Below, in pieces: positions 1 through 42,987 of a stretch of DNA of 42,987 bases. The stretch spans positions 1 to 42,987 of the forward strand of contig JBMCWH010000004.1 of the NCBI GenBank assembly GCA_048621635.1, written 5' to 3'. Below the pieces are notes generated by a model. The model worked only from the letters and a program-made list of their open reading frames with translations, was not told where the DNA came from and ran no database searches. Source of the stretch: Patescibacteria group bacterium. Lineage in GTDB: Bacteria > Patescibacteriota > WWE3 > JAUXAW01 > JAYEID01. How positions within the stretch are numbered: the stretch's first letter is position 1; the number at the start of each line of letters is the position of its first letter. The translations under genes were made by a program, and so were the position numbers.

Positions 1-1461
1 ATGAATTTATCAAGCTGTGTTTCTGTATTGGAAAATCATGACCTTCTCTCTTCCTTGGAAGAAGATCTCGGTATCGCTGTTGGTACAGTTCGCGCAGATT
101 CAAGAAAAATTAAAGACGGTGATATTTTTGTTGCTATAACTGGGGAGCATGTTGATGGGCATGATTTTATTAATTCCGCTGTTTCCCAAGGTGCGGCTGC
201 AGTGGTAGGAGAAAAAGACTTAGCTTTAGAGATACCTTATTTACAGGTAAAAGATTCGCGGAAAGCTTGGGCGGTGCTTTGTGCGGAGGAAAACAATAAC
301 CCCCAAAAGAAGCTGGAGATAATTGGTGTCACTGGTACTGATGGGAAAACTACTACCGCTCATTTGATTCAATCTATGCTTATTGCTGGCGGTTACAGAA
401 CTGGTTTGGTGTCTACAGTAACGGCAGATTTAGGTGGAGAAGAAGTTCCCTCTGGGCTACACGTCACCACTCCTGAGCCTCCTCAGTTGTTTACATTTTT
501 GCGTAAGATGGTGGAAAATAACTGTGCTTATGCAGTTTTGGAAACTACATCCCATGGTTTGGATCAAGAGAGAGTTTTTGGTATTCACTTTGCTTTGGGG
601 GTTTTAACCAATATTACTAAGGAGCACTTAGATTATCACCAAACCTTTGAAAATTATAAGAAAGCAAAAGCTAAGCTTTTTCAGCGGTCTGCTATTGCTG
701 TTTTGAATGTGGACGATCCTTCTTACGAGTTTATTGCTGAAAAAGCTAGCGGGAAAGTTGTACCCTATTCCCTGGAGAAAAATTTAGGGTTTAAGGGGGA
801 TTTGGACTATGATCAGGCTATTCTTCCGGGGAAATATAACGAGTCCAATGTTTTAGCTGCGGCAACAGCAGTTGGTCTTTTGGGGGTGGAAGAAGGAGAG
901 ATAAATGAAGGTCTGGCTAATTTCTCTTCCCCGGAAGGGCGGTTTCAGGAAATTGATTTGGAGCAACCGTTTAAAGTGATAGTTGATTTTGCGCATACGC
1001 CTAATGCTTTGGAAAACTTGCTTCGGACAGTCCAATCTGAAATTGATGAGGGTAGATTAATTACTGTCTTTGGTTGTGCTGGAGAGCGTGATTCTGGTAA
1101 AAGATTTCTGATGGGTAAAAATTCTGGGAAACTGGCAGACATTTCTATTTTTACTGCAGAAGATCCCCGGGGAGAAGATATTGAGGATATTTTGGAAGAA
1201 ATGGTTCGCGGTGCGAAGGATTCGGGAGCGGAAGAAGCTGGTTCGAAGAAGCTTAGGAAGAAAATAAGCGAAAACATCTATGTAAAAATCCCCGATCGTG
1301 AGGAGGCAATTAGCTTTGCGATTGATAATGCACAGGAAGGCGACTGGGTTTTTATTTTAGGTAAAGGTCATGAGCAGTCGATGAATATTGGTGGTAAGGA
1401 ATATGAGTGGAGTGATATCGTTGTGGCTAAGGAAGCAATTGAGGATGTTGAATGGAACTAA
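1..1461 (+). CDS. murE: UDP-N-acetylmuramoyl-L-alanyl-D-glutamate--diamino acid ligase
   Basis: Mur ligase motifs DSRK, GVTGTDGKTTT, TTPE, ETTSHGLDQER, EHLDYH, DFAHTPNA, FGCAGERD, GKGHE. Confidence 0.95.
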   Translation: MNLSSCVSVLENHDLLSSLEEDLGIAVGTVRADSRKIKDGDIFVAITGEHVDGHDFINSAVSQGAAAVVGEKDLALEIPYLQVKDSRKAWAVLCAEENNNPQKKLEIIGVTGTDGKTTTAHLIQSMLIAGGYRTGLVSTVTADLGGEEVPSGLHVTTPEPPQLFTFLRKMVENNCAYAVLETTSHGLDQERVFGIHFALGVLTNITKEHLDYHQTFENYKKAKAKLFQRSAIAVLNVDDPSYEFIAEKASGKVVPYSLEKNLGFKGDLDYDQAILPGKYNESNVLAAATAVGLLGVEEGEINEGLANFSSPEGRFQEIDLEQPFKVIVDFAHTPNALENLLRTVQSEIDEGRLITVFGCAGERDSGKRFLMGKNSGKLADISIFTAEDPRGEDIEDILEEMVRGAKDSGAEEAGSKKLRKKISENIYVKIPDREEAISFAIDNAQEGDWVFILGKGHEQSMNIGGKEYEWSDIVVAKEAIEDVEWN

Positions 1462-1551
1462 AGCTCTTGTTGAAAATGTTCAAAATATAGGACATGTTGA
1501 ACAAGCGGAGCAGTTCGACATCTTCGACTTCTGTGTAAGCGCTGACTTATT

Positions 1552-2964
1552 ATGATCAATTTCAATTCTGTTCACTTTATAGGTATTGGAGGTTCAGGGG
1601 CTAGTGGTGTGGCTGAACTGTTGCTTAGGGAAGGAAAAAAAGTTTCCGGTTCTGATGTGCGCATTTCTTCTAGAACTAAGCGCCTTGAGGATTTGGGAGC
1701 GGTAGTGTATGAAGGACAAAGAAGGGAAAATGTGAGTGGTGCTGATTTGGTTCTTTACTCGCCAGCTATCCCTGCCCGCGATCCGAATAACCCGGAATTA
1801 TTGGCAGCTAAAGAAGAGAATATCCCTGCCCAAAGTTGGCAAGAGTTTATTGGTAAATATTTTAAACAAACTGGTCGGAAAGGTTTGCTGGTGGCAGGGG
1901 CACATGGGAAAGGATCCACTTGTGCTGTTCTTGCCCAAATTTTAATTACTGCTGGCTTGGATCCCTTTGTTCTTTTGGGTGCGGAAATGGTTTCTTGGGA
2001 TTCAAACTTGCGAGTAGGGGAGGGAGATTACTATATTTTGGAAGCAGATGAATTTGATCGCAACTTTTTCAACTATTACCCTTACGCAGCTGTCCTTTCT
2101 TCTCTAGAATACGAACATCCAGAAACTTATCCTGATTTTTCTTCTTATAAGCAAGCTTTTGTCCAGTTTTTGGGGCGAATTCCGTCTGGAGGATATTTAG
2201 CTGCCTACAATTCAGAAAATACAAAGAGGTTTTTTCAGGAGGAGCTAGTGAGTGTTGATTTTTCTGTGGAAACTTTTGGAGTTGCAGCAGATTGGTCTAT
2301 TGGTAGTTCTACATATCAAAGATTAAAACAAGATTTTTCTGTGGAATATGCCGGTGATCGTTTTGGTGAGTTTACCTTAGGTGTTCCAGCTAAATTTAAT
2401 TTGGAAAATGCGTTGAGTGCTATTGCTTTAGCACATTTTTTGGGTATTTCTAAGCAAGATATTCGGCAGGCTTTGGAGGATTATCAAGGTTTGCATCGCC
2501 GGTTTGAAGTATTGGAAGCAGATGAATGGACTTATGTTTACGATTATGGGCATTCTCCTGAGGCAATTGAAACTGTGATTAGTGAGGCGAGAGAAATATG
2601 GCCGCAAAGAAGGATTGTTTTGGTTTTTCAGCCGCATATGTATTCGCGAACAAAAACGTTTTTTGAGAATTTTGTTACTCAGTTTAAAAAGGCAGATCAG
2701 TTATATCTTTTGGATATTTATGGGGCAAGAGAGACAGGTACAACTAAAGAAACCTTGGTTAGTTCGCAAGAACTAGCGAAAGCTGCTGAAGAGCAGGGAG
2801 TAAAAATAAAGTATGTGCCTAATCCTTTGGAAACAGTTGCGGGGCGAATTGAGCCTGAATTTGCGAAAGATGATGTGGTTATTGTAATGGGAGCGGGTAG
2901 TATTTCTGAAGTTTTCCGAGCATTGAAAGATAAGCGCGGATCTTGGGAGGATTCTCGCGGATAG
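1552..2964 (+). CDS. murC: UDP-N-acetylmuramate--L-alanine ligase
   Basis: HFIGIGGSGAS, VSGSD, AGAHGKGST, LEADEFDRNF, GLHRRFE, DYGHSP, VFQPHMYSRT, MGAGSI. Confidence 0.95.
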   Translation: MINFNSVHFIGIGGSGASGVAELLLREGKKVSGSDVRISSRTKRLEDLGAVVYEGQRRENVSGADLVLYSPAIPARDPNNPELLAAKEENIPAQSWQEFIGKYFKQTGRKGLLVAGAHGKGSTCAVLAQILITAGLDPFVLLGAEMVSWDSNLRVGEGDYYILEADEFDRNFFNYYPYAAVLSSLEYEHPETYPDFSSYKQAFVQFLGRIPSGGYLAAYNSENTKRFFQEELVSVDFSVETFGVAADWSIGSSTYQRLKQDFSVEYAGDRFGEFTLGVPAKFNLENALSAIALAHFLGISKQDIRQALEDYQGLHRRFEVLEADEWTYVYDYGHSPEAIETVISEAREIWPQRRIVLVFQPHMYSRTKTFFENFVTQFKKADQLYLLDIYGARETGTTKETLVSSQELAKAAEEQGVKIKYVPNPLETVAGRIEPEFAKDDVVIVMGAGSISEVFRALKDKRGSWEDSRG

Positions 2965-2996
2965 GAGATAGTGAGTTCAATAATTCAGTGAATATT

Positions 2997-3908
2997 ATGG
3001 ATATTAACAACAAAATTAAGAAAAACATTACCTTGTCTCCGTATACCACCTTTAAAATTGGTGGCCCTGCTGATTATTTTGTTAAAGTTAAATCTGAACA
3101 AGAGTTGATAGCTGCTATTTGTTGGGCACAGAGAAAAGGAATTGATTTTTTTCTTCTTGGCGGTGGTTCCAATATTTTAGTTGCGGATGAGGGTTTTTCT
3201 GGCTTGGTTATCAAGAATGATTTTGCTCAGTTTACAGTTCTGGAGTGCAATGAAGATTTAAAGGTGCAGGTAAGTTCTGGATTGTCGTTCAGCAAATTTG
3301 TGGAGAAGTTGCTTGCTAAAGGTGTAGATATTGTTTGGAAATTTGCAGGAATTCCTGCTTCGGTTGGTGGCGCGATTTTTACCAATACTCATGGTAAAGA
3401 TGTGTTTATTGGGGATTTTTTGGACGGTGCCCGAGTTTGGCAGCGAGGGGAGATATGTTCGGTGGATAGGGATTGGTTTTCGTTTGGTTATGATTACAGC
3501 TATTTACAAGAGGCTGGTGGGGTTTTGCTGACTGCTACTTTTTCTTTTCCCTTATCGGATAACTTGGAGCAGGTTAGGGAAAGCAAAGCTGAATGGTTGT
3601 TGCAAAGAAAAGAAAAATTTCCGAAAAAGCCATCTGCTGGTTGTGTTTTTCAAAATTTAACTGCAGAAGAAGTGGATGAACTAGGATTACCTACCAGTTC
3701 AGGTGGTTATTTTATTGACAAAGTTTTAGAATTGAAAGGTGAAAGGAGAGGGGGCGCAAAGATTTCGGAGAGGCATGCTAACTTTATTGTGAATACGGGA
3801 GGTGCTACTGCGGAGGATGTGATGGCTCTTATTGATTTGGTCAAGTCGCGAGCAAAGGAACACAGGGTTTCTTTGCAGTTGGAAATTGGTTTGGTAGGCA
3901 TGGATTAA
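2997..3908 (+). CDS. murB: UDP-N-acetylenolpyruvoylglucosamine reductase
   Basis: LSPYTTFKIGGPA, LGGGSNILV, GIPASVGGA, PSAGCVFQN, ISERHANFIVN; ATG at 2997 preferred over the TTG at 2943. Confidence 0.95.
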   Translation: MDINNKIKKNITLSPYTTFKIGGPADYFVKVKSEQELIAAICWAQRKGIDFFLLGGGSNILVADEGFSGLVIKNDFAQFTVLECNEDLKVQVSSGLSFSKFVEKLLAKGVDIVWKFAGIPASVGGAIFTNTHGKDVFIGDFLDGARVWQRGEICSVDRDWFSFGYDYSYLQEAGGVLLTATFSFPLSDNLEQVRESKAEWLLQRKEKFPKKPSAGCVFQNLTAEEVDELGLPTSSGGYFIDKVLELKGERRGGAKISERHANFIVNTGGATAEDVMALIDLVKSRAKEHRVSLQLEIGLVGMD

Positions 3909-3932
3909 AACCCCCTAGTTTAAGAATGTGAA

Positions 3933-3978
3933 GTAGCAAGGTTACTTGCGATAGGGGAATCGCGGATAAATCCGCTAC
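3933..3978. repeat. REP-like doublet (two inverted GTAG-type 20-mers)
   Basis: GTAGCAAGGTTACTTGCGAT on + (3933-3952) and GTAGCGGATTTATCCGCGAT on - (3959-3978), each a short hairpin starting at the GTAG tetranucleotide. Confidence 0.7.
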
Positions 3979-3992
3979 TACAAGAGAGATTG

Positions 3993-4034
3993 CACGGAGT
4001 CTCTTTGCAGTTGGAAATTGATTTAGTTGGGTTT
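3993..4034 (+). pseudogene. Diverged duplicate of the murB 3' end
   Basis: 19-nt exact match TCTTTGCAGTTGGAAATTG at 3870-3888 and 4002-4020; translates HGVSLQLEIDLVGF versus murB HRVSLQLEIGLVGM. Confidence 0.7.
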
Positions 4035-4207
4035 TTAGGGGAACGAGAAATGGAAGAAGTGGGGATCATTGTTGTGCTGTTAGTTGTCTTTGTGCTGTTG
4101 CTCTTGGTTGATGAGTGAGTTTGTTGTATACGGAGGGAACAGGTTCCTTGTCTATTTAAGGGTCTGTTCCCTGTCTTTCCCGTTTGTCTTACTATAATTG
4201 TAATCAG

Positions 4208-5575
4208 ATGAACGAATTTAAAGATAAAAATATTCACGTGGTTGGTTTAGGTGTGGAAGGTGCTGCACTTGCGGATTACTTTTTGTCTCAAAGCGCACGG
4301 GTTACTGTTCACCACAAGGCAGAACCAGAGAATTTGGAGCAGGATTCTGATTTAAATAAGTTTAAGGAAAAGGGCGCTAAGTTTAGGTTAGGAAAGGATT
4401 ATTTGCAAGGTATAGAGAAGGCAAATTTTGTGGGGATAATACAAAGCGCGTTTTCTTATCTTCATCGAGAAAGTAATCAAAGACTATATGATTTGTACCA
4501 GCGTAACCCGGAAATTTTCTATACAGACCTTAAGATATTTTTTGCAGAATGTCCAGCTACGATAGTAGGAGTTACGGGTAGCAAAGGGAAAACTACTACT
4601 ACTGATCTTTTGGGTAAAATTGTTTCAACAGAACGAAGAGCTTGGGCGCTAGGAAACATTGGTAAATCCCCGCTTACCTTGGTTGACGAACTGTCTGCGG
4701 AAGATGTTGCAATTCTTGAAATTTCCAACTACCAACTAGAATATCTGAAACAAAGCCCTCATATTGCAGTGCTTTTAAACATTACTCCTGATCATCTAGT
4801 GGATTACGGAGGCGATTTTGAAAAGTATCAAAAAGCAAAACAAAGAATTGTTAAATTTCAAAAGCCCGAGGATTTTAAGATTATTAATTTGGATGATCTA
4901 GGTGCCCGCTCTGCAATGGAAATAGGGGAAGGGACTTTGTTTGGTTACAGTTTGGAGCTTATTTCCGAAGGCGTTTTTGTTGAAAATGGAGAAGTCAAAA
5001 TTGCTCGTAAGGGAGAGCTTAAAGAAGTAATTTCTGTTGACCAGCTCCCTTTTCCGGGAAGGCATAATGTAAGCAATTTTCTGGCTGCAACCGCTGCTGC
5101 TTGTTTACTTGGTGTTTCTGTGGATAATATCCGTAAAGTTGCTTGGGAGTATGAGCTTCTTCCTCATCGTTTGGAAGAAGTTAAGATTGTTAAGGGTGTA
5201 AAATTTGTTAACGATTCCAAAGCTACTACTCCTGCTGCAACAAAGGCGGCCTTGAAAAGTTTTCCTGCGGGGAAGATAATTTTAATTGCTGGGGGTAAAA
5301 ATAAAGGATTGCCGGTTGAGGAGCTGGGTAAAGTTATTGATGCCCGAGTTAAGAAATTGATTTTACTTGGGGAAACTGCGGATAAGCTAGCAAATTCCGT
5401 TTCTACAGTTTCTGTAGCTAAAGTAAACTCTCTGGAGGAGGCTGTTGCCCAAGCTTACTCTGCTGCGGAGCAAGAAGATGTTGTTCTTTTATCTCCTGCC
5501 GCAGCTAGTTTTGATATGTTCAAAAACTACAAGGATCGAGGGAACAAATTTAAGGAGATTGTTAACAAGCTCTGA
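4208..5575 (+). CDS. murD: UDP-N-acetylmuramoylalanine--D-glutamate ligase
   Basis: VVGLGVEG, GVTGSKGKTTT, GNIG, LEISNYQLE, NITPDHL, PHRLE, NDSKAT, LIAGG, LSPAAASFDMFKNYKDRG. Confidence 0.95.
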   Translation: MNEFKDKNIHVVGLGVEGAALADYFLSQSARVTVHHKAEPENLEQDSDLNKFKEKGAKFRLGKDYLQGIEKANFVGIIQSAFSYLHRESNQRLYDLYQRNPEIFYTDLKIFFAECPATIVGVTGSKGKTTTTDLLGKIVSTERRAWALGNIGKSPLTLVDELSAEDVAILEISNYQLEYLKQSPHIAVLLNITPDHLVDYGGDFEKYQKAKQRIVKFQKPEDFKIINLDDLGARSAMEIGEGTLFGYSLELISEGVFVENGEVKIARKGELKEVISVDQLPFPGRHNVSNFLAATAAACLLGVSVDNIRKVAWEYELLPHRLEEVKIVKGVKFVNDSKATTPAATKAALKSFPAGKIILIAGGKNKGLPVEELGKVIDARVKKLILLGETADKLANSVSTVSVAKVNSLEEAVAQAYSAAEQEDVVLLSPAAASFDMFKNYKDRGNKFKEIVNKL

Positions 5576-5627
5576 GAGAGAAATGCGCTTAACGTGGTCT
5601 AAAGTTCGTTGATTCAAGAGCATTGAA

Positions 5628-5702
5628 GTAACAAGTTTACTTGCGATAGGGAGTTGCAGATAAGTCTGCTACTATAAGAGAAATCGCGGATAAATTCGCT
5701 AC
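5628..5702. repeat. REP-like cluster (three units, same family as 3933-3978)
   Basis: GTAACAAGTTTACTTGCGAT (+, 5628-5647), GTAGCAGACTTATCTGCAAC (-, 5653-5672), GTAGCGAATTTATCCGCGAT (-, 5683-5702). Confidence 0.7.
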
Positions 5703-5837
5703 TTCAAGGGTGTGGGGGTAAAGATTGCCTACGCCTTTTTAGATCAGGAGGGAGGAAGTCAAGGCAAAGTTTAACTAAGTGTATTATTCTGATAAGAACG
5801 GCGATTAATAAAGTCCGAGATTATTAATTGGCTAGAT

Positions 5838-5879
5838 AAAAAGGCACACATGGTTTCATGTGTGCTTTTGGTTTTTTTT
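5838..5879. terminator. Probable bidirectional intrinsic terminator
   Basis: aaaaggcacacatg-gttt-catgtgtgctttt hairpin flanked by A and T runs, between convergent murD and the orphan gene. Confidence 0.7.
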
Positions 5880-5884
5880 ACTAG

Positions 5885-6334
5885 TCAAATTTTGAAGTAA
5901 TGTGTTAGATTTTCTGTTCGGTAGTACCCACGTCGCCTGTTCCACCCTACAGTATGTTGTACTTTCTGTCCGATCCAGGGGAATTTGCGTTGTTCCCATG
6001 TGAGTTCTACTTTGTCAGGGATTTCTAACCTCAAATAGGCTAATGTCTCTTCAGGAATGTGGGAAAACAGCTTTTGTGGGACATCTATTTGGATAAAAAC
6101 ACCCTCTCCTGGGCTGCTATAGTATGCGGTCACTGCGTGGTGTCGAGTTAATCCGGGGTGTGGTAAAGATTCTGGAGTGTGCTTTTTTGCAAGCCGGATC
6201 ACCACTTCTTGTTTGCCCAGAAGGTTTTCTGATTTTACTAAGTGCAGTTTTAGGCTGTTCTTGTTTCTCGGTGCGCCCTTTCCGATAATTTCTCCTACAG
6301 TGTCCCTCAATTTTGAGAGCATCTTTCTAGACAT
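5885..6334 (-). CDS. Hypothetical basic protein (orphan, 149 aa)
   Basis: ORF with strong SD (AAAGGAGG) before ATG 6334 and an extended -10 TGGTATAAT at 6375-6383; no family recognised. Confidence 0.7.
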   Translation of the reverse strand: MSRKMLSKLRDTVGEIIGKGAPRNKNSLKLHLVKSENLLGKQEVVIRLAKKHTPESLPHPGLTRHHAVTAYYSSPGEGVFIQIDVPQKLFSHIPEETLAYLRLEIPDKVELTWEQRKFPWIGQKVQHTVGWNRRRGYYRTENLTHYFKI

Positions 6335-6474
6335 GCCTCTTCCTCCTTTCTTACCCAGCAATCTTGTTGAAACAATTATACCATATAGCTTATTGAGAGT
6401 TCGGGGTGGTTTAAGGAGATATGGGTGTAATCTTATTTCGTTTAATTCGTTATTTATTATAAAATAAGATAAAT

Positions 6475-7749
6475 ATGCATTTTTCTGAAATTACACGTGT
6501 TACCCAAGATAGTAGAGAAGTTAAGAAAGGCGATTATTTTGTCGCTTGTGTAGGCGAGAATGTGGATGGACATGTTTTTATTGATCAAGCCTTGGAGAAC
6601 GGGGCAGCAGGAGTTTTGGAGGAGGAAGAACTTTATGGATTGGCGAAAGAAAAATTGCAAGCATTTGCCCCTACAGTAGTTGCAATTACTGGTTCGGTAG
6701 GAAAGACAACTACTAAAGAAGCAATTACTGCTGTTTTGGGTGAGGAATACACAGTTGTAAAATCGCCTGAAAATATTAACACTAGGCGAGGGCTTTCTTT
6801 ATTTATCCTCAACAAGTTATCTAAGGATTGCGAAGTATTGGTGGTTGAGATAGGTATGGATAGGTTTGGAGAAATTGCAGAGACCTGCCAAACAATTCCT
6901 CCTAATTTTGCTGTGCTTACTTCTATTAGCGAAACGCATTTGGAAAAATTAGGTAGTTTGGAGAGGATTAAAGAAACTAAGGCAGGAATATTGGACGCGT
7001 TACCTTTGGAAAGTGTGGCAGTCTTGAATGGGAATGATGAGCAGGTGGTTGATGTTTCTGATCGCGCTCCAGGAAAAATTGTTTGGTTTGGTCTAGTTGC
7101 TGAAGAGAGTTTACACCCTTTTTATTCTGCTTGTGAAATAGAGATATCTCGGTCAGGGACAGAGTTTGCTATTTTTGAAAATGGCAGAAAATTAGGTAAT
7201 GCTACTATGCAGATATTAGGGAAGGCGGCGGTTTATTCTGGTACTGCAGCTGCGGCGATAGGGAAAGAATTAAAGCTATCTTTCAGACAGATTGCTGACG
7301 GACTTGTAAGTTTGAAACCTGCACCCCACCGTTTGAACCTTATCCAAACAGGATCAGGAACAACTATTTTGGATGATTCTTATAACGCATCGGATGTATC
7401 TACGTTAGCGGCTTTAGATGTTTTTTCTAGGCTAGAAGCTGATAGAAGAATTGCTGTTCTGGGAGATATGTTGGAACTGGGTTCCCATGAACAGCTAGCA
7501 CATCAGAGAGTGGGCAAGGAAGTGGCAACAGTGGCGGATGTTTTAGTTACAGTAGGTGATTTGGGAGAGATAATTGGTAAGACTGCTGAAAAGCAGGGTT
7601 TGGAAAAAGTATTTTATGCACAGGATGCAGGAGCCTCTTTAAAAATTTTGAGGAAGAAAGTTGGGTTAAAGAAAGGTGATTTGGTTTTGGTCAAAGCTTC
7701 TCACAGTGTGGGGTTGGATGAGGTTGCGCGCGAGCTGGTAACCTGTTAA
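6475..7749 (+). CDS. murF: UDP-N-acetylmuramoyl-tripeptide--D-alanyl-D-alanine ligase
   Basis: DSRE, AITGSVGKTTTKE, VEIGMDRFGEI, HLEKLGS, DDSYNAS, LGDMLELG, VKASH. Confidence 0.95.
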   Translation: MHFSEITRVTQDSREVKKGDYFVACVGENVDGHVFIDQALENGAAGVLEEEELYGLAKEKLQAFAPTVVAITGSVGKTTTKEAITAVLGEEYTVVKSPENINTRRGLSLFILNKLSKDCEVLVVEIGMDRFGEIAETCQTIPPNFAVLTSISETHLEKLGSLERIKETKAGILDALPLESVAVLNGNDEQVVDVSDRAPGKIVWFGLVAEESLHPFYSACEIEISRSGTEFAIFENGRKLGNATMQILGKAAVYSGTAAAAIGKELKLSFRQIADGLVSLKPAPHRLNLIQTGSGTTILDDSYNASDVSTLAALDVFSRLEADRRIAVLGDMLELGSHEQLAHQRVGKEVATVADVLVTVGDLGEIIGKTAEKQGLEKVFYAQDAGASLKILRKKVGLKKGDLVLVKASHSVGLDEVARELVTC

Positions 7750-7859
7750 TTGTTCTTGAAGTGATTTTTTGAGTGGGTAGTTTTTACTGGCGGTTATTCT
7801 GAGAAAACTCCTGAGTTGTGGCTGAAATTAGTGCAAGGGCTTGTGTTAGAATAAATCTA

Positions 7860-8612
7860 GTGCGTGCTGTTATTTGGTTTACAGTTCTGGTTATACTGAT
7901 TTTGGTTGGTGGTTTGGTTTTTGTTGGGGGAGAGGAATTATTTCATTTGTTTGAACAGAAAAGGATGAGTCCCCGACCTATTCAAGAAATGAATAGTCAA
8001 GATGTTGAAAAAATAGACTTACCTGCCCCTAAAAAAGCTAGTAGTACTTCTTTTGAGGAGGTTGTGGCTGGTCGGCGGTCGCGGCGGAGTTTTAAAAGTA
8101 AGGAGCTTAGTTTGGAGCATATTTCTCAGCTACTTTGGGTAGCGCAGGGGATTACTGACAAGGAAAAGAGGTACCGAGCAGCTCCTTCAGCGGGGGCACT
8201 TTATCCTTTGGAGCTTTATCTTGTGGTAGGCGGTGGCGGGGTTGAGAATCTTGGTTCAGGGGTGTATCACTATATTCCAGAAGCACACAGCTTGGAGAAG
8301 TTACTGGCTGATGATTTGGTAAGTAATTTAGCACAAAAATGTTTGGGGCAAAATTTTATTGCTGATGCCCCAGTTTCTTTAGTGATAACTACTGACTATT
8401 CGCGAGTTACTGGCAAGTATGGGGAACGGGGCCGTCGTTATGTGCATATGGAAGCAGGACACGCAGCGCAAAATGTTTATCTGCAAGGGGAATCGCTAGG
8501 TTTGGGTACTGTTACTGTGGGTGCTTTTGAGGATGAGGAAATTATTGAGCTTCTTCAGTTGCCTTCTGAGCACAAGCCTCTTTATGTTATGCCCATTGGC
8601 TACCCTAAGTAA
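7860..8612 (+). CDS. SagB/ThcOx-family nitroreductase-like flavoprotein with N-terminal membrane anchor
   Basis: RRSRRSF, SQLLWVAQG, RAAPSAGALYPLELY, YGERGRRYVHMEAGHAAQNVYL, VGAFED; hydrophobic N-terminus; GTG start 7 nt after TGTTAGAAT. Confidence 0.88.
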   Translation: MRAVIWFTVLVILILVGGLVFVGGEELFHLFEQKRMSPRPIQEMNSQDVEKIDLPAPKKASSTSFEEVVAGRRSRRSFKSKELSLEHISQLLWVAQGITDKEKRYRAAPSAGALYPLELYLVVGGGGVENLGSGVYHYIPEAHSLEKLLADDLVSNLAQKCLGQNFIADAPVSLVITTDYSRVTGKYGERGRRYVHMEAGHAAQNVYLQGESLGLGTVTVGAFEDEEIIELLQLPSEHKPLYVMPIGYPK

Positions 8613-8619
8613 CACGAGT

Positions 8620-9207
8620 GTGATTTTGCCTAAATCTTTTTATCAAAGACCAACAGTAGAAGTTGCTAAGGATCTTTTGGGTAAATTTTTGGTTAGAGAA
8701 GTTGAAGATGGTTCAGTAAGGAAGGGAATGATTGTAGAAACAGAGGCTTACTTAGGTCCGGAGGATTTGGCTTGCCATTCTTCTAAAGGTAGGACGGAGA
8801 GAACCGAGGTGATGTTTGGACCTGCGGGACATGCGTATATTTACTTGGTTTACGGTATGCATTATATGTTTAATATTGTGACAAAGGCTCCGGGAGAAGC
8901 TGTTTTGGTTAGGGCGTTGCAACCTTTGTCTGTTGACTCCGAGCTAAATTCTGAGATTACCAAAGCACCGGAGGATCCAAGAATTGCGGCAGGTCCTGGT
9001 AAGTTAACAGCATGGTTGGCTGTTGATAAAAATCTTAACAGTTGTGATTTGGTTCAAAAGGATAAACTTTGGGTTGAGGCTGGTTGCAAGATGAATTTTG
9101 AAATTGAAAAGGGAAAAAGGATAGGTGTGGACTATGCAAAGGAATGGGCGGAAAAACCACTTCGTTTCTATATTGAGAATAATCCCGCTGTTTCTAAAGT
9201 ATCCTAG
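8620..9207 (+). CDS. DNA-3-methyladenine glycosylase (MPG/AAG family)
   Basis: FYQRPTVEVAKDLLGK, IVETEAY, GHAYIYLVYGMH, AVLVRALQP, GPGKLT, RIGV, PLRFY. Confidence 0.92.
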   Translation: MILPKSFYQRPTVEVAKDLLGKFLVREVEDGSVRKGMIVETEAYLGPEDLACHSSKGRTERTEVMFGPAGHAYIYLVYGMHYMFNIVTKAPGEAVLVRALQPLSVDSELNSEITKAPEDPRIAAGPGKLTAWLAVDKNLNSCDLVQKDKLWVEAGCKMNFEIEKGKRIGVDYAKEWAEKPLRFYIENNPAVSKVS

Positions 9208-9394
9208 GATGTTACGTTAGATGATCGAATTCCAAAGTTCTGCTTTGCGTACTGTATTCCAGTAATTCGAAGCTTCCGAGTACGTTTTTCATTTTTCTTT
9301 TCCAAAATACGGGTGAGCAACAGCAATGGTTGGTTTCTCCGTAAGTTCTTTTGTGACTCTTTTCTTTTTTGCGTGTTATACTAAAACAGAAAAG

Positions 9395-10483
9395 ATGCTT
9401 AGTTTCCTTGTTTTTCTACTTCTTTCCTTTATTGTGTCCATGTTGTGGGCACCGTTATTGATTAGCCTTCTTTTTAAATTTAATTTGCGGAGACGATCGA
9501 AAGAAGAGCTGGATGAGAAGGTGGAAAAGCACGCCAAGAAAACCGGTACGCCGGTGATGGGCGGTATTTTGATTGTGGTTACTGTTCTTGTGTTGAATTT
9601 ACTTTTCAACAATTCTGTTTTGACTTACCCACTCCTGGTAACGCTGTTTATGGGTGGGGTACTGGGTGGGATTGATGATCTTTTTAATACTTTGGGTCAC
9701 AAGAATGTTCGAGTTGCGGTAAGGAGAGGTATTACTCCTGTAGTTTCATTCTCTGGCATTACCTGGTCACTTTATCAGCTTGTTCTTTTACCTTGGCACG
9801 CTTTTAAGGAGGCTTTTCGCGCAATGGGCAGTTACCGTGGCGGGTTTCAGGCCCATGAGAAATTTTTAGCGCAGTGCTTTATTGCTGGTGGGGTTAGTTT
9901 CTGGGTTTATTATTTTTTTGAACAATCCGCTCTTTGGTTACCGCTTCTTGGTGTCCTAGAGGTGGGGTTTTTGTACCCTGTTCTTCTTACTTTTTCAATG
10001 GTTTTCTTTTCCAATGCCTTTTCTATAACTGATGGGCTGGATGGTCTTTCGGGAGGGACCCATTCTTTGGCCTTTTTGGCTTTGGGTATTATTGGCTTAG
10101 TAGTGGATAAACCAGGCTTGGCAATTTTTGCTGCCACTTTGGTTGGCGTTGAGCTAGCCTTTCTTTACTTTAATATCTATCCTGCGCGTTTTCAGATGAG
10201 TGATGTAGGGACTCTGCCTTTGGGAATGGTTTTTGCCTTGTTAGCTTTTCTTCTTAATAGGGAACTGATTCTTCCCATAGTTGGGGTAATTTTTGTTGTT
10301 GAGCTGCTTTCCAGTTTTTTGCAGGTTTGGTCTGTTAAGTTAAGGGATAAGCGAATATTTAAAATTGCGCCACTTCACCATCATTTCGAAGCCTTGGGTT
10401 GGCCGGAAACTAAGATAACAGAGCGAGCTTGGGTGTTGTCGGCAGTATTTGCTGTAATGGGGATACTGGTAGCTTTGTTGTGA
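9395..10483 (+). CDS. mraY: Phospho-N-acetylmuramoyl-pentapeptide transferase
   Basis: KTGTPVMGG, GGIDD, NAFSITDGLDGL, FNIYPARFQMSDVG, IFKIAPLHHHFEALGWPE. Confidence 0.93.
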   Translation: MLSFLVFLLLSFIVSMLWAPLLISLLFKFNLRRRSKEELDEKVEKHAKKTGTPVMGGILIVVTVLVLNLLFNNSVLTYPLLVTLFMGGVLGGIDDLFNTLGHKNVRVAVRRGITPVVSFSGITWSLYQLVLLPWHAFKEAFRAMGSYRGGFQAHEKFLAQCFIAGGVSFWVYYFFEQSALWLPLLGVLEVGFLYPVLLTFSMVFFSNAFSITDGLDGLSGGTHSLAFLALGIIGLVVDKPGLAIFAATLVGVELAFLYFNIYPARFQMSDVGTLPLGMVFALLAFLLNRELILPIVGVIFVVELLSSFLQVWSVKLRDKRIFKIAPLHHHFEALGWPETKITERAWVLSAVFAVMGILVALL

Positions 10484-10633
10484 GAAATATTAATTGGTTT
10501 GGAGAATTTGTCTAGTAGATTTTTTTGACTGTTATTTTTAGCATTGTTTTCAAGAAACGGCAAGCTCACTATTTTTTGACTCGGAAATGTTATCGAAAGA
10601 TTGAAAATAAGTGTTTGCTAAACTTACGTAATC

Positions 10634-11812
10634 ATGCCTACAGCTTTTTCCCGTAAGCCAGATACAATTTTTTTAGTTATCATCATTGGTCTTCTTACTT
10701 TTGGAGTGGTGATGGTTTATGATGCTTCGGTTGTTTACGCTCACGATGTTTTGGGTGGTAAATATCATTTTCTTCTTAAGCAATTAGTGTGGATTTTGCT
10801 GGGAAGTTTAGGCGCTTTTGTTGGTTACCTTTTTGATTTGAATAAATTGCGTAAGTTGGCGTTGCCTCTGTTTTTAGTTACGCTAGGAATGCTTTTTTTT
10901 CTTTTGCTTCCACGATTGTTTAGTTTTCCTCTTTGTGATAAGTTTGTTCCTGAAGTGAACGGTGCTAGACGATGGATAATTTTAAACCCGCAGGGAGTCC
11001 TACCCCAGCTTCCTTTACTAGGTAGTTTGAGTTTTCAACCTTCAGAATTTGCTAAGCTAACGTTGATTATTTATTTAGCTTCTTGGTTAGCACCTGAGAA
11101 AAGGAGACTCAATCAGGATGCGTCTCTTCCCGGTTTGGGCTTGGTTTTGATTTTGCTTGCTTTTCTGGGTGGCTTGGTTCTTTTGGAGCCGGATTTTGCT
11201 ACTGCGGTACTGCTTTGTGGAATCGGGGTTTGGGTTTATTTTGTAGCTGGTGCTCCTTTGTTACCCCTTTTTGCTGCTGGTGCTGTTTTTGTTGCTTTTG
11301 CCGGAATTTTTATTTGGTTCTCTCCTTATAGAAGAAAGCGTTTACTTACTTTTCTGGATCCTGGTGCAGCAAATCCTTTGTCTACAGGATATCATTTGCG
11401 TCAGATTATGATTGCTTTAGGTTCTGGTGGTCTTTTTGGTTTAGGTTTAGGGAAGTCGCGCCAAAAATATGAATATCTCCCGGAGACTATGGGGGATTCT
11501 ATTTTTGCTATTGTAGGGGAGGAGTTTGGTTTCTTGGGTACTGCGAGTTTATTATTTGTTTTTTTACTTCTTATTTGGCGAGGGTTTTTGATTATTCGAT
11601 CTGCCCCGGATAGATTCTCCCGTCTTTTAGCCAGCGGAGTTGTAGCTTGGATAAGTTTGCAAATTCTGATTAATTTAGGAGCAATGGTGGGGGTTATCCC
11701 CTTGACAGGAATGACCTTACCCTTTATTTCTTATGGTGGATCATCCATGATATTTTCGTTGGCCGCTGTTGGGCTAATTTTAAACATTTCTTCCCGGAGG
11801 AGCAGGAGATGA
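10634..11812 (+). CDS. ftsW: SEDS peptidoglycan polymerase FtsW
   Basis: NGARRWI, FQPSEFAK, LEPDF, IALGSGGLFGLGLGKSRQK, YLPE, DSIFA, LPFISYGGSS; overlaps murG start. Confidence 0.93.
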   Translation: MPTAFSRKPDTIFLVIIIGLLTFGVVMVYDASVVYAHDVLGGKYHFLLKQLVWILLGSLGAFVGYLFDLNKLRKLALPLFLVTLGMLFFLLLPRLFSFPLCDKFVPEVNGARRWIILNPQGVLPQLPLLGSLSFQPSEFAKLTLIIYLASWLAPEKRRLNQDASLPGLGLVLILLAFLGGLVLLEPDFATAVLLCGIGVWVYFVAGAPLLPLFAAGAVFVAFAGIFIWFSPYRRKRLLTFLDPGAANPLSTGYHLRQIMIALGSGGLFGLGLGKSRQKYEYLPETMGDSIFAIVGEEFGFLGTASLLFVFLLLIWRGFLIIRSAPDRFSRLLASGVVAWISLQILINLGAMVGVIPLTGMTLPFISYGGSSMIFSLAAVGLILNISSRRSRR

Positions 11813-12960
11813 ACATTGCTTTTACAGGGGGACACCACACTTCTGCTTTAGCAGTTATTGATGCTTTGAAAAAAAGGTCTGTGACTAAGCGGGCGGACTT
11901 AGAAATGGTGTTTTTTGGCCATCGATGGGCGATTGGTGCACCGGGTGTGGAAAGTAACGAATTTAAGGATGTCCAAGCAAAAGAGATTCCATTTGTGAAT
12001 ATTAATGCCGGAAAGTTAAGTCGTACCTTTAAACCTTTGGATTGGTTGCGAATTCCTTTTGGCTTTGTGCAAGCTTTTTTCCTTCTGTTGAAACATCGCC
12101 CCGACTTGATAATTTCTTTTGGAGGGTATTTAGCAGTACCTGTTGTTCTTTCCGGCTGGATTTTAGGAATTCCTTCTGTTACTCACGAGCAAACCGTAGT
12201 GTGTGGGTGGGCAAACAAATTTATTGCCCGGTTTGCAAAAAAAATTTTTATTTCCTGGCCGCAATCGAGAGACTATTTCCCGGAAAGTAAGGTTATTCTT
12301 ACTGGTCTTCCGTTAAGGAAGGAGATTGTTACTTTAGCTGGGGAAAAATCTTCCGGATCTGTAAGGAGGGTAGATAGTGAGACAAAGCAAAAGCTGTCAG
12401 GGTTGCCGGAGTGGCCCACTGTGTACATTACTGGGGGTAAGCAGGGATCGCGTGTTATTAATGATGCTGTGGAGGGCTGCGTGGAGAGATTGCTAACTAG
12501 ACTTTCAGTTATTCACCAGTGCGGGATTCGTGATTTCGAAAAATTTTTGCAGGTAGAAAACCGGCTTCCGGAGAAAAGGAAAGCAAATTATGTGGTGTAT
12601 GATTATTTTGATCAAGAAGAGATTTCTCGTGTTTTCCGTAGTGCAGATTTTGTAATCGGGCGCTCTGGCGCACATACTGTCTATGAGCTTGCTGCACTTG
12701 GTAAACCTGCAATTTTAATTCCTATTCCGTGGGTTTCTCATAACGAACAGAGAAAAAATGCAGAAGTCCTATCCGAAGTAGGCTCAGTTATTATTTTGCC
12801 CCAAGAGGAACTAACACCAGAAAGATTGTTAACGGAGTGTAAGAGTATGCTTGATAGTTGGAAGGATTTTAAAAAGGCTGGAAAAAAGGCACGGAGTTTA
12901 GTGGTTTATGATGCAGCTGACCGGATAGTTGATCAGATTTTGGAATATGTTCAAGACTAG
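11809..12960 (+). CDS. murG: Undecaprenyl-PP-MurNAc-pentapeptide GlcNAc transferase
   Basis: FTGGHHT, SFGGYLAVP, HEQT, TGLPLR, TGGKQGS, GRSGAHT, EQRKNA. Confidence 0.93.
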   Translation: MNIAFTGGHHTSALAVIDALKKRSVTKRADLEMVFFGHRWAIGAPGVESNEFKDVQAKEIPFVNINAGKLSRTFKPLDWLRIPFGFVQAFFLLLKHRPDLIISFGGYLAVPVVLSGWILGIPSVTHEQTVVCGWANKFIARFAKKIFISWPQSRDYFPESKVILTGLPLRKEIVTLAGEKSSGSVRRVDSETKQKLSGLPEWPTVYITGGKQGSRVINDAVEGCVERLLTRLSVIHQCGIRDFEKFLQVENRLPEKRKANYVVYDYFDQEEISRVFRSADFVIGRSGAHTVYELAALGKPAILIPIPWVSHNEQRKNAEVLSEVGSVIILPQEELTPERLLTECKSMLDSWKDFKKAGKKARSLVVYDAADRIVDQILEYVQD

Positions 12961-12987
12961 TTTTTTTTTAAGGATCAAGGATCTTTT

Positions 12988-13122
12988 TTAAGAGTCTACC
13001 TCTTAACATTGTTGTCCTTATGGTCTTCTCGGGAGAACGTATATAAATTTTTTCTTCGGTTTGTGTGCGATACTCTTTCCATGCTGTTAACTCAGCATTT
13101 TTAAGAGGTTACCTCTTAAAAA
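12988..13122. repeat. Two copies of palindrome TTAAGAG(G/T)-N-ACCTCTTAA
   Basis: ttaagagtctacctcttaa at 12988-13006 and tttttaagaggttacctcttaaaaa at 13098-13122. Confidence 0.6.
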
Positions 13123-13176
13123 TTAATCTGTTTTCTGGCGGCTAATTGTTTTTCTGTGTGTTACAATTCTATTGCT

Positions 13177-13998
13177 ATGAGTATTTGGGAACAGCAACAC
13201 TCTTCTCGTCGTTCTAAAAACTCCTTTCGCAGCGGTAAATTCAAGAGAAATCATGCCTGGTTGTTTAATTTACGGAGAAATACGCGACGGAAATTAAAAG
13301 CTTTACGCAGGCGGTATTCTCCAAAATTATTACTTTATCCTTTAGCTGTTATTTTTCTTTTTTTTCTTTGTTGGTTTGTTTTTTTTAGTTCTTTCCTTGA
13401 TATTAAACAAATTGAACTTGAGTTAGTTCCCCATGCAGAGGACTTGCGGGAGGAGGCTTTGCAGCAAGAGCTTAACAAAAAGGTTTTGGGTAGTAATTTG
13501 TTGTTTTTTACCAAAAAAGATTTGGATTTTTTGAAGCAGGATCTTTCTATTGCAGAGGTGGATGTTAGCAGATTAGGTTTCAATACTGTTGAAGTTACTC
13601 TAACTAAGAGAATTCCTGTTGCTATGGTTTCTGATGCACAAGAAAGGCTTTTTCTAGTTGATCGGGAGGGAAAGATATTTTTGCGTAGTAAGCTAGATAA
13701 TTTTCCCGTGTTGATTGTACAGCGCGATTTGGATTTGGGTGAGGAGATTTCGCAGGAAGGGATGGATTTTTTTCTTGCTATTTCGGATGATGTGGATAGG
13801 TTGGGAATGAAAGTTGAGTTTTGTGAGATTAATTCGAGTCTGCGGTTAAAACTTGCTGATGGTCCTATTATCCTTTCTCCGCCTAACTTGGACAAGGTTG
13901 AAAAGATTATTGCTGTTTTAGAAAACTACAATGCTCGGGGGGAAGTTTTAAAAAAGGTTGATCTGCGTGCAGAAAATCCAGTGGTGGAAATCGAGTAA
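13177..13998 (+). CDS. ftsQ: FtsQ/DivIB-like cell division protein (POTRA domain)
   Basis: Basic N-tail, single TM helix, POTRA-like segment, FLVDREG, C-terminal VDLR; located between murG and ftsA. Confidence 0.75.
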   Translation: MSIWEQQHSSRRSKNSFRSGKFKRNHAWLFNLRRNTRRKLKALRRRYSPKLLLYPLAVIFLFFLCWFVFFSSFLDIKQIELELVPHAEDLREEALQQELNKKVLGSNLLFFTKKDLDFLKQDLSIAEVDVSRLGFNTVEVTLTKRIPVAMVSDAQERLFLVDREGKIFLRSKLDNFPVLIVQRDLDLGEEISQEGMDFFLAISDDVDRLGMKVEFCEINSSLRLKLADGPIILSPPNLDKVEKIIAVLENYNARGEVLKKVDLRAENPVVEIE

Positions 13999-14160
13999 CC
14001 ATGGTTTTAGTACTCACTGTTAACTAATATCTGTTAGTTTAGTAATGTTTCAAGAATGTTGACCAGCATATTAGAAGGTGTTAGATTAGAAAAAGAATAT
14101 TATTTTTACCTGATTTTCTCCGCTTTATAAGTGGTTCCTAATTAGGTGCAAAAAATCAAA

Positions 14161-15426
14161 ATGCCCAAAGAACGTATTGTTAGCGGAATAGATGTAGGTT
14201 CCTCAAAAGTAACTAGTGTGATAGCCTCTGTATCTCCGGAGGGTAAGGTTTCTGTTATTGGTGTTTCTACTGTTTCTTCTCAAGGTATTAAAAAAGGTGT
14301 AGTAGTAGATATTGATACTGCTGTGGAAACTATTGCAGAATCATTAGATGGTGCGGAGAGGATGGCTGGCTGTGCTGTTTCCTCGGCCTTTATCGGAGTT
14401 AATGGTAAGCATATTTCTTCTCTGAATTCACATGGCGTGGTTGCGGTGGCCCATCAGGAAGGGGAAATAACAGAGATGGATGTAGATAGGGTTGTGGAAG
14501 CAGCGCAAGCTGTGTCTATACCTTCTTCTCGCGAAATAATCCATGTTATTCCTCGCGGGTTTATTGTTGATAATCAGGATGAGATTCGTGATCCTGTGGG
14601 AATGAGCGGTGTTCGTCTGGAAGTTGAGACTAATATTATTTCTGGTGGTGCGACAGTTATGCGGAATTTAAAAAAGTGCGTTCGTCAGATTGGTGTAGAT
14701 GTAGCTGATTTAGTTTTTTCCGGTGTTGCCTCGGCGGAAGCGATCCTGACCGATACAGAGAAAGAGTTAGGAACTGTTTTGGTGGATATAGGGGGAGGTA
14801 CTACTAGTATTACTGTTTTTGCTAACGGTAGTCCTGCCTATGCATCTGTCTTGCCTGTAGGTGGGCAAAATATTACTAATGATTTGGCAGTTGGTTTGCG
14901 GTTGAGTTTGGAGGATGCGGAAAAGATAAAAGTTCGTCTTTCAGAGGAAGATGCGCAACCTATTCAGCCCGAACAGGAAGAAAAGGAAGAATCTAAACCT
15001 ATAGATGAAGTAGATATTTCTGATTTAGGTTTAGAAAGGACTACTGTTTCTCGTAAAGTGGTAGAAAAGATAGTATCTGCGCGTTTAACAGAGATTTTAA
15101 AAATGGTGGGTAAGGAGTTGCGAAGTAGTGATTTAGACGATAAGCTGCCCGCAGGTATTGTTTTGTGTGGTGGCGGGGCAAATACAATGGGTGTTAAGAA
15201 GATAGTGGATAAGACACTTGGTTTGCCATTAAGAATTGGGTATCCACGGGGAGTAACAGGATTGATTGATGAATTGGGTGACCCTGCTTATGCTACTTCT
15301 GTTGGCTTGCTTCTTTATGGTTCTTATGCTACTCAGCAAGGAGAGTTCTCGTCCTTGGTTTCTGGGGAAGGATTGGGAGGAATATTTAGAAAGCTTTTGA
15401 ATTGGATAAGATCGTTTTTACCTTAA
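14161..15426 (+). CDS. ftsA: Cell division protein FtsA
   Basis: GIDVGSSKV, AERMAG, REIIHVIP, DPVGMSGVRLE, VDIGGGTT, GIVLCGGGA, YATSVGLL. Confidence 0.96.
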   Translation: MPKERIVSGIDVGSSKVTSVIASVSPEGKVSVIGVSTVSSQGIKKGVVVDIDTAVETIAESLDGAERMAGCAVSSAFIGVNGKHISSLNSHGVVAVAHQEGEITEMDVDRVVEAAQAVSIPSSREIIHVIPRGFIVDNQDEIRDPVGMSGVRLEVETNIISGGATVMRNLKKCVRQIGVDVADLVFSGVASAEAILTDTEKELGTVLVDIGGGTTSITVFANGSPAYASVLPVGGQNITNDLAVGLRLSLEDAEKIKVRLSEEDAQPIQPEQEEKEESKPIDEVDISDLGLERTTVSRKVVEKIVSARLTEILKMVGKELRSSDLDDKLPAGIVLCGGGANTMGVKKIVDKTLGLPLRIGYPRGVTGLIDELGDPAYATSVGLLLYGSYATQQGEFSSLVSGEGLGGIFRKLLNWIRSFLP

Positions 15427-15746
15427 AAAGCAATGTTGATTAGCGTTCTTTTCATGTTACACTTCCCGAAGCTATTAGCGTTACGGTAGAGATTTAGAAA
15501 CACACAGTCTGAGTATACGCTCTCTCAAAGATGGAAAGTTTTCGATAAAGACAGAGAAGCAAGAAAAAGACTTTTCACCTATATTTCGGATAGGCGCAAG
15601 ACGAGAAGAAGTTACAAATTTTTAGGCAATTAAGGAATAATTTATCTTACCCGACCCTGTCTAAGGATGGTGATAAGTGAGGACTGTTTACTTATTTGAA
15701 AATAAATTGTTAACTGGTACTATTATAGACAACCAAATTTAAAAAA

Positions 15747-16802
15747 ATGCAAGTTAAACCGGAAGTAGGAAAAGTTGCCCGAATAAAAGTGATCGGGGTT
15801 GGTGGTGGGGGAGGTAATGCTTTGAATTCTATGATTAATCTTCAGGAAATTCAGGGTGTCGAGTTTGTAGCTATGAATACAGATGCCCAAGCGTTGGAGG
15901 CAAGTGCAGCCCCGGCTAAGGTGCAGATAGGTGCAAATCTAACTGGCGGTTTGGGATCTGGTGCTGATCCTGAAATTGGTCGGCAAGCTGCAGAGGAATC
16001 CGAGGATGAAATTCGTAATCAAGTGAAAGGTGCTGATATGGTTTTTCTGACTGCTGGTTTGGGTGGAGGAACGGGGACTGGTGCGAGTCCTCTAGTAGCA
16101 AACATTGCCAAGGAAGAAGGTTCTTTAACTGTGGGTGTAGTGACTAAGCCTTTTGAGTTTGAGGGGACCAAAAGGATGGCTCAAGCAGAAGAAGGCGTGG
16201 AAAATTTGCGGGAAGAGGTAGATGCTTTGATTACTATTCCTAACCAGAAGCTTTTGGAAGTAGTTGAGCGAAAGATGAGTATTTTGGAAGCTTTTAAGGT
16301 TGCTGATGGTGTTTTGGGACAGGGTGTGCAAGGTATTTCTGATCTGATCGTAACTCCGGGACTGATAAATGTTGATTTCGCAGATGTGCGGACAATAATG
16401 GCAGATGCGGGTTCGGCTTTGATGGGTATTGGAAGAGCAAGTGGAGAGGATCGGGCTAAGGTTGCTGCTAAGAATGCTATTACTTCCCCGCTTTTGGAGT
16501 CTTCTATTGACGGGGCCCGGGGGTTGTTGTTTAATATAGTTGGTGGTCAAGATCTGACCATGCATGAGGTGGACGAATCTGCCCGGATAATTTCTGAGGA
16601 AGCACATCAGGAAGCAGAGGTAATTTTCGGCGCAACTATTGATGAGGAGATGACTGATCAGATAAAGATAACAGTTATTGCTACTGGTTTTGAGCCGGGA
16701 ATGACGAGAATTTTTGAGGAGGATGAGGAACAAGAACGTTCGGAATCTGATAATTCGGGAGAAGATGAGTACGATATTCCTGCTTTTTTGAGAGAAAGTT
16801 AA
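15747..16802 (+). CDS. ftsZ: Cell division protein FtsZ
   Basis: [29 protein letters not shown]-terminal DIPAFLR. Confidence 0.98.
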
Positions 16803-17015
16803 CTGGTAAGAGTTAAAGACAAAAAGAAAAGACTCCGAAGATGCGTGAAGTTTTTACAACTTTGTGTTTCTTTTGAATCTTTATTTTTCCTTTCTCGCTG
16901 CCCCCGAGAAATTTTTTCACTAACGTTTTTGCACAAATTGGTCCTTGTAGATTGATCAAATTTGTGGTTTGCTATTAACACTGACCAGTTTGAAAAAACT
17001 GGTTGTATTTTTGCT

Positions 17016-19124
17016 ATGCCTGTCCAACCACCAAAGAAAGTTGAAAAACGAGACGGCCGTATAGTTCCCTTCGAACGGGAAAAAATTGTTAACGCGATCT
17101 GGAAAGCTGCGCAATCTGTGGGCGGTAAGGATAAAGACCGCTCCCGTTTTATTACGGATCGTGTAATTGAAGAACTCTCCAAGAACTTCGGTTCTGATGA
17201 TATCCCCAAAGTAGAAGATATCCAAGATATTGTTGAGGAAACCTTAATCGAATATGGACATGCAAAAACTGCCAAAGCGTATATTCTTTATCGCGATCTT
17301 CACAACCGTATTCGCGATATTCGCAGTTTGGTGGATGTAAATGAGTTAATTGGTTCTTATCTTGATCAGTCTGATTGGAAGGTTAAAGAAAATGCTAATA
17401 TGGCTTTTTCTTTGCAAGGTTTAAATATTCATGTCTCTTCGGCAATGTCTTCTCGTTATTGGTTAAATAAGCTATATCCCAAGGAAGCACGGGAAGGCCA
17501 TTCGCGCGGGGATCTTCACATTCACGATTTATATTTGCTGGCTCCTTATTGTTGTGGTTGGGATTTGCAAGAACTTCTTTTGCGTGGGTTTGGCGGTGTC
17601 CGTGGGAAGATTGAATCTGCTCCTCCAAAACATTACCGGGTTGCGTTAGGGCAGTTAGTTAATTTCCTTTATACGGTGCAAGGAGAAGGTGCAGGTGCGC
17701 AAGCTGTGTCCAATTTTGATACTTATCTAGCTCCCTTTATCCATTACGATAATTTGTCTTATGAGGATGTAAAGCAGGGGATGCAGGAATTTATTTACAA
17801 CATGAATGTTCCTACCCGGGTCGGCTTCCAGACGCCATTTACAAATATTACTATGGATTTGGAAGTTCCTGAATATATGAAAGATGAACCAGCGATTATT
17901 GGTGGTGAATTGCAAGATAAAACTTATGGTGTGTTTCAGGAGGAGATGGATATGTTTAACAAAGCCTTTGCGGAAGTTATGATGGAGGGTGACGCCTCGG
18001 GACGTGTGTTTACTTTTCCTATTCCTACTTACAATATTACTTCCGATTTTGATTGGGATAAGCCAGTTTTGGATCCTGTTTGGGAAATGACGGCAAAATA
18101 CGGTATTCCTTATTTTTCCAATTTTGTTAATTCGGATATGGACCCTGAGGATGCGCGAAGTATGTGCTGCCGATTGCGTTTGGACAACAGAGAACTGCGT
18201 AAGCGGGGTGGGGGCTTGTTTGGTGCTAATCCTTTGACAGGGAGCATTGGAGTGGTGACTATTAATCTTCCGCGAATTGGTTATCTTTCTGATACACGGG
18301 AGGGATATTTTTCGCGCTTAGACGAATTGATGGAGGTGGCACGACACAGTTTGAACTTGAAGAGGCGAGTAGTGGAAAATTTCACAGAGAAAGGTTTGTA
18401 TCCTTATTCTAAAGTTTTTCTTTCTTCCGTAAAAGAGCAGTTTGGGGAGTATTGGCGAAACCACTTTAATACTATTGGGCTAGTAGGGGGGAATGAATCT
18501 ATGCTTAACTTTTTGGGTGAGGGATTTAGAAGTGAAGAAGCACGCGTATTTTTGGGTGAAGTCTTGGATCACATGCGTGAGCGGTTGGCTACTTTCCAGG
18601 CAGAGGATGACCAGATGTACAACTTAGAAGCTACGCCAGCGGAAAGCACTGCTTACCGTTTAGCTAAGAAGGATAAAGAGTTTTATAAGGATATCATTGT
18701 CGCTAATGAGGAAGAATATGCTGAACAAGGTGCTGATCCTTATTATACTAATTCTTCTCAGTTACCGGTGGGTTTTGATGGGGATGTTTTTGCTGCCTTG
18801 GATCTTCAGGATTCTTTTCAAACCCGTTATACAGGAGGGACAGTTTTTCATACTTTCCTGGGCGAGCGGATGCCCTCGGGGGAGGCAACTAAGTCATTGG
18901 TGAAGAAAATTGCGGAAAATTATCAGCTTCCTTATTACACAATTACTCCCACCTTTAGTATTTGTCCGGAGCATGGCTATATTCGGGGGGAGCATATGTT
19001 CTGCCCTGAATGTGAGAAACCTTGTGAAGTTTATTCCCGTGTAGTTGGTTATCTTCGTCCAGTCAATCAGTGGAATGCTGGTAAGCAAGCGGAATTCTCC
19101 GACCGAGAGGAATTTGCTGTTTAA
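17016..19124 (+). CDS. nrdD: Anaerobic (class III) ribonucleoside-triphosphate reductase with N-terminal ATP cone
   Basis: ATP cone VEKRDGRIVPF...AKAYILYR; HIHDL, PYCCGW, SMCCRL, Zn motif CPEH/CPEC, glycyl-radical motif RVVGYL. Confidence 0.96.
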   Translation: MPVQPPKKVEKRDGRIVPFEREKIVNAIWKAAQSVGGKDKDRSRFITDRVIEELSKNFGSDDIPKVEDIQDIVEETLIEYGHAKTAKAYILYRDLHNRIRDIRSLVDVNELIGSYLDQSDWKVKENANMAFSLQGLNIHVSSAMSSRYWLNKLYPKEAREGHSRGDLHIHDLYLLAPYCCGWDLQELLLRGFGGVRGKIESAPPKHYRVALGQLVNFLYTVQGEGAGAQAVSNFDTYLAPFIHYDNLSYEDVKQGMQEFIYNMNVPTRVGFQTPFTNITMDLEVPEYMKDEPAIIGGELQDKTYGVFQEEMDMFNKAFAEVMMEGDASGRVFTFPIPTYNITSDFDWDKPVLDPVWEMTAKYGIPYFSNFVNSDMDPEDARSMCCRLRLDNRELRKRGGGLFGANPLTGSIGVVTINLPRIGYLSDTREGYFSRLDELMEVARHSLNLKRRVVENFTEKGLYPYSKVFLSSVKEQFGEYWRNHFNTIGLVGGNESMLNFLGEGFRSEEARVFLGEVLDHMRERLATFQAEDDQMYNLEATPAESTAYRLAKKDKEFYKDIIVANEEEYAEQGADPYYTNSSQLPVGFDGDVFAALDLQDSFQTRYTGGTVFHTFLGERMPSGEATKSLVKKIAENYQLPYYTITPTFSICPEHGYIRGEHMFCPECEKPCEVYSRVVGYLRPVNQWNAGKQAEFSDREEFAV

Positions 19125-19136
19125 CAGCTTGTGAGT

Positions 19137-19880
19137 ATGTCTGTAGATATACGTGGTTTGCAAAAGACAACTCTTCTTGATTACCCCGATAAGGTTGCTT
19201 GCACAGTTTTTCTTTCTGGTTGTAACTTCCGTTGTCCTTTTTGCTATAACCGGGATCTGGTTTTGGCTCCTGAGAAGTTGCCAGAAATTTCGGAAGATTA
19301 TTTTTTTGCTTTTTTAGATAAGCGGAAAGATGTGTTGGATGCAGTAGTAGTTTGTGGAGGAGAACCTACTCTTTATCCGGAGTTACCTGGGTTTGTGAGA
19401 GCAATTAAAGATGCGGGTTTTTTGGTTAAACTTGATACTAACGGTACACGTCCGGAAAAAGTTGAATTTTTGTTAGAGGAAGGATTAGTTGATTTTGTAG
19501 GGATGGATATTAAGGCAAGACTACAGGACCAAGCTTATAGCGATGTGGTTGGTCTAGAAGACTTTGCAGAGCAGGTTGGGTTAGAAAGAATAACAAATAC
19601 TTTGGAATTGTTGATAAATTCTGATGTAGATTTTGAGCTAAGAACAACAGTGGTTCCTGGCCTGCATGATAAGGATGTTTTGTTGGCCATCGCGCGTGAC
19701 TTGAAAAAGTTCTTTTCCTCCACAGAAGTGCGGAAAATTCCCTGGGTAATTCAAAAGTTTGAACCCCGTGATTGTATTGATCCTGCTTTTAATGACCGCG
19801 AACCTTATCCACGAACAACTTTGCGGAAATTTTTAAAAGCTGTCCAAAAGATCATTCCAGAGGCAAAGCTGCGGGCGTAA
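19137..19880 (+). CDS. nrdG: Anaerobic RNR activating radical SAM protein
   Basis: LLDYP, CNFRCPFC (CxxxCxxC), GGEPT, KLDTNG, ELRTT; directly after nrdD. Confidence 0.93.
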   Translation: MSVDIRGLQKTTLLDYPDKVACTVFLSGCNFRCPFCYNRDLVLAPEKLPEISEDYFFAFLDKRKDVLDAVVVCGGEPTLYPELPGFVRAIKDAGFLVKLDTNGTRPEKVEFLLEEGLVDFVGMDIKARLQDQAYSDVVGLEDFAEQVGLERITNTLELLINSDVDFELRTTVVPGLHDKDVLLAIARDLKKFFSSTEVRKIPWVIQKFEPRDCIDPAFNDREPYPRTTLRKFLKAVQKIIPEAKLRA

Positions 19881-19917
19881 TTTTGATGCTGTTTGTATTT
19901 AGCTTTACTTTTCTAAT

Positions 19918-20724
19918 ATGAATTCAGTTAATTTTGTTCCTGAGACACCAGAGGAGGTCTTGACTGCTCTTTCTGAAGAAGATCTTCGCGAGCTTGCGTT
20001 TTCTTTTTCCCTTCCGGAAAGTTTGCAACAAAAAAATCCCAGCTTTTACCGTTTATACGGAGGGATGAGGAATGCTGTTGTTCTTGCTAAATTTTCTGAG
20101 CAAGAAATGTTTGTCTTAACTATTTACAAGCCTTCTCCAACAGCTGGGCAGAGGGTGCGCCGCTCTTTAGGGGTTAGTAAATTTCTTTGCAAAAAAGATT
20201 TTCTTGTCCCTTGCTTTTTAGAAACTAAGCATAATAAAGACTTTTTGGAATTAGAATTGTTAGGTGTTAAACGATATATTTCTTTTCATCGCTTTAGGGG
20301 AGGGCGGAAAATTTTTCCTTACGGACCTGAGCAGATTGTACCTGCGGGTAAATTTCTTTCTCAGTTACACAAGGCTTTGCGAGAATTTCCTAGCAAAGAG
20401 TTGCTGCGTCCGTTTCCAGAAGAAGAAATTAATGGTGATCAGGAGTTTACCGTTTTGCATATGGATTATGCACGGGGAAATATTCTTTTTGATTTGGACG
20501 GGACAGAGGTGGTGGGTGTTTTAGATTTTGAAGAGGCGACCTGGGGCCCTCCGGTTGCTGATATTGGAAAGTCATTAGCAATTTCCACTAAGGATAATAA
20601 GGACCTATCTCGTCGGGTAATGGTTGATTGCTTTTTGGACGGTTACAATAGTGGTCCTTTACTGATTGAGGATAGGAAACTAGTAAACAAATGGATAGAT
20701 CATTTTGCTCCTATGATAGTCTAG
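19918..20724 (+). CDS. APH/choline-kinase/type II homoserine kinase-like phosphotransferase
   Basis: AGKFLSQLH, Brenner motif HMDYARGN, VLDFEE, DIGKSL, FLDGY. Confidence 0.8.
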   Translation: MNSVNFVPETPEEVLTALSEEDLRELAFSFSLPESLQQKNPSFYRLYGGMRNAVVLAKFSEQEMFVLTIYKPSPTAGQRVRRSLGVSKFLCKKDFLVPCFLETKHNKDFLELELLGVKRYISFHRFRGGRKIFPYGPEQIVPAGKFLSQLHKALREFPSKELLRPFPEEEINGDQEFTVLHMDYARGNILFDLDGTEVVGVLDFEEATWGPPVADIGKSLAISTKDNKDLSRRVMVDCFLDGYNSGPLLIEDRKLVNKWIDHFAPMIV

Positions 20725-20965
20725 TTATCTATATTGCTGAACACGGTCTTTGGTTCTTTTTTACTCTGTATTTTTTTCTGCTATTATTGATCTTGAATTT
20801 GGCAACGATTTTCTCCTTCCTTTAGAAAGTGCTATAGCCTAGCTTTGGGAGTGCGCCCTGCCAAGGTTAAAAATGCTGCCAGCTTTTTTAGGGCTTCGAG
20901 GTGCAGTTTGTTGATTAGTAACTTGGTATGTTTTATTATCTGAAATTTGGTAGCTAAATTTTTAT

Positions 20966-22111
20966 ATGTCAGCAGCTCCTGTTTTGAAACTAGAAGATGT
21001 GAAGAATATGGTTCAGTCTTTGCGGGGTAAAGGTAGCCGGATTGTTTTTACCGTGGGTGCTTATGATCTTATTCATTCGGGACAGAGTCATTTCCTTGCC
21101 GAGGCGCGTACCTGGGGTGATTGTTTAGTGGTCGGGGTAGCAAGCGACGCTTCGCGTAGGCAGCTGCGTGGCCCAGGACATCCTCTTGTTTCTGAGCAAG
21201 ATAGAGCAGAAACTCTCAGTTATTTTCGTCCTGTAGATGCAGTGACTGTGGTTGATGAGCGAGATCTTTTAGATGTTCTTTCTTTTTTGCAGCCTACTGT
21301 TTTTTACACTATTGAAGATGATTGGAAAAAAAATGTGCGATCTTCTGAAGAGGAGGAATTGGTATCCAGCTACGGAGGAAATGTGGTAAAGGCAGACAGA
21401 ATAGAGCCTTTTATTTCCAGTTCGGAGATCGTGGAAAAACTGGCGCGGTTTACGTTGTCTAAGCATTTAAACAGTTTTTTTGGTAAAGAAGTATTGAATA
21501 TTGGGAGAGAGGAACCTCCTTTTGTAGATTTAGGTGATCAGAAACCAAGGGATATTTTAAGTTATGCCTATTTGGGAGAGGTTGTTACCTGGGAGAATTT
21601 AGATAAATTGAGAAAAAAGCTAAGAAAGGAAAATAAAAGTATCAGTTTTGTAAGTGGGTCCTATGACTTAGTTCATGTTGGCCATGTTCGGTTTATTGAG
21701 AAAGCCAGTGAATGGGGAGATGTTCTTGTGGTTGGTATACCTTCTGATAAACAGATAAAGGAGTTGAAAGGTCCGCGGCGGCCAATTGTAAGTCAGCGCT
21801 CGCGGGCAGAGCTTTTGCGCTTTTTCCAACCAGTTGATTATGTAACTGTTCTTCCTGATTCTATGGTAAAAGCTTTGGATCTTTTGCACCCTGACGTTTT
21901 CCAGACTGTGGATGAGGCGTGGAACTCCGGATTTAAAGAGAGTCCGGAGTGTGCGACCGTGTGTGAGTATGGCGGAGAAATTAAGCTGGTTGAACGGCAG
22001 GCTCCTTTCGTCTCCTCGCAAAGGATGATTGAGAAAGCAGCAGGCTTGCGGGTAAGAAAAATGTTTTCTGCGTGTTTGGAAGCAGTAGGCCAAAATGAGC
22101 AAAGATCCTGA
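20966..22111 (+). CDS. Tandem two-domain cytidylyltransferase-like (RfaE domain II-like) nucleotidyltransferase
   Basis: Two repeats: GAYDLIHSGQ...GDCLVVGVASD...RGPGHP...RAE...VDAV and GSYDLVHVGH...GDVLVVGIPSD...KGPRRP...RAE...VDYV, each ending in an SS motif. Confidence 0.88.
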   Translation: MSAAPVLKLEDVKNMVQSLRGKGSRIVFTVGAYDLIHSGQSHFLAEARTWGDCLVVGVASDASRRQLRGPGHPLVSEQDRAETLSYFRPVDAVTVVDERDLLDVLSFLQPTVFYTIEDDWKKNVRSSEEEELVSSYGGNVVKADRIEPFISSSEIVEKLARFTLSKHLNSFFGKEVLNIGREEPPFVDLGDQKPRDILSYAYLGEVVTWENLDKLRKKLRKENKSISFVSGSYDLVHVGHVRFIEKASEWGDVLVVGIPSDKQIKELKGPRRPIVSQRSRAELLRFFQPVDYVTVLPDSMVKALDLLHPDVFQTVDEAWNSGFKESPECATVCEYGGEIKLVERQAPFVSSQRMIEKAAGLRVRKMFSACLEAVGQNEQRS

Positions 22112-22568
22112 TTTTTACAGTCCTGAAATACAGAAAAGTGCTCGGCAGGGTGGTTATAAATATGCGGAGATTTGGCAAAGCGTTGACAAGTGCCCGTTCT
22201 GTGATCTTAAGGAAAAGTACATTGTTACCCAAGACAATGATGTAGTTTTAACAGCGAACCTATTTCCTTATGTTGATTATCACCTTTTGATTATTCCCCG
22301 TAAGCATGTTTTGCTACTTTCTGAGTTATCAGAAAATGATTGGTTGGCAGTACGTAGACTTGCGGAGTTAGGTAGAAAGTTGCTAGAAGCTGTTACAAAT
22401 AATGATGCTTATACTTTTGTTCTTCGTGAAGGAAATAACAAAAAGAAAACAGTTCAACATCTTCATTTTCACCTGATTCCCTTCCACCCTGATTTGGAAA
22501 GTTGGCAGTATCAGAAGATAAATGTTTTGCCGCAAGAAGCTGCAGAGGAGTTTAGAGATGCTTTGTGA
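22095..22568 (+). CDS. HIT family nucleotide hydrolase
   Basis: CPFC, NLFPY, HLLIIPRKH, histidine triad HLHFHLIP. Confidence 0.9.
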   Translation: MSKDPDFYSPEIQKSARQGGYKYAEIWQSVDKCPFCDLKEKYIVTQDNDVVLTANLFPYVDYHLLIIPRKHVLLLSELSENDWLAVRRLAELGRKLLEAVTNNDAYTFVLREGNNKKKTVQHLHFHLIPFHPDLESWQYQKINVLPQEAAEEFRDAL

Positions 22569-22607
22569 CTGGCGAAAAGGAGAGCCTGTTTACTTTTGTA
22601 TTTGAAA

Positions 22608-23087
22608 ATGAACAACGCTGACAAAAATACAACAATTAAACAAAAAGATTTAAACTTAATGAAAAAAGCCTGTTTGCTTTGCGACCAGGCGACATGTATG
22701 TACAAAACAGCTTGTCTGGCTGTGAAGAATGGAAAGGTAATTGTTTCTGCCTATAATGAAACTTTGCCCGGAGAAAAATATTGCCAGGATGGTGAATGCA
22801 TCCGCAAGAAGTTGAGTTTAACTAACGGGGCAGATATTGGTAAAGTGTGTTCTATCCATGCCGAGGTAAATCTGATTGCAAAAGCAGCTGCCAGCGGTCT
22901 TTGCTTAAAGGATAGCACTATTTATGTTACTACTTTTCCCTGTTATGTTTGTTCAAAGAGTTTAGTTCAGGCCAGGATTAATTATCTTTACTATATGTCT
23001 GATTATGCTTGTAATGAGGGTGGTTGTTTTTTCAAGGCGGCAGATATTCCTATTTTCAAGATTCCTGAGGAAAAGGTATGGCAATAA
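22608..23087 (+). CDS. dCMP deaminase family (Zn-dependent cytidine/deoxycytidylate deaminase)
   Basis: HAEVN and PCYVC Zn motifs, AYN and Cys-rich CIRK segment. Confidence 0.88.
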   Translation: MNNADKNTTIKQKDLNLMKKACLLCDQATCMYKTACLAVKNGKVIVSAYNETLPGEKYCQDGECIRKKLSLTNGADIGKVCSIHAEVNLIAKAAASGLCLKDSTIYVTTFPCYVCSKSLVQARINYLYYMSDYACNEGGCFFKAADIPIFKIPEEKVWQ

Positions 23088-24523
23088 GTAATTCTATTTA
23101 CTTTAAAGAAAAATTAACTGTTGGAAATTCTGATTCTCCTGTGGCTATTTGTACTCTTTGGACACCTAAGGAGAAGCTATTAGATAGTCTTTCTTCGGAT
23201 TCTTATTTTTTTGGAGGGCAGCTTTACTCACCCCGTGGCCTAAATTTTGTTGTGCGGAATTTGCTTACTTATCCTAAGATTCAGTATCTTATCCTTTGTG
23301 GAAAAGATTTGTCTGGTGCCGGACAAGTTTTGGTCGACTTTTTTACGGGTAAAGACATTCCCGAAGGAAGCATTGATAAGGAAGTACCAAAGGAAGCTAG
23401 GGAGTTGTTGATTGAAACTGTGGAGTTGATAGATTTGCGTGGTGAAGAAGATACAGGCAAGCTAGAAGAAATGATCTCTTCGCTAGATTTATCTAAAACT
23501 TCTACAAGGGAACCAATGCGGTACCCGCAACCAGAAAGAGATAGTGAATCTTTCCCGACAGATTTTTCTGTGTTTAAAGTGCGGGATGATTTTGTTGGGG
23601 AGGTGTGGTTGTTGGCCTTGAAGAATATATTAAAATTTGGTCTTTCTATGCAGCGGATTGGTGGCCACCAGGTTTTAGCAGTGAATAATTTAGCTGCCGT
23701 TATTGAGAAGGAGGATCCGAAAGAGCCAACTATTTATCCTTTCTTCGATTTTGATCAAGAAGGTGTGCAACATTATTGGGAAAATTTTTCTGATCCTCAA
23801 TTACAGGGACATTCTTATTCGTATGGTGAACGGTTAAAAAATTATTGCGGTATCAATCAAGTGGAGATTATGAAAGAAAAATTGGCTCGCTTTCCTGCAG
23901 AGGAAGGTGCGTTAGCTGTACTGTGGAATGTGGAAGAGGACAACTTTCCTCCTGATGACGGTGGGCAAACGCCCGCTGGTAAACAGGAGGGCTGGAATGT
24001 TCCTTGTTTGGACTTAGTGCAAGCTCAATGTTTTGCTAACCAATTGTACCTGACGGCTTACTTTCGAGCTAACGATATTTTTGGAGCTTGGCCGCGAAAT
24101 GTTTTTGCGCTGCGCCGTTTACAAGGGGAGCTTGCGGAGAGTGTAGGGAAAGGTATTGGTTCTTTAGTAATTGTTTCCCAATTTGCCTGGATTAGTGAGT
24201 CAGTAGGTGCAAGGGTGGAAGAAATTCTGGACAAATATTATCAGCCGCGTTGTGTATGGGATCCAAGAGGAAACTTTCTTATCAGTGTTAAAGGGGAGCA
24301 GATTTTGGCTACTCATCTTTCTCCGCAAGGAATAGAATTGCAGAAGTTTAGTATTAATGGTAAAACCAAGAAAGCCGCGGTTAAGCTTTGTCAAGAGATT
24401 ATTGGGGAATTAGCTATATCTGACTTAAACCATGCTGCAGACTTGGGTCGGGAATTGGCTAAGGCGGAAACTGCTGTAAAGAATGGCTTGAAATATATTC
24501 AAGACCAGCCTTTAGATTTTTGA
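23078..24523 (+). CDS. Fusion: MtrA-like domain + thymidylate-synthase-like domain + DUF4346-like domain
   Basis: N-term VGNSDSPVAICTLWT...GQLYS..GLNFVVRNLL..PKIQYLILCG; middle YSYGERL, NQ, LWNV..D, PCL, YFRANDIFGAWPRN; C-term DPRGNFLI...HAADLGRELAKAE...YIQD. Confidence 0.82.
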   Translation: MAISNSIYFKEKLTVGNSDSPVAICTLWTPKEKLLDSLSSDSYFFGGQLYSPRGLNFVVRNLLTYPKIQYLILCGKDLSGAGQVLVDFFTGKDIPEGSIDKEVPKEARELLIETVELIDLRGEEDTGKLEEMISSLDLSKTSTREPMRYPQPERDSESFPTDFSVFKVRDDFVGEVWLLALKNILKFGLSMQRIGGHQVLAVNNLAAVIEKEDPKEPTIYPFFDFDQEGVQHYWENFSDPQLQGHSYSYGERLKNYCGINQVEIMKEKLARFPAEEGALAVLWNVEEDNFPPDDGGQTPAGKQEGWNVPCLDLVQAQCFANQLYLTAYFRANDIFGAWPRNVFALRRLQGELAESVGKGIGSLVIVSQFAWISESVGARVEEILDKYYQPRCVWDPRGNFLISVKGEQILATHLSPQGIELQKFSINGKTKKAAVKLCQEIIGELAISDLNHAADLGRELAKAETAVKNGLKYIQDQPLDF

Positions 24524-24601
24524 CTTTTTTTCCATCATTTGGGTTGTGTAGTTGTTGGTTCTAAGTTATCCTTTGTGTTATACTTCCCATAGGGAAATAT
24601 T

Positions 24602-24856
24602 ATGGATAAGAAAGCGGTTTACATTTCTTTAGGTGTTTTAGCAGTAGTTGGTATTTTTCTAACTGCTGTTTTACTAAGGCGGGTTCTCCGTTTTGAACAG
24701 GAGGCTGCAAAAGTTGAACGAGAAACAGAGCTTTCTCCTGTTGTAGAGGAAGAATCTTCTCCTTCTGCTCTTTTGGGAGATGACGAGGAAGAAGCTACTC
24801 CTAGTGGTAAACAGGGAACTCCTAGCGTCCCCCAATCTACACCTAGCGGAGAGTGA
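24602..24856 (+). CDS. Small single-TM membrane protein with acidic/Ser-Pro tail
   Basis: 84 aa ORF with N-terminal hydrophobic helix and ATPS/TPS repeats; TGTTATACT upstream. Confidence 0.7.
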   Translation: MDKKAVYISLGVLAVVGIFLTAVLLRRVLRFEQEAAKVERETELSPVVEEESSPSALLGDDEEEATPSGKQGTPSVPQSTPSGE

Positions 24857-24946
24857 GGGTGTTCTCTTAAATTTTCTTTTTCGCGTTATTATTAATTATT
24901 GGCGGTGTTAGGGCCGAGTTGACCGGTTCTTCCTTGCCTTATATAC

Positions 24947-24967
24947 TCCCCCGTAAGGGGGATTTTT
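24947..24967 (+). terminator. Intrinsic terminator-like hairpin
   Basis: tccccc-gtaa-ggggga followed by ttttt. Confidence 0.55.
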
Positions 24968-25009
24968 AGTTGAGTACCGTGGCTATGTTAGAATAGAAAA
25001 TACTAAATT

Positions 25010-28000
25010 ATGTTAGGCGAAATGCAGAGAAAATTAGATTTTAAGGATTTAGAGCACCAGATTATGAATTTCTGGAAGGACAATAATATACTTTCTAAGT
25101 ATCTTCATCGCAATGATGCTAAGGAAGAGAAGTTTTCCTTTTTGGATGGTCCCATTACTGCTAACAATCCAATGGGAGTACACCATGCCTGGGGACGAAC
25201 TTTGAAGGATTTGTATCAGCGGTTTAAAAATATGTGCGGGTTTCAGCAGCGGTTTCAGAATGGTTTTGATAATCAGGGACTGTGGGTTGAGGTAGAGGTC
25301 GAAAAAAAGCTTGGTTTTGAAAACAAGAAGGATATTGAGGATTTTGGTATTGATGATTTTGTGGAAAAGTGTAAACAACACACAAAGCATTTTTCGCAAG
25401 TTCAGACAGAACAGTCACAACGGTTAGGTTATTTTATGGATTGGGGTAACGACTATTACACTATGAGTCCGGAGAACAATTATGCTATTTGGGCGTTTCT
25501 TAAGAAAGTTTGGGAAGACGGGAATTTGTATAAGGGGCGAGATAGTGTCCCTTGGTGCCCCCGTTGCGGAACTGCTATCTCTCAGCACGAGATTTTGACT
25601 GAAGAATATAAACAGCTTACCCATAAGTCAGTCTTTTTTAAACTACCGCTAAAACAGCTAGACGGCGAGAAACTTACGCAGTTAGACACTGTTCAAGTTC
25701 AGCAGTCTGGAACTCAGTTTTCTGATTGTTCTACAATCTCGCTACTTGTTTGGACCACCACCCCTTGGACAATTCCTGGTAATATGGCCGTAGCTGTAGA
25801 TCCAGAGTTAGAATATTGGCTTTGGAGAACTGCTGAAGATGAATGTCTTATTTTTGCCGATCCTACAAGCAAAAAAGGGGACGGACCCCATTTTGGTTCA
25901 AAGGAAAAGAGTTTGGAAGAACAGGAGGACGGAGAAGAATTAAACGCTCTGGATGTGGTTAAGGAAGGTGAAAAGTTAGCCACTCTTAAGGGAGAGGATT
26001 TGGTGGGGCTTTCTTATCAGGCGCCTTACGAGCATTTATCTGCAGTGGCAAAGATAGAAGGGAAGAATAAATTCAAGGTTGTGGCTGCTGACCCTCTGAT
26101 TTTGTCTGTTGATCCTGTGCAAGGTACAGGTATTGTACACATTGCTCCTGGTTGTGGAAGTGAAGATTTCAAGCTTGGTCGAGAGAAGGATATTCCTGCT
26201 TTGCCTGTTATTGACGAAGCTGCGAATTATCTTGACGGGTTTGGAGATTTGACAGGAAAGAATGCTAAGCAGCACCCCGAGCTGGTTTTGGATGAACTTA
26301 TGGAAGAGTCGCCGTTTGGTTTTGAAACAGTGTCTTATACCCACAGTTACCCTACGTGTTGGCGCTGTAAATCAGAGCTAGTTTGGCGAGTTGTGGATGA
26401 ATGGTACATTGCTATGGATGACGAAAGAAGAAAGGAAGCTAAAGACTATCGCAGTAGGTTAAAGGATGTAATTAAGGATGTAAATTGGATTCCTGAATTT
26501 GGTTATGACCGTGAATTGGATTGGTTAAACAATATGGAAGATTGGCTTATTTCTAAGAAACGGTATTGGGGTTTGTGTCTTCCTATTTGGGAGTGTTTTG
26601 AGTGTGGGCATTTTGAAGTTATTGGTTCACGTGCCGAATTAGAGAAACGAGCTGTGAACGGGTGGGAAGAGTTTGCAGGGCATACGCCACACCGACCTTA
26701 CGTGGATGCTGTTGAGATTGAATGTTCTCAATGTGGAGAAAAAATGAAGCGAATTGAGGATGTGGGTAATCCTTGGCTCGATGCGGGAATTGTTGCCTAT
26801 TCCACTTTACGATATTTTGAAGACCGCGATTATTGGGGAAAATGGTTCCCTGCCGATTTGGTTTTGGAGTGTTTTCCCGGGCAATTTAAGAATTGGTTTT
26901 ATTCTTTGCTAGCGATGAGCACTGTTCTGGAGGATAAGGCTCCTTTTGAGACTTTGTTAGGTCACGGTTTGGTTAAAGATGAACAGGGGGAAGAAATGCA
27001 TAAGTCTAAGGGAAATGCAATTTGGTTTGATGATGCTGTGGAGGAGATGGGGGCAGACCCAATGCGTTGGTTGTACGCTTCGCAAAATCCGGCTCAGAAT
27101 TTGCATTTTGGTCCTGGTCCGGCTAGAGAAGTGAAGCGACGATTTCTGTTTATCCTCTGGAACAGTCTGAATTTCTTTGTCACTTATGCGCGGTTGGATA
27201 ATTTTGACCCTGTGGAGAAATTAGCGGAGCTTAAATTAAATGACAGTAGTGAGAAACAAGTCGGTTCGGATTCTGGTGACACCAAAAATGGTCTTACCTT
27301 AGACACTTACGAATTTTCTGTTCTGGATAAGTGGGTAGTTTCCAAAGCTGCTTTGTTAATTAGTCAAGTGACTGAATATCTAGAGAATTATCGCAATCAC
27401 AAAGCTGTAGAAGAAATTGAAAATTTTATAACTCAGGATCTTTCAACCTGGTATATACGAAGAATTCGCGATTATGTCGGGCCCACAGCACAAGAGGGAG
27501 AGAGAAAAGACACTACCCATCGAACTCTTTTCATTGTGTTTATGATTCTTTCTAAGATGTTAGCTCCTTTTATTCCTTTTACTGCGGAGAAAATTTTTCA
27601 AATATTAACCGCAAATTGTAAGGATAGTTGGCTGGAAGATCTTGATGAAGAGGGCTCTTTTTGTTTAGTGAAGGATTCGGTTCATCTTACCGATTGGCCA
27701 AGCTATCATGATTACTTAATTGACAAAGACGTGCTTAGGAAAATGAAAATTGTGCGCGAAATTTGTGAGCAAGGGCACGCTGCACGGCGGGAGGCGGGGA
27801 TAAAGATTCGCCAACCGTTATCGGAAATGAAAGTATATATTTCCCCGCAAAAGAATATCGCTGACCATTCTGAATATGTTCGGGTTGCTGAAAAAGAGCT
27901 AAATATTAAGAACATTGAATTTGAATCTAGATCTGGCGATTTAGAAGTTGATTTAGACACAAAGTTAAATCCTCAATTACGGAAGGAGGGAAGAGCGCGG

Positions 28001-28219
28001 GAGCTTAGTCGCGCTATTCAAAACGAGCGCCGAGAAGCGGGCTGTAATTTAGATGACTATATTGTTATCCAAATCCCTGATACGGAAGAAAATAGGGAAG
28101 CCGTGGCTGCTTTTGGCGAAAGAATTAAGAAAAATACTCTTGCTGGTGAACTAGTTTTTGGTGAAGACTTTAATGTTCTTAAGGTGAGACCTTCTAATGC
28201 GCATCAGAAAGCCACTTAA
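25010..28219 (+). CDS. ileS: Isoleucine--tRNA ligase (type 2)
   Basis: FLDGPITAN, GVHH signature, WTTTPWTIPGN, GTGIVHIAP, YPTCWRC, DWLISKKRYWG, EMHKSKGN, IKIRQPL. Confidence 0.95.
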   Translation: MLGEMQRKLDFKDLEHQIMNFWKDNNILSKYLHRNDAKEEKFSFLDGPITANNPMGVHHAWGRTLKDLYQRFKNMCGFQQRFQNGFDNQGLWVEVEVEKKLGFENKKDIEDFGIDDFVEKCKQHTKHFSQVQTEQSQRLGYFMDWGNDYYTMSPENNYAIWAFLKKVWEDGNLYKGRDSVPWCPRCGTAISQHEILTEEYKQLTHKSVFFKLPLKQLDGEKLTQLDTVQVQQSGTQFSDCSTISLLVWTTTPWTIPGNMAVAVDPELEYWLWRTAEDECLIFADPTSKKGDGPHFGSKEKSLEEQEDGEELNALDVVKEGEKLATLKGEDLVGLSYQAPYEHLSAVAKIEGKNKFKVVAADPLILSVDPVQGTGIVHIAPGCGSEDFKLGREKDIPALPVIDEAANYLDGFGDLTGKNAKQHPELVLDELMEESPFGFETVSYTHSYPTCWRCKSELVWRVVDEWYIAMDDERRKEAKDYRSRLKDVIKDVNWIPEFGYDRELDWLNNMEDWLISKKRYWGLCLPIWECFECGHFEVIGSRAELEKRAVNGWEEFAGHTPHRPYVDAVEIECSQCGEKMKRIEDVGNPWLDAGIVAYSTLRYFEDRDYWGKWFPADLVLECFPGQFKNWFYSLLAMSTVLEDKAPFETLLGHGLVKDEQGEEMHKSKGNAIWFDDAVEEMGADPMRWLYASQNPAQNLHFGPGPAREVKRRFLFILWNSLNFFVTYARLDNFDPVEKLAELKLNDSSEKQVGSDSGDTKNGLTLDTYEFSVLDKWVVSKAALLISQVTEYLENYRNHKAVEEIENFITQDLSTWYIRRIRDYVGPTAQEGERKDTTHRTLFIVFMILSKMLAPFIPFTAEKIFQILTANCKDSWLEDLDEEGSFCLVKDSVHLTDWPSYHDYLIDKDVLRKMKIVREICEQGHAARREAGIKIRQPLSEMKVYISPQKNIADHSEYVRVAEKELNIKNIEFESRSGDLEVDLDTKLNPQLRKEGRARELSRAIQNERREAGCNLDDYIVIQIPDTEENREAVAAFGERIKKNTLAGELVFGEDFNVLKVRPSNAHQKAT

Positions 28220-29270
28220 TAAATTAACCGCAAAGATAGACCTACTTTTCTTGGTTTCTGTTTTTGTTTTGGTTCTTTTTGGGCTTGTGGAAATTTGGAG
28301 TACTGATCCGCAATTAGCTCAAAAGCAGTTGCAAGTGGCGTTGGGTGGAATTTTGTTGGCAGGTCTGTTGGTGTTCTTGGATCCTTTCTATGTTCGTCTA
28401 ATATCTCCTCTTCTTTTTGTGGGTTCCTTGCTTTTTTTGGGAGCGGTTGCTCTTTTTAGTTCGCCTGTCCGTGGTGCAAGTAGATGGCTGTCTCTAGGAC
28501 CACTTAGTTTCCAACCTTCGGAGTTTATCAAACTAACTTTGATTTTTATTTTAGCTTTTGTTTATAGTGAAAAAAGGTTAAAACCGCTGTACCGTTTTTT
28601 AATTGGTTTAGTGCTTTTATGTATTTGTGTCCTTCTAGTAGTTCTTCAGCCTGATTTGGGTACAGGTTTGATATTAATAGCTATTTGGGGTGGTGTATCC
28701 TTAGCAGGGGGAACTCCTTTAGTATATTTGTTGATCTTAGCTTTTACGGGATTGGTTAGCTTGCCTGTAGTTTGGGAATTTATTAAACCTTACCAGCGGG
28801 AAAGGATTATTTCTTTTTTAAATCCCCGTGCTGATCCTTTGGGCTCGGGCTACAATGTTTTGCAGGCGATTATTGCTACGGGTTCTGGTGAATTGTTGGG
28901 GAGAGGTTTGGGAAGGGGACCTCAGTCGCAGCTTCGCTATCTGCCGGAAAGGAGTACTGACTTTATTTTTGCTTCTTTGGCAGAGGAATGGGGTTTGTTT
29001 GGTTGTACAATTCTGATCTTTTTTTATTTTGTTCTTTTATATAGGATTTTGATCACTGCTCGCGAAGCCAGTTCTTCTTTTGGGCTGGTGGCGTGCGTTG
29101 GTGTTTTCTTTATGCTTTTGTCTCAGTTTTTTGTAAATGTGGGAATGAATATAGGGATAATGCCTATAACAGGGTTGCCTTTACCCCTGCTTTCTGCTGG
29201 GGGTAGCGCTTTTTTAGTGACCATTTTTTCACTGGGTTTCGTAGCCAGTGTTTATCTTCACCGGAATTGA
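28197..29270 (+). CDS. rodA: Rod shape-determining SEDS protein RodA
   Basis: GASRWL, FQPSEFIK, QPDLGT, KPYQRERI, DPLGSGYNVLQA, LPERSTDFIF, PITGLPLP. Confidence 0.92.
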   Translation: MRIRKPLNKLTAKIDLLFLVSVFVLVLFGLVEIWSTDPQLAQKQLQVALGGILLAGLLVFLDPFYVRLISPLLFVGSLLFLGAVALFSSPVRGASRWLSLGPLSFQPSEFIKLTLIFILAFVYSEKRLKPLYRFLIGLVLLCICVLLVVLQPDLGTGLILIAIWGGVSLAGGTPLVYLLILAFTGLVSLPVVWEFIKPYQRERIISFLNPRADPLGSGYNVLQAIIATGSGELLGRGLGRGPQSQLRYLPERSTDFIFASLAEEWGLFGCTILIFFYFVLLYRILITAREASSSFGLVACVGVFFMLLSQFFVNVGMNIGIMPITGLPLPLLSAGGSAFLVTIFSLGFVASVYLHRN

Positions 29271-29356
29271 GTAGAGTCGTTTCTTAATTTAGGTGTCTTA
29301 GCTTAAATCTTAATTCCTTGCGGATTTGGTGGTAATGTAGTAAAATACTGTCTATA

Positions 29357-29872
29357 ATGGATTATGCCGTGGTTGAATTCTCCGGACAACAATTTCTTGT
29401 TACTGCCGGTGAACAATTGGAAGTAGATCGGTTATCTTTGGAAGAGGGAGAGGATTTTCTCCTCACCCCTTTGTTAGTTTCGATGGGGAAGAATTTAGTT
29501 ATGGGAATGCCGGAGGTTGAGGATGTATCTGTTAAGATGAGGGTTCTCGAACATAAGAAAGGTGAGAAGATTTCTGTTCGTCGGTTCCGTTCTAAGTCTA
29601 GATATCGGAGAAATAAGGGACACCGGCAACCTCTTTCGGTAGTAGAGGTAGAGGAGATAACAGGGGAGTTTGGCGAAGAGAGGGCGGAGGAGGTAGAAGA
29701 AGGAAGTGTTGGTGAAGAGGATGTGCTGGCGAAATTGTCTACTCGAACAAGAAATATTTTAAAAGAAGAGGGAGTTTCATTGCAGGATTTGGCTGGTATG
29801 TCTAGGGACGATCTTTTAGAAATTGAAGGTATCGGTGAATCCCGAGCAGAGGAAATTATTGGGGTTATATAA
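29357..29872 (+). CDS. rplU: 50S ribosomal protein L21 with acidic linker and C-terminal HhH/alphaCTD-like domain
   Basis: YAVVEFSGQQFLV, KGEKI, KSRYRRNKGHRQ; about 70 extra residues ending LLEIEGIGESRAEEII. Confidence 0.93.
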   Translation: MDYAVVEFSGQQFLVTAGEQLEVDRLSLEEGEDFLLTPLLVSMGKNLVMGMPEVEDVSVKMRVLEHKKGEKISVRRFRSKSRYRRNKGHRQPLSVVEVEEITGEFGEERAEEVEEGSVGEEDVLAKLSTRTRNILKEEGVSLQDLAGMSRDDLLEIEGIGESRAEEIIGVI

Positions 29873-29874
29873 AG

Positions 29875-30138
29875 ATGGCAAAATCAAAAGCAACTGGTTC
29901 AAAAGCAAGACAAAAGAAAAGACCTGCTGGGAAAAGATTAGGCCTCAAGGTGGGGGCTGGGGAGGCTGTTGGGCCAGGTGAAATTCTTGTTCGTCAACGC
30001 GGTAGCAATTTCCATGCAGGGAGGAATGTTAAACAAGGACGCGACTTTACCCTTTATTCGCTTGCTGAAGGAGTAGTGAAATTTGGTAATCTTCGTGGTG
30101 GGCGTAAGTCCCTTTCTGTAATTCCTTCTGACAATTAA
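29875..30138 (+). CDS. rpmA: 50S ribosomal protein L27
   Basis: KRLGLK, ILVRQRG, GRNV..GRDFTLY, GVVKF; follows rplU. Confidence 0.94.
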   Translation: MAKSKATGSKARQKKRPAGKRLGLKVGAGEAVGPGEILVRQRGSNFHAGRNVKQGRDFTLYSLAEGVVKFGNLRGGRKSLSVIPSDN

Positions 30139-30247
30139 TTCCTTTTCCTTCACATAAATACAATTACTTACCTGTTCCTAATTTGGATAAATTTATTTTG
30201 TAGAGAATTTGTTTATTAGCTGGGTTTAGACAGCTTGGCAGTTATTG

Positions 30248-30841
30248 TTAGTCCAGTTCGGGATATTTAGGAGTTTTTGTAATAGAAAGCTTTTCTGTTG
30301 GCCAATAGCGGATCCACGCTTTACCTATTATTTCACTACGGGAGACAAGTCCCCATTCACGCGAATCTGAGCTGCCGGATCTGTTATCTCCCATAACAAT
30401 GTAATGGTTTTGGGGGATGTTGAATTTGTGATTTTCGTTAAGAAATGTATCTCCTTCTGTTTTTGTTCCTGGGCTAAGATAGGGTTCTTGGAGAGTTACA
30501 CCCTCTGGGTGGCTAGGGTTGAATATTTTAATTTCTCCATTTTCTATCAAAATACTTTCGTTGGGGAGTCCGATTACCCTTTTAATATAATCGTACTCTG
30601 GGGCTTTGGGATATTTAAATACTACTGTCTCACCTCGTTTGGGATCACGAAAATAGTAAGTTACTTTTTCTGTTAGGAGATAGTTATTGTCGCTAAAAGA
30701 AGGTTCCATTGAGGCACCGTTTACCTGGTGAGTTTGGACTATGAATAAGTAGCCTAGAGCGAAAAGAGCAACGGCGAGGACAACCACCTCTAGTGTGTCG
30801 AGAATAAAGTTTCCAATACCGGAAAGAAGTTTTTTTAACAT
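30248..30841 (-). CDS. lepB: Signal peptidase I
   Basis: N-terminal TM, GASMEP (catalytic Ser), YIKRVIGLP (Lys), MGDNR..SSDSREWG. Confidence 0.94.
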   Translation of the reverse strand: MLKKLLSGIGNFILDTLEVVVLAVALFALGYLFIVQTHQVNGASMEPSFSDNNYLLTEKVTYYFRDPKRGETVVFKYPKAPEYDYIKRVIGLPNESILIENGEIKIFNPSHPEGVTLQEPYLSPGTKTEGDTFLNENHKFNIPQNHYIVMGDNRSGSSDSREWGLVSRSEIIGKAWIRYWPTEKLSITKTPKYPELD

Positions 30842-30933
30842 CTGTTCAATGATACCGACTGGTTAGTTGTCCTTCAAGGACTTTATTGTTAAAATATTGG
30901 TTGAACTGTAGAGTAAGGCTTAGTGTTTGTCAT

Positions 30934-31010
30934 GGTTGCGTAGCTCAGTTGGTTAGAGTGCCACATTCACATTGTGGAGGTCCCTGGTTCGAATCCAGGC
31001 GCAACCACCA
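30934..31010 (+). tRNA. tRNA-Val (CAC)
   Basis: Cloverleaf: acceptor GGTTGCG/CGCAACC, anticodon arm CCACA-TTCACAT-TGTGG, TTCGAAT T-loop, encoded CCA. Confidence 0.95.
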
Positions 31011-31138
31011 CGCTTTGTATCCTCCTTTTCTGTTTTATTATCTTGTACACGTTAGAAGGCCCACAATTCTACTGACGAGTTGCCTAAACTTCGGTGCAAG
31101 GTCATTACTTTTCTTTGCTTTATGGTAACATTGTCTCG

Positions 31139-32398
31139 ATGATAAAAAAGATTGAAATAGCAAAAAATACTCTTTACCAGATTGTTGGTAAATTCTTTAC
31201 TGCATCCTCTACTCTTTTAGTAACAATGCTGGTTACGCGAACTTTTGGCCCAGAAGGGTACGGTGATTTTATGATTATGACTACCTATCCCTCTTTTTAT
31301 TGGATCATGGTTGATTTTGGATTTAATCAAATTGCAGTGAGAAAGATGCGTAGATCTCGCCAAGAATCTGTTCACATTTTTTCCGATCTCCTGTTTCTTC
31401 GTTTTTTTCTTAGCTTGTTCTTTTTTGCAATAGCTTGGATTGTTTTGCGATTTTTGCCCTATTCTGTCGCTGTTAAACAAGGCGCGAGTGTTAACCTGCT
31501 AAGCCTTTTCTTCCTCTCTTTTTTTCAATCTGTGTGTTCTTTATTCCAGGCCCGGTTAGATTACGGTCTTCAACTTATTGCTCAGATTGTTGGCGCGCTT
31601 TCCCGTCTTATTTTGGTTGGTCTTTTTGTTTATCTTGGGTTTAGCACGTTTTACACTGTGATGGGGGTTTTGTTAAGTTACTTTTTCCAAGCTTTTGCTG
31701 GCGCGCTTTTGTCGCGGAAGTTTTTAACTTGGGCTGATTTAAAAGTAAATTTCCCTCGTGCTAAAAAGCTTTTCTTTACCGCCATACCTGTTGGTCTTGC
31801 TCTTGTTTTTAATATTTTGGACTTTAAAATAGACAGTTTGATGCTCTCTATATTGCCCTTACCTGAGGGAATGAAAAACAACGCTGCGGTAGGTTTTTAT
31901 AGTACTGCATTTAAAATTTTCGATGTCGTTTTAGCTTTACCCTTCTTTTTCGTCAGCTCAGTATATCCTGTACTTATTTCCAGGTATAAAGAAAGTAAAG
32001 AGAAGGCTAGGTTCTTGTTTTCTAAAGCTTTTCGTATATTGCTTATGCTCTCTTTGGTCTGTTTTATTTTTGGGGAGCTCTTTGCTTCTTTAATGATTAG
32101 AGTTTTGGCTGGTGGAGAGTTTACTGCTGCTGTGTTACCTTTACGGATACTGTTTATTGGTTTACCCTTGTTTTTTTCTTCTTCTCTTCTTTCGCATACA
32201 GTTATGGTTCTAGATGAACAAAAAAAGCTACCCTGGATTTATGGGTTTGCAACAGTGGTGAATGTTTTCTTGAATTTTATTTTTATTCCTCGCTATGCTT
32301 ATTTGGCTGCGGCAGTAATAACTGGAGTAACAGAACTGCTAATTTTCGTTTATCTTCTACGCTTAGTTTTCCGGAGTAAATTATTTAATAGAGGCTAA
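31139..32398 (+). CDS. Wzx-like polysaccharide flippase
   Basis: IAKNTLYQ, FGPEGYG, DFG, KIDSLML, AVGFYSTA, NFIFIPRY; many TM segments. Confidence 0.88.
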   Translation: MIKKIEIAKNTLYQIVGKFFTASSTLLVTMLVTRTFGPEGYGDFMIMTTYPSFYWIMVDFGFNQIAVRKMRRSRQESVHIFSDLLFLRFFLSLFFFAIAWIVLRFLPYSVAVKQGASVNLLSLFFLSFFQSVCSLFQARLDYGLQLIAQIVGALSRLILVGLFVYLGFSTFYTVMGVLLSYFFQAFAGALLSRKFLTWADLKVNFPRAKKLFFTAIPVGLALVFNILDFKIDSLMLSILPLPEGMKNNAAVGFYSTAFKIFDVVLALPFFFVSSVYPVLISRYKESKEKARFLFSKAFRILLMLSLVCFIFGELFASLMIRVLAGGEFTAAVLPLRILFIGLPLFFSSSLLSHTVMVLDEQKKLPWIYGFATVVNVFLNFIFIPRYAYLAAAVITGVTELLIFVYLLRLVFRSKLFNRG

Positions 32399-32405
32399 AA
32401 CTTCT

Positions 32406-33158
32406 TTAGATTTCCTTTTCTTTTAACCGTTGGTAGAGCTCTAGCAGCTCTGCTTTGAAGAAGTAAATAACTGCTTGGGAAAGGATATTTAGCTTCTTTT
32501 TTCTTTTTAGCAGTTTAGGATCAAATATTTTTTCAAATTTTGGTGGTTCTAAACTAATTCCATATTTTTGGTTTGCTTGTGTTATTAACTTGTCTGGTTT
32601 CTCGATGAGTTTTTCTAAAGAAATAAGTAAGCAATGGTCCTTATTTTGCTCGTAAAAGTCAAGTATTTTTTTGTTATAAATTAACCAGCTTCTTGCTGCG
32701 TTAAACGGCCATAGCCGAATAGGCCAGTCTGACCACCTTCTGATTAAGGAATCAATTACTAAGAAAGGGTGTCGGAAGATAAAGATGTAATTTGCGTTGG
32801 GGCATATTTTTTTGTACGGGCGAAGAAAAAGGACAGTGCGCGGATCTTTCCAACCCCAGGTGTTGGAAGTATTTTTTTTATTTTTCTTGTTTACTAGCTT
32901 TTTCAGTTGACTTATATCTTGCGGGGAAAAAGTAGGTCTTTTGGGTGTAAACAGAGGAATTCGTTTATTGTCTAACAGCTTTTGGTGTAGTTCAGTGAAA
33001 TCTGTGTCCTCAAAGAAACCACGTTTGTTATCTGATCTTGAATCCATCAAAGTATTTCCAATGTTTAGCCCGCTTTTTTGCAAATAGTTAGCTAACAAAG
33101 AAGTTCCGGATCTGTGCATTCCGGTGATGATAATTATCTTGTCTTGGGCGTTGTTCAT
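32406..33158 (-). CDS. Sulfotransferase family protein
   Basis: 5'-PSB motif GMHRSGTS, NKRGFFED, WGWKDPR, 3'-PB motif RHP...SL. Confidence 0.85.
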   Translation of the reverse strand: MNNAQDKIIIITGMHRSGTSLLANYLQKSGLNIGNTLMDSRSDNKRGFFEDTDFTELHQKLLDNKRIPLFTPKRPTFSPQDISQLKKLVNKKNKKNTSNTWGWKDPRTVLFLRPYKKICPNANYIFIFRHPFLVIDSLIRRWSDWPIRLWPFNAARSWLIYNKKILDFYEQNKDHCLLISLEKLIEKPDKLITQANQKYGISLEPPKFEKIFDPKLLKRKKKLNILSQAVIYFFKAELLELYQRLKEKEI

Positions 33159-33272
33159 TTTTATTATTATACAGTATTTAATTGACCTCTTTTTTTGCTG
33201 GTGGTGCTTAATTGTTTAATTGGAAGTTACCCAGTTGGTTAACTGTTTTTGTGTTAATATAAGCAAGTAGTT

Positions 33273-34046
33273 ATGCTTTCTGTCATAATTGTAAGTTATA
33301 ATACTCGTGATCTTTTGGCAGAGTGTCTTTCGTCTCTAAACAAATATTTACCGAAAGATTCAGAAGTTATTGTTGTGGATAACGCGTCTGAAGATGGTTC
33401 TGTTCAAATGGTTAGAAAAAGATTTCCCCAGTTTAGGTTGATTGATCTTTATGAAAATAGAGGATTCGGAGGAGCTAATAATGTGGGGGCTTGCCTAGCT
33501 GCAGGGGATTTGCTTTGGTTTTTAAATAGTGATGCTGTTCTTCATTCCTCACCGCGACCTGTTTTGGATTTTTTCGCTCACAATTCTGTTGGTATTTTGG
33601 GTACTAAGTTGGTAGATTCTGATGGGACAATACAGCGCTATGTTTGTGGTTCTTTTTATACACTTTTTACCCCTCTTAGAAAATATCTTCCTTGGGCGCC
33701 TGCTCCTTGGAAGGCTTCCGAACCGCGAAAAGTGGATTGGGTTTCGGGCGCCTCTATGTTTGTGCAGCAATCAGTAATGGATCAGCTGGATGGGTTTGAT
33801 GAGCAATATTTTATGTATTTTGAGGATCAGGATTTATGTTATCGGGCTAAAAAAGCTGGTTACCTTGTGTACTATTTTCCCTTTTACGAGGTGGAACATT
33901 ACGAAGGAGGGAGTTTCTCAAAAAGAAAGGATGCTAAGTTGTTGTATTACAAAACTTTCCGTAAGTTTGTAAAGAAGACCCGGCCTAAATGGGAGTCTTG
34001 GTTGCTTGCTAAATTATTAACTGTTTGGAAAAAGCTGTTATTCTAA
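33273..34046 (+). CDS. Glycosyltransferase family 2 (WbbL-like)
   Basis: LSVIIVSYN, VVDNASEDGS, NRGFGGANN, FLNSD, VSGASM, GFDEQYFMYFEDQDLC. Confidence 0.92.
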   Translation: MLSVIIVSYNTRDLLAECLSSLNKYLPKDSEVIVVDNASEDGSVQMVRKRFPQFRLIDLYENRGFGGANNVGACLAAGDLLWFLNSDAVLHSSPRPVLDFFAHNSVGILGTKLVDSDGTIQRYVCGSFYTLFTPLRKYLPWAPAPWKASEPRKVDWVSGASMFVQQSVMDQLDGFDEQYFMYFEDQDLCYRAKKAGYLVYYFPFYEVEHYEGGSFSKRKDAKLLYYKTFRKFVKKTRPKWESWLLAKLLTVWKKLLF

Positions 34047-35401
34047 TGGATTTTCTTCACTTTCTTGTTTATTGTCTGCCTTTTAGCTTAGTTTTTGGTC
34101 AGTTAGGTAGATTTCCTGGTTTTGGGGGGGAAACTCGTGTCTATATTTGGGATGTTTTGGTTTTTCTAATTGTTGGTGTTTGGCTAGTGGAGAAGCTTCT
34201 CTCTCAATCCAAGATTAAGCTTCCTCGTTTTTGGTTTTTTTTGCTTTTTTTTAACTTTATTTCTTTTTTATCTCTTCTGAACGGTTTACGTTGGTTAGAT
34301 ATGGGTGCTGGGATGGTTTCTGCTGCTTATTGGGTGCGATGGTTTGTGTACACGTTTCTTTATTTTGTCGCTGCTGATCTTTGGCAGCAAGATAGTAAGT
34401 TTAAATGGCGCCTGGCGAATTGTTTTTTGCTTAGTGCTGTTTTGTTAGGCTTACTGGGTTTTTTACAGTTAGTTATTTTTCCTGATTTATCAGTACTTGA
34501 CCCTAATTTGGGGTGGGATCCGCACAAAAATAGATTGGTTTCTACTTGGCTAGACCCCAATTTTTTGGGGGCTTATTTTGTATTATGCCTAAATTTGTCG
34601 TTAGCTAGGTTACTTTCCTTACCTGAGAGGGGTAATAAGGTAGAGCAAGAAAGGCGCACCCACAATTCTGTAGAAGTTGACAAGATTTCTAAGTTTATAG
34701 TTGGAATCTTCTATTTTACACAGGATCTATTGTTTGGAATTTGGAATTTTCTTACTAACTCTATGTGGGGAAACATTCTTTGTTGTTTGGTGATTACTGT
34801 TGCTTTGTTGCTTACTTTTTCTCGTAGTGCTTGGGGGATGATGGGAATAGTCTTAGGTTTTTGGGGGATTTTTAGGCTTCGTTGGCTGTTACCCATTATG
34901 GCAGCGCTTTTCTTTTCTGCTTATTTTTTCGTTCCTCGTGTGCAGACTAGGTTGGCGGGGATAACAGACCCGGCGGATTCTTCACAAATGCGAATTGTTT
35001 CTTGGCAGCGGACTTTGGAGATAATTAAAGATTACCCGGTTTTGGGAGTAGGTTTTAATGCGTTCAGATACGCCCAAGAGCGGGGAGGGTATTTTAGGGA
35101 TGAGCGCGGTGTTCCGATAAAAAGTGGGCATTCTGGTGCAGGTTCCGATTCCAGCCTTCTATTGGTTTTTGCTACTACCGGAGTAATTGGGTTATTAGCC
35201 TACCTTTGCCTTTTGGGTAGTTTGGGTTGGTCTTCGTTCTGCGTTTTTCGTAAAAATCCCGATAGGTTACTGTCTTTATCGTTTTTTAGTGGTTTGCTGG
35301 GCCTTTTTGCTGAGTCTAATTTTATTAATTCTTTGTTCTTTTCTCCTTTGCTTATCTGGTTGTGGTTGTTTGCTGCTAATGGGCAGGAGGAAGAGTTATG
35401 A
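34046..35401 (+). CDS. O-antigen ligase (Wzy_C/WaaL) family protein
   Basis: RLVSTWLDPNFLG, LTFSRSAW, RIVSW, PVLGVGFN; multi-TM. Confidence 0.82.
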   Translation: MDFLHFLVYCLPFSLVFGQLGRFPGFGGETRVYIWDVLVFLIVGVWLVEKLLSQSKIKLPRFWFFLLFFNFISFLSLLNGLRWLDMGAGMVSAAYWVRWFVYTFLYFVAADLWQQDSKFKWRLANCFLLSAVLLGLLGFLQLVIFPDLSVLDPNLGWDPHKNRLVSTWLDPNFLGAYFVLCLNLSLARLLSLPERGNKVEQERRTHNSVEVDKISKFIVGIFYFTQDLLFGIWNFLTNSMWGNILCCLVITVALLLTFSRSAWGMMGIVLGFWGIFRLRWLLPIMAALFFSAYFFVPRVQTRLAGITDPADSSQMRIVSWQRTLEIIKDYPVLGVGFNAFRYAQERGGYFRDERGVPIKSGHSGAGSDSSLLLVFATTGVIGLLAYLCLLGSLGWSSFCVFRKNPDRLLSLSFFSGLLGLFAESNFINSLFFSPLLIWLWLFAANGQEEEL

Positions 35402-36669
35402 TTTCTTGGCAACAAAAATTAGACAAAATTTTGCTGTTTTTGATCTTCCTTTGTTTAGCTGCGGCTCCTCTTTATGTTATTCGTTTTCACTTTGTTCTCT
35501 CACCTTTAGCCGAGTTTAGTTATCCCACAACTTTACTAGAACTGTTTTTATTTTTACTTTTTCTTGTTTGGGTAATTAGAAAAATATTTAGTTTGGTTTG
35601 GCTGGGGGAGCCTTTAGTTGAAGAGTGGAGTGCGCTAAGTGTCTTAATTTTAATCTTACTAGGTCTAGCTTCAGTTTCAGCGGTGATTTCCCCTGTTTTG
35701 CGTAGCAGTTTGGGTATATTCAAAGCATATTTTTTAGAACCAGTACTATTTTATTTCCTGCTCCGTGATTTGAGGAAAATTGAGACTTTGCCTAAATGGA
35801 TAGTTTCTGGTTTGTTTCTGTCCGGGTTTTGGTTAGCTATTCTTGGTATTGGACAAGGTTTGTTTGGTGTTTTGGCTGTTACCCCACACGAACTGCCGCG
35901 AGCACACGGTGTTTACAACTCTGCCAATGCCTTAGCTTTGTATCTTGGACCCCTTATTATTCTTATCGCTGCTTTTCTTTCTAATCACGACCGAGCTGGA
36001 GAAAACTTTTTCCTTTACAGAAAATCTGTTTTAAGAATTTTGTTGTTGGTATTGTTGGCAGCTTTTGGCTTGTCCTGTTCGTTGGGGGGGATAGTTGGAT
36101 TATTAGCTGCTAGTCTTTTTTTACTTCTGTCTACACGAAATTTTCAGAAGGCTAAGAGATTTCTTTTGTTCAGTGTGCCCTTACTTTTTGTTTTTACAAT
36201 ATTTTTTGTATTTTTTATTGTTCCCCAAATCACTCCGGAAAAAAATATTCCCGTGGCGCGTGTTTCTGATAGTACTGTAGTTATTCGCCTTTGTCTTTGG
36301 GAAGGAACCAGAGATATGCTTTTGCAGCGAACCTCTTTAGGTGCGGGTCTTTCCGGTTTTAAGCATGTGTACAGGGATTTTCGGACCTGTGATAATGAGT
36401 TGCTGGAGTATCCTCACAACATTTTTCTCAATTTTTGGTCAGAAATAGGTTTGTTGGGTGTCCTCGTGTTTCTATTCTTTTGTGGATTGTGGGTTTTTAG
36501 GATAGATGGTGAAGATGTGTCTGGTAGGGGCAAAAGAATCATTGCTAGTGCTTTTTTGGCACAGTTTGTTTACTTCTTAGTCCACGGTTTAGTAGATGTT
36601 CCTTATTTTAAAAATGATCTTGCCTTGCAGTTTTGGACTCTGGTTGCTTTTAGTGTTAACTGGTTTTAG
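35398..36669 (+). CDS. O-antigen ligase (Wzy_C/WaaL) family protein
   Basis: RAHGVYNSANALALY, RLCLW, GAGLSGF, YPHNIFLNFWSEIG, HGLVDVPYFKND. Confidence 0.85.
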   Translation: MISWQQKLDKILLFLIFLCLAAAPLYVIRFHFVLSPLAEFSYPTTLLELFLFLLFLVWVIRKIFSLVWLGEPLVEEWSALSVLILILLGLASVSAVISPVLRSSLGIFKAYFLEPVLFYFLLRDLRKIETLPKWIVSGLFLSGFWLAILGIGQGLFGVLAVTPHELPRAHGVYNSANALALYLGPLIILIAAFLSNHDRAGENFFLYRKSVLRILLLVLLAAFGLSCSLGGIVGLLAASLFLLLSTRNFQKAKRFLLFSVPLLFVFTIFFVFFIVPQITPEKNIPVARVSDSTVVIRLCLWEGTRDMLLQRTSLGAGLSGFKHVYRDFRTCDNELLEYPHNIFLNFWSEIGLLGVLVFLFFCGLWVFRIDGEDVSGRGKRIIASAFLAQFVYFLVHGLVDVPYFKNDLALQFWTLVAFSVNWF

Positions 36670-36675
36670 TTCTTC

Positions 36676-36704
36676 TTGACAGTTTTTGTTGATAACGGTA
36701 ATCT
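36676..36704 (+). promoter_or_regulatory. sigma70-type promoter
   Basis: TTGACA (36676-36681), 17-nt spacer, TAATCT (36699-36704). Confidence 0.6.
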
Positions 36705-36929
36705 AAGATTACTTGTTTAGGGTAAGCCTTTCTATTAGATCTTGAATAAGAGTGGTCTCGGCCCTTTTGGTGTGAGACCAACGGGTTTAAAATTCAAGGC
36801 TCTGGGGCTTTGGATTGGAGAGAGCTTTGTTGGTCTCACATCTTTAATATTTTCCTCTATTTTTCTTGTTTTTGATTTGATTACACTTCTTGCTTGTTAG
36901 ATACTTCTTTACTTTGCTATAATTTGAGC

Positions 36930-37418
36930 ATGCGTAGATTGAAAGACTTTTTTCGCGCCTTGTTTTACGTTTTTAGGTATGGAAGCAAGGTAATGTTTAA
37001 GGATAATCTTACGGGGTTATATAACCGCCAGTTTTTTGATAGAGTAGCGGATATTGAGATTTCTCGCGCTCTTAGGTATGATCACCCTCTTTCCTTGGTT
37101 CTGATTGATTTGGATGATTTTAAAAAATATAACGACCAGTTTGGACATTTACAAGGAGATCAAATTCTTCAGCGGGTAGGTAAAGCACTTTGGGAAAATT
37201 CCCGTGAGAGTGATATTCCTGCTCGGTGGGGTGGCGATGAATTTGTAGTGTTGCTACCGGATACGGATTCGGATAGTGCAAATGTCTTTTGCACACGTGT
37301 GGAGGAGAATATACCTGTGATTGATATTACTTACGGATTTTCTTCTCTAGCAGATGGTTGTGAGACTTTGTCTTGCTTAATTTCTATAGCAGACAAGAGA
37401 ATGTATCAGCATAAGTGA
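36930..37418 (+). CDS. Stand-alone diguanylate cyclase (GGDEF domain)
   Basis: DNLTGLYNR, DLDDFKKYNDQFGHLQGD, I-site RESD, RWGGDEF, ADKRMY. Confidence 0.92.
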   Translation: MRRLKDFFRALFYVFRYGSKVMFKDNLTGLYNRQFFDRVADIEISRALRYDHPLSLVLIDLDDFKKYNDQFGHLQGDQILQRVGKALWENSRESDIPARWGGDEFVVLLPDTDSDSANVFCTRVEENIPVIDITYGFSSLADGCETLSCLISIADKRMYQHK

Positions 37419-37423
37419 TTTGT

Positions 37424-38191
37424 TTAGTCTTCGTTTTCTTCTTCCGGTTCATAGCTGACCGTTATTTCTTTTGTTGTTTTGTTTCCAGCTTCGTCTTCGG
37501 CTACTATTTTTAACACATTTTCTCCTTCTTCCAAGCGTAACTGGTAGTTAAATTTGCCCATTTTTGTATCTCCCTCTTTTTCCTCTTCAACTTTTGCCCA
37601 AAGTTTGTTTACTGTTACACGGATGTCTGGTTCTGTTATTCCTTTTATTTCAATTTTTCTTTCCTCTTCTTTTTCGATAGTTTTTCCATCTTCGGGTTGT
37701 TCGATAGTTAGCTTTGGTGGTTCGTTGTCAAAAATAACGGTCTGGGTTTTAGATATCCCACTCTTGTTTCCTGCTTTATCTTTTGCTTGAACTTGGAAGC
37801 TGTTTTCTCCTTTTTTAAGCTGGATGTTGTTGAAGGAGAAAGCCCCTTCGTTATCTACTAATGTTTCTTCTAATTTTTTCTCGTTATGAAAAAGCGTTAT
37901 TTTCGCTCCTGGTTCTGAAAAACCTTCTAGAGCAAGTGTTTGTTCTTTTACAGCGGTAGGGAGCGGCTTTAAGTACGGAGGGGCGGGTGGTATCTGGTCT
38001 GTTACTTGTTGGGTTTCTGTGTTAGGCGCAAGAATTTCCCAAAGGGTATCAATCCTTGAAAACAGGGGAATGGTTACAAAGAAGAGCAAGGTACTCACGG
38101 CAGTTATGCCAAACACAGCAAGGAGAAGCCTTTTTACAGCTTGCCATGTGTTTTGTGACTGTGGTTTGTAGTAGGATGTTCTTTTAGCCAT
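37424..38191 (-). CDS. Membrane-anchored protein with bacterial Ig-like domains
   Basis: N-terminal TM followed by two repeats ending GEN...A.D.AGN. Confidence 0.8.
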   Translation of the reverse strand: MAKRTSYYKPQSQNTWQAVKRLLLAVFGITAVSTLLFFVTIPLFSRIDTLWEILAPNTETQQVTDQIPPAPPYLKPLPTAVKEQTLALEGFSEPGAKITLFHNEKKLEETLVDNEGAFSFNNIQLKKGENSFQVQAKDKAGNKSGISKTQTVIFDNEPPKLTIEQPEDGKTIEKEEERKIEIKGITEPDIRVTVNKLWAKVEEEKEGDTKMGKFNYQLRLEEGENVLKIVAEDEAGNKTTKEITVSYEPEEENED

Positions 38192-38202
38192 GGTTTGTGT
38201 AG

Positions 38203-38278
38203 TGGAGCCGGGAAGCGGGCTCGAACCGCTGACCCACACTTTACGAAAGTGTTGCTCTACCACCTGAGCTATCCCGGC
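38203..38278 (-). tRNA. tRNA-Thr (CGT)
   Basis: Reverse complement GCCGGGA...ACACT-TTCGTAA-AGTGT...GGTTCGAGCCC...TCCCGGC-T-CCA. Confidence 0.95.
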
Positions 38279-38366
38279 AATACTGCTTTATTTTAGCACA
38301 CTATAAAATGCAGAATCAAAGCAGGTGCACTTTTTTTTGGATATTGTGTTAGGATAAAGTCAAGTT

Positions 38367-39041
38367 ATGAATGACAGCCATAGTCTTCGCGATTTTCCTC
38401 CAAAAGAACGTCCTCGGGAACGGTTACGAAATGTAGGTGCTGAAAATTTAAGTTTGCAAGAGCTTTTGGCATTGATAATTGAAAAAGGGGGTAAGAATCA
38501 AAATGTCCTCCAGATTGCTCAGAATTTGCTTTCTCATTTTGGTAATTTAGATAAATTAAAAGCAACTACCTTGGAGGAGCTGCAAGAGGTGCAAGGAATT
38601 GGATTTGCTACTGCTTGTAAGCTTAAGGCTGCTTTTGTTCTTGGTGGACGATTGAATAGTGATTATAAGATTTATGGAGAGAAAATTACTAAGGCGGAAG
38701 CTGTTTTTGACTTACTGGGGGATAAGTTGGCGAAGAAGAAAAAAGAATATTTTCTTGTCTTAGCACTTGATTCGCGACACAGACTACTTGCTGTAGAGGA
38801 AGTTGCGGTAGGATCTTTGAACGTTAACTCTGTTCATCCGCGGGAAATTTTTCTTCCTGTTATTTCTGCTCACGGTGCCTCAGCAATACTAGTTCACAAC
38901 CATCCTTCTGGGGATTCCCAGCCAAGTAATGCGGATATTAAAGTAACGAGGCAGTTGAAGGAAGCGGGGGAAACTTTGGGTATAAAAATACTAGATCATA
39001 TTGTTATTGGCAGAAATTCTTTTTGCAGAGTGAATGTTTGA
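38367..39041 (+). CDS. radC: RadC family JAB-domain protein
   Basis: ERPRERL...LS..ELLA, HhH VQGIG, VHPREIF, HNHPSGD..PS.AD, LDHIVIG. Confidence 0.93.
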   Translation: MNDSHSLRDFPPKERPRERLRNVGAENLSLQELLALIIEKGGKNQNVLQIAQNLLSHFGNLDKLKATTLEELQEVQGIGFATACKLKAAFVLGGRLNSDYKIYGEKITKAEAVFDLLGDKLAKKKKEYFLVLALDSRHRLLAVEEVAVGSLNVNSVHPREIFLPVISAHGASAILVHNHPSGDSQPSNADIKVTRQLKEAGETLGIKILDHIVIGRNSFCRVNV

Positions 39042-39099
39042 AGATATTTGCAATTCTTTGCAGATAATTGTGGATCATTGCTTATAGTTGTACGAGTTT

Positions 39100-39150
39100 A
39101 AAAAAAGTAACCTACCGGTTAATACTTACGAATAGTAGAACCGGTAGGTT
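39100..39150. terminator. Probable terminator between convergent radC and the small membrane gene
   Basis: 12-bp perfect inverted repeat aacctaccggtt/aaccggtaggtt, A run on the left and tttt on the right. Confidence 0.65.
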
Positions 39151-39178
39151 TTATGATTGATCTTGTGATTGTGAGATT

Positions 39179-39346
39179 TTATTTTCTTTCTTTCAAAAAA
39201 GATACAATACCAAAAATCAGAAACTGTAGTAGTGCAAGATGGCAGTAAATAAGGTACAATAGCCCGCACAATATAAGGAAAGGTAAACTACAAATGAAAA
39301 CTGCTAAGTCGAAAATTGAGCCCGCTTTTCGTCTTCTTATTAGCAT
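39179..39346 (-). CDS. Small hydrophobic membrane protein (55 aa, absent from ORF track)
   Basis: MLIRRRKAGSIFDLAVFICSLPFLILCGLLYLIYCHLALLQFLIFGIVSFLKERK; SD-like AAAGGGGGGAG, upstream TGCTACAAT, downstream hairpin with T run. Confidence 0.6.
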   Translation of the reverse strand: MLIRRRKAGSIFDLAVFICSLPFLILCGLLYLIYCHLALLQFLIFGIVSFLKERK

Positions 39347-39557
39347 TTTCTCCCCCCTTTAACATTTCGCTTTGTCTGTCTAGATTGTAGCATATCTAGT
39401 TTGGGATGTTAAAAAGGATATCATCTACATTTGCATTCTGTTGTCGGATGTGCGATAATGCACTTGTTTACTAATTGTTGTGCGGTATTTCAATCCCCGT
39501 AGATAGTTACTACTCTGAAAGAAATTCCCACGTTATTTGCAAAGGAGGTGAATTAAA

Positions 39558-39815
39558 TTGAATACTAGGCTTTATGTAGGTAACCTTGATTATAGTGTTA
39601 CCAATGAAGATCTTGGTGAGCTGTTTGCCGATTTTGGCGAGGTTGTAAGTGCTGAAGTTATTACTGACCGTGCTTCCGGCCGTTCCAAAGGCTTTGGTTT
39701 TGTTGAAATGAGTTCTGAGGAAGAAGCAGAAGCAGCTATGAATGCTCTTGACGGAACAGAACACGATGGTCGTACTATCAAAGTTGATGAGGCTCGCCCT
39801 CAAACTGATAGGTAA
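39558..39815 (+). CDS. RNA-binding protein (RRM/RNP-1)
   Basis: RNP2 LYVGNL, RNP1 KGFGFVEM, GRTIKVDEARP; TTG start after AAAGGAGGTGA. Confidence 0.94.
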   Translation: MNTRLYVGNLDYSVTNEDLGELFADFGEVVSAEVITDRASGRSKGFGFVEMSSEEEAEAAMNALDGTEHDGRTIKVDEARPQTDR

Positions 39816-40034
39816 ATTTCTTTGACGTTGCCAAACGTCAACTGATTGTAGCGGATTTGTTTAGTAGGGCTGTAATAAATGTCTGTCACGTTTTTTATGC
39901 TTTTTGGGTTTTTTGCAATTGTTTGTATCTTAGTGTAACGTTTCTCGATTTCTGCTTTATTAGGTAGATTAGATTTTCGTTTAGATTTTGTTTCTGATTT
40001 TATCAGCCTTTGATTGTTAAGTATTAGGGAAAAT

Positions 40035-40059
40035 TGCCGGAGGTTAACTACCTCCGGCA
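40035..40059. terminator. GC-rich hairpin, possible terminator
   Basis: tgccggaggt-taact-acctccggca followed by T-rich sequence. Confidence 0.5.
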
Positions 40060-40194
40060 TTATGTGTTTTTTCCTCTTTGCTATTTTCGATTTCAATTTA
40101 ACTTTTTTTATAAATTTTTGTTTTTTTGATATAAGTGTGCTTTAATCGAATTGCACTCAAATAATCAACACACCCTTCTAGAAAGGAGGGCAAA

Positions 40195-40554
40195 ATGTCA
40201 ACTGGAGAAAGGAGCCGCCTTGAGAATATTAGTGAAGCTGTGGAGCTTGCTGCTGAGGCACATTTTCAGGATAAAGGAAGGTCCCCGAAGGATCATTCCT
40301 TAGCCGTCGGTTCCTTGGTGGAAAGCGCTTTCTTGACTGACCCTGAAGATATTATTCGACTTGAAGATGTTTGCAAGGCTTATAAACAGGGCGAGATAGC
40401 AACGGGGGAGTTTTCGCGAAAACTTCAGAGTTTTTACGACAATGTGTCGGAAGATGTTTCTGACGGTATTGTTAAGTTTGGAGTTATGCAACAGCTAAGG
40501 GGTGTCCTTGAAGCAGGGCCCGAGAAGATGCGCGCTGCAAGGAGAGAAGTTTAA
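40195..40554 (+). CDS. Hypothetical protein (orphan, 119 aa)
   Basis: ORF with SD AAAGGAGG, upstream TGCTTTAAT and a downstream terminator; no family recognised. Confidence 0.7.
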   Translation: MSTGERSRLENISEAVELAAEAHFQDKGRSPKDHSLAVGSLVESAFLTDPEDIIRLEDVCKAYKQGEIATGEFSRKLQSFYDNVSEDVSDGIVKFGVMQQLRGVLEAGPEKMRAARREV

Positions 40555-40589
40555 GTTTATTAATAGGGTGTTGATTTGTAGTGCAAACT

Positions 40590-40627
40590 GGAAGTGCGGG
40601 TTATACCAATCCCACTTCCTTTTTTTT
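40590..40627 (+). terminator. Intrinsic terminator
   Basis: ggaagtg(c)gggtt-atacc-aatcccacttcc followed by a T run. Confidence 0.7.
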
Positions 40628-40701
40628 GGAGCGGTGGAAGGGGATTGAACCCTCGACCTTCTGCTTGGGAAGCAGATGCTCTACCACTGAGCTACCACCG
40701 C
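40627..40701 (-). tRNA. tRNA-Gly (CCC)
   Basis: Reverse complement GCGGTGG...TCTGC-TTCCCAA-GCAGA...GGTTCAATCCC...CCACCGC-T-CCA. Confidence 0.95.
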
Positions 40702-40834
40702 ATACGCCCCCACCACTAACCGGGTCAGACGTGGCCAACCGCGTCAAACGTAGTTCTTTGTCGGGGGCATAACTTGTATCTGTCTAATACTTTCTTCTGG
40801 CTGACAGCGGAAAGCTGTGAGCCCAATTCTGATT

Positions 40835-41380
40835 TTAGGGCAACACTAATGTTTGTCCAACCTCAATTAATGCTTGTGATCCGTCTGGTAGGTAGCCAAT
40901 TTGCTCGCTGTTGGCATCTCGAATCTTTGTCCATTCAAACCCAGAGCCATAACGCGCTTCTGCTATTTCCCATAAAGTATCACCGTTCTTTACCGTGTAT
41001 TCATCTTCTTCAATGTCGCCGGGCTTGTAATCTGTAGGTTGCCATGTGGCTTTTGCAGTATCTTCTTCTGTTGCTACTTCTTCTCCCAATTCTTCTAACT
41101 CAGTAACTGTTTCCCCTTCCGTTCCCTCAATTTGTCCTTCCTCCTCCTCCTCCTCCTCCTCCTCTTCTGTAATAATTTCAGCTCCTTCCTGTTCATTTTC
41201 TATTTCTTCTTCCAGTTGCTCTTCTACACCAGGCTGATTGTAAATGTCGCCTTCTTCTCCAATTTTTGAGAAGTAGTTGTATACCAAGAATCCCGCTATA
41301 ATTACAAGTATTCCTGCACCAACTGCTGCAGCCTTGCTTTGAAAATCTTCACTTTCTAAGACATCGTCAATTTCAGGCAT
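40835..41380 (-). CDS. LysM peptidoglycan-binding protein with TM anchor and poly-Glu linker
   Basis: YTVKNGDTLWEIAEARYG...W..I..AN...LIEVGQTLVLP; N-terminal TM; SD AGAAAGGA. Confidence 0.9.
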   Translation of the reverse strand: MPEIDDVLESEDFQSKAAAVGAGILVIIAGFLVYNYFSKIGEEGDIYNQPGVEEQLEEEIENEQEGAEIITEEEEEEEEEEGQIEGTEGETVTELEELGEEVATEEDTAKATWQPTDYKPGDIEEDEYTVKNGDTLWEIAEARYGSGFEWTKIRDANSEQIGYLPDGSQALIEVGQTLVLP

Positions 41381-41740
41381 TTTTTCCTTTCTGGGCAGTT
41401 ACAACTTCCAATAAATGATCTTTCCCTTTCTCTTGTTTTTCTCTCCTTCCTGAATTTGTTTTTTTCTCTCTTCTTTCAAGTTTTTGGACTTTTCTTTTGC
41501 TCTCCTTTGCGACAAGTTATCTAGATTTGCAGAACGGAGCTCCACTGATTCAAGATTTTTGGTTTCTTCTTTTATGTTTTAGAAGAGAACTATCTTGAAA
41601 TCTCTCCTTCAAAATCATTGTACCAAAAGGAATTTTTTTTCACAATCAGGAATTTTTAGTGGGAGATAAAAAGATTATCAGGTAGATTTGAGAGTGTGGC
41701 GTTAAGAAGGGTGGGCCCCTGAGCGGGGCATCACCACAGT

Positions 41741-41851
41741 GCGAGTTTCTTTTAGTCACCCTACGCATAAAGCTTCGGGTGACACTCCTTCGTCTAAACT
41801 CGCGTCCGGATGGCCGAAGACCACCCGTAACTCGTTAAGAGCGGAGGGTGG
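41741..41851. repeat. Nested hairpins in the tRNA-Asp 3' trailer
   Basis: gcgagttt/aaactcgc enclosing gtcaccc/gggtgac; ccaccc...gggtgg overlapping the tRNA CCA end. Confidence 0.55.
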
Positions 41852-41924
41852 CGGGACCGACGGGATTCGAACCCGCGACCTCTTCCTTGACAGAGAAGCG
41901 CGCTAACCGCTGCGCTACGGTCCC
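41849..41924 (-). tRNA. tRNA-Asp (GTC)
   Basis: Reverse complement GGGACCG...CTTCT-CTGTCAA-GGAAG...GGTTCGAATCCC...CGGTCCC-G-CCA. Confidence 0.95.
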
Positions 41925-41939
41925 TTGACTCACCTTGTT

Positions 41940-41968
41940 ATAGTAGCAAATTGTAATAACCTAGTCAA
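41940..41968 (-). promoter_or_regulatory. sigma70-type promoter of tRNA-Asp
   Basis: On - strand TTGACT, 17-nt spacer ending TGC, then TACTAT. Confidence 0.7.
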
Positions 41969-42507
41969 CAGCACTTGTGAATACTAACTTTACAGTGAAT
42001 CCCTTATCCTATCAGGCTCTCCAACGCAAAGCGTTGGAGAGCCGCATAAAATAAGGGAAAAGAAAAGATTTTGCGTAAACAGGTGGCTCCAGAAGCTTGG
42101 TTTTTGGAGCACTGTCAGTATAAGAAAAAACCAAGTACTCAAAATTGCTCTTGGCAAAACCGCTCTCCTGGCAGCATTTACTAGTACACGCTACAAGGAA
42201 ACTGTAAAACTCAAAGAGTGTATAAGTTTGGCCATTATAAATCCTGTTTTTGTAAATTTTGCTTTGATCGGTTACTAAAGATTTGTGAATAATGTACAAT
42301 ATACAATACATTGTATGGACTACAGTATTTTTACTTTGTCTACCTCTTAAGTCAAAGAGATTCTGAGTCGACTTTGTTGAAAACAGTCCACTTGATTACT
42401 GGGGTGATGCATCTGTCTTAGAAATGCCCCTGTTTCTCTTCATCAAATTCTGCTATACTTAAAGTGTTATTTGGCGATTATTTTCTTAGAAAGAAGGTGA
42501 TACAAAT

Positions 42508-42987
42508 ATGGCTATCGGTTTAATTATCTTTCTTGCGGTTGTTGGTGTCCTGATCCTTAGTATTTTTGGTATCTATAATTCTCTAGTAACTTTGAGAATG
42601 CGAGTGGAAGAATCTTGGTCTCAAATCGATGTCCAACTAAAAAGGAGAGCTGATCTTATTCCTAATTTGGTGGAAACTGCAAAAGGCTACATGAAGCACG
42701 AGCGAGCTATTTTTGAGCATCTAACGGAGGCGCGTAAGGCTATTCGAAAGGCAGAAGGAGCAGCTGAAGCACAGGAGGCTGATCGACAGTTGCGTAGCTC
42801 CTTGGATAGACTTTTTGCTTTAGCGGAGGATAACCCTGAGTTGCGTGCATCGGAGAACTTTGTTCATCTTCAAGAAGAGCTAGCTGATACAGAAGACAAG
42901 ATCGCTTATGCCCGTCAATTCTATAACACCAATGTGATGGAATATAACACTAAGTTGCAAGTCTTCCCAGCAACCTTGGTGGCAAAT
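42508..42987 (+). CDS. lemA: LemA family protein (runs off the window end)
   Basis: TM then YNSLV...WSQIDVQLKRRADLIPNLVET.KGY.KHE...P.LRASENF..LQEEL..TEDKIAYARQFYN. Confidence 0.93.
   Translation, partial: MAIGLIIFLAVVGVLILSIFGIYNSLVTLRMRVEESWSQIDVQLKRRADLIPNLVETAKGYMKHERAIFEHLTEARKAIRKAEGAAEAQEADRQLRSSLDRLFALAEDNPELRASENFVHLQEELADTEDKIAYARQFYNTNVMEYNTKLQVFPATLVAN

Follow-up and report, generated by a model that had tools for sequence, protein, structure and literature searches.

A conserved nucleotidyltransferase, HIT, dCMP deaminase and thymidylate synthase gene module in Patescibacteria and its possible role in thymidine nucleotide synthesis

The locus and its enzymes

What is the function of a small-molecule kinase, a nucleotidyltransferase and a HIT protein placed in front of a dCMP deaminase and a thymidylate synthase? 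The question is raised by a gene cluster in the window, the 42,987-nucleotide stretch of patescibacterial DNA analysed here, in which all the features described lie on the forward (+) strand. The class III ribonucleoside-triphosphate reductase with its ATP-cone, nrdD (16962..19124; PF13597, 5.9e-195; ATP-cone, 6e-25), is followed by nrdG, coding for its radical-SAM activase (19131..19880; Radical_SAM, 4e-20; Fer4_12). The initial annotation had described five co-oriented genes after this reductase, and the list of open reading frames places all of them there. These are an APH-fold small-molecule kinase, an accessory member of the module (19918..20724; PF01636, 2e-17), a tandem cytidylyltransferase-like nucleotidyltransferase, NT (20966..22111; PF01467 in two stretches, i.e. 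two CTP_transf_like domains), a Hint-like HIT-family nucleotide hydrolase/transferase, HIT (22095..22568; PF01230, 1.7e-15), a dCMP deaminase-like zinc deaminase, dCD (22596..23087; PF00383, dCMP_cyt_deam_1, 1e-16), and a three-domain thymidylate synthase, the TS fusion (23078..24523; MtrA-like, Thymidylat_synt and PterinBD-DUF4346). Pfam and NCBIfam profile searches upheld the domain assignments of the five genes. The tight spacing that had been reported was also confirmed, with a gap of 241 nt between kinase and NT, a 17-nt overlap of NT and HIT and a 10-nt overlap of dCD and the TS fusion. dCD has two candidate starts, and the reported 39-nt gap after HIT holds from the ATG at 22608; the TTG at 22596 gives 27 nt. 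Downstream lies a small ORF of 84 aa with a hydrophobic N-terminus (24602..24856), which is kept only in the window's family (weak matches in loci L037 and L038) and gave no Pfam or NCBIfam match; it is doubtful whether it belongs to the module. A GC hairpin with a T run behind it (24947..24962) resembles a terminator and possibly marks the operon end before ileS, but as the hairpin scan overall gave no excess over shuffles it is only a consensus match.

HxGH cytidylyltransferases convert NTPs to NMP-phospho-conjugates, and HIT enzymes release NMP through a nucleotidyl-His intermediate. Among PDB sequences NT is matched best by human ethanolamine-phosphate cytidylyltransferase, ECT (3elb, 1.3e-15, in two stretches), followed by TagD and CCT; the cytidylyltransferase domain of Fom1 (5x3d) matched at 8.9e-6, and matches to the FAD, NAD and dephospho-CoA synthetase families were weak. 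NT had been read as a double HxGH enzyme, which is true of the C-terminal domain (HVGH) but not of the N-terminal one, which reads HSGQ. Across 40 NT relatives the C-terminal H-x-G-H is the only invariant one of the two motifs, and other catalytic-looking residues are invariant as well; the N-terminal domain is degenerate and the C-terminal domain is predicted to be catalytic. Genome G000 has a single CT-family gene. The PDB matches of HIT are Hint proteins, and its residues C33, C36, H122 and H124 are invariant across 13 orthologues; the HIT proteins of family f4 are without the third His of the triad. dCD scored 69.5 bits against TIGR02571 (ComEB), which is under the cut-off, and its H88-A-E90 and P115-C116..C119 are invariant. 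In the kinase H181, D183, N188 and D203 are invariant across 8 orthologues, and its AF2 model (pLDDT 91.6) is nearest in the PDB to homoserine kinase II, N-acetylhexosamine 1-kinase, amicoumacin kinase and aminopropanol kinase.

Conservation of the gene order

Of the 401 Patescibacteria genomes sampled, 15 have an NT orthologue (cut-off E <= 1e-41), and in 11 of these 15 NT, HIT and dCD follow each other on the same strand. In G149 a Nudix gene takes the place of HIT and NT is retained, in G008 HIT-dCD lies 7 kb from NT, in G153 NT and HIT-dCD are split across two contigs and in G279 the contig edge ends the locus. An independent metagenome scan yielded 45 NT-orthologue loci, which fall into 30 groups at 90% identity. 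Among the groups with enough downstream DNA, NT is followed by HIT in 26/27, by dCD in 21/23 and by the TS fusion in 18/19; NT, HIT and TS without dCD occur in 2/23. Since the arrangement recurs in other genomes and in metagenomes, the core NT > HIT > dCD > TS fusion is more than a chance association; with its order on one strand it is shared by distant lineages and is present in several Patescibacteria families. It had been proposed that the extra enzymes belong to one module together with the deaminase and TS fusion, a proposal against which a lack of co-occurrence in related genomes would speak; neighbourhood comparison found that they do co-occur, in genomes and metagenomes, and gene fusions support the module too. 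A literature search gave no relevant description of a pathway with this gene set, in agreement with the initial annotation.

It was shown by these comparisons that NT-HIT goes with dCD and not with TS. The observed fusions join HIT to dCD (P0121, P0122, the Pfam-confirmed L128, and also L130, L132, L141 and L142), and none joins HIT to TS. In family f4 two unrelated genes stand between NT-HIT-dCD and TS, and G123 has kinase-NT-HIT-dCD without any ThyA-type match. NT and HIT are themselves fused in P0147, which was found on 3 contigs, and L112 carries a kinase::NT::HIT fusion and L098 a HIT::Nudix fusion; in L115 HIT is located apart from NT. The outer flanks vary by lineage, whereas the order NT > HIT > dCD is constant. 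Nudix enzymes join the module in f47 and G123, CTP synthase is just upstream of NT in L103 and L124, and a GT4 glycosyltransferase is nearby in f47 and L112.

To this core module the kinase and nrdDG have been added in particular lineages only. The kinase lies directly upstream of NT in families f1, f47 and f73, and was not found in most of the NT-bearing genomes searched; an ortholog search with the window's query found none in 8 other NT-bearing genomes. nrdD is the upstream neighbour also in L037 and L039, and it stands upstream of NT in 0/25 of the metagenome loci for which 4 kb or more of upstream sequence was available, so that the adjacency to the reductase is limited to the window's own family. 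Of the 17 NT-bearing genomes (G004 being counted by inference, as its contig starts inside dCD) NrdD is present in only 10, the other 7 having a class I/II large subunit alone; the link with an NTP-reducing RNR is thus not a general one.

The thymidylate synthase fusion and its genomic context

The TS fusion consists of an MtrA-fold domain (residues 3-144, nt 23084-23509), a compact methanogen-type ThyA domain (residues 160-390, nt 23555-24247) and a PterinBD-DUF4346 pterin-binding domain (residues 395-476, nt 24260-24505). Its AF2 model has a pLDDT of 92.2 and a pTM of 0.87. By structure comparison the TS domain gave Z 19-23 to TS-fold enzymes; its nearest solved structure is the flavin-dependent dCMP monooxygenase 9iqc (Z 23.2), and its neighbours include dCMP hydroxylase/monooxygenase (9iqu/9iqc) and the CMP hydroxymethylase MilA. 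In sequence the closest thymidylate synthase family is the methanogen-type TIGR03283 (7e-29). Like that family and canonical ThyA (PF00303), the protein has the compact TS fold and keeps the catalytic Cys and the equivalents of Arg166, Asp169 and Asn177, as C310, R330, D333 and N341 are conserved in 68 TS-fusion sequences; Asn341, the equivalent of the uracil-selecting Asn177, is conserved to at least 90%. Unlike them, it carries two extra flanking domains and scores under both curated cut-offs (100.8 against 174.55 for TIGR03283; 22.9 against 24.3 for PF00303). In the window's clade, unlike in canonical ThyA, Trp and Ser replace the equivalents of His207 and Tyr209, which hold the 3'-OH in ThyA.

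Protozoan and plant DHFR-TS also combine TS with a second module in one polypeptide, and T. cruzi DHFR-TS was the top whole-chain Foldseek match (TMq only 0.34); here, however, the fused domains are the MtrA fold and DUF4346 and not DHFR, and a reductase activity in the TS fusion would be pure conjecture. MtrA is the corrinoid subunit of methyl-H4MPT:CoM methyltransferase (PDB 5laa, 5l8x; PMC4915002). The N-terminal domain resembles it in its Rossmann-type fold (5laa_B, Z 17.1, rmsd 2.3 over 138 residues, 24% identity), but in the alignment a 2-residue gap covers the position of the cobalt ligand His84, which the domain has lost. Ser is found in place of Glu54, the GAIPFxEN motif is not conserved and the PF04208 score of 22.8 is under the cut-off of 25.

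The genome to which the window belongs (630 kb, 89% complete) was searched as a whole. The reported absence of folA, thyX and dut from the window extends to the entire genome for DHFR, ThyX and dUTPase, the only ThyA-type match being the TS fusion, which is thus the only thymidylate synthase found. As to tmk, one weak P-loop NMP-kinase-like ORF on contig C5 matches both Tmk and Cmk models. No match to dCTP deaminase or Nudix, no thymidine kinase and no SHMT, FolD, GcvT or Fmt was found in the genome. With no other TS and no thymidine kinase found, dTMP must come from the TS fusion. In comparison genomes DHFR is present in 1/30 with the TS fusion against 13/19 with plain ThyA, and SHMT in 12/30 against 17/19; such gene-content contrasts are overstated, related genomes being non-independent samples. 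The NT orthologue is missing from 15 of the 30 TS-fusion genomes. dCTP deaminase and dUTPase flank the TS fusion in 5 loci of NT-less genomes, other TS-fusion copies have dUTPase and thymidylate kinase as partners, and P0117 joins the deaminase to the synthase in a dCTP-deaminase::TS::DUF4346 fusion. Matches to the dUTPase family occur in 5/17 NT-bearing genomes and in 13/15 NT-less fusion genomes, a contrast overstated in the same way. The usual consumers of CDP-alcohols were not found in most NT-bearing genomes: CDP-OH phosphotransferase (PF01066) occurs in only 4/17, the own genome having none, and TagF-like (PF04464) and LicD (PF04991) proteins in 0/17 each.

A possible route to dTMP and its alternatives

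We tentatively prefer, at somewhat less than even chance, the reading that the module is a conserved dTMP-making operon in which NT and HIT would supply the monophosphate and replace dUTPase/dCTPase. The C-terminal domain of NT would join (d)CTP, possibly dUTP, to the phosphate ester of a small alcohol or amino-alcohol, yielding a (d)CMP-phospho-conjugate and PPi. HIT would attack the alpha-phosphate of the conjugate and release nucleoside monophosphate and the phospho-alcohol, which would be recycled. The net reaction would turn dCTP into dCMP and PPi, so that the NT-HIT pair would do the job of a dUTPase/dCTPase; dCD would then convert dCMP to dUMP and the TS fusion dUMP to dTMP. The kinase, in the lineages that have it, would supply the phospho-alcohol carrier, and in the window's family the operon stands behind nrdDG, whose product is dCTP. 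As these genomes are without DHFR and often without SHMT, the added MtrA-fold and DUF4346 domains may hold or regenerate the pterin cofactor of TS.

Phage T4 uses a dCTPase-dUTPase (gp56), a dCMP deaminase (cd) and a thymidylate synthase (td), and the cellular counterparts are dUTPase, DCTPP1, MazG and NudI. The proposed logic is similar, as a pyrimidine dNTP would be split to dNMP and PPi and dCMP would pass through dUMP to dTMP, after an NTP-reducing RNR. Unlike in T4, the first step would fall to two unrelated enzymes, the HxGH cytidylyltransferase and the HIT hydrolase, and would pass through a covalent conjugate; no dUTPase or Nudix homologue was found in the own genome. In fosfomycin biosynthesis Fom1 adds a transient CMP handle to the alcohol product and a hydrolase later removes CMP. 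An HxGH cytidylyltransferase would likewise add CMP to a phospho- or phosphono-alcohol here and a later hydrolase would remove it, but the nucleotide would be the product and the alcohol the carrier. The APH-fold kinase and tandem cytidylyltransferase are reminiscent of the Kennedy pathway (choline/ethanolamine kinase and ECT/Pcyt2, 3elb); however, the motif of the N-terminal CT domain is degenerate here, CDP-alcohol phosphotransferase was not found in 13/17 NT-bearing genomes, own included, and the next genes code for a HIT hydrolase and a dCMP deaminase. The available text of PMC2784872 reports that a tandem ECT accepts dCTP, and that of PMC10505902 that dCDP-choline and dCDP-ethanolamine occur in cells. 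It should be noted, against the preferred reading, that a single pyrophosphatase would be simpler than a detour through two enzymes, that dCMP could arise by reversal of NDP/NMP kinases, one NMP-kinase-like ORF being present, and that dUTPase is still found in 5/17 NT-bearing genomes.

The initial annotation had also suggested the salvage of nucleotide conjugates into dNMP precursors, which comes nearest to the reading favoured by the evidence. Host CDP-choline, -ethanolamine or -glycerol, or their deoxy forms, would be imported and split by HIT (and Nudix where present) to (d)CMP for dCD, with NT running mainly backwards by pyrophosphorolysis and recovering CTP. The same linkage and fusions agree with this, as do tiny genomes without the usual CDP-alcohol consumers, the NDP-X-splitting Nudix enzymes of f47 and G123 and the CTP synthase next to NT. 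It is nevertheless unlikely: the module has no linked transporter, dCD needs the deoxy form, deoxy-conjugates being trace metabolites in the available text of PMC2784872, and a phospho-alcohol kinase, unneeded for pure salvage, is fused to NT::HIT in L112. An envelope role, in which kinase and ECT/TagD-like NT activate a surface alcohol as CDP-alcohol of Kennedy or teichoic type while HIT is housekeeping and the closeness to dCD-TS is inherited synteny, would suit the PDB matches of NT, the amino-alcohol and hexosamine kinase-like fold and the nearby GT4 gene; the missing consumers, the constant order amid changing flanks and the HIT::dCD and NT::HIT fusions make it quite improbable. As improbable is the suggested cofactor role, in which a dinucleotide-type cofactor (e.g. 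a flavin or pterin adenylate or cytidylate), made or recycled by kinase, NT and HIT, serves the TS fusion in place of the folate/DHFR cycle. The scarcity of DHFR and SHMT, the FAD, NAD and dephospho-CoA synthetases in the family of NT and the flavin-dependent neighbour 9iqc are in its favour, but NT-HIT follows dCD, half of the TS-fusion genomes have no NT, G123 has kinase-NT-HIT-dCD without a ThyA-type match, f4 sets TS apart and no observed fusion joins HIT to TS.

HIT alone could be a dCTP/dUTP pyrophosphohydrolase, with NT as a regulator or in an unrelated catalytic role, since the release of PPi from NTP is in principle within reach of HIT chemistry, the N-terminal domain of NT is degenerate and HIT stands apart in L115. 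This is very unlikely in view of the invariant catalytic-looking residues of NT, the retention of NT in G149, where Nudix replaces HIT, and the NT::HIT fusions and translational overlap, which argue for consecutive steps. The least probable reading is the earlier suggestion that the product of the TS-like domain is not dTMP but a C5-modified pyrimidine nucleotide, which the other enzymes tailor. The neighbours 9iqu/9iqc and MilA, the two altered 3'-OH positions and the Pfam score below the gathering threshold would fit it; against it stand the conserved uracil-specifying Asn341, the closeness to TIGR03283, the copies paired with dUTPase and thymidylate kinase and a genome in which neither another TS nor thymidine kinase was found. 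On the preferred reading of a dTMP-making operon, these bacteria probably feed and run their thymidine-nucleotide synthesis by a route that is so far undescribed, without the usual dUTPase and folate-cycle enzymes.

Gene order and gene fusions of the cluster

The genes described here form a real, conserved and uncharacterised dTMP-supply operon. In the window they belong to a long run of co-oriented genes in which ftsA and ftsZ precede nrdD (16962-19124) and nrdG (19131-19880). These are followed by a kinase gene (19918-20724; Pfam APH), the nucleotidyltransferase gene NT (20966-22111; two CTP_transf_like domains in Pfam), a HIT-family gene (22095-22568; Pfam HIT), a dCMP deaminase-like gene, dCD (22596-23087; Pfam dCMP_cyt_deam_1), and a thymidylate synthase (TS) fusion gene (23078-24523). 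The last of these joins an MtrA-like N-terminal part, a methanogen-type TS and a C-terminal PterinBD-DUF4346 domain. A small ORF and then ileS lie downstream in the same orientation. The overlaps and gaps between the cluster genes that were reported in the initial annotation were borne out by the ORF coordinates, the gap between HIT and dCD being 27 nt with a TTG start or 39 nt with an ATG start. A promoter and terminator scan of the window gave no excess over shuffled sequences, Rfam recognised 4 tRNAs only, and the 241-nt gap between the kinase and NT had no Rfam match. This spacer (20725-20965) is specific to the window, its counterpart in relatives being about 40 nt, and it carries two promoter-like hexamer pairs, no more than expected by chance. 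GC skew falls from about 0.2-0.3 to 0.06 and -0.05 at 30000-32000 and 40000-42000, and the drops coincide with a change of gene strand and with tRNA genes.

When the TS fusion was searched against 401 sampled genomes of the phylum, 47 genomes matched, 28 with full-length relatives of the fusion and 19 with ordinary ThyA ORFs of about 250-330 aa, one of which sits in a 797-aa frame. An order-level search added two further full-length relatives, and ORFs were compared over roughly 9 kb to either side of 30 TS-fusion loci. A related-locus search of genome contigs with the TS protein alone had as its sole match an unrelated DUF4346 protein from a cyanobacterium. The two loci from the family of the window (L037 and L039) repeat the order nrdDG-kinase-NT-HIT-dCD-TS. 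In family f47, which belongs to another class, the order is kinase-NT-HIT-Nudix-dCD-TS with a single-domain NT, and one member (G149) has the Nudix gene and no HIT gene. Two genomes (G250 and G111) show NT-HIT-dCD-TS, and in family f4 NT-HIT-dCD is followed by two unrelated genes and then TS. In four f4 loci (L049, L050, L053, L054) an ELP3-like radical-SAM/GNAT protein and a class I methyltransferase were seen between dCD and the TS fusion. Each lineage has its own outer flanks around the module. An NT orthologue is present in 15 of the 401 genomes, set apart as a class of its own by E <= 1e-41; the other 99 matches are weak paralogues with E values of about 1e-23 or weaker. One genome, G123, carries kinase-NT-HIT::Nudix-dCD and has no ThyA-type match. 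In another (G023; locus L045, 7164-10476) a plain 317-aa ThyA adjoining a dCD gene is present together with a divergent 481-aa fusion TS.

An independent scan of metagenome contigs with the NT alignment gave 45 orthologue loci, which fall into 30 groups at 90% identity. Among the groups with enough downstream DNA, NT is followed by HIT in 26 of 27 (the exception is L115), by dCD in 21 of 23 (L103 and L124 read NT>HIT>TS) and by the TS fusion in 18 of 19 (the exception is L138). Upstream of NT the kinase query found no kinase (0 of 28), and nrdDG was not found there either (0 of 25 loci with at least 4 kb upstream). Eleven ORFs upstream of NT in this sample were assigned by Pfam: topA five times, a second HIT gene twice, CTP synthase twice, one cyclophilin and, as the eleventh, a glycosyltransferase. 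DNA topoisomerase I is the commonest upstream neighbour in the metagenome loci. The CTP synthase (PyrG) genes directly precede NT at L103 3-1661 and L124 453-2141, both groups without dCD, and the second HIT genes, which are shorter, stand just ahead of NT at L114 3697-4170 and L134 6030-6506.

Gene fusions tie the parts of the module together. HIT::dCD fusions occur in the database proteins P0121 and P0122, in the metagenome locus L128 (confirmed by Pfam) and in others, and an NT::HIT fusion (P0147) is found on 3 contigs. Kinase, NT and HIT make up a single ORF on the metagenome contig L112, and the database protein P0117 is a dCTP deaminase fused to TS-DUF4346. The L112 ORF (6305-8515) is a 737-aa frame in which an APH kinase segment is joined to two cytidylyltransferase domains and one HIT domain. 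Conserved order and gene fusions therefore define NT>HIT>dCD>TS as the core, and the kinase, Nudix and nrdDG genes are lineage-specific additions to it.

Nucleotidyltransferase, HIT protein, deaminase and kinase

NT matches PF01467 in two stretches with 94.7 bits (cut-off 21). It had been described as carrying a double HxGH motif, and this holds for the C-terminal domain, in which H237-x-G239-H240 is invariant in 40 sequences; in the N-terminal domain the motif reads HSGQ and is not conserved across the 40 relatives. Single-domain versions of NT are the counterpart of the C-terminal, motif-bearing half of the tandem protein. Some relatives carry the database name 'rfaE', and NT scores 196.6 bits against TIGR02199 (RfaE/HldE domain II; cut-off 181.5), a value reached only by summing the two tandem domains. 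It is closest to tandem ethanolamine-phosphate cytidylyltransferase (ECT), followed by TagD, CCT and the cytidylyltransferase domain of Fom1. Few or none of the usual CDP-alcohol consumers were found in the 17 NT-bearing genomes, among which G004 is included by inference only. The CDP-alcohol phosphotransferase family PF01066 was matched in 4 of the 17, and PF04464 and PF04991 in none. In the genome of the window (G000) PF01066 had no match, and a scan of 969 ORFs with a CDP-alcohol phosphotransferase motif found none.

The HIT protein of the window has a complete triad (H122-L-H124-F-H126-L-I; PF01230). All 13 orthologues keep H122 and H124, f4 members have lost the third His, and the nucleophile position does not vary among the orthologues compared. 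In dCD the zinc motifs H-A-E and P-C-x-x-C are invariant; it scores 61.2 against PF00383 (cut-off 25) and 69.5 against the ComEB model TIGR02571 (cut-off 219.45). A longer dCD of about 320 aa, some 170 aa of which are an N-terminal extension, was seen at L042 7964-8917 and in its relatives (f47 and G123), and the extension of the long f47 form had no Pfam match. Complex prediction for HIT with dCD scored 0.00, which is no verdict and weighs neither way.

The kinase matches PF01636 with a score of 64.1 (cut-off 23.2). It has the catalytic loop H-x-D-x4-N and the metal-binding D-F-E, with H181, D183, N188 and D203 invariant in 8 orthologues, and its AF2 model (pLDDT 91.6) has a fold akin to homoserine, aminopropanol, N-acetylhexosamine and amicoumacin kinases. 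NrdD of the window is 720 aa long. In the two closest relatives (G006:C11, L039 5259-8360; G007:C2, L037 918-3998) NrdD is a 1027-1034 aa ORF in which the PF13597 match is split (1-158/172 and 156-562), and this points to an insertion of about 300 aa, possibly intein-like, that the window protein does not have. A genome-level link between the module and class III ribonucleotide reductase (RNR) was tested and is not general, as NrdD occurs in 10 of the 17 NT-bearing genomes; 8 of the 17 have a class I/II large subunit. The type of RNR does not sort with the module.

The thymidylate synthase fusion

The fusion protein scores below the cut-off both for PF00303 (22.9 against 24.3) and for the methanogen-type model TIGR03283 (100.8 against 174.55; 7e-29). 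In the six-frame genome search PF00303 gave 24.1, or 24.5 with frame neighbours, where it was flagged as just over. P309, C310 and R330 are invariant in 68 sequences, and conservation of D333 and N341 is 90% or higher. C310 in the P-C motif is the catalytic Cys, and R330, D333 and N341 are the equivalents of Arg166, Asp169 and Asn177 in E. coli numbering, Asn341 being the uracil-selecting residue. The positions equivalent to ThyA His207 and Tyr209, which bind the 3'-OH of dUMP, lie in A-H-I-Y in the family consensus, and in the window and its 8 closest relatives they read A-W-[IVL]-[SADN]. In this clade (P0001-P0009) they are Trp and Ser, with A-W-I-S at residues 370-373. The same clade has an extra insertion just ahead of the catalytic P-C-L.

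An AF2 model built on the 68-sequence alignment has a pLDDT of 92.2. In structural comparison (VIA) residues 160-390 form a compact TS fold, with Z scores of 23.2 to the flavin-dependent dCMP monooxygenase 9iqc, 21.8 to MilA and 19.2 to Brucella ThyA. Residues 3-144 have the MtrA fold (Z 17.1 to 5laa_B, the next unrelated entry being at 7.2). The C-terminal domain is recognised as PterinBD-DUF4346 (PF14251; cut-off 29.6) with 63.4 bits in the whole protein and 68.1 bits in the C-terminal 93 residues alone. This domain gave weak matches only (Z 6.5) and no clear structural match in the VIA search with the whole model, and a search of the ESM Atlas with this domain yielded nothing usable. The family of the fusion is large: with E <= 1e-5 as the limit it numbers 172 clusters, which come from Patescibacteria, DPANN archaea and a small number of other bacterial MAGs. 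Its members, where named, are called only 'thymidylate synthase'.

The characteristic features of MtrA (PF04208) are the cobalt ligand His84, Glu54 and the GAIPFxEN motif (PMC4915002). In the HMMER alignment the query has a gap at His84, Ser51 opposite Glu54 and GSID--KE in place of GAIPFxEN, and the same stretch of the 68-sequence consensus holds no conserved His. Since neither the cobalt ligand nor its partners are retained, corrinoid binding in the manner of MtrA is unlikely, judged from the alignment, and corrinoid-dependent methyl transfer by this domain was set aside.

Supply of dUMP and a possible route to dTMP

Thymidylate supply is essential and a classic drug target. The textbook routes use dCTP deaminase with dUTPase, or dCMP deaminase, and then ThyA with DHFR, or ThyX. 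The source genome (630 kb, 34 contigs, 89% complete; the window is contig C4) was searched for these and related enzymes, and no ThyX, second ThyA, DHFR, SHMT, GcvT, Fmt/PurN, dUTPase, Nudix or thymidine kinase was found. The earlier observation that folA, thyX and dut are missing thus holds at this level of completeness for the whole genome. FolD gave a sub-threshold 19.9-bit match only, and one 177-aa P-loop ORF matches both the Tmk and the Cmk models. DHFR occurs in 1 of the 30 fusion genomes and in 13 of the 19 plain-ThyA genomes, where it often adjoins thyA, and SHMT in 12 of 30 as against 17 of 19; in these contrasts related genomes are not independent samples, although the fusion genomes span about 17 families. 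The sole DHFR-family match among the fusion genomes, a weak one (8e-8), is at G008:C3:67236-67580, some 2 kb away from the TS fusion gene.

An NT orthologue is absent from 15 of the 30 fusion-TS genomes, and five of the NT-less loci have dCTP deaminase (Dcd) and dUTPase (Dut) on the flanks of the TS fusion, often with thymidylate kinase. Together with the Dcd-TS fusion P0117, these loci therefore indicate two alternative dUMP feeders beside the same TS, either Dcd and Dut or NT, HIT and dCD. dUTPase-family matches were found in 5 of the 17 NT-bearing genomes as against 13 of the 15 NT-less fusion genomes. One possibility raised in the initial annotation was that the extra enzymes make or recycle a non-folate cofactor for the TS. 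The alternative feeders, G123, which keeps NT, HIT and dCD with no ThyA-type match, and the HIT::dCD fusions argue against this, as they place NT-HIT with the dCMP deaminase and not with the TS. Functional coupling of NT-HIT to dCD and TS is probable.

HIT proteins free nucleoside monophosphates from NMP-X conjugates. The simplest chain fitting gene order, fusions and gene content would begin with NT, which would convert (d)CTP and a phospho-alcohol to (d)CMP-phospho-alcohol and PPi. HIT, or Nudix where present, would split the conjugate into (d)CMP and phospho-alcohol, dCD would deaminate dCMP to dUMP and TS would convert dUMP to dTMP; the kinase would provide the phospho-alcohol carrier. According to PMC2784872 and PMC10505902, dCTP is accepted by a tandem ECT, and cells contain dCDP-ethanolamine and dCDP-choline. 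The NT>HIT>TS loci without dCD suggest that dUTP may be handled likewise. Against this chain, a one-enzyme pyrophosphatase would be simpler than NT and HIT, and some NT-bearing genomes retain dUTPase; dCMP could instead arise by kinase reversal. The conjugate-forming chain is put forward as a tentative scheme, somewhat more likely to be wrong than right in its specific steps. As for the TS fusion, we infer that the cofactor is held or regenerated by the added domains. A wider reading would make NT and HIT a two-step converter of pyrimidine dNTP to dNMP, which would run through a transient nucleotide-phospho-alcohol conjugate and replace dUTPase/dCTPase in genomes without them. At the same time the TS would be self-sufficient, either with its MtrA-fold and DUF4346 domains holding and regenerating a pterin or by way of another one-carbon or reducing route, so that dTMP synthesis would need neither DHFR nor SHMT nor any further recognisable enzyme of the folate cycle. 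That both halves hold together is rather unlikely.

In function the module parallels the dCTPase-dUTPase, dCMP deaminase and TS of T4, but its first step would fall to unrelated enzymes. The module shares its parts with the Kennedy pathway but has no consumer of the Kennedy product, and the TS fusion recalls DHFR-TS fusions, although its added domains are of another kind. The initial annotation knew of no described pathway with this gene set, and we concur: in a search of publications, exclusive of their supplements, none of the papers listed dealt, by title or abstract, with the NT-HIT-dCD-TS set or the TS fusion. A paper on dCTP deaminases of amoebae bore on the standard pathways only. Searches for DUF4346, alone or with thymidylate synthase, also found none, and those for AfhB and dCMP hydroxylase gave nothing relevant. 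A passage in PMC12455944 mentions only a transferred thyA.

Many ultra-small bacteria and, from the database matches, some DPANN archaea appear to make thymidylate differently, using a ThyA-type enzyme with two extra domains in genomes without DHFR. In one branch a nucleotidyltransferase-HIT pair takes the position in which one would look for a dUTPase. Should the proposed mechanism prove right, it would give HIT proteins and cytidylyltransferases a new physiological role, account for the source of dCMP for the dCMP deaminase in these cells, and draw attention to ThyA function in cells that have no folate cycle.

Follow-up and report, generated by a model that had tools for sequence, protein, structure and literature searches.

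A probable thymidylate synthase with rewired dUMP contacts between MtrA-like and DUF4346 domains in a Patescibacteria genome

The window analysed here, the whole stretch of 42,987 nucleotides, encodes a 481-residue protein in which a thymidylate synthase (TS) core lies between an MtrA-like and a DUF4346 domain. We consider that this protein is probably a working enzyme converting dUMP to dTMP, with rewired contacts to the phosphate and the sugar; its catalysis is inferred. Thymidylate synthase is among the most conserved enzymes and a classic drug target, and the residues that bind its dUMP are regarded as invariant. According to our alignments, five of the ligands listed as invariant are altered simultaneously, which counts against the proposed activity. 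A whole lineage with five changed dUMP ligands, in which the enzyme is apparently still essential, represents a natural experiment on rebuilding the site. In addition, the wider family poses the question of how thymine is synthesized in ultra-small bacteria and archaea without detected DHFR and mostly without SHMT.

Results and discussion

Architecture and fold

The features discussed below are collected in Table 1. A sequence-only reading of the DNA had proposed the domain order MtrA-like, TS and DUF4346, and the Pfam and NCBIfam matches agree with it, with the MtrA score falling below its cut-off and the TS scores lying near or below theirs. The Pfam MtrA match covers residues 12-135 (22.8 bits, cut-off 25), Thymidylat_synt (PF00303) covers residues 231-386 (22.9 bits by hmmscan, cut-off 24.3) and PterinBD-DUF4346 covers residues 395-476 (63.4 bits, cut-off 29.6). 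When the genome was searched, the PF00303 score of the gene was 24.1 bits, or 24.5 with neighbouring in-frame matches added. The family profile that the core matches best is the methanogen-type short TS (TIGR03283, thy_syn_methano), where residues 168-370 align to positions 3-191 of the 201-position model with an E value of 6.9e-29. Compared with this profile the core is likewise short and without the canonical insertions; it differs in its two extra flanking domains, its changed pocket and a score (100.8 bits) under the equivalog cut-off of 174.55.

The AlphaFold2 model of the 481-residue protein has a pLDDT of 91.5 and a pTM of 0.85, and the core has the TS fold of the ThyA superfamily. VIA-align values for residues 160-390 against TS-fold structures range from Z 23.0 to 17.1; residues 160-385 give Z 23.0 to 9iqc and 17-18.6 to ThyAs. 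Foldseek matches the core to many TS chains at E 1e-12 to 1e-11, PDB entry 1aiq being among the fold matches of the model, and hhalign against a ThyA profile returns a probability of 99.9. DHFR-TS chains match the protein through their TS part only (TM 0.32-0.34, rmsd about 21 A; Foldseek), and no DHFR domain (PF00186) was found fused to the TS by Pfam.

The N-terminal domain had been described as MtrA-like without the cobamide-ligating His, and the structural comparison bears this out. Residues 3-144 have the same fold as the cytoplasmic MtrA homologues of methanogens (5laa_B: Z 17.2, rmsd 2.3, 138 aligned, 24% identity; VIA-align), from which they differ in being fused to a TS and in the deletion of the ligand: His84-Ile85 of 5laa are opposite a two-residue gap of the query. 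His84 is given as the lower axial cobalt ligand of MtrA in PMC4915002. A His at this motif was absent from all sampled rows of the three-domain family as well. For DUF4346 we found no sequence relative among solved structures, only a single match to L20 at chance level. When the domain is folded by itself, its best match is at Z 6.4 to PSRP-3-like ribosomal proteins (Z 6.5 in the whole-model structure search), which is under the level that would mean more than a common arrangement.

Our literature search returned nothing on the three-domain fusion and no publication under either DUF4346 or PterinBD; PMC12455944 and PMC11974145, in the parts concerned with thymidylate genes, deal with ordinary thyA and folA only. 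The protein is small and predicted to be soluble.

Table 1 Features of the thymidylate synthase locus, with positions in the window
Feature	Position	Strand	Basis or remark
Anaerobic ribonucleotide reductase NrdD (16962-19124) and activase NrdG (19131-19880)	16962..19880	+	Deoxynucleotide context
Kinase / nucleotidyltransferase / HIT module, whole, upstream of deaminase	19918..22568	+	Conserved across related loci
APH-fold kinase	19918-20724	+	Pfam; member of conserved upstream module
Tandem RfaE-domain-II-like nucleotidyltransferase	20966-22111	+	Member of conserved upstream module
HIT protein	22095-22568	+	Member of conserved upstream module
ComEB-type dCMP deaminase gene	22596..23087	+	Last 10 nt overlap start of TS gene
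Whole ORF, MtrA-like / TS / DUF4346 protein	23078..24523	+	481 aa and stop; Pfam, NCBIfam, AlphaFold2
MtrA-like Rossmann-type domain, residues 3-144	23084..23509	+	Structure match to 5laa_B; MtrA cobalt-ligand His84 in two-residue gap
Short archaeal-type TS core, residues 160-390	23555..24247	+	TIGR03283, Foldseek, VIA-align, hhalign
R193-I194-G195; Arg and Gly conserved in this clade only	23654..23662	+	Alignments
E275-E276-G277, replacing S125-R126'-R127' (Arg pair donated by partner subunit to phosphate)	23900..23908	+	Alignments
Loop N289-W306 before catalytic Cys, elongated in clade, with clade-specific P292, G301, K302	23942..23995	+	Alignments
C310, catalytic nucleophile (E. coli C146), invariant in family	24005..24007	+	Alignments
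R330 (R166), A331 (S167 changed), D333 (D169), N341 (N177, uracil-specifying)	24065..24100	+	Alignments
W371-I372-S373, replacing H207-x-Y209	24188..24196	+	Alignments
DUF4346 (Pfam 'PterinBD-DUF4346') domain, three strands and two helices	24260..24505	+	Pfam, structure model

The dUMP site

In order to obtain residue equivalences, a profile of 64 family members was aligned to E. coli ThyA. The by-eye assignment of the catalytic Cys and of the Arg, Asp and Asn was reproduced: C146 corresponds to C310, R166 to R330, D169 to D333 and N177 to N341, and Y94 to Y249, with C310, R330 and Y249 invariant among the 64 family sequences. This retained set, as aligned, supports a TS role. The substitutions that had been noticed in the pocket were also recovered, except that what EEG replaces is strictly the triplet S-R-R: S125 corresponds to E275, R126' to E276 and R127' to G277. 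Likewise S167 is A331, H207 is W371 and Y209 is S373, where H207 and Y209 are the ligands of the dUMP 3'-OH in Table 2 of PMC6005164. Hence, of the phosphate-binding set R21, R126', R127', R166 and S167, only R166 is retained at its own position. Canonical ThyA (E. coli, L. casei, human; EC 2.1.1.45) shares the fold, the Cys, R166, D169, N177 and Y94 with this protein, and differs in keeping R126', R127', S167, H207 and Y209 and in having no extra N- or C-terminal domain.

The sequence-only reading had named other Arg, His or Tyr residues filling these sites as a finding that would speak against it. Judged from the alignment this seems to be the case in part, since R193 aligns one residue before R21 of the E. 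coli phosphate loop (hhalign against the ThyA profile). The position of E. coli L143 is N307, and it is polar in almost all aligned family members too.

A clade-wide change in a widespread family

The MtrA-like / TS / DUF4346 family occurs widely among Patescibacteria and DPANN archaea; it is uncharacterised and carries the database name 'thymidylate synthase'. Full-length homologues of the same architecture gave 189 matches, of which 120 were listed at E 1e-35 or better, and relatives occur in at least 590 GTDB species genomes. The homologue search for stand-alone short relatives of the core found one partial protein only. Our protein is nested inside the tree of the three-domain family, most members of which retain the Ser and the His(Gln)/Tyr pair and have either the Arg pair or, failing that, a basic residue at 276; the change of R127' to Gly is common to half of the family. 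It belongs to a clade with 100% local support which fits one taxonomic family and differs from most of the others by E276, G277, A331, W371 and S/A/D373 and by the gain of R193, G195 and the K302 loop. Of five genomes assigned to this GTDB family, four carry the remodelled enzyme.

The pocket changes are fixed in all nine aligned clade members at 45-60% identity; among the gains, both specific to the clade, position 193 is R in 8/9 and K in 1/9, and K302 is present in 9/9. The earlier concern that the substitutions might be unique to this genome and reflect decay is thereby removed: because they are conserved across the clade at this identity, the alignments indicate that the remodelled pocket is not decay.

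A related explanation is that the protein has lost most or all of its catalysis and persists as a relic in another role, for instance in binding or regulation, while thymidine nucleotides are taken from a host. The PF00303 score of about 24 bits is the lowest in the family, the other three-domain enzymes of our genome sample scoring 47-76 bits, and this difference also counts against our main reading. The same is true on both counts of the E. coli mutant R126 to Glu, the enzyme of PDB entry 1aiq, which is cited in PMC6005164 as 'marginally active'. A bioRxiv preprint describes CPR bacteria as presumably reliant on hosts for their nucleotides, and no copy was found with this query in G123, a 92% complete genome of the same GTDB family. 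On the other hand, the equivalents of the Cys, R166, D169, N177 and Y94 are kept and the clade-specific residues are conserved over 45-60% identity. The reading frame is intact in our genome, G125 and G126 (G124 has two contig-end pieces), translational coupling to the deaminase gene is kept, and thymidine kinase was not found in 2 of 3 clade genomes. We therefore regard a relic as very improbable.

Source of thymine and of the one-carbon unit

Across a phylum sample of 121 Patescibacteria genomes, canonical ThyA was found in 55, ThyX in 38, the three-domain enzyme in 12 and a stand-alone short TS in one, with no overlap among the sets; the three-domain enzyme thus excludes ThyA and ThyX in this sample. 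Our genome is 630 kb long and 89.5% complete, so that absences from it are to be read as 'not found'. PF00303 matches this gene alone in it, and neither ThyX nor thymidine kinase was found. The sister genomes G121 and G122 contain no second PF00303 homologue and no ThyX that we could find, while thymidine kinase is present in one of the two (G121), which makes one of three clade genomes including ours. The protein appears to be the cell's only route to thymine.

DHFR accompanies ThyA in 55/55 genomes and the three-domain enzyme in 1/12, that single match being weak; for SHMT the corresponding counts are 53/55 and 3/12. It had been suggested that the flanking domains may handle a pterin or one-carbon carrier in place of DHFR. 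The phyletic pattern agrees with a missing DHFR; however, nothing ties its job to the flanking domains, and DHFR was not found either in G079, which has the stand-alone short TS without DUF4346. The suggestion is supported as regards the phyletic pattern only. None of SHMT, FTHFS, GCV_T, DHFR (PF00186) and Fmt was found in the 89.5%-complete genome, and FolD gave only a sub-threshold match of 19.9 bits with a stop. Because no enzyme making methylene-tetrahydrofolate was found in it, a folate-type reaction would have no visible donor, and this too counts against our main reading.

This leads to the question of whether the product is a methyl group at all. The phage flavin-dependent dCMP hydroxylases described in PMC13326640 show that the TS fold is not bound to folate chemistry, and the protein could carry out some other C5 chemistry of the kind known from phage TS homologues, such as hydroxymethylation or flavin-dependent hydroxylation. 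The solved structures closest to the core are indeed such hydroxylases (HY126 AfhB, PDB 9iqu/9iqc; RB69 gp48), at 13-14% identity. The flavin-dependent dCMP monooxygenase 9iqc/9iqu, already mentioned for its Z value, aligns over 207 residues with an rmsd of 2.2 and has Foldseek rank 1; however, this closeness may be due simply to both having the fold in a short form. Consistent with such chemistry are also the folate enzymes not found and the polar N307, given that L143 of E. coli is said in PMC13326640 to exclude water. However, the hydroxylase signature D169N, N177D, L143E of PMC13326640, or L143D/E more generally for hydroxylases and hydroxymethylases, is absent, our protein having D333, N341 and N307. 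The dCMP/CMP hydroxymethylases, to which the fold matches at Z 21.4 (MilA) and 17.3 (T4 dCH, T4 gp42), carry Asp for cytosine specificity where this protein has N341. Moreover, the protein is the sole TS candidate in a family that excludes ThyA and ThyX, and with another product the cell would have no thymine source. We consider a non-methylating enzyme quite improbable.

Gene neighbourhood and substrate

The TS gene, located downstream of nrdD and nrdG, would be translationally coupled to the dCMP deaminase gene, as judged from the overlap of the two frames. In 45 of 80 related loci a deaminase is encoded no more than 6 kb away, and one family member (P0117) is fused to a dCTP deaminase domain; the C-terminal domain of P0117 used as query had no match in our genome. 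The clade deaminases aligned with other deaminases keep the zinc motifs, and residues 86-138 of our deaminase also match the anti-phage dCTP deaminase model of NCBIfam.

The sequence-only reading had raised the possibility that the substrate is not free dUMP. According to this explanation the clade methylates another uracil compound, the candidates being deoxyuridine, with a kinase acting afterwards; dUDP or dUTP, bound through a metal on E275/E276; and 5'-derivatised dUMP, made with the neighbouring nucleotidyltransferase and HIT protein. The joint loss of R126', R127', S167, H207 and Y209 would be accounted for, as would the two acidic residues at former phosphate-ligand positions. The kinase, tandem nucleotidyltransferase and HIT protein are directly upstream, and in G121 thymidine kinase joins the cluster. 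An anaerobic ribonucleotide reductase yields triphosphates, a trimeric dUTPase was not found in our genome or 6 relatives, the thymidylate kinase match in our genome is weak, and the deaminase match to the dCTP model points in the same direction. However, R330 is kept and a new Arg has appeared at the R21 loop, which speaks for a phosphate that is still bound, and thymidine kinase was found in only one of the three clade genomes. Over the 80 loci the kinase-nucleotidyltransferase-HIT module occurs beside members of the Gly-277 half only, but the same module with its deaminase is also beside members in which position 276 is basic and the His/Tyr pair is retained, and is therefore not specific to the remodelled pocket. 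The coupled dCMP deaminase, the sole TS homologue in our genome and two sisters, and the Arg gained near R21 argue against the earlier suggestion, and we regard a changed substrate as unlikely.

Predicted dimer and a possible path of rewiring

The homodimer prediction scored 0.90 compared to 0.00 for the best control; among proteins of solved structure, this mark is attained by 20 of 30 pairs and by 1 of 23 single chains. Runs agree on at least 89% of contacts with a partner pLDDT of 85. Because ThyA dimers have been solved, this pass may mirror likeness to them; canonical ThyA dimerizes through the same beta-sheet that is predicted here. The predicted cross-subunit contacts include residues 191-194, 274-277 and 330-331, K302 is not in the listed interface, and helices of DUF4346 make up a large part of it.

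Returning to the dUMP-to-dTMP enzyme that we favour, it would be a homodimer of the ThyA superfamily in which C310 attacks dUMP at C6 and dTMP is formed, the dUMP coming from the dCMP deaminase whose gene lies immediately upstream. In some Patescibacteria and DPANN its three-domain class would stand in for both ThyA and ThyX, and in most host genomes it would operate without DHFR or SHMT. The rewiring may have begun with the change of R127' to Gly seen in half of the family. An Arg (R193) would then have arisen in the R21 loop and the His/Tyr pair on the 3'-OH been lost, followed by R126' to Glu, S167 to Ala and a longer loop with the conserved K302. In the resulting site most of the phosphate binding would come in cis from R193 and R330, perhaps with K302, in place of the partner subunit. 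R193 and K302 are candidates for this compensating role on the basis of the sequences and the list of interface residues.

A broader reading, which we put forward with considerable doubt, is that the three-domain enzymes form a third thymidylate route, independent of the folate cycle and without SHMT or DHFR, in which the one-carbon unit and reducing power come from a cofactor that the MtrA-like and DUF4346 modules would handle. The clade would have rebuilt the dUMP cradle by exchanging the trans Arg pair for the cis Arg R193, thereby bypassing the near-lethal R126E.

There is a precedent for the presumed first step. In the Vibrio (VAAP-clade) ThyA of PMC6005164, R127', one of the four phosphate Arg, is naturally Gly, as it is here, and activity with a raised Km is described; this single change was called the first of its kind in 2018. 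The Vibrio enzyme is otherwise canonical with one Arg lost, whereas in the present protein R126' (to Glu), the Ser, the His and the Tyr have been lost as well.

Domain composition and residues of the nucleotide pocket

The query is a thymidylate synthase (TS) relative within an uncharacterised class of three-domain enzymes, with pocket changes whose natural combination we have not found described before. Its ORF coincides exactly with the interval of the sequence-only reading, and Pfam supports the domains proposed there: MtrA at residues 12-135 (22.8 bits, slightly below the cut-off of 25), Thymidylat_synt at 231-386 (22.9 bits vs cut-off 24.3) and PterinBD-DUF4346 at 395-476 (63.4 bits, far above the cut-off of 29.6). 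The top NCBIfam model for the middle part was TIGR03283, the methanogen-type short TS (168-370, E 6.9e-29), at 100.8 bits, below its equivalog cut-off of 174.55. An AlphaFold2 model built from 64 relatives was confident (pLDDT 91.5, pTM 0.85) and was compared with approximately 48,000 solved chains. Residues 160-385 matched the TS fold, with Z values of 23.0 for 9iqc (flavin-dependent dCMP monooxygenase), 21.4 for MilA, 17.3 for T4 dCMP hydroxymethylase and 17.1-18.6 for bacterial ThyAs. Residues 3-144 matched 5laa, a cobalamin-bound MtrA homologue (Z 17.2, 138 residues, 2.3 A), and the C-terminal DUF4346 domain, also modelled alone (pLDDT 90.6), had no clear relative among solved structures (best Z 6.4).

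Residue equivalences to E. coli ThyA (K-12 record) were derived from a 64-member family profile. They confirm every point of the earlier by-eye alignment, in which the catalytic Cys, Arg, Asp and Asn were kept and the Arg pair, the Ser and HxY were changed. In ThyA, four Arg bind the phosphate, His and Tyr the ribose hydroxyl and Asn the uracil (excerpt of PMC6005164, Table 2). The reported lack of the cobamide-ligating His in the MtrA-like domain held as well, and with it the whole of the observation: the MtrA cobalt ligand, His84 (excerpt of PMC4915002), faces a two-residue gap in the query, and no His was seen at this motif in the sampled family rows.

Residues of E. coli ThyA and their query equivalents (primes denote the partner subunit).
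ThyA	Query	State
Y94	Y249	kept
S125	E275	changed
R126'	E276	changed
R127'	G277	changed
L143	N307	changed
C146	C310	kept
R166	R330	kept
S167	A331	changed
D169	D333	kept
N177	N341	kept
H207	W371	changed
Y209	S373	changed

That the query performs other C5 chemistry instead is very unlikely. The L143 position is polar, a family-wide rather than query-specific feature of the alignment; the signature of phage flavin-dependent hydroxylases is D169N, N177D and L143E (excerpt of PMC13326640), whereas the query has Asp, Asn and Asn at these positions.

The three-domain family and the query clade

A protein search gave 189 relatives of similar length. Nearly all of the 120 listed have the same three Pfam domains, and the names given by their sources are 'thymidylate synthase' from Patescibacteria, Nanobdellota or Woesearchaeota. 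At least 590 genomes hold a family relative (pattern scan, one genome per species), and our literature searches found no paper describing the three-domain family. Two side observations are an adjacent pair of such genes on opposite strands in one genome (see the coordinate table) and a dCTP deaminase domain at the C-terminus of one relative, P0117.

We aligned 64 of the 120 listed relatives. In the distant half the motifs are still S/T-R-R, R-S-x-D and A-H-I-Y; the second half has D-R/K-G, H or Q, then Y. Nine proteins with 45-60% identity to the query (P0001-P0009) have E/D/H-E-G, F-R-A-N/H-D and A-W-x-S/A/D, with an elongated loop ahead of the catalytic Cys. The query-type motif set was found in 11 of 121 proteins, two of them partial. 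P21, R193, G195, E276, P292, G301, K302, N312, A331, W371, E440 and E444 are each shared by 8 or all of these 9 clade members and rare elsewhere. The remodelled pocket is therefore a clade trait, and the alternative set beforehand, that the changes are unique to the source genome, is contradicted by P0001-P0009. That the protein is a relic is very unlikely.

In a FastTree built from the 64 aligned proteins and 77 full-length ones from the related loci (141 sequences, with 3 truncated loci excluded), the query clade forms a single branch of 11 rows with 100% local support, inside a 66-row half with a common Gly at 277 (95% support); canonical sequences make up the other half. Arg at 193 also occurs in a second small group (P0023, L007, L009, L011, L080), which keeps Lys at 276 but lacks Tyr209 and, in most members, His207. 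The two groups were not rejected as one clade by an AU test on 70 rows (p 0.51); gain of Arg193 with loss of His/Tyr could, on these alignments, have a single origin. The query clade matches one GTDB family, in which it was found in the source genome, G125, G126 and, with the gene divided between two contig ends, G124; with this query no copy was found in G123 of the same family (92% complete). The D-K-G type is present in other families of the same class.

Possible compensation and substrate

The family core aligned with a ThyA profile (E. coli and 18 Patescibacteria ThyAs) at a probability of 99.9, the N-terminal helix ungapped. R193 falls one residue before R21, in a loop reading R-I-G-G in the query clade vs R-T-G-T-G in E. 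coli ThyA; other family members carry S, M, T or P at the R193 position. Homodimer prediction scored 0.90 (best control 0.00), with contact agreement of at least 89% between runs and a partner pLDDT of 85. Among proteins solved as pairs 20 of 30 attained that score, and among those solved as single chains 1 of 23; this pass may reflect mere likeness to ThyA, since ThyA dimers are already solved. Confident predicted cross-subunit contacts involve 191-194, 274-277, 330-331, the TS beta-sheet and DUF4346 helices, and K302 is absent from them. They fit the expected geometry, in which the R193 loop and R330 would face the partner's E275-G277 loop, as R21 and R166 face R126'/R127' in ThyA. R193 may have a compensating role.

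We consider it reasonably probable that the query is a working dUMP-methylating enzyme with rebuilt phosphate and sugar contacts. The intact catalytic set, the clade-wide conservation, the coupling to a deaminase, the Arg gained at the R21 loop and the finding of no other route favour this. A natural ThyA with R127' replaced by Gly is active with raised Km (excerpt of PMC6005164). Other points weaken the dUMP reading. Five ligands are altered together, and a methylene-tetrahydrofolate source was not found in the source genome (89.5% complete). The E. coli R126E mutant is reportedly 'marginally active', going by a paper's title. A changed substrate, which the sequence-only reading had suggested, is unlikely; no positive support was obtained for a substrate other than dUMP.

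Thymidylate synthase candidates in the source genome and the phylum

In the source genome (630,712 bases, 34 contigs) the query gene is the sole PF00303 match, and there was no match for ThyX, DHFR, SHMT, formyltransferase, thymidine kinase, FTHFS or GCV_T. FolD gave just one 19.9-bit match with an internal stop, thymidylate kinase a weak match, and trimeric dUTPase was not found there or in 6 relatives. In two other clade genomes PF00303 matched only the three-domain gene and ThyX was not found; in one, the kinase-nucleotidyltransferase-HIT-deaminase-TS cluster shared with the window is immediately preceded by a thymidine kinase gene, where the window has nrdD and nrdG.

Among 121 Patescibacteria genomes (at least 80% complete, the same set throughout), 55 had canonical ThyA (E 1e-44 or better), 38 ThyX, 12 the three-domain enzyme, 1 a stand-alone short TS and 15 none; no genome had two types. 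DHFR was present in 55/55 ThyA, 7/38 ThyX and 1/12 three-domain genomes, and SHMT in 53/55, 31/38 and 3/12, respectively. The 12 genomes are spread over 9 families, and in three (f21, f25, f27) a DHFR-less three-domain genome stands against a sibling with ThyA or ThyX plus DHFR. No statistical test is given because related genomes are non-independent. PF00303 scored 24 bits for the query and 47-76 bits for the other eleven enzymes. The interpretation given in the sequence-only reading is partly supported: independence from DHFR, mostly from SHMT too, is a real family pattern. The flanking domains are candidates for handling a pterin or one-carbon carrier in place of DHFR.

The lone DHFR match is weak (31 bits, positions 2-106 of 159) and lies ~2.6 kb from the TS gene of its genome; similar partial ORFs (~180 aa) adjoin canonical ThyA in G004, G020, G026, G060 and G065. 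In the stand-alone short TS the Arg pair is intact; its genome has SHMT, no DHFR match and DUF4346 nowhere. Sampled ThyX are mostly single ORFs of ~460-790 aa with two tandem Thy1 domains.

Gene neighbourhood

Bacterial genes for cell wall and division (Mur ligases, MraY, FtsW, MurG, FtsA, FtsZ) are clustered in the window and are followed, on one strand, by nrdD, nrdG, an APH-fold kinase, a tandem RfaE-domain-II-like nucleotidyltransferase, HIT, a ComEB-type dCMP deaminase and TS. The deaminase gene overlaps the start of TS by 10 nt, and a GGAAAAGG stretch precedes the TS start codon. Of 80 related loci from the pattern-scan genomes, 45 have the deaminase within 6 kb, 21 HIT, 20 the tandem nucleotidyltransferase and 7 the kinase, usually arranged as in the window; nucleotidyltransferase and HIT are fused in 5/80. 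The kinase-nucleotidyltransferase-HIT order is kept across several CPR lineages (L002, L004-L007, L009, L011, L017, L019, L060, L080, others).

Coordinates of features in the window and in other genomes (G, genome; C, contig; L, related locus).
Feature	Position	Strand	Remark
Three-domain TS-like ORF	window 23078..24523	+	481 aa
Kinase, nucleotidyltransferase, HIT	window 19918-22568	+	ahead of deaminase and TS
84-aa ORF	window 24602-24856	+	directly downstream of TS
171-aa ORF	window 29357-29872	+	L21 (3-101)
Two three-domain TS genes	G016:C1:429558-431289	opposite	485 and 481 aa
Thymidine kinase	G121:C2:9105-9650 (L002 ~1780-2325)		sister genome
Partial DHFR match	G001:C3:67236-67580
Stand-alone short TS	G079:C2:8357-8788 (L104:1498-2433)		312 aa
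Tandem-Thy1 ThyX	G013:C11:53574-54875
Tandem-Thy1 ThyX	G062:C1:331399-332754
Tandem-Thy1 ThyX	G086:C8:22485-23834

The 84-aa ORF has a hydrophobic start, matches no family and lacks a counterpart in the 80 loci. The 171-aa ORF joins ribosomal protein L21 to a match for the RNA polymerase alpha C-terminal domain (127-168, E 3.4e-6). GC skew is strongly positive over window 1-40000 (0.14-0.31 per 2-kb window, except 0.06 at 30001-32000) and goes negative only beyond 40 kb; nearly all long ORFs of window 1-40000 are on the + strand.
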